DNA of 6,998 nt, taken from IMG/VR virus record IMGVR_UViG_2740892443_000001; one strand, written 5' to 3'. The translations under genes and the position numbers were made by a program. This stretch comes from a virus (taxonomy: Duplodnaviria; Heunggongvirae; Uroviricota; Caudoviricetes). How positions within the stretch are numbered: the first letter of the stretch is position 1; each line of letters starts with the position of its first letter. A model generated the notes under the pieces. That model saw only the letters and a list, made by a program, of their open reading frames with translations, searched no databases and had not been told where the DNA came from. Below are positions 1-6,998 of the stretch, in pieces.

Positions 1-1164
1 TTACGCCTTCTTTATATCCTCCATAATTCCAGAGTGGGACATATTTGGGACATTATCACCAAAAATGTCGTCTATTTTCCTCGCATGCTCTGTCAAATGA
101 TTAGGCGCAAGGTGAGCATACCTACGAACCATTTCTATGGACTCCCATCCGCCCATTTCCTGAAGCACTGATAATGGGACGCCTGACTGAATCAGCCAGC
201 TTGCCCAGGTGTGTCTGAGGTCATGGAAACGGAAATCTTCAATTCCTGCACGACGACAAGCTGATAGCCATGATGTCTTGCTGTCGATGCGCATCTTCCT
301 GACCGCAGGCGTTGATGTTCCATCTGCTCGCTTAGCCGCCTTGGTATGTACAAACACCCATTTGTGATGCTTGCCTATTTGATCACGCAACACTTTACAG
401 GCGGTATCGTTCAGCGCCACACCAATGGCGCGGTTTGATTTGCTCTCTTCTGGATTCACCCAGGCAACTCGTCGCTGCATGTCGATTTGTTGCCATTCCA
501 GATTTATGATGTTCGACTTTCTCAGACCAGTTGCCAGCGCAAACTTGACGACAGATTTCAGTGGTTCGGGGCACTCATCAATAAGGCGTTTTGCTTCCTC
601 CTTTTCCAGCCATCTGACTCGCTTGTTTCTGACCGCTGGTATCTTGATGACAGGCGCTTTTTCCAGCCACTTCCAGTCGCGTTCTGCAGCACGGAGAATG
701 GCCTTTATCATGGCAAGATGCTTTGCCTTTGTCTGAGTTGATACTGGCTTTGGTTCATAAACAGGCGGTTCTTTACCTTTCCTGATGGCGGCCTGAACTT
801 TCTGTTTCCATATTTCTTTCGTCTTTCTGTTATGCATTCTGCTTACAGCAGAGTAAATCTTTGCCTCCGAGATATCTTTAAGCCTTATACCCTCAAAATG
901 TTCAAGCCAGAACTCAATCCGGCTTTTATCTGAATCGAGAGATTTTTTATCAGCTTTTTCCTCAAGCCATCTTAGGCAGGCCTCTTCAAAAGTGACATCA
1001 GGTAAATCCCCTAGCTTTTCTACTCGCCAGAGTTCTGCTTTTCGCTTGTCGTGCAACTCCTGAGCTTGCCGCTTGTCCTTTGTGCCAAGAGATTCCTTAA
1101 TTCGTTTCCCGCCCGGGAGCGAATACGAGGCATACCATATTTCATTTCTGCGGAAGAGTGACAT
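1..1164 (-). CDS. int: Tyrosine-type phage integrase (lambdoid, e14/Rac-like family)
   Basis: 387-codon ORF on the minus strand, ATG at 1164-1162 and TAA at 3-1. An SD-like GAGG lies 7 nt upstream of the ATG (minus-strand sequence TAACAGAGGAAAGAAA-ATG). The translation carries the C-terminal tyrosine-recombinase signature: [10 protein letters not shown] (HxxR box) and VRRYAHL (catalytic Tyr). Overall sequence matches my recollection of E. coli e14 IntE / Rac IntR-type integrases and is unlike lambda Int; not database-verified. Confidence 0.9.
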
Positions 1165-1391
1165 TTTCTTTCCTCTGTTATGCCATCACCCGCGCTCACC
1201 TGGACAGTATGCAGCGGAGACTGAAGCGCCGCAATGCAGGCTTGCCGTGTTGTGAGGTAAGGAGATTTTGGCTTGGTTGGATCTTTACGTGTTGCCTGTA
1301 GGCGGCCTGTTCGTATCCAGTTGGTGGCGGTTGGTCTGGATATCTTAAGAAACTGACAGGCCTCATCGAGTGTGAGGCTGTATGATTCCAT
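1020..1391 (-). CDS. xis: Excisionase (Xis/AlpA-type HTH protein)
   Basis: ATG at 1391-1389 is preceded on the minus strand by GAGAGAGG with a 5-nt spacer. The translation [31 protein letters not shown] shows the helix-turn-helix typical of Xis/AlpA excisionases. It lies directly upstream of int in the same orientation. The ORF stays open to TAG at 1022-1020, overlapping the int start by about 145 bp in another frame, so the 3' end is uncertain. The upstream ATG at 1439 was not used because it lacks an RBS and would lie inside the plus-strand head-gene ORF. Confidence 0.6.
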
Positions 1392-1414
1392 GGTTACCTC
1401 TCTCAGGAGGGCGA

Positions 1415-1810
1415 ATGACCAAAGAGACTCAATCAACAACTGTTTCAGCCACTGCTTCGCAGGCTGACGTTACTGACGTGGTGCAAGCGACGGAGGGCGA
1501 AAACGCCAGCGCGGCGCAGCCGGACGTGAACGCGCAGATCACCGCTGCGGTTGCGGCAGAAAACAGCCGCATTATGGGGATCCTCAACTGTGAGGAAGCT
1601 CACGGACGCGAAGAACAGGCACGTGTGCTGGCCGAAACCCCCGGTATGACCGTGGAAACGGCCCGCCGCATTCTGGCAGCTGCACCACAGAGTGCACAGG
1701 CGCGCAGTGACACTGCGCTGGATCGTCTGATGCAGGGGGCACCGGCACCACTGGCTGCAGGTAACCCGGCATCTGATGCCGTTAACGATTTGCTGAACAC
1801 ACCAGTGTAA
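1415..1810 (+). CDS. Nu3: Capsid scaffold Nu3 / C-terminal part of the prohead protease C reading frame (lambda-type)
   Basis: ATG 1415 is preceded by AGGAGG (1405-1410); 131 codons run to TAA at 1808-1810, which ends 9 nt before the D start, the arrangement expected for the nested C/Nu3 frame upstream of D in lambda-type head operons. The product is Ala/Gln/Glu-rich and low in complexity, as scaffolds are. The frame is closed by an in-frame TGA at 1373-1375, so the body of protease C is absent. Whether 1415 is the native Nu3 start or an internal Met cannot be settled from the sequence alone; assignment rests on synteny, not on a recalled sequence match. Confidence 0.6.
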   Translation: MTKETQSTTVSATASQADVTDVVQATEGENASAAQPDVNAQITAAVAAENSRIMGILNCEEAHGREEQARVLAETPGMTVETARRILAAAPQSAQARSDTALDRLMQGAPAPLAAGNPASDAVNDLLNTPV

Positions 1811-1819
1811 GGGATGTTT

Positions 1820-2152
1820 ATGACGAGCAAAGAAACCTTTACCCATTACCAGCCGCTGGGCAACAGTGACCCGGCACATACGGCAACCGCGCCCGGCGGA
1901 TTGAGTGCGAAAGCGCCTGCAATGACCCCGCTGATGCTGGACACCTCCACCCGTAAGCTGGTTGCGTGGGATGGCACCACCGACGGTACTGCCGTTGGCA
2001 TTCTGGCGGTTGATGCTGACCAGACCAGCACCACGCTGACGTTCTACAAGTCCGGCACGTTCCGTTATGAGGATGTGCTCTGGCCGGAGGCTGCCAGCGA
2101 CGAGACGAAAAAACGGACCGCGTTTGCCGGAACGGCAATCAGCATCGTTTAA
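1820..2152 (+). CDS. D: Head decoration protein (lambda gpD-like)
   Basis: 110-codon ORF with SD AGGGA (1810-1814) 5 nt upstream of ATG 1820 and TAA at 2150-2152. The translation [43 protein letters not shown]...[36 protein letters not shown] is near-identical to lambda gpD as I recall it. The in-frame ATG at 1814 was rejected because its spacing to the SD is poor. Confidence 0.92.
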
Positions 2153-2170
2153 CCTTACCCTTCATCACTA

Positions 2171-2194
2171 AAGGCCGCCTGTGCGGCTTTTTTT
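2171..2194 (+). terminator. Terminator-like GC hairpin plus T7 run in the D-E intergenic spacer (possible attenuator)
   Basis: Seen directly: GCCGC (2174-2178), loop CTGT, GCGGC (2183-2187), extendable by G-U and A-U pairs at 2171-2173 / 2188-2190, followed by seven T (2188-2194). A second T7 run (2201-2207) lies immediately before the E start codon. Function is not established. Confidence 0.35.
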
Positions 2195-2207
2195 ACGGGA
2201 TTTTTTT

Positions 2208-3083
2208 ATGTCGATGTACACAACCGCCCAGCTGCTGGCGGCAAATGAGCAGAAATTTAAGTTTGATCCGCTGTTTCTGCGTCTCTTTTTCCGTGAGAGC
2301 TATCCCTTTACCACGGAGAAAGTCTATCTCTCACAAATTCCGGGACTGGTAAACATGGCGCTGTACGTTTCGCCGATTGTTTCCGGTGAGGTTATCCGTT
2401 CCCGTGGCGGCTCCACCTCTGAATTTACGCCGGGATATGTCAAACCCAAGCATGAGGTGAATCCGCAGATGACCCTGCGTCGCCTGCCGGATGAAGATCC
2501 GCAGAATCTGGCGGACCCGGCTTACCGCCGCCGTCGCATCATCATGCAGAACATGCGAGACGAAGAGCTGGCCATTGCTCAGGTCGAAGAGATGCAGGCA
2601 GTTTCTGCTGTGCTTAAGGGCAAATACACCATGACCGGTGAAGCCTTCGATCCGGTTGAGGTGGATATGGGCCGCAGTGCGGCGAACAACATCACACAGT
2701 CCGGTGGTACGGAGTGGAGCAAGCGTGACAAGTCCACGTATGACCCGACCGACGATATCGAAGCCTATGCGCTGAACGCCAGCGGCGTGGTGAATATCAT
2801 CGTGTTTGATCCGAAAGGCTGGGCGCTGTTCCGTTCCTTCAAAGCCGTCAAGGAGAAGCTGGATACCCGTCGCGGCTCTCATTCCGAGCTGGAGACAGCG
2901 GTAAAAGACCTGGGCGAAGCGGTGTCCTATAAGGGGATGTATGGCGATACGGCGATCGTCGTGTATTCCGGACAGTACGTGGAAAACGACGTCAAAAAGA
3001 ACTTCCTGCCGGACAACACGATGGTGCTGGGGAACACTCAGGCACGCGGTCTGCGCACCTATCCGGCAGGAAACACTGAATGA
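2208..3083 (+). CDS. E: Major capsid protein (lambda gpE-like), C-terminally truncated at a deletion junction; probably non-functional
   Basis: ATG at 2208 begins MSMYTTAQLLAANEQKFKFDPLFLRLFFRESYPF..., which matches lambda gpE through ...[10 protein letters not shown] (codon 285). The ORF then reads PAGNTE and stops (TGA 3081-3083), giving 291 aa against 341 aa for lambda gpE as I recall it. The GTG at 2181 listed in the ORF track is not the start. The D-to-E spacer of 55 nt matches the lambda arrangement I remember. Confidence 0.85.
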   Translation: MSMYTTAQLLAANEQKFKFDPLFLRLFFRESYPFTTEKVYLSQIPGLVNMALYVSPIVSGEVIRSRGGSTSEFTPGYVKPKHEVNPQMTLRRLPDEDPQNLADPAYRRRRIIMQNMRDEELAIAQVEEMQAVSAVLKGKYTMTGEAFDPVEVDMGRSAANNITQSGGTEWSKRDKSTYDPTDDIEAYALNASGVVNIIVFDPKGWALFRSFKAVKEKLDTRRGSHSELETAVKDLGEAVSYKGMYGDTAIVVYSGQYVENDVKKNFLPDNTMVLGNTQARGLRTYPAGNTE

Positions 3084-3750
3084 ATGCACCCGTGCGGAGC
3101 AGTCGGCCAGCGTGGTGCTCTGGGAAATCGACCTGACAGAGGTCGGTGGAGAACGTTATTTTTTCTGTAATGAGCAGAACGAAAAAGGTGAGCCGGTCAC
3201 CTGGCAGGGGCGACAGTATCAGCCGTATCCCATTCAGGGGAGCGGTTTTGAACTGAATGGCAAAGGCACCAGTACGCGCCCCACGCTGACGGTTTCTAAC
3301 CTGTACGGTATGGTCACCGGGATGGCGGAAGATATGCAGAGTCTGGTCGGCGGAACGGTGGTCCGGCGTAAGGTTTACGCCCGTTTTCTGGATGCGGTGA
3401 ACTTCGTCAACGGAAACAGTGACGCCGATCCGGAGCAGGAGGTGATCAGCCGCTGGCGCATCGAGCAGTGCAGCGAACTGAGCGCGGTCAGTGCCTCTTT
3501 TGTACTGTCCACGCCGACGGAAACGGACGGTGCCGTTTTTCCGGGACGTATCATGCTGGCCAACACCTGCACCTGGACCTATCGCGGTGATGAGTGCGGT
3601 TATAGCGGTCCGGCGGTCGCGGATGAATATGATCAGCCGACGTCCGATATCACGAAGGATAAATGCAGCAAATGCCTGAGCGGCTGTAAGTTTCGCAATA
3701 ACGTCGGCAACTTTGGCGGCTTCCTTTCCATTAACAAACTTTCGCAGTGA
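2941..3750 (+). CDS. L: Tail-tip protein L (lambda gpL-like) lacking its native start; ORF opens from an ATG inside E in a different frame (fusion ORF, likely pseudogene-like)
   Basis: From about 3061 the translation [69 protein letters not shown]...[28 protein letters not shown] matches lambda gpL from residue 4 to its C-terminus, including the Cys cluster; stop TGA at 3748-3750. The native first three codons (MQD) are absent. The only upstream in-frame ATG is 2941, which has an AAGGGG 4 nt upstream and adds about 40 non-native residues translated from the E gene in an alternative frame. Confidence 0.6.
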
Positions 3751-5735
3751 ATCCCATGACAGAGACAGAATCAGCGATTCTGGCGCACGCCCGGCGATGT
3801 GCGCCAGCGGAGTCGTGCGGCTTCGTGGTGAGAACACCGGAGGGGGAAAGATATTTTCCCTGCGTGAATAAGGGACGCTTCCTGAACAACATTAACGCGG
3901 TCAGTAAAACAGACTTTGCTGATAAGCGTGGTATGCGTTATGTGCGGGTTAACGCTCCTGCAGGTGCAACATCTGGAAAATATTACCCTGTTGTTGTTAT
4001 GCGTTCTGCTGGCTCAGTAAGCGAACTGGCATCAAGGGTCATTATCACCACGGCAACGCGAACCGCAGGCGATCCGATGAATAACTGCGAGTTTAACGGA
4101 TTTGTTATGCCTGGTGGCTGGACTGACAGGGGGCGTTATGCTTATGGAATGTTCTGGCAATATCAAAACAATGAACGAGCCATCCACTCAATAATGATGA
4201 GTAATAAGGGCGATGATTTGCGCTCTGTGTTCTATGTTGATGGCGCTGCTTTCCCTGTTTTTGCGTTTATCGAAGATGGCCTGTCAATATCCGCACCTGG
4301 TGCTGATCTCGTTGTTAATGATACGACCTATAAGTTTGGGGCAACAAATCCGGCGACTGAATGTATCGCGGCGGACGTTATCCTTGATTTTAAGAGTGGG
4401 CGTGGTTTTTATGAGTCTCATTCGTTAATCGTTAACGATAACTTGTCGTGCAAAAAACTTTTTGCCACAGACGAAATTGTAGCGCGTGGTGGTAATCAGA
4501 TTCGAATGATAGGTGGGGAGTATGGGGCATTATGGCGTAATGATGGCGCTAAAACTTACCTGCTGCTTACCAATCAAGGTGATGTTTATGGTGGCTGGAA
4601 TACATTAAGACCGTTTGCTATTGATAACGCAACCGGCGAACTGGTTATTGGAACCAAACTGTCCGCAAGTCTGAACGGTAATGCATTAACAGCAACAAAG
4701 CTGCAAACGCCAAGACGGGTTTCTGGTGTTGAGTTTGATGGTTCCAAAGATATTACTTTAACCGCCGCGCATGTGGCTGCTTTTGCCAGAAGGGCAACGG
4801 ATACATATGCCGATGCGGATGGTGGCGTTCCCTGGAATGCCGAATCAGGCGCTTATAATGTCACCCGCTCTGGCGACAGCTATATTCTGGTTAACTTCTA
4901 TACCGGAGTCGGAAGTTGCCGGACCTTGCAGATGAAGGCGCATTACAGAAATGGTGGTCTGTTCTACCGTTCTTCAAGAGACGGTTATGGTTTTGAGGAT
5001 GACTGGGCAGAAGTTTATACCTCGAAAAATCTTCCACCAGAAAGCTACCCAGTCGGCGCACCAATCCCGTGGCCATCAGATACCGTTCCGTCTGGTTATG
5101 CCCTGATGCAGGGGCAGACTTTTGACAAATCTGCTTACCCGAAACTTGCAGCCGCTTATCCGTCAGGCGTGATCCCTGATATGCGTGGCTGGACGATTAA
5201 GGGCAAACCTGCCAGTGGTCGGGCCGTATTGTCTCAGGAACAGGACGGCATTAAATCGCATACCCACAGCGCCAGCGCATCCAGTACAGATTTGGGGACG
5301 AAAACCACATCGTCGTTTGATTACGGCACTAAATCCACGAATAACACTGGTGCGCATACCCATAGTTTAAGTGGCAGCACGAATGCAGCTGGTAATCACA
5401 GCCATAGAGATGGCCGTCGATTTAACCCCAGTGTTTTTAAAGATACTTATCAATATGGTTATACAAGCTCAGGTCAAAATACCTGGGGTGTACAAGGCTC
5501 AGTAGGTATGTCTACGGGGTGGTTAGCGAATACCAGTACAGATGGTAATCATAGCCATTCACTGTCCGGCACAGCAGCATCTGCAGGTGCACACGCGCAT
5601 ACTGTCGGTATTGGTGCTCATACGCACTCCGTTGCGATTGGTTCACATGGACACACCATCACCGTTAACGCTGCTGGTAACGCGGAAAACACCGTCAAAA
5701 ACATCGCATTTAACTATATTGTGAGGCTTGCATAA
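3747..5735 (+). CDS. stf: Chimeric side tail fibre protein: gpK-like N-terminal ~40 aa fused in-frame to a tail-fibre shaft and a lambda Stf-like C-terminal tip
   Basis: One uninterrupted ORF, with GTG at 3747 overlapping the L stop (GTGA) and the first ATG at 3756; stop TAA at 5733-5735. The N-terminus [25 protein letters not shown]... fits the MPN/JAB-type start of lambda tail protein K. The middle part (about 3870-5050) is AT-richer and contains a fibre-type motif ([27 protein letters not shown]). The C-terminus from [48 protein letters not shown] through the HxH repeats to ...[18 protein letters not shown] matches the lambda Stf C-terminal region as I recall it. Confidence 0.8.
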
Positions 5736-6310
5736 TGGCATTCAGAATGAGTGAACAACCACGGACCATAAAAATTTATAATCTGCTGGCCGGAACTAAT
5801 GAATTTATTGGTGAAGGTGACGCATATATTCCGCCTCATACAGGTCTGCCAGCAAACAGTACCGATATTGCACCACCAGATATTCCTGCTGGCTTTGTGG
5901 CTGTTTTCAACAGTGATGAGGCATCGTGGCATCTCGTTGAAGATCATCGGGGTAAAACGGTTTATGACGTGGCTTCCGGCGACGCGTTATTTATTTCTGA
6001 ACTCGGTCCGTTACCGAAAAATGTTACCTGGTTATCGCCGGAAGGGGAGTTTCAGAAGTGGAACGGCACAGCCTGGGTGAAGGATACGGAAGCAGAAAAA
6101 CTGTTCCGGATCCGGGAGGCGGAAGAAACAAAAAACAACCTGATGCAGGTAGCCAGTGAGCATATTGCGCCGCTTCAGGATGCTGCAGATCTGGAAATTG
6201 CAACGGAGGAAGAAATCTCGTTGCTGGAAGCATGGAAAAAGTATCGGGTATTGCTGAACCGTGTTGATACGTCAACTGCACAGGATATTGAATGGCCAGC
6301 ACTGCCGTAG
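5735..6310 (+). CDS. tfa: Tail fibre assembly chaperone (lambda Tfa-like)
   Basis: ATG at 5735-5737 overlaps the stf stop (TAATG), implying translational coupling. The translation [93 protein letters not shown]... matches lambda Tfa as I recall it; stop TAG at 6308-6310. The extreme C-terminus may differ slightly from lambda. Confidence 0.9.
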
Positions 6311-6407
6311 GGTAAAACATATAAATTCTATAATTAGATGTATCTTTCCATTTACGGCAAGGAAGGGGGCTTGGAAGACGTAAAGCATCTCACACCGAGA
6401 TTATTTT

Positions 6408-6998
6408 TTATATGTCAGGTGTCTGAAGTTTTGCTTTGGCTCTTAAAATGGTTTGCCGCGAGGTTTTGAATTCCCGGGCAATGGCACTTATACTTACACC
6501 TGACTTAATTCGTTCGAATACCGCCTGTTTCTGTTCTTCATTTAACACAGGTGGTCGACCAAAACGTTTCCCTGCGCCGCGGGCTCTTACTATCCCGGAA
6601 TGAGTGCGTTCAAGTAAAAGGTCTCGTTCAAATTCAGCGACTGCTGAAATTACTTGCATCATCATTTTTCCTGTTGGACTGGTCAGGTCAATGCCCCCCA
6701 ATGCTAAGCAATGCACTCTGATACCTGTTTCGGTCAGTTGTTCCACTGTTTTCCTGATATCCATTGCATTACAACCAAGGCGATCCAGTTTTGTCACAAT
6801 CAATTGATCACCACATTTCAGGCGAGCAAGCAACCGGTTAAAACCAGGACGCTCACTGGTTGCTGCTGAGCCGCTAATGTGTTCTTCGATTATTTGCTGA
6901 GGTTTGATTTTAAAACCTGCACTTTCGATTTCCCGGCGTTGATTTTCGGTGGTCTGATCCAGCGTTGATATCCGACAGTAAGCAAAAATTTGAGACAT
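6408..6998 (-). CDS. Small serine recombinase (resolvase/invertase family) with C-terminal HTH
   Basis: 196-codon minus-strand ORF with its ATG exactly at 6998-6996 (window edge) and TAA at 6410-6408. The translation shows serine-recombinase hallmarks: N-terminal YCRISTLDQ (catalytic Ser), [46 protein letters not shown], and a C-terminal HTH ([18 protein letters not shown]). It is clearly diverged from the Hin/Gin/Pin/Cin invertase cluster and is not PinE/PinR-like from memory. Confidence 0.85.

Follow-up and report, generated by a model that had tools for sequence, protein, structure and literature searches.

DLP12 of Escherichia coli K-12 is a defective lambdoid prophage remnant that has been shaped by internal deletions, and its organisation is known (PMC6379469). 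It occupies the tRNA-Arg gene argU and is bounded by an att duplication of about 50 nt. The K-12 copy has kept Q, nmpC, and the lysis and bor genes through nohD, has lost the stretch from nohD to tfaD, carries IS3 and IS5, and has a 5'-truncated xisD. A second set of relatives consists of the PS10-3 prophage (NZ_CP096837.1), PhiR34_1 and phiSTEC1575-Stx2k, which are about 45 kb long and have full head, tail, lysis and regulatory modules.

The window, i.e., the whole stretch of 6998 bp that was analysed, is with a probability of about 0.9 the left 7 kb of a 12.1-kb lambdoid prophage remnant of the DLP12 family, integrated at argU in one E. coli lineage (EC596 and its relatives). It matches the E. 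coli EC596 chromosome at 100% identity, where it is placed between argU and appY–ompT–envY; the end of argU lies 15 nt before base 1, just outside the window. Integration is at the 3' end of the tRNA gene with a direct repeat on the far side: both attL and attR are present as 50-nt direct repeats that are 49/50 identical (L001, 7938–7987 and 19996–20045) and match the known DLP12 organisation. An IntD of 387 aa stands beside argU, and the DLP12-type right arm (ybcY, tfaX, appY and ompT, with attR) is also there, intD being 99.8% and the right arm (EC596 16055–20942) 99.3% identical to K-12 DLP12. The gene content and order are lambdoid, with Nu3–D–E'–L–K'–stf–tfa colinear with lambda-like phages and with the PS10-3 prophage. 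In contrast to K-12 DLP12, this element no longer has the early, lysis and packaging genes; what it retains is Nu3, D, E', L, K'-'stf, tfa, pin, ydfK and a full-length xis.

The packaging, head, tail, lysis and immunity modules of a functional temperate lambdoid phage are not complete. The 12.1-kb element is devoid of terminase, portal, the body of the C protease, FI through M, I, J, the lysis genes, cI/cro and Q, and within the window the sequence-only reading had rightly listed terminase, portal, tail tube, tape measure, J, lysis and immunity genes as missing. Virion formation and cell lysis are impossible for this remnant. Excision may be conceivable, since int and the 123-aa xis are full length and both att repeats have been kept, which is compatible with the excision-competent int–xis cassette suggested in the sequence-only reading. 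The object is thus of a known kind, an ordinary dead prophage remnant, with the exception of the stf end of one of its junctions (J3; see below). The features of the window are as follows.

1–1164, minus strand: intD, tyrosine integrase, 387 aa, full length (Pfam Phage_integrase, E = 5.5e-47)
1020–1391, minus strand: xis, excisionase-like HTH_17 protein, 123 aa, full length, overlapping int by 145 nt
1399–1401, no strand: junction J1, 3-bp microhomology TCT; 1612-bp deletion relative to an ECL27977-type precursor
1415–1810, plus strand: Nu3-type scaffold ORF, 131 aa, the in-frame 3' part of the S49 protease gene C, with its own GGAGGG ribosome-binding site
1820–2152, plus strand: D, head decoration protein, 110 aa, intact (Pfam HDPD, E = 1.6e-22)
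2208–3083, plus strand: E', truncated major capsid gene, 285 of 341 codons plus a 6-codon out-of-frame tail, PAGNTE* (Pfam Phage_cap_E)
3060–3062, no strand: junction J2, 3-bp microhomology TAT; 6465-bp deletion from E codon 286 to the 9th base of L
3061–3750, plus strand: L, minor tail protein, 229 of 232 codons (Pfam Phage_tail_L, full profile, E = 2.2e-101)
3756–5735, plus strand: K'-'stf chimera, 659 aa in total, K codons 1–38 (3756–3870) in frame with Stf codons 512–1132 (621 aa)
3868–3870, no strand: junction J3, 3-bp microhomology ATA; 7023-bp deletion from K codon 39 to stf nucleotide 1534
5735–6310, plus strand: tfa, tail fibre assembly protein, 191 aa, intact (Pfam Caudo_TAP, E = 6.8e-43)
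6408–6998, minus strand: pin, Hin/Gin-type serine DNA invertase, 196 aa, intact (Pfam Resolvase and HTH_7)

The intD gene, whose start is 15 nt away from argU, shares 99.76% DNA identity with its K-12 counterpart, with two amino acid differences between the products, and is annotated as WP_000051902.1 in EC596, in NT1N25 and in the complete PS10-3 prophage. The neighbouring xis carries a partial flag in the PGAP annotation, and its status as a pseudogene was considered and rejected: homologues in Salmonella, Citrobacter, Serratia, Pantoea, Yersinia and Xenorhabdus have the family length of 115–123 aa (94–100% coverage, 60–85% identity), and one of them, in a Serratia phage, is named excisionase. 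The flag is an annotation quirk, as the complete PS10-3 prophage is flagged likewise. The first 44 codons of this xis are missing from K-12 xisD.

What had been taken for a protease remnant next to xis corresponds exactly to the nested 131-aa Nu3 scaffold ORF, which has a Shine-Dalgarno sequence of its own. The region is 99.88% identical to C/Nu3 of phiSTEC1575-Stx2k and PS10-3; Nu3 is annotated in phage PhiR30_1, and the 131-aa gene is called in the draft assemblies L012–L015. D (WP_001358225.1) is identical in EC596, ECL27977, PS10-3 and 19KM2326N. E' covers positions 1–276 of the 329 of the Phage_cap_E profile; homology to E stops at 3062, and the last 56 aa are lost. L had likewise been described as a remnant, but the gene is nearly whole; its ATG and ribosome-binding site are lost, the PGAP start is an ATC, and the frame differs from that of E'. 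K' has kept its own ribosome-binding site, and the K'-'Stf product contains the Pfam domains Gp34_trimer, Collar and gp37_C.

All three junctions fall within the intervals predicted from the letters (1350–1450, 3040–3080 and 3850–3900). Their proposed preservation, or near preservation, of reading frames applies to J3 only. J2 is out of frame (E in phase 0, L in phase 1), and J1 lies between xis and Nu3, whose starts diverge, which makes the reading frame irrelevant there; one in-frame fusion among the junctions is the chance expectation. FI, FII, Z, U, V, G, T, H and M were lost at J2, and I, J, lom and the 5' half of stf at J3. J1 took rzpD, iss/bor and a DUF4222 remnant, and shortened the 855-nt 3' remnant of the precursor's C protease gene by 441 nt to its last 414 nt. 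The junctions are all real, as proposed, but are not three independent primary events: J1 is a secondary deletion, within which two older junctions disappeared along with rzpD and iss.

The window is colinear with the PS10-3 prophage, PhiR34_1 and phiSTEC1575-Stx2k at 98.3–100% identity. The PS10-3 prophage is a complete 45.6-kb relative at the same site, and its IntD, D, Tfa, Pin, YdfK and methyltransferase proteins are identical to those of the element; the window aligns with it in four colinear blocks, and 20.4, 6.5 and 7.0 kb of the stretch that the window covers are missing. The segments differ from functional phages and prophages at 3/1391, 2/1664, 2/811 and 0/3131 bases (99.8–100% identity). 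These data, together with argU, the two att repeats and a surviving intermediate, indicate that the prophage has very probably decayed recently, as the sequence-only reading had suggested.

The history very probably started from a prophage of about 45 kb, of the type that is still complete at argU in PS10-3, in which five or more deletions followed one another, presumably independent of RecA and joined at microhomologies of 2–3 bp. One removed the early region from upstream of xis to rzpD, and another the stretch from upstream of bor/iss into gene C; the E-to-L deletion produced J2 and the K-to-stf deletion J3. These four steps could have occurred in any order, and J1 came last, swallowing both older junctions. 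The molecular mechanism was presumably replication slippage or microhomology-mediated end joining. The state after the first four steps is still found in the sheep isolates ECL27977 and ECL27829. ECL27977 has a derived SNP in int, and is therefore a structural rather than a literal ancestor.

Sister forms occupy the same locus. Variant A (ECL27977/ECL27829) and variant C (NT1N25-type) share with the EC596 element the sfmD frameshift, identical flanking proteins and the same xis end, and both are 100% identical to it from stf onward; an nfrA'-'tssI joint is present in EC596 and variant A, and lies beyond the stretch that was fetched for variant C. Unlike the window, variant A has retained rzpD, iss and 855 nt of C. 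In variant C, IS2 is inserted in rzpD, Nu3 through K' are absent, and the iss-upstream sequence is joined directly to the same stf base. The complete form, the intermediate and two further-reduced forms thus coexist in closely related strains, with 2–3 bp of microhomology at every joint, which makes the locus a clean, dated example of rapid lambdoid prophage reduction. It is a useful illustration and leaves views of prophage decay unchanged.

The stf end of J3 stands apart as a base-precise, recurrent breakpoint. In other genomes and contigs, including unrelated strains, at least eight different left partners meet this base (K, the iss-upstream region, Z, J, Nu1, a ClpP-type protease gene, a chaperone-like ORF and Q), and in one contig it has a right partner, a GIY-YIG gene. 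The breakpoint lies at stf codon 511/512 and reads ...CCCGATA followed, across the break, by AGGGACGCTTCCTGAAC...; the TA is kept in all the recurrent stf joints. Reuse of the stf end with other partners suggests that J3, at least, is not a random illegitimate event and that a site-specific factor may play a part in it.

Deletions of which one end is fixed and the partner variable are familiar from phage lambda as the Int-promoted 'b' deletions. IEE-dependent IS excision also yields one-sided deletions that are repaired at microhomologies (PMC9943667). Both resemble the stf breakpoint, and only this part of the element, in their base-fixed end, variable partner and short overlaps. Together with the number of partners on a single base and the constant TA, the precedent of IEE favours the explanation that J3, at least, was made by a site-specific activity, either a staggered cut by an endonuclease or recombinase at the stf TA or the excision of an IS followed by microhomology end joining. 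We regard this explanation as possible but doubtful. Unlike in the lambda and IEE cases, neither an att-like or invertase-like site nor an IS was found at the stf site. In addition, the J–stf joint shares 8–9 nt of homology, which could alone explain that event.

Particular agents were considered in turn. Pin is rejected as the maker of J3: a search for hix/gix-like sites found none in the window (up to 3 mismatches) or in the PS10-3 prophage (up to 7 mismatches to hixL or gix), and pin is missing from some of the loci that carry the same stf joint. The sequence to the right of J3 has neither an inverted nor a direct partner. Hairpin-driven slippage at stf is also rejected, as native stf has no significant hairpin and folds no better than shuffled sequence (z = 0.27). 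On the K side of J3, two small hairpins are seen. A former IS at the stf site is found in none of the 60 best complete genomes and none of 175 metagenomic or viral contigs. The IS2 and IS1203 copies of sister strains are placed elsewhere. A GIY-YIG homing endonuclease encoded beside tfa has no support as the cause despite the stf–GIY-YIG joint of one contig, since the linked stf alleles retain the canonical site. The nohA–stfQ joint of the K-12 Qin prophage is at a different position and is not the same joint. As for Chi-directed end protection, no Chi was noted in the first approximately 140 nt to the right of J3 in an unsystematic inspection by eye.

Tentatively, then, stf codon 511/512 could be a site of sequence-specific breakage or recombination in lambdoid side-tail-fibre genes, although we consider this unlikely on balance. 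The activity that would cut or stall there may be an endonuclease, of the homing type or otherwise site-specific, that leaves TA as a 2-nt overhang; a fork-pausing element; or a recombinase that uses secondary sites. If this were true, repeated one-sided deletions would strip prophages of morphogenesis genes, and their 'grounding' would be partly programmed rather than random; a specific activity at stf would provide a defined mechanism for both prophage inactivation and the exchange of tail-fibre modules.

Much less probable, and in our view very improbable, is that the remnant is a domesticated or satellite-like element under selection, either exploiting a helper phage through int-xis and the scaffold, decoration, L and fibre genes or keeping the K'-'Stf/Tfa/Pin module in the service of the host. 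Analysis of the nine ORFs and their frames bears out the claim that no surviving ORF contains an internal stop, and these open frames, the ribosome-binding sites of Nu3 and K', the intact int, xis and att sites and the occurrence of the element in many assemblies would all fit selection. However, the copies are essentially identical to one another and to live phages, which means that since these recent deletions there has been hardly any time for point mutations to build up, and the open frames are therefore not evidence of selection; the number of intact ORFs is no higher than expected by chance. In a remnant that just a few mutations separate from a live phage, open frames say nothing on function. 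Furthermore, E is truncated and L has no start codon; a cos/pac site, terminase and the replication and regulatory module are all absent, as are a late promoter and the Q gene; and the C–K' block has been lost wholly in sister lineages (variant C). A phage satellite of the PICI, cf-PICI or P4-like type is rejected, as there is no regulation or replication module of its own, no packaging signal and no capsid-redirecting gene; rather than forming a conserved, diverged family, the copies all come from a known precursor and show about 100% identity.

Assembly chimeras or an engineered construct, between which and recent decay the sequence-only reading had not chosen, have practically no probability left, even though J1 occurs in just 1 of 5426 complete genomes and mis-joins classically arise from prophage repeats: EC596 and three further NCBI assemblies carry the whole window colinearly at 100% identity, a fourth differs from it by one base, and the IMG/VR contig L111 is colinear with it over the 6310 bp that were compared. 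All three junctions are thus carried by independent assemblies (L012–L015 and L111), as a search for them in other genomes, proposed at the outset, has shown, and J2 and J3 are each found in five records (three strains) among the 5426 complete genomes, including the closed genomes of the two sheep isolates, which are Canadian. In a public assembly collection, 143 blocks list the K'-'Stf fusion protein in exactly this form. The 3 bp shared at the joints are too short for a k-mer mis-join, vector or marker sequence is absent, and the chromosomal flanks around the EC596 element are native. The comparison of assemblies establishes that the three junctions are genuine and excludes an artefact of assembly or construction.

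A few further features concern the right part of the window and its coding content. A PADLOC scan of the nine ORFs gave no match to a defence system, in agreement with the earlier impression that no novel system of this kind is present. The invertase Pin (WP_000078177.1), which is identical across many prophages, belongs to the Hin/Gin family that drives invertible tail-fibre switches of the Mu G, P1 C and e14 P type. An inverted pair of 26-bp crossover sites flanking fibre/tfa cassettes is absent, as the window contains no inverted-repeat pair and no hix/gix-like match with up to 3 mismatches. Sequence of tfa recurs in just one other fragment, which is in direct orientation. The sole match in an Rfam scan is IS009 (RF02111), at 6078–6276 inside tfa, with 220.9 bits.

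The element is genuine, a recent and unremarkable DLP12-type prophage remnant, which bears out the recent prophage decay proposed in the sequence-only reading. The whole window matches the E. coli EC596 chromosome (NZ_CP156718.1) at 100% in a single piece, with window base 1 lying 15 nt past the tRNA-Arg gene argU. The gene order in EC596 is argU and intD through to the pin-type invertase gene, then ydfK, ynaM, a SAM methyltransferase gene, a tfa fragment, appY, ompT and envY. The argU 3' end is repeated directly between ompT and envY (50 nt, 49/50 identical); the element is therefore 12.1 kb, of which the window is the left 7 kb. Its site and organization are those of DLP12 (PMC6379469). The K-12 DLP12 int is 99.76% identical to the window int (2 aa differences) and the right arms are 99.3% identical, whereas the interior of K-12 DLP12 is completely unlike that of the element.

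Genes of the window, assigned by Pfam and ORF analysis
1-1164, minus strand: int, 387 aa, intact
1020-1391, minus strand: xis (HTH_17), 123 aa, full length
1415-1810: Nu3-type scaffold ORF, 131 aa
1820-2152: D, 110 aa
2208-3083: E' (truncated E), 285 of 341 codons plus a 6-aa tail
3061-3750: L, 229 of 232 codons, without ATG
3756-5735: K'-'Stf chimera (K start fused to Stf end), 38 + 621 aa
5735-6310: tfa, 191 aa
6408-6998, minus strand: pin, 196 aa

In strain PS10-3 the same site is occupied by a complete prophage of 45.6 kb, whose IntD, D, Tfa, Pin, YdfK and methyltransferase proteins are identical to those of the element. Relative to this prophage, the window consists of four colinear blocks (1-1391, 1399-3062, 3060-3870 and 3868-6998), with three deletion junctions.

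Deletion junctions of the window
J1, 1399-1401: TCT microhomology, 1612 bp deleted
J2, 3060-3062: TAT microhomology, E codon 285 joined to the 9th base of L, 6465 bp deleted
J3, 3868-3870: ATA microhomology, K codon 38 joined to stf nucleotide 1534, 7023 bp deleted

An assembly or construction artefact, which the sequence-only reading had held equally possible, is excluded by independent assemblies, junction overlaps of just 3 bp each and flanks of native chromosome. Three further NCBI draft assemblies contain the full window colinearly at 100% identity, a fourth has it with a 1-base difference, and an IMG/VR contig is colinear with it across the 6310 bp compared. The proposed search for the junctions in other genomes finds J1 in one of 5426 complete genomes, and J2 and J3 in five records that stem from three strains. 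In the public assembly collection, 143 blocks have the exact 659-aa K'-'Stf protein in their index.

The order of events can be partly read from related genomes. The sheep isolates ECL27977 and ECL27829 have J2 and J3, and between xis and Nu3 they hold a DUF4222 remnant, rzpD, iss and 855 nt of C, a stretch that contains two older deletion joints. J1 is best read as a 1612-bp deletion within such a stretch, and at least five deletions are therefore required to reach the present state. Nine sister genomes (NT1N25 and others) derive from the same precursor structure by a different route: IS2 lies in rzpD, and the iss-upstream region is joined straight to stf.

J1 ends 4 nt (1402-1405) ahead of the GGAGGG Shine-Dalgarno sequence of the Nu3 ORF, and thus the complete nested Nu3 gene remains while the protease body is gone; this sparing of Nu3 is probably a coincidence. 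J2 removed the true ATG of L and two more codons; RefSeq gives minor tail protein L (WP_034166819.1) an ATC start at 3061. The xis ORF has a 145-nt overlap with int and is called partial by PGAP (a C-terminally incomplete pseudogene). The same flag is given even within the complete prophage and homologues across Enterobacterales are full-length at 115-123 aa, which rules out a pseudogene and indicates that xis is intact, unlike the K-12 xisD, which is without the first 44 codons.

The earlier view that each junction keeps or nearly keeps a reading frame holds for J3, the only in-frame junction; J2 is out of frame, with loss of the L start codon, and J1 falls between divergent gene starts. Compared with the complete prophage or live phages, the four blocks differ at 3/1391, 2/1664, 2/811 (counted against PhiR34_1) and 0/3131 bases, so few that nonsense and frameshift mutations would not be expected; at this near-zero divergence, open frames are not evidence of selection. 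Packaging, tail, lysis, immunity and late-regulation genes are absent from the element, and hence, as had been claimed, a virion cannot be made. Excision is conceivable, judging from the full-length int and xis and both att repeats. No window ORF matches a PADLOC defence model, in agreement with the earlier statement that the sequence gave no evidence of a novel defence system, and the only Rfam match is a full-length IS009 (RF02111; 6078-6276, 220.9 bits) inside the tfa coding sequence. Structurally, the element is a new variant within a well-known type of prophage remnant; nothing in it points to a novel system, and only the recurrent stf breakpoint merits follow-up.

The breakpoint on the stf side of J3 is non-random. 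The native stf sequence here is CCCGATA/AGGGACGCTTCCTGAAC (slash, breakpoint), and across unrelated genomes and contigs the TA/AGGGACGC position is fused to at least eight different partners on the left and to one on the right.

Left partners joined to the stf breakpoint
K: window lineage
iss-upstream region: nine complete genomes
Z codon 29: complete genomes Z142-3 and OXA-181
J: metagenome contig L054
Nu1 3' end: L151
ClpP-type prohead protease gene: L184
Chaperone-like ORF: L155
5' end of Q: L197

In contig L267, the left side of stf is kept up to the breakpoint base and a GIY-YIG gene follows downstream. TA is kept in every joint, with overlaps of 2-4 nt (8-9 nt for J), and in-frame fusions (three of the eight left partners) are at chance expectation. 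The joint in L031 lies 9 nt upstream of the breakpoint base; other illegitimate joints in this stretch of stf, 228 and 470 nt upstream and 78 nt downstream, have one left partner each. Reuse also extends to the partner sites in Nu1 and K. The breakpoint is at window 3868-3871 (stf codon 511/512), and also occurs in the retrieved sequences L003 (6770-6772), L054, L151, L155, L184, L197, L267, L274 and L275. Reused partner sites in the PS10-3 prophage (L010, reverse complement) are at 21136-21137 (Nu1), 34701-34702 (K) and 38427-38428 (J); in different genomes, the one in Nu1 is linked to stf, to J and to FII. All that strain P13-6 retains of K is a 26-nt hairpin fragment (L273, 3965-3990) that begins at precisely the TA of J3; the stf position to which it is joined lies 78 nt downstream of the recurrent breakpoint.

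A recombinase acting on secondary sites would be a candidate for the breakpoint by analogy only, and IEE-type IS-excision deletions (PMC9943667) likewise serve as an analogy and no more. Tests gave no support to an invertase site, a native hairpin, an IS at the breakpoint or a GIY-YIG-linked immunity polymorphism. A 1173-nt probe that covers the 5' portion of the GIY-YIG gene plus the beginning of the methyltransferase gene is present over at least 80% of its length in 244 complete genomes. The P13-6 prophage remnant at ssrA (L273, 6432-10288) encodes a LEM-3-like GIY-YIG protein, a Dcm-type methyltransferase and a type II restriction endonuclease, as cargo right after tfa.

The pin gene (region considered: window 6311-6998 and 14999-17100 of the EC596 locus, L001) is intact yet orphaned: it lacks a hix/gix-like crossover pair, and the second tfa fragment is in direct orientation. 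The methyltransferase gene of the PS10-3 prophage holds a single AAACCAAGGTTC core. The EC596 genome has a single place matching any part of the window, versus a median of five per genome, and its lineage seems to be without the usual Rac- and Qin-type stf, tfa and pin copies. In the chromosome flanking the element in EC596 and ECL27977 (L001, 2877-5485 and 21924-22812), the sfmD usher gene is frameshifted and nfrA is truncated and joined to a tssI/vgrG fragment. NT1N25 shares the sfmD frameshift, the stretch compared stopping short of the nfrA'-'tssI joint; both features are handy lineage markers for these prophage variants.

Follow-up and report, generated by a model that had tools for sequence, protein, structure and literature searches.

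Lambda is said, following Shaw and Murialdo in 1980 (as cited in PMC8508860), to carry its head protease and scaffold genes C and Nu3 as a nested pair, with an in-frame internal start for the scaffold inside the protease gene. In the intact phages of the DLP12 type (PhiR34_1, ev243, 2G7b, Turner, and Kati), the int-xis end and the C/Nu3 region lie approximately 23 kb apart, with complete early, lysis, and packaging regions between them; both stretches match the locus described here at 99.8-100% identity. The DLP12 remnant of Escherichia coli K-12, for which a 47-bp attR repeat has been published (PMC6379469), occupies the same attachment site as this locus. It measures 21.3 kb and retains the nin region, the lysis genes, nohD, and aaaD', with no head or tail genes.

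The stretch of DNA analysed here in full (6,998 nucleotides, hereafter the window) is 100% identical over its entire length to the chromosome of E. coli EC596. There, a tRNA-Arg gene ends 15 nt before the int stop codon, in the same layout as in K-12, and the PGAP annotation names the adjoining integrase intD. Downstream come ydfK, a methyltransferase gene, tfaX', appY, and ompT, and then envY. Each border carries 50 nt of the argU 3′ end; the two copies are 98% identical, the second lies between ompT and envY, and the distance between them is 12,058 bp. The repeat conforms to what PMC6379469 describes for DLP12. The element is a DLP12-type lambdoid prophage at the argU tRNA gene. A sequence-only reading of the window had looked to e14-like prophages for relatives, and this assignment is rejected on the strength of the argU/DLP12 neighbours, the att repeats, and the intD block. 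Both K-12 DLP12 and the window are collinear subsets of a PhiR34_1-type genome, and the int-xis block that they share (1-1259) is 99.76% identical, but their breakpoints are entirely different. K-12 xisD is truncated at what would be window base 1259, whereas xis in the window is full length. Moreover, the window retains Nu3, D, E', 'L, K'::'stf, tfa, and pin, unlike K-12 DLP12, and the EC596 remnant as a whole is smaller, at about 12.1 kb.

The features on which the argument turns are as follows, in window coordinates; ECL27977 is a sister strain.

1-1164, minus strand: intact integrase gene of the intD type (tyrosine integrase, 387 aa; Pfam Phage_integrase, E=5.5e-47)
1020-1391, minus strand: xis, putative excisionase gene, full length at 123 aa, overlapping int by 145 nt as in relatives
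1363-1401, minus strand: 3′ remnant of a DUF4222 gene, the last 12 codons plus stop (39 nt), corresponding to PhiR34_1 CDS 1380-1658 and SfI gp30
1373-1375, plus strand: TGA closing the Nu3 frame upstream, inside sequence antisense to xis (frame checked against the ATG at 1415)
1397-1401, minus strand: native Shine-Dalgarno sequence of xis, AGAGG, identical up to base 1401 with the xis upstream sequence of PhiR34_1 and ECL27977
1399-1401: junction 1, a TCT common to both parental flanks, located by exact flank matching
1405-1410, plus strand: native Shine-Dalgarno sequence of Nu3, AGGAGG, equivalent to lambda 5332-5337 ahead of the ATG at 5342
1415-1810, plus strand: predicted Nu3 scaffold ORF, 131 aa, all from the C-terminal end of protease gpC; 129 of 131 residues agree with lambda gpC 309-439
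1820-2152, plus strand: intact head decoration gene D, 110 aa (EC596 annotation)
3060-3062: junction 2 (E'/'L), TAT microhomology, 6,465 bp missing between the truncated major capsid gene E and tail gene L
3868-3870: junction 3 (K'/'stf), ATA microhomology, 7,023 bp missing
3747-5735: K'::'stf, an in-frame fusion ORF of 662 aa made by junction 3

The arrangement that drew attention to this locus is the back-to-back placement of two gene starts that normally lie far apart in a lambdoid genome. The geometry described by the sequence-only reading holds in every particular. The sequence and the ORF list place the xis start at 1391 on the minus strand (CAT at 1389-1391) and the Nu3-frame start at 1415 on the plus strand (ATG at 1415-1417), so that the 23-bp gap consists of bases 1392-1414. 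The in-frame TGA at 1373-1375 lies 42 nt before 1415, and the two Shine-Dalgarno sequences, which had been described as sitting on opposite strands of one short stretch, are adjacent, 3 nt apart, with no overlap. An additional in-frame ATG at 1382 yields a mechanical ORF, 1382-1810, that is 11 codons longer than the Nu3 ORF. Since intact phages match both flanks at 99.9-100% identity as far as the junction, neither the xis nor the Nu3 start signal can be regarded as a chance motif.

The breakpoint, which the earlier reading had left to be placed to the base, falls within 1399-1401. Against both ECL27977 and PhiR34_1, the window agrees base for base with the xis side as far as 1401 and with the C/Nu3 side from 1399 onwards; in the phage searches, several intact phages match the int-xis side at 100% identity up to and including 1401, and lambda-type homology begins at 1399. 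The join is direct, with zero inserted bases, and the TCT is the sole ambiguity in its placement. The endpoints thus lie 8-10 nt upstream of the xis start codon and, within C, 14-16 nt upstream of the Nu3 start. On the xis side, the correspondence of window 1-1401 with PhiR34_1 18-1418 maps the DUF4222 stump; in intact phages, the DUF4222 gene lies ahead of xis and shares 29 nt with the beginning of that gene. Int and Xis each differ from their PhiR34_1 counterparts by one amino acid (G19E in Int). On the other side, 412 nt of the C frame are left (1399-1810), the protease domain is deleted, and PGAP labels 1400-1810 as an S49 family peptidase with a missing N-terminus. The block that follows (1399-3062, including D) is 99.76% identical to PhiR34_1.

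In intact PhiR34_1, the two halves of junction 1, at 99.8-100% identity, are separated by 23,059 bp containing about 35 genes. These begin with the DUF4222 gene, exo, bet, gam, cI, cro, cII, O, P, and ren, continue with nin-region genes including rusA, then Q, a porin gene, S, R, Rz, and bor, and end in the packaging region with Nu1, A, W, B, and the first 908 nt of C. The expectation that genes of the classes from recombination to portal should intervene between xis and C is therefore satisfied by PhiR34_1. One could imagine, to the contrary, a phage lineage in which int-xis natively sits directly beside the scaffold and head genes. This notion has next to no probability: among the 163 phage records matching 1150-1900, not one has the xis and C/Nu3 halves at one place, the phages that carry both halves at 99-100% identity keep about 23 kb between them, and the window itself bears a 39-nt DUF4222 stump and a headless C gene.

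A second way to dismiss the junction would be to treat it as a chimeric contig in which an assembler joined two prophage fragments. Lambdoid prophages are rich in repeats, and junction 1 is present in only 1 of 5,426 complete E. coli genomes, both of which could be taken to favour an artefact. Against this stand an identical 101-bp junction in at least three independent NCBI draft assemblies (GCA_022973495.1, GCA_958310285.1, and GCA_958334245.1, among the matches listed) and an IMG/VR contig that has junction 1 and differs from the window by one SNP. The drafts were found through the stand-alone 131-aa product, which also led to 15 further similar places beyond these three. Moreover, EC596 carries a single copy of the module, with no second prophage copy available to be mis-joined. 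Hence, the chimera that the sequence-only reading wished to see excluded can be given hardly any credence. No match to junction 1 was obtained in metagenome contigs or in GTDB species-representative genomes, but since draft NCBI assemblies and IMG/VR do contain it, this blank is uninformative.

Junction 1 is not the only scar. The window as a whole is composed of four collinear PhiR34_1 blocks (18-1418, 24475-26138, 32601-33411, and 40432-43562), and junctions 2 and 3 are common to the window and ECL27977. We consider it very probable that junction 1 is a non-functional scar of the ordinary decay of a DLP12-type prophage by microhomology-joined deletions. It is a new, lineage-specific instance of a well-known kind of deletion scar. 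Replication slippage and microhomology-mediated end joining, two RecA-independent processes, typically leave joins at short microhomologies. Like other products of this kind of decay, the joins here are direct, with overlaps of 2-3 bp, no filler, and no mobile-element ends. At junction 1, the overlap is 3 bp; since the chance of an overlap of at least 3 bp is 0.05 per junction, this is only marginally beyond chance, and on sequence alone the mechanism is indistinguishable from blunt illegitimate joining. The five mapped scars have microhomologies of 3, 3, 3, 3, and 2 bp, which are jointly very unlikely by chance, and this consistency suggests that the scars would have been made by illegitimate recombination at short homologies, through slippage or end joining, with both mechanism and deletion order inferred. 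There are no Chi sites in the window.

Is the loss of 23,059 bp one event or several? The sequence-only reading had proposed one large deletion or an illegitimate join. The second part stands, in view of the 3-bp microhomology and the absence of filler, IS, or att sequence; a single large event is not established. At the spot of junction 1, ECL27977 has 1,612 bp more than the window, comprising Rz', bor/iss, and more of C, and bounded by two joins of its own: one (Ja) between the xis upstream region and Rz, with 16,122 bp missing, and one (Jb) between the bor downstream region and C, with 5,326 bp missing. Strains of the NT1N25 type have Ja in common with ECL27977, and Jb, J2, and J3 have been lost from them in a further deletion. 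ECL27977 therefore has every scar and no private one, and is most simply read as standing for the ancestral condition, with junction 1 as the final deletion of 1,612 bp. The loss thus probably proceeded stepwise, through three deletions of 16,122, 5,326, and 1,612 bp.

The contending history is a single deletion of 23,059 bp from an ancestor that had only junctions 2 and 3 and in which the early, lysis, and terminase-portal region was still entire, with Ja and Jb arising independently in ECL27977. This is possible, if somewhat doubtful. It requires the same number of events as the stepwise model and is thus equally parsimonious, and the SNPs do not separate the two: the shared flank and prophage, about 34 kb in all, contain 8 SNPs, each of which is a derived singleton when polarised with K-12 and PhiR34_1, and the resulting star tree does not resolve the deletion order. 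On the other hand, it demands a clade of ECL27977 and NT1N25 that acquired two deletions and zero shared SNPs over those 34 kb, ECL27977, with all scars and none of its own, looks as an ancestral state should, and no complete genome was found with junctions 2 and 3 and an intact early region, among the only 5 records that cover at least 80% of the window. In ECL27977, Ja has a product of its own, in that the ATG of its left flank is fused in frame to Rz (7501-7932 of the ECL27977 segment), and rzpD of this strain, annotated by PGAP as an intact gene of 143 aa, is this junction product.

Under the stepwise reading, then, a lambda-like temperate phage of the DLP12 type, with PhiR34_1 as its intact relative, would have integrated at argU, and the prophage would have lost most of its genome through serial homology-independent deletions, each at a chance microhomology of 2-3 bp. 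Junction 1 would most likely be the last of these, arising at the TCT in an ECL27977-like ancestor; this step would have cost the prophage the 3′ portion of the DUF4222 gene, Rz', and bor/iss, as well as 442 bp of an already truncated C.

It is fair to ask whether an enzyme rather than chance microhomology made the cut, be it an IS element, Int acting at a secondary att site, or a serine recombinase such as Pin or YbcK. IS3 and IS1203 are active in the same prophage in sister strains, and other scars of this prophage family have recurrent endpoints that are precise to the base. Up to the very base of junction 1, the sequence on both sides is that of the native phage, and neither an IS end nor an att-like core is present. 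Neither endpoint recurs as a breakpoint: with approximately 130 IMG/VR loci retrieved per anchor, the sole non-native flank was junction 1 itself, and the T/A step of the recurrent sites is absent from it. Consequently, we regard an enzyme-mediated origin of junction 1 as very unlikely.

The recurrent endpoints deserve description in their own right, particularly as the other scars of the family cluster at two fixed bases, which random slippage does not predict. The first is in stf, between PhiR34_1 40433 and 40434 (...CCCGAT/AAGGGACGC, also ...T/AAGGGACGCTTCC), where the IMG/VR scans gave five different left-hand partners: K' in the window, the bor downstream region in the NT1N25 type, the Nu1 site described below, an unidentified gene, and an in-frame ORF resembling a prohead protease. 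The scar of the NT1N25 type re-enters stf at exactly the base used by junction 3, and further examples besides the window are L013 (5270-5271), L090, L094, and L123. These loci contain 22 further stf breakpoints, none of which has more than one partner. The second site lies between PhiR34_1 19845 and 19846 at the 3′ end of Nu1, 14 nt before gene A (...GAACTGAT/ACCGG, also ...GATGAACTGAT/A). It has 11 different right-hand partners, 1.5-20.6 kb downstream, in A, C, Z, J, and stf, plus two unplaced (loci L006, L056, L089, L090, L116, L159, L196, L212, L232, L246, and L254). Here, the retained side is base-exact every time and a TA is always within the overlap, and the next 30 nt hold only one other junction. 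The common Qin-type nohA/J-related scar shares the same base.

Several explanations for these sites were considered. No IS end is present at any of the Nu1 or stf hot-site joins. IS1203 as the source of the endpoint common to junction 3 and NT1N25 is rejected, as its extra copies in sister strains lie elsewhere, and a widespread ectopic Nu1/stf copy acting as a homology boundary is rejected because this scar is rare in complete genomes. A comparison by eye of the stf site with Pin/Gin-type crossover sequences gave no convincing match. The hot sites may derive from a former insertion of the IS3 family that was excised together with flanking DNA by the IS-excision enhancer, IEE (PMC9943667). Whatever their origin, junction 1 has none of the properties of the Nu1 and stf hot sites.

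What survives on the left of junction 1 is a putative excisionase gene of the P22/SfI type. An ungapped alignment of its product covers all 116 aa of the Xis annotated in phage SfI at 81% identity, and the annotated start aligns; SfI xis overlaps int by 124 nt, as against 145 nt in the window. Pfam HTH_17 is matched at 35.5 bits (cut-off, 27), whereas the score for NCBIfam TIGR01764, 27.7, is slightly below its cut-off of 28.8. At least 1000 contigs contain the exact Xis sequence, which is called excisionase in some sources. In the EC596 annotation, by contrast, PGAP calls a 22-codon "incomplete" helix-turn-helix pseudogene at window 1326-1391 (9326-9391 of the EC596 segment). Given the full-length match to SfI, the HTH_17 hit, and the sequence on at least 1000 contigs, this call is probably an annotation artefact, and it is likely to be systematic for the Xis family with an int overlap of about 145 nt.

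On the right, the ORF at 1415-1810 is predicted to encode a scaffold of the lambda Nu3 type. It corresponds to the 3′ third of C, is read in the C frame, and starts from the same internal AGGAGG and ATG; the difference is that lambda Nu3 is nested in a complete C, whereas the window Nu3 stands alone, C having lost its first ~303 codons. In detail, the ATG at 1415 is equivalent to Met-309 of lambda gpC and to lambda base 5342, with the same AGGAGG-N4-ATG. The question of which start is meant by "Nu3" affects the claim of the sequence-only reading that the scaffold ORF begins at 1415. The claim stands for the start at Met-309 that is preceded by a Shine-Dalgarno sequence; it does not stand for the start given by the lambda RefSeq annotation (NC_001416), in which nu3 begins at an ATG at 5132, encodes 201 aa, and has no recognisable Shine-Dalgarno sequence, as that position lies in the deleted DNA. 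The ATG at 5342, with AGGAGG 4 nt upstream and a product of 131 aa, is the one chosen by gene callers when C is truncated. The 131-residue form beginning at Met-309 is presumably the experimentally determined and accepted scaffold isoform of lambda Nu3. A literature search on the experimental N-terminus of Nu3 yielded nothing decisive, and the Met-309 start is adopted here on the Shine-Dalgarno sequence and the sequence match.

The 131-aa product is on record on 289 contigs, and other prophage remnants also carry a stand-alone Nu3-D unit, with Nu1, a RadC-family gene, or a DNA methylase gene as the upstream partner. In these (L006, L009, and L011), C is broken 50-160 nt ahead of the Nu3 ATG. 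Because the look-up used the exact 131-aa product, the finding of several such remnants is probably an ascertainment effect.

As to whether anything is made from this locus, it cannot by itself yield particles, as it has no portal, protease, or terminase gene and carries E, K, and stf only in truncated form. The sequence-only reading had argued that no native promoters remain at the junction, and this agrees with the intact gene order, in which the leftward early promoter that serves xis and the late promoter that serves the head genes are both in the DNA that was deleted. A strict consensus scan of 900-2300 on either strand gave no sigma-70-like promoter. A terminator scan of the same interval reported none, yet it missed a hairpin followed by a T-run at 2174-2194, and such negatives weigh little. 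With the native promoters gone, xis, normally in the pL operon, and Nu3-D, normally served by the late promoter, would probably be poorly expressed or silent. The missed element is a GC-rich hairpin (GCCGC-CTGT-GCGGC) followed by seven T, located between D and E and resembling an intrinsic terminator.

Nevertheless, the preservation of both start regions invites the suggestion that a compact divergent cassette of translatable xis-int and Nu3-D has been kept for the benefit of the host. The deletion spared both ORFs and both Shine-Dalgarno sequences, its breakpoint lying exactly between them, and int, xis, and both att copies are intact. From the opposite perspective, the sequence is 99.8-100% identical to active phages, which leaves no time for a signature of selection; the junction is limited to one rare lineage; no promoters were found; and E, K, and stf are truncated. 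Nor is the position of the breakpoint remarkable, as a deletion running into either ORF would have been just another scar. A selected arrangement is thus highly improbable. Taken more broadly, the idea that junction 1 is anything more than neutral, whether as an excision-competent mini-element that preserved its ribosome-binding sites and has cryptic or read-through expression of Nu3-D, or as the last step of an enzyme-driven trimming, is still unlikely. The hint of such trimming comes from the recurrent endpoints in Nu1 (11 partners) and stf (5 partners), hallmarks that junction 1 does not have.

The right part of the remnant holds a further repeat. The 3′ end of tfa is present as a 154-nt direct repeat of 82% identity, at 14143-14296 and 16914-17067 of the EC596 segment, the first copy being window 6143-6296. 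The two copies flank pin, ydfK, and the methyltransferase gene, correspond to tfaD and tfaX of K-12, and are possibly a relic of an invertible tail-fibre segment.

The direct significance of junction 1 is small: it documents, to the base, one further route by which prophages of the DLP12 type decay, and it provides a lineage marker for the EC596-like clone. For the annotation of lambda, it is of use to note that the RefSeq nu3 start at 5132 differs from the Shine-Dalgarno-preceded start that survives here. With int, xis, attL, and attR intact, the remnant may be excisable, and if it still is, this would matter for the stability of the appY-ompT region that it carries.

Follow-up and report, generated by a model that had tools for sequence, protein, structure and literature searches.

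The window analysed here, a stretch of 6,998 bp, matches positions 3303331-3310328 of the Escherichia coli EC596 chromosome (NZ_CP156718.1) at 100% identity. According to the RefSeq annotation of EC596, the intD integrase gene lies at its left end on the reverse strand (1..1164), in a region 99.93% identical to the integrase region of Escherichia phage PhiR34_1, and an excisionase-like fragment (xis') is annotated with it. Junction 1 (1399..1401, located by BLASTN and parental comparison) joins xis' to a 5'-truncated gene for the S49 peptidase C/Nu3 (1400-1810, RefSeq), after which come the head decoration gene D (1820-2152, RefSeq) and a 3'-truncated major capsid gene E (E', 2208..3062, forward strand), which holds codons 1-285 of 341 and was assigned by BLASTN, Pfam and RefSeq. 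At Junction 2, defined by comparison with lambda and PhiR34_1, a TAT at 3060..3062 joins E codon 285 to codons 3/4 of the tail-tip gene L. What remains of L ('L, 3061..3750, forward strand; BLASTN, Pfam and RefSeq) comprises codons 4-232 and the stop, with its own ATG deleted. A 38-codon fragment of K follows (K', 3756-3869, RefSeq), and Junction 3 (3868..3870, BLASTN and parental comparison) joins K codon 38 in frame to the middle of the tail-fibre gene stf. The 5'-truncated stf (3867-5735), tfa (5735-6310) and, on the reverse strand, the gene of a Pin-type recombinase (6408-6998) complete the window in the RefSeq annotation.

In the EC596 chromosome, a tRNA-Arg gene ends 16 bp before the window start and intD (RefSeq annotation), and fimZ is the left chromosomal neighbour of the remnant. 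On its other side lie ydfK, a YnaM-family gene, a methyltransferase gene, a tfa fragment, appY, ompT and envY, and a 40-bp repeat of the tRNA-Arg 3' end flanks the remnant region on both sides (L001, positions 5941 and 17999). The window is a remnant of a DLP12-type lambdoid prophage adjoining the argU tRNA-Arg gene in E. coli: it sits at argU with intD at the left end and the tRNA 3'-end repeat at the right, it is collinear with an intact lambdoid phage, and genes essential for phage growth are gone. Some three quarters of the genomes of E. coli and Shigella are described with an occupied argU/DLP12 locus, and DLP12 sits at argU in most strains (PMC6379469).

The closest intact relative is PhiR34_1 (PV340559.1; 44,626 bp), which combines DLP12-type genes with a lambda-type head-tail module ending in stf-tfa-pin. 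Its DLP12-type genes include an intD-like integrase gene, an SMR transporter gene, ybcK/ybcL/ybcM/ybcN, ninE and ybcO, together with rusA, ylcG, Q, an ompD/nmpC-type porin gene, S-R-Rz and bor. Four blocks of the window align with this phage by BLASTN, all on the same strand and in the order of the phage genome: window 1-1401 with PhiR34_1 18-1418 (99.93% identity), 1399-3062 with 24475-26138 (99.76%), 3060-3870 with 32601-33411 (99.75%) and 3868-6998 with 40432-43562 (99.90%). One parental prophage and deletions in cis suffice to explain the window, because all four blocks are similarly identical to PhiR34_1 (99.75-99.93%). The three gaps measure 23,059, 6,465 and 7,023 bp, 36.5 kb in total, and have removed the repressor, replication, Q, lysis, terminase and portal genes and most of the tail genes. 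At each of the three joints the microhomology is exactly 3 nt, namely TCT at Junction 1, TAT at Junction 2 and ATA at Junction 3.

DLP12, the cryptic lambdoid prophage of E. coli K-12, occupies this locus as well (Lindsey et al. 1989, cited in PMC6379469). Like the window remnant, it has a tRNA-Arg gene directly before intD as the attachment locus, a ybcY-type methyltransferase gene, tfaX', appY, ompT and envY on the right-hand side and the 40-bp tRNA-Arg 3'-end repeat on both sides, and both have decayed by internal deletions. K-12 DLP12 has retained its early, nin and lysis regions and nohD and has lost D, E and L. Compared with it, the window remnant has lost the early, nin and lysis regions and has retained C'-D-E'::'L-K'::'stf-tfa-pin. 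Its deletion junctions, Junction 2 included, are its own and not those of K-12 DLP12.

Comparison with phage lambda (NC_001416) enabled us to follow Junction 2 at the level of single bases. By BLASTN, the E block (window 1399-3062) corresponds to lambda 5326-6989 at 97.5% identity and the L block (window 3060-3870) to lambda 13437-14247, and the lambda E and L genes are 97.5-97.7% identical to their window counterparts. The breakpoint is set at lambda 6989/13437, with an overlap of 3 nt between the two blocks in the window. The window reads ...GGTCTGCGCACC-TAT-CCGGCAGGAAACACTGAATGA... around the joint, or GCGCACC-TAT-CCGGCAGG in a shorter view, with TAT at 3060-3062. On the E side, lambda reads ...GCGCACC TAT GGCTGC, where TAT (6987-6989) is E codon 285; on the L side it reads ATGCAGGA TAT CCGGCAGG, where TAT (13437-13439) lies across L codons 3/4. 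PhiR34_1 is the same as lambda at both breakpoint sites, so that the TAT is present in both parental genes of both phages, and an earlier note on this DNA was right to place the breakpoint inside it. E and L have different bases on either side of TAT (C/A before it, G/C after it), which makes the microhomology exactly 3 nt. Furthermore, an in-register comparison of the breakpoint surroundings found no extended or imperfect homology beyond TAT, with 14/63 identical positions against a null of about 15/60.

In lambda and PhiR34_1, a distance of 6.45-6.47 kb, which includes FI to M, separates the complete E and L genes, whereas in the window they are fused. Measured on lambda the loss is 6,450 bp, and on PhiR34_1 it is 6,465 bp; it covers E codons 286-341, the genes FI, FII, Z, U, V, G, T, H and M, and L codons 1-3; this agrees with the earlier note, which had several kb of head-completion and tail genes missing. 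Both flanks of Junction 2 come from one parent in preserved order and orientation, with no filler between them. The illegitimate, microhomology-mediated deletion that had been proposed is therefore supported, as it fits the 3-nt match, the absence of filler and the lack of other homology. For random deletions in PhiR34_1, the probability of a microhomology of at least 3 nt is 0.056 and that of at least 2 nt is 0.163. The 3-nt match at Junction 2, taken alone, is thus marginally above chance; the junction itself is unambiguous.

The deletion destroyed E and left L without a start codon. The lambda E gene (6135-7160) has 341 codons, the length given in the earlier note, and therefore 56 E codons have been lost and E is not full length in the window. 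Its native sequence stops at codon 285 (...RGLRTY), where the lambda codon TAT aligns with window 3060-3062. Beyond the joint, the E frame reads TAT CCG GCA GGA AAC ACT GAA TGA, that is Y-PAGNTE-stop, so that L sequence read in the E frame supplies the six-residue non-native tail and the stop that had been predicted (3063..3083, forward strand, with TGA at 3081-3083; ORF 2181/2208..3083 in the ORF list). The product with this foreign tail, E(1-285)+PAGNTE, would have 291 aa. Residues 5-285 of E' match positions 1-276 of the 329 positions of the Pfam profile PF03864 (Phage_cap_E), and RefSeq labels E' as 'major capsid protein, incomplete, missing C-terminus'.

The L sequence lies one frame off E and resumes at its codon 4, an ATC at 3061 from which the translation runs IRQETLNEC, as had been read from the sequence alone. 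'L matches the full Pfam profile PF05100 (Phage_tail_L, 1-206), and RefSeq calls it as 'minor tail protein L' (WP_034166819.1, 229 aa) from the ATC codon, a call for an intact protein that we read as an annotation artefact. The L frame is open upstream to an ATG at 2941, which lies in out-of-frame E and is preceded 4 nt upstream by AAGGGG; the resulting ORF (2941..3750, forward strand, ORF list) would encode 40 foreign residues followed by L 4-232, 269 aa in all. No called gene with this 269-aa product is recorded, as we found when using it to search for carriers. Both the native late promoter and the gene for the Q antiterminator fall in the 23-kb gap, and no excess of promoter-like sites was found. 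We know of no role in tail assembly for lambda L alone, without H, M, K, I and J. Relative to PhiR34_1, E' carries four substitutions (two synonymous and two non-synonymous) and 'L one changed codon, too few for any selection test.

Junction 2 is carried well beyond the window. A 300-bp query over the junction found full matches in five complete-genome records among 5,426 genomes, which represent three strains: EC596 (human, China), ECL27977 and ECL27829 (lambs, Canada). The 291-aa junction-specific product is on record on 181 contigs and the 229-aa L call on 217; the entries belong to E. coli, with one labelled Shigella boydii. The tally of draft contigs is thus about 180-220, and the chromosomal context was inspected in the seven places displayed, all seven of which have the junction gene between fimZ/argU and appY/ompT. 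A 32-mer over the junction matches one metagenome contig and one IMG/VR contig, the latter equal to window 1-6310 with one mismatch, and has no match among GTDB species representatives. These data bear on whether the joint might be an artefact of assembly or of prophage prediction in which two lambda-like regions have been chimerically combined. In extent, the window is close to that 6,310-bp IMG/VR 'viral' contig, and lambdoid repeats are a known source of misassembly. However, the identical junction stands in closed chromosomes of three strains from different sequencing groups, the draft contigs that share it come from several sources, and the inspected contigs all have the same chromosomal flanks. 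On the strength of the three closed genomes and about 200 draft contigs we rejected an artefact, which we hold to be extremely improbable. Junction 2 is confirmed to the base.

With at least 120 IMG/VR contigs inspected per side, the only partners found for either endpoint of Junction 2 were its native neighbour and the opposite endpoint. Because neither endpoint is re-used with another partner, Junction 2 looks like a one-off, a single inherited event. The carriers of the ECL27977 type have the same Junctions 2 and 3, and still possess rzpD, iss/bor and more of C. They show two older joints: Ja (xis'::Rz'), which connects PhiR34_1 1524 to 17641 with the microhomology TTA, and Jb (bor-downstream::C'), which connects 18708 to 24033 with TA. 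Junction 1 is a later deletion of about 1.6 kb inside such an arrangement, one that only some carriers have, ECL27977 (L002) being without it. Junction 1 is younger than Junction 2, because ECL27977-type carriers have Junction 2 yet keep rzpD-iss and more of C. L013 is a further variant. At the same locus, NT1N25 and its relatives share the xis'::Rz' joint but have decayed along another route, with an IS in Rz and with bor-downstream sequence joined directly to stf.

Junction 3, a deletion of 7,023 bp relative to PhiR34_1, has a stf-side breakpoint at ...CCCGATA|AGGGACGC. This breakpoint is re-used with at least six different partners: K' in the window, bor-downstream sequence in NT1N25, nu1 in L086, a ClpP-like protease gene in L119, an unknown gene in L090 and Z in Z142-3. 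The K-12-like nu1'::'stf junction of L086 was not found as such in complete genomes, but the Z142-3 variant came to light in looking for it; in Z142-3, a 409-bp FII-Z island is stranded between nu1' and the stf breakpoint common to Junction 3.

The islands raise the question of whether one serial template-switch event after the collapse of a replication fork (MMBIR/FoSTeS-like) produced both Junction 2 and Junction 3, and perhaps further joints, with the 811-bp L-K' block as a copied 'island' between two switches. Junctions 2 and 3 occur together in every real genome examined, both have a microhomology of 3 nt, and the island of Z142-3, reaching from nu1' to the same stf breakpoint, is analogous. 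Sequential events in one lineage predict such co-occurrence equally, however, and the metagenome contig L018 (OGIT01001719.1) has Junction 2 without Junction 3, though it may be chimeric. We consider a joint origin of this kind quite improbable.

The contig L018 combines Junction 2 and the E allele of the window with an intact L-K-I-J region that, starting at window position 3201, belongs to another allele. The E of L018 is truncated at its 5' end as well (at window 2445), where it runs into a hypothetical gene; E. coli MDR_56 has the same 5' join, adjacent to an integrase-primase-SSB-capsid island. L018 may be a genuine recombinant or else a chimeric assembly. If it is real, Junction 2 would be older than Junction 3 and would have moved between loci by homologous recombination, and simple vertical inheritance would be an incomplete account.

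Across the remnant family, all six deletion junctions compared have microhomologies of 2-3 nt, and the chance of at least 2 nt at 6/6 junctions is about 2e-5; as two of the six share the stf breakpoint, counting 5/5 independent sites gives about 1e-4. The microhomologies are almost all A/T, and TA is present in four of the five independent sites (post hoc P about 8e-5). Joining driven by annealing does not predict such TA-rich, A/T microhomologies, and the bias hints at a more specific process than simple annealing. Junction 2 could accordingly be one product of a directed, TA-centred dismantling that strips late operons from lambdoid prophages repeatedly; A/T-only joints nearly throughout, the re-use of the stf breakpoint and the stranded islands (L-K' and FII-Z') are hints in this direction. 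Candidate processes are trace-free IS3/IEE insertion-deletion-excision and repeated breaks or template switches that start from one particular site in the tail-fibre gene. We regard a directed dismantling as unlikely on present evidence.

Insertion sequences could enter the history of Junction 2 more specifically. An IS3-family element may have inserted in the late operon, caused an adjacent deletion and left by trace-free excision ('insertion-deletion-excision'), perhaps aided by the IS-excision enhancer IEE and followed by repair through microhomology-mediated end joining. IS3-family elements are active in the argU locus and in sister prophages (NT1N25, CUVET19-1426, L014 and 19KM2326N): Rz of NT1N25 contains an IS (about 1.33 kb; 5-bp duplication), CUVET19-1426 has IS1203 near the xis'/Rz' junction (Ja), L014 has an IS in its stf remnant, and in 19KM2326N an IS3-family element lies exactly at a Z'/'stf deletion junction. 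Moreover, IEE is reported for over 30% of E. coli assemblies, deletions adjacent to an excising IS can be as small as a few nt or exceed 40 kb (PMC9943667), and the route 'barely leaves traces' (PMC8860574). It would also explain the fixed stf endpoint of Junction 3. Against it, no IS or IS fragment lies at Junction 2 (3060-3062) in any carrier examined, and neither endpoint of the junction is joined to other partners. There is no IS at the recurrent stf breakpoint in CUVET19-1426 or 19KM2326N, and the element of 19KM2326N sits at another stf position. We judge an origin of Junction 2 through an IS improbable. It and the single multi-switch event stay alive at low probability and leave the basic verdict unchanged.

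The remnant still has two intact recombinase genes, pin and intD, and Junction 2 might have arisen by site-specific recombination at quasi-sites, carried out by its Pin serine invertase or its IntD integrase. All junctions share at least 2 nt, most of them TA; 2 nt is the minimum of shared sequence for a serine recombinase. We scanned PhiR34_1 for Din-type cores with the pattern AAACCNNGGTTT at no more than two mismatches, and they occur at chance frequency (20 found vs 21 expected). The scan with this consensus placed no core at Junction 2 or at the other junctions; the only one on any breakpoint examined, at 19844-19855, falls on the nu1 breakpoint of L086 and Z142-3. A Pin/Din crossover at Junction 2 was rejected, given cores at chance frequency and none on the joint. 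With regard to IntD, Int-type exchange requires an identical overlap of 7 bp and only 3 nt are common at Junction 2, whose flanks match the argU att region at 10/15 positions against a null mode of 9-10. A secondary att site for IntD was likewise rejected, its similarity to the att region being no better than that of random sites. Overall, we find site-specific recombination by either enzyme very improbable.

Collectively, Junction 2 is probably the scar of a single illegitimate deletion at the level of microhomology in a DLP12-type prophage at argU, which was then inherited vertically. About 6.5 kb, from E codon 285 to L codon 4, would have been lost inside the integrated prophage, and the ends may have been joined at the 3-nt TAT by RecA-independent illegitimate recombination, through either a template switch during replication or a double-strand break followed by microhomology-mediated end joining. 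This one step would have cost the prophage E function, FI, FII, Z, U, V, G, T, H and M and the start codon of L. At least five such deletions (Ja, Jb and Junctions 1, 2 and 3) may have shrunk the phage from about 44.6 kb to the roughly 7-8.6 kb of the remnant, and Junction 2 would have been passed on vertically thereafter in one E. coli lineage. We infer this enzymology and the single origin from features that are directly observed, namely the joint and its parents, the microhomology, the lack of other homology and the spread. End joining and template switching at microhomologies and large IS-adjacent deletions are documented in E. coli (PMC9943667, PMC8860574). Junction 2 resembles the products of microhomology end joining and of IS3+IEE deletion in its kb-scale loss, its few shared nucleotides and the absence of a residual element. 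It differs in that A/T-only, TA-rich joints like those of the remnant family were not found described as a hallmark of those pathways.

In conclusion, Junction 2 is an ordinary feature of an already-annotated kind, the scar of a deletion inside a cryptic lambdoid prophage. It presents one step in the decay of a DLP12-type prophage at base resolution and matters little alone. The junction-spanning 32-mer or the 291-aa ORF can serve as a lineage marker for the remnant in about 200 public assemblies, and the joint exposes two annotation artefacts, the RefSeq L protein that begins at ATC and the IMG/VR listing of the remnant as a viral genome. Further work might be worthwhile only on the recurrent stf breakpoint and the TA-rich joints. 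The nested series from PhiR34_1 through the ECL27977-type to the EC596-type remnant provides material for studying how a prophage is whittled down, and shows which genes are kept: intD, D, tfa, pin and iss/bor.

The remnant family differs in the content flanking Junction 1 (xis'::C/Nu3'). A segment of about 1.6 kb present in ECL27977-type carriers (4402-6010 of locus L002) is missing from the EC596-type remnant at window 1399-1401, and it includes rzpD and the serum-resistance gene iss/bor. A third variant of this part of the remnant was identified in the comparison locus L013.

In E. coli MDR_56 (NZ_CP019903.1, 2739014-2758713), an island lies directly 5' of a 5'-truncated lambda E, which is followed by a complete lambda FI-to-J tail module. 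The island encodes an integrase, an HTH regulator, a primase and an SSB, together with major capsid and decoration proteins of its own, and it resembles a capsid-forming satellite that abuts, or is fused to, the tail module. The joint between the island and 'E is shared by 17 complete genomes. The metagenome contig OGIT01001719.1 (1560-2985) carries Junction 2 (E'::'L) with the E allele of the window and without Junction 3 (K'::'stf). It has the MDR_56-type joint at about codon 79 of E, and its L-K-I-J allele is divergent from window position 3201 onward. This contig is either a chimeric assembly or a recombinant in which Junction 2 was moved to a different locus.

The start-less L remnant (window 3061-3750) is annotated in RefSeq as an intact 229-aa protein, WP_034166819.1, with its start at an ATC codon, and this sequence was found on 217 contigs; other gene callers place the start at GTG 3112, giving 212 aa. 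The RefSeq call is probably an annotation artefact. IMGVR_UViG_2648501299_000004 (6,310 bp, identical in extent to window 1-6310) is listed in IMG/VR as a viral genome, though it is a non-viable remnant containing an integrase and pieces of head and tail genes.

The DLP12-type remnants and their sister prophages harbour active IS3-family elements. A roughly 1.33-kb element, accompanied by a 5-bp duplication, interrupts Rz in NT1N25 (L005, 3066-4396), IS1203 lies near the xis'/Rz' joint in CUVET19-1426 (L345, 2091-3304), and the stf remnant of locus L014 holds another (~11969-13297, corresponding to window ~4170). In the Qin-locus prophage of strain 19KM2326N, an element sits exactly at a Z'/'stf deletion joint (L346, 5899-7076).

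The deletion joints of the remnant family (window 1399-1401, 3060-3062 and 3868-3870; L002 4502-4507 and 5569-5570) have the microhomologies TCT, TAT, ATA, TTA, TA and TA, with A or T at 15 of the 16 bases. TA occurs in four of the five independent joint sites (P ~8e-5 against random deletions, calculated post hoc). Joints so rich in A/T and TA are not predicted by simple annealing-driven joining.

Junction 3 creates an in-frame fusion (window 3756-5735) of K codons 1-37, including the start codon of K itself, with the last 622 residues of the side tail fibre, yielding a 659-aa ORF that has the domains Gp34_trimer, Collar and gp37_C. An analogous in-frame fusion, Z(1-29)::stf, was found in Z142-3 at the identical stf position. 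The stf breakpoint, between ...CCCGATA and AGGGACGCTTCC, recurs to within 2 nt next to at least six distinct left-hand partners: K' in the window (3868-3870, PhiR34_1 40431-40435), the bor-downstream region in NT1N25 (L005 5270), nu1 (L086 7013), a ClpP-like protease gene (L119 5345), an unknown gene (L090) and Z in Z142-3 (L347 3055-3057). The 32-mer adjoining the breakpoint has the native stf flank in 105 of 109 IMG/VR contigs. The stf breakpoint looks like a hot spot for site-specific breaks or template switches. PhiR34_1 also contains an exact inverted repeat of 10 bp, ATACCCGATA / TATCGGGTAT, at 40425-40434 and 42806-42815. The end of its left arm coincides exactly with the stf breakpoint, and its right arm forms part of the conserved tfa 3' end (window 6242-6251); the probability that the reverse complement of this 10-mer would occur by chance within 3 kb is ~0.006.

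Follow-up and report, generated by a model that had tools for sequence, protein, structure and literature searches.

Lambdoid remnants at argU and the EC596 locus

The described elements closest to the locus studied here are DLP12, Rac and Qin, lambdoid phages that have been cut down by internal deletions, and among them the DLP12 prophage of E. coli K-12 retains its early, nin, Q and lysis region. The DNA analysed in this work (hereafter the window: 6,998 nucleotides of the IMG/VR virus record IMGVR_UViG_2740892443_000001) is a reduced lambdoid element of the same kind, 100% identical to the chromosome of E. coli EC596, where it lies inside the interval fimZ-argU-intD...appY-ompT. Compared with DLP12 of K-12, the remnant is without the entire early, nin, Q and lysis region and retains instead a series of head and tail operon fragments, namely Nu3, D, E', 'L and the fusion K'::'stf, followed by tfa and pin; in addition, only a few related strains carry its particular set of five deletion junctions. 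The two elements share an intD-type integrase at argU and, on the far side, a ybcY-like methyltransferase, a tfa fragment, appY and ompT (PMC6379469). With Rac it has in common the stf-tfa-pin module, whose intact homologue is named stfR by the NCBI pipeline PGAP. We searched the literature on the decay of DLP12 and the argU site and on phage PhiR68_2, and it yielded reviews and context, and no paper describing the K-fibre junction (junction 3) discussed below.

Two intact relatives define what the element has lost. The 49.7-kb sequence of PhiR68_2 (PV340576.1, from E. coli ECOR13) was submitted as a complete phage genome and has the full lambdoid gene set; it is identical to the window at the integrase end (1,401 of 1,401 nt), matches its tfa-pin end at 99.1% and has the same appY and ompT downstream. 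The prophage of strain 600468, integrated at the lambda att site, matches the window at 99.8% in C-D-E and at 99.6% in stf-tfa. Unlike the window, both encode a complete K protein (247 aa, with JAB and NlpC/P60 domains), I, J and lom, as well as a full side tail fibre of about 1,025-1,132 aa that carries the PF08400 domain.

The left end of the remnant is the intD-type integrase gene (1-1164, minus strand, from the EC596 annotation; 100% identity to positions 68-1468 of PhiR68_2), named intD by PGAP; in EC596 its end is separated by 15 bp from the adjoining tRNA-Arg gene (argU), upstream of fimZ. Directly upstream of the K fragment lies 'L (3061-3750, plus strand), which encodes minor tail protein L without its first three codons, start codon and ribosome-binding site, as placed by the alignment across junction 2; it still scores 338 bits with the Pfam model Phage_tail_L and is annotated by PGAP as a 229-aa protein. 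The complete tfa gene for the tail-fibre assembly chaperone (5735-6310, plus strand; Pfam Caudo_TAP, E=6.8e-43, in agreement with the annotation) has a start that overlaps the stop of the fused ORF, and a complete gene for a Pin-type serine recombinase, or invertase (6408-6998, minus strand, from the annotations of EC596, 2H10 and PhiR68_2), closes the window; intact relatives likewise have pin beside stf-tfa, its native position. The EC596 annotation from intD to appY holds no terminase, portal, tail tube, tape measure, I, J, replication, Q or lysis genes, and the late promoter region is also deleted. Without terminase, portal, tail tube, tape measure, I and J no virion can be built, and therefore the question of whether a fibre could attach to one is moot. 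Consensus sigma-70 promoter-like sites numbered 6 against 7.3 expected, with none just upstream of position 3756.

A K fragment joined in frame to a distal side tail fibre

The fused ORF K'::'stf occupies positions 3756-5735 on the plus strand and, according to the ORF list and BLASTP, encodes 659 aa, 38 derived from K and 621 from the fibre, before the stop. The frame is uninterrupted to 5735 from either a GTG at 3747 or an ATG at 3756. The first-pass annotation, made from the letters of the DNA, had described an in-frame fusion of the K N-terminus to a tail-fibre gene in an ORF beginning at 3747; the fusion stands and the start does not, as the biological start is the ATG of K at 3756, the GTG being merely the first possible one. 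Counted from this ATG, residues 1-38 are identical to the lambda-type tail-tip assembly protein K of PhiR68_2 (38/38, E=2e-23 in BLASTP), so that the K' fragment (3756-3870, plus strand) corresponds to codons 1-38 of K, the N-terminal third of the MPN/JAB domain. At the DNA level, the stretch 3060-3870 shows 98.6% identity to the L-K region of PhiR68_2. The same N-terminal identity decides the alternative proposed along with that annotation, a native fibre N-terminus along residues 1-60: no such alignment was obtained.

From residue 39 onward the product corresponds to residues 512-1132 of a StfR-type side tail fibre, and 'stf (3868-5735, plus strand; Pfam and BLASTP) begins within codon 511 of the parent gene (1,132 codons) and extends to the stop. 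From 3868 the DNA matches an inner stretch of the side-tail-fibre gene in phages 2H10, Kati, ev099 and PhiR34_1 at 100% (333/333), and it is 99.6% identical over 2,434 bp to stfR-tfa of the intact prophage in strain 600468, from whose stfR the fibre part differs in 1 of 621 codons. Against residues 511-1117 of the 2H10 Stf the amino acid identity is 92%. The change of parent is accompanied by the fall in GC content that had been pointed out at the fibre, from 0.56 in L and 0.58 in the K fragment to 0.48 in the fibre part.

Junction 3 itself was placed at 3868-3870 by aligning the window to both of its parents, K and stf, in three-way comparisons, and by the ends of the BLAST segments at 3870 and 3868; it consists of a 3-bp microhomology, ATA. 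This overlap is residue 41/42 when counted from the GTG, and agrees with the breakpoint originally estimated near residue 41 and position 3870. The codon phase of the ATA is the same in both parents (AAT|A in K and GAT|A in stf). Intact relatives have K codons 39-247, I, J, lom and fibre codons 1-511 in the interval between the two breakpoints, which bears out the earlier suggestion that most of K had been lost together with I, J and lom. The missing interval, about 6.9-7.0 kb long, spans 6,921 bp in phage 2H10 and 7,024 bp in the 600468 prophage. The length of the deletion was considered as a sign of design and discarded, as 6,921 is a multiple of 3 and 7,024 is not; the in-frame outcome depends on the codon phase at the two breakpoints alone and has a one-in-three chance.

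A native phage architecture was ruled out for this arrangement, since none of 227 matching phage records covers at least 80% of a 601-bp query spanning the joint. PGAP splits the fused ORF into two partial pseudogenes and flags both halves as incomplete. On the other side, the 659-codon frame is intact and tfa and pin are complete, features that run against reading the ORF as a pseudogene, and judging from the sequence the chimera could be translated.

Domains kept and lost

In full-length K, the JAMM motif is E19...H68-x-H70-x7-S78-xx-D81. The K' fragment ends at N38 and thus retains only the upstream glutamate, E19, and the prediction that the ORF never reaches the histidines of the motif (H68 to D81 in full K) held. 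The fusion gave a sub-threshold match to the Pfam Prok-JAB model (18.3 bits against a cut-off of 25 bits, profile positions 4-53 of 114), while full K scores 53.8 bits with the same model and carries in addition an NlpC/P60 domain at residues 111-224; this C40 peptidase domain is absent from the fusion in the Pfam search. In relation to gpK of lambda, then, the first 38 residues are identical to those of a K orthologue, with the conserved JAMM glutamate included, whereas the fusion lacks the HxHx7Sx2D metal site, the remainder of the JAB fold and all of the NlpC/P60 domain. The K' fragment is predicted to be incapable of working as K.

The fibre half has kept its distal domains and lost the proximal ones. 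Pfam found in 'stf the domains Gp34_trimer (96.7 bits), Collar (46.8) and gp37_C (23.8), together with His-rich Phage_fiber repeats, and the Ala/Ser-rich shaft of the parent fibre is missing. As in Stf of lambda and StfR of Rac, the distal 621 residues carry the receptor-binding end and are followed by the gene for the Tfa chaperone. The parent fibre of 2H10 carries PF08400, the "prophage tail fibre N-terminal" domain, at residues 1-134 (E=8e-71), and the fusion gave no match to this domain; in its place stands the K fragment, a replacement that had already been proposed for the tail-attachment region of the fibre. In Ur-lambda, the fibres are held on the tail by a dodecameric collar, located at the gpV/gpM junction and formed by residues 1-94 of Stf (PMC12617516). 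Lacking the PF08400 N-terminal domain, the product is therefore without the known attachment module. Attachment of such a fibre to a virion would indeed be unlikely, as the first-pass annotation held, although the point loses its object in an element that cannot build a virion. Engineered Stf chimeras represent the reverse case; the fusion described here instead loses the N-terminal tail-binding part.

Origin and distribution of the junction

Junction 3 occurs in five complete records, which represent three strains among 5,426 complete genomes (from a human in China and from lambs in Canada), and the exact 659-aa product is encoded on 94 contigs of other assemblies. Wherever these contigs reach the chromosomal flanks the locus is the same, and where they overlap the window they differ from it at no more than 4 positions. 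The junction is therefore real, and it has been inherited. None of the GTDB species-representative genomes matched the 31-mer of the junction, and on this basis the joint is not an allele widespread across species. The single match of the 31-mer in IMG/VR is a 6,310-bp contig that represents the same chromosomal remnant, with 1 mismatch to the window. The differences in tfa (2 synonymous and 5 non-synonymous) are too few to speak for or against selection and are not assignable to a lineage, and the carriers differ by at most 4 bases.

Taken with the parentage of its two halves, which is unambiguous at the nucleotide level, junction 3 is very probably a deletion scar in a decayed lambdoid prophage, and the fused ORF a young pseudogene. 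In this reading, a lambdoid prophage at argU, the DLP12 site of E. coli, would have undergone a spontaneous internal deletion of about 7 kb that joined the inside of K codon 39 to the inside of side-tail-fibre codon 511 at the ATA identity. An identity of 3 bp would be the signature of short-homology ("illegitimate") recombination, for example by replication slippage or microhomology-mediated end joining, a mechanism that we infer; under random joining, a microhomology of at least 3 bp has p ~0.05 per junction. The joint is seamless, and its two flanks, which have only a few bases in common, correspond colinearly to points far apart in one parental gene order. The two breakpoints fell by chance in the same codon phase, and the 659-codon K'::'Stf frame is the consequence. 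The fused ORF has no late promoter or antiterminator upstream and lies behind an L gene without a start; we infer that it is neither expressed nor functional, and its intactness is most likely due to a recent deletion, as 1 of 621 codons differs from the intact fibre. The K-fibre fusion does not represent a novel type of gene; it is the sort of scar that decaying prophages ordinarily carry.

Degraded prophages show a statistical excess of tail-fibre and integrase genes (PMC7744054), and some authors attribute it to domestication. It could be asked whether the chimera, or the distal fibre with tfa as a cassette, has been kept as something useful, either as a soluble receptor-binding protein that blocks superinfection, the expressed protein masking the surface receptor, or as a silent host-range cassette that incoming lambdoid phages acquire by homologous recombination. 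The enrichment of degraded prophages in fibre genes is in line with this idea, as are the intact ORF of 659 codons with complete tfa and pin beside it and a fibre part virtually identical to a working fibre. We consider it unlikely nonetheless, because the element has lost its late promoter, the antiterminator Q and the beginning of L and shows no more promoter-like sites than chance predicts, while a young deletion, with 1 codon change in 621, accounts for the intactness, an in-frame joint has a prior of one in three, and the junction was found in merely 3 of 5,426 complete genomes. A crossover entering in K' would moreover transfer the lethal deletion, and rescue would therefore use fibre-tfa-pin only, leaving the K fusion irrelevant. 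The more specific proposal that the K'::'Stf chimera is translated and co-opted by the host, as a free trimeric receptor-binding protein folded by Tfa and occupying an outer-membrane receptor or LPS, is very unlikely; if true, the co-opted chimera would shield the cell from phages with the same receptor.

Origins of the joint other than a deletion within one prophage were also weighed. Recombination between two resident prophages, one donating L-K and the other stf-tfa, could be read from the best matches, which for L-K are PhiR68_2 and mEp460 (98.5-98.6%) and for the fibre are 2H10, Kati and strain 600468 (99.6-100%), whose own L-K reach only 97.7-97.8%. Lambdoid genomes are mosaic, however, and differing best matches are to be expected for neighbouring modules; besides, both sides have their genes in the order and orientation of one prophage, running from int to pin at a single att site, and PhiR68_2 matches the element at 99-100% at the int end as well as at the tfa-pin end. 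Since independent projects recovered the identical junction in 5 complete genomes and on 94 contigs, a chimera produced in assembly, the other form of the same idea, is excluded, and an origin from two sources is extremely unlikely as a whole. A complete pin gene 0.7 kb downstream of the fused ORF brings to mind a site-specific or transposon-related event, such as Pin acting on pseudo-crossover sites or an adjacent deletion mediated by an IS, yet the crossover core of the Din family (TCNNAAACCNNGGTTTNNGA, with up to 3 mismatches) is found nowhere in the window, the flanks of the seamless junction match the parents to the base with no IS end or transposase ORF, and 2-6 bp of microhomology accompany all five junctions, including those far from pin. 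Such an event is barely conceivable here.

The deletion reading extends to the rest of the element, which carries five deletions with 2-6 bp of microhomology each; together they would have removed all genes needed for phage production. Junction 1 (1399-1401) connects an excisionase fragment with the 3' third of gene C, and the two overlap by 3 bp. At junction 2 (3060-3062) the capsid gene E is cut after about 285 codons and joined to L codon 3/4 through the 3-bp microhomology TAT, with the removal of 6,456 bp (FI through M), and this junction is common to the same five complete-genome records as junction 3.

Beyond annotation, the significance of these findings is small. Automatic gene callers report a 659-aa "tail fibre" and the remnant is entered as a viral contig in one public collection of viruses, both of which could mislead surveys of prophages or of host range; and when the deletion is young, the length of an open frame is no evidence that a prophage remnant has kept a function. 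The remnant also provides a base-resolved example of a lambdoid prophage whittled by successive short-homology deletions, and its carriers show the order of these deletions. The version found in the lamb strains has four deletions, with microhomologies of 6, 2, 3 and 3 bp, and the fifth deletion of EC596 (1.6 kb, with a 3-bp microhomology) is nested in it; the intermediate allele that persists in the lamb isolates could thus illustrate the order of decay.

The K/side-tail-fibre joint in the prophage remnant at argU

The window corresponds with 100% identity to positions 5402-12399 of locus L001 on the chromosome of E. coli EC596 (NZ_CP156718.1), flanked by fimZ/tRNA-Arg (argU) on one side and appY/ompT on the other, which is the integration site of DLP12. 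The PGAP coordinates of EC596, converted to window positions, place there the intD integrase (1-1164, -), an excisionase fragment (1326-1391, -), a 3' fragment of the S49 protease/scaffold gene C (1400-1810, +), the head decoration gene D (1820-2152, +), the capsid gene E without its 3' end (2208-3062, +), the minor tail gene L (3061-3750, +), a "hypothetical protein, missing C-terminus" (3756-3869, +), a "tail fiber protein, missing N-terminus" (3867-5735, +), tfa (5735-6310, +) and a pin-type recombinase (6408-6998, -). The two partial genes show that the pipeline had already spotted fragments where the first-pass annotation flagged a fusion of K to a fibre gene.

A mechanical ORF list gives a single uninterrupted frame from GTG 3747 to 5735, within which ATG 3756 is the counterpart of the native K start annotated in the intact relative PhiR68_2 (PV340576.1), 5 nt past the L stop. 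Read from this ATG, residues 1-38 are identical to PhiR68_2 K (38/38, E=2e-23) and residues 38-659 align with residues 511-1117 of the 2H10 side tail fibre (1,117 aa) at 92% identity. At the DNA level, 3060-3870 is 98.6% identical to the L-K region of PhiR68_2; from 3868 onwards, the first 333 bp are 100% identical to internal fibre sequence in six phage records, and 2,434 bp are 99.63% identical to stfR-tfa of an intact prophage carried by strain 600468. In a three-way alignment the K match stops at ...GTGAATA and the fibre match starts at ATAAGGG..., only ATA (3868-3870) being common to both parents at the joint. Both parents have AT at codon positions 2-3 and A at position 1, so the reading frame is kept. 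The breakpoint had been put at about 3870 with a drop in GC past it; the two matches indeed overlap there, and GC falls from 0.56-0.58 in L and K' (the K fragment) to 0.48 in the fibre part. All descriptive statements of the first-pass annotation on this joint were borne out, that on the breakpoint included.

What the deletion removed

Full-length K carries a JAMM motif (E19...H68-S-H70-x7-S78-xx-D81) followed by an NlpC/P60 domain. K' ends at N38 and, as had been noted, never reaches the motif histidines at H68 and H70; the fusion scores below threshold against Pfam Prok-JAB (18.3 bits, cut-off 25). In intact relatives, the stretch between the two breakpoints, 6,921 bp long in 2H10 and 7,024 bp long in the 600468 prophage, holds the remainder of K followed by I, J, lom and fibre codons 1-511, which agrees with the predicted loss of most of K and of the I, J and lom equivalents. 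Among what the fibre lost are its N-terminal domain PF08400 (parent residues 1-134, E=8e-71) and the long Ala/Ser-rich shaft, so the claim that a K fragment replaces the tail-attachment region of the fibre also holds. In the Ur-lambda cryo-EM structure, Stf residues 1-94 form a dodecameric collar that anchors four fibres at the gpV/gpM junction (PMC12617516), whereas the fused ORF, arranged the opposite way to engineered Stf chimeras, is without this only known attachment module of the fibre. The fused ORF does not belong to the gpK family, nor is it a complete Stf/StfR fibre, since tests showed that the domains defining these are missing.

Within the fibre part, 3868-5013 has no nucleotide match in the PhiR68_2 fibre, and a His-rich repeat region near the fibre tip (5375-5566) has none in that of 2H10; nonetheless, the whole stretch is 99.6% identical to stfR of strain 600468. 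Judged by these comparisons, the His-rich region is a mosaic cassette. Its HxH repeats belong to the fibre and bear no relation to the JAMM motif of K. Several full-length StfR-type fibres in the 90% protein cluster of the fused ORF are named "short-chain fatty acid transporter" or "tape measure protein" in NCBI records, evidently misannotations.

Stepwise decay and distribution

PhiR68_2, deposited as a complete phage genome (49.7 kb, source ECOR13), matches the window at the integrase end in 1,401/1,401 nt and at the tfa-pin end with 99.1% identity, and is followed by appY and ompT as at the window's locus; it is a good model of the element before decay. Comparison with it defined three joints: xis'/'C (junction 1, 1399-1401, 3 bp shared), E'/'L (junction 2, 3060-3062, TAT shared, 6,456 bp removed) and K'/'stf (junction 3, 3868-3870, ATA shared). 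Among 5,426 complete E. coli genomes, junctions 2 and 3 are confined to one set of five records, which stand for EC596 (from a human in China) and two Canadian lamb isolates each sequenced twice, and junction 1 is found in EC596 only. The lamb allele (strain ECL27977, L005; 16190-17800 there against 1399-1401 in the window) is an older form of the remnant that keeps rzpD, more of gene C and the gene for the bor/iss lipoprotein, and has four deletions with microhomologies of 6, 2, 3 and 3 bp. As the EC596 allele is what remains of the lamb allele once another 1.6 kb is taken out, with flanks 99.98% identical, junctions 2 and 3 are older and junction 1 of EC596 arose later by a deletion nested in the lamb form. 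Microhomology of 2-6 bp is seen at each of the element's five deletion joints; under random joining an overlap of at least 3 bp has a chance of about 0.05 per junction, and that it recurs makes short-homology illegitimate recombination the probable mechanism. Next to the prophage, the fimbrial usher gene sfmD has a frameshift in EC596 as well as in the lamb strain, and envY has an internal stop in EC596 but not in the lamb strain (L001 278-2886 and 17490-18251; same genes in L005), which fits a shared lineage with gene decay going further in EC596.

The exact 659-aa product was found in 94 contigs (NCBI, ENA and Logan assemblies). All fetched places that reach the chromosomal flanks have the same fim...intD...appY/ompT context, both left-end types (EC596 and lamb) are present among the fetched copies, and over the shared part no copy has more than four base differences from the window. 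A 31-mer across the joint was not found in GTDB species representatives, and in IMG/VR it occurred only in one 6.3-kb contig of the same remnant. Therefore, the joint is real and belongs to no known active phage; a small number of E. coli strains inherit it vertically. That contig (IMGVR_UViG_2648501299_000004, 6,310 bp), equal to window 1-6310 with one mismatch, is listed as viral in a public viral-genome collection, and this chromosomal remnant cannot encode a virus.

Status of the fused frame and neighbouring genes

The element belongs among the lambdoid cryptic prophages at argU that have decayed by deletion, and works like them, sharing with the DLP12 type the site, the lambdoid origin and the mode of decay. 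Events of this kind are textbook material, and RefSeq already marks the fragments as pseudogenes; in the literature on DLP12/argU decay and PhiR68_2 we found no paper on this specific K/stf junction. By annotation, the locus keeps nothing that a virion requires, and it has also lost Q, the lysis cassette and the late promoter; promoter-like sites are no commoner than in shuffled sequence. The frame is most likely still open because the deletion is recent, as only 1 of 621 codons differs from the intact prophage fibre. Given this and a prior of one in three for an in-frame joint, we regard the fused ORF, with high confidence, as a young pseudogene. The one alternative that the sequence leaves, an unlikely one, is that the chimera or the fibre-tfa cassette has been co-opted; it has some general support, since fibre and integrase genes are reported to be enriched in degraded prophages (PMC7744054) and lambdoid phages to recombine with prophage remnants (PMC6379469). 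The K fusion itself would have no part in rescue of that kind. Besides the pseudogene, a complete pin-type serine recombinase remains (6408-6998); the pattern searched for turned up no Din-family crossover core in the whole window, and 6311-6407 and 6408-6998 hold no alternative fibre segment. The recombinase has no evident substrate here, nor in the same module of intact relatives.

At junction 2, the deletion took the first three codons, ATG and ribosome-binding site of L, which PGAP annotates as an intact 229-aa protein (WP_034166819.1) starting at ATC and for which other callers choose a 212-aa version; the truncated E frame enters L out of frame for 7 codons and stops at 3083 (3056-3070 spanning the joint). 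An internal ATG (1415), preceded by AGGAGG, lies 14 nt downstream of junction 1, so that the "S49 peptidase fragment" (1399-1810) is an entire ORF of 131 aa, read in the C frame and equipped with a Shine-Dalgarno sequence of its own. Other gene callers also call a 131-aa gene at this place, which looks like the nested scaffold gene Nu3 of lambda.
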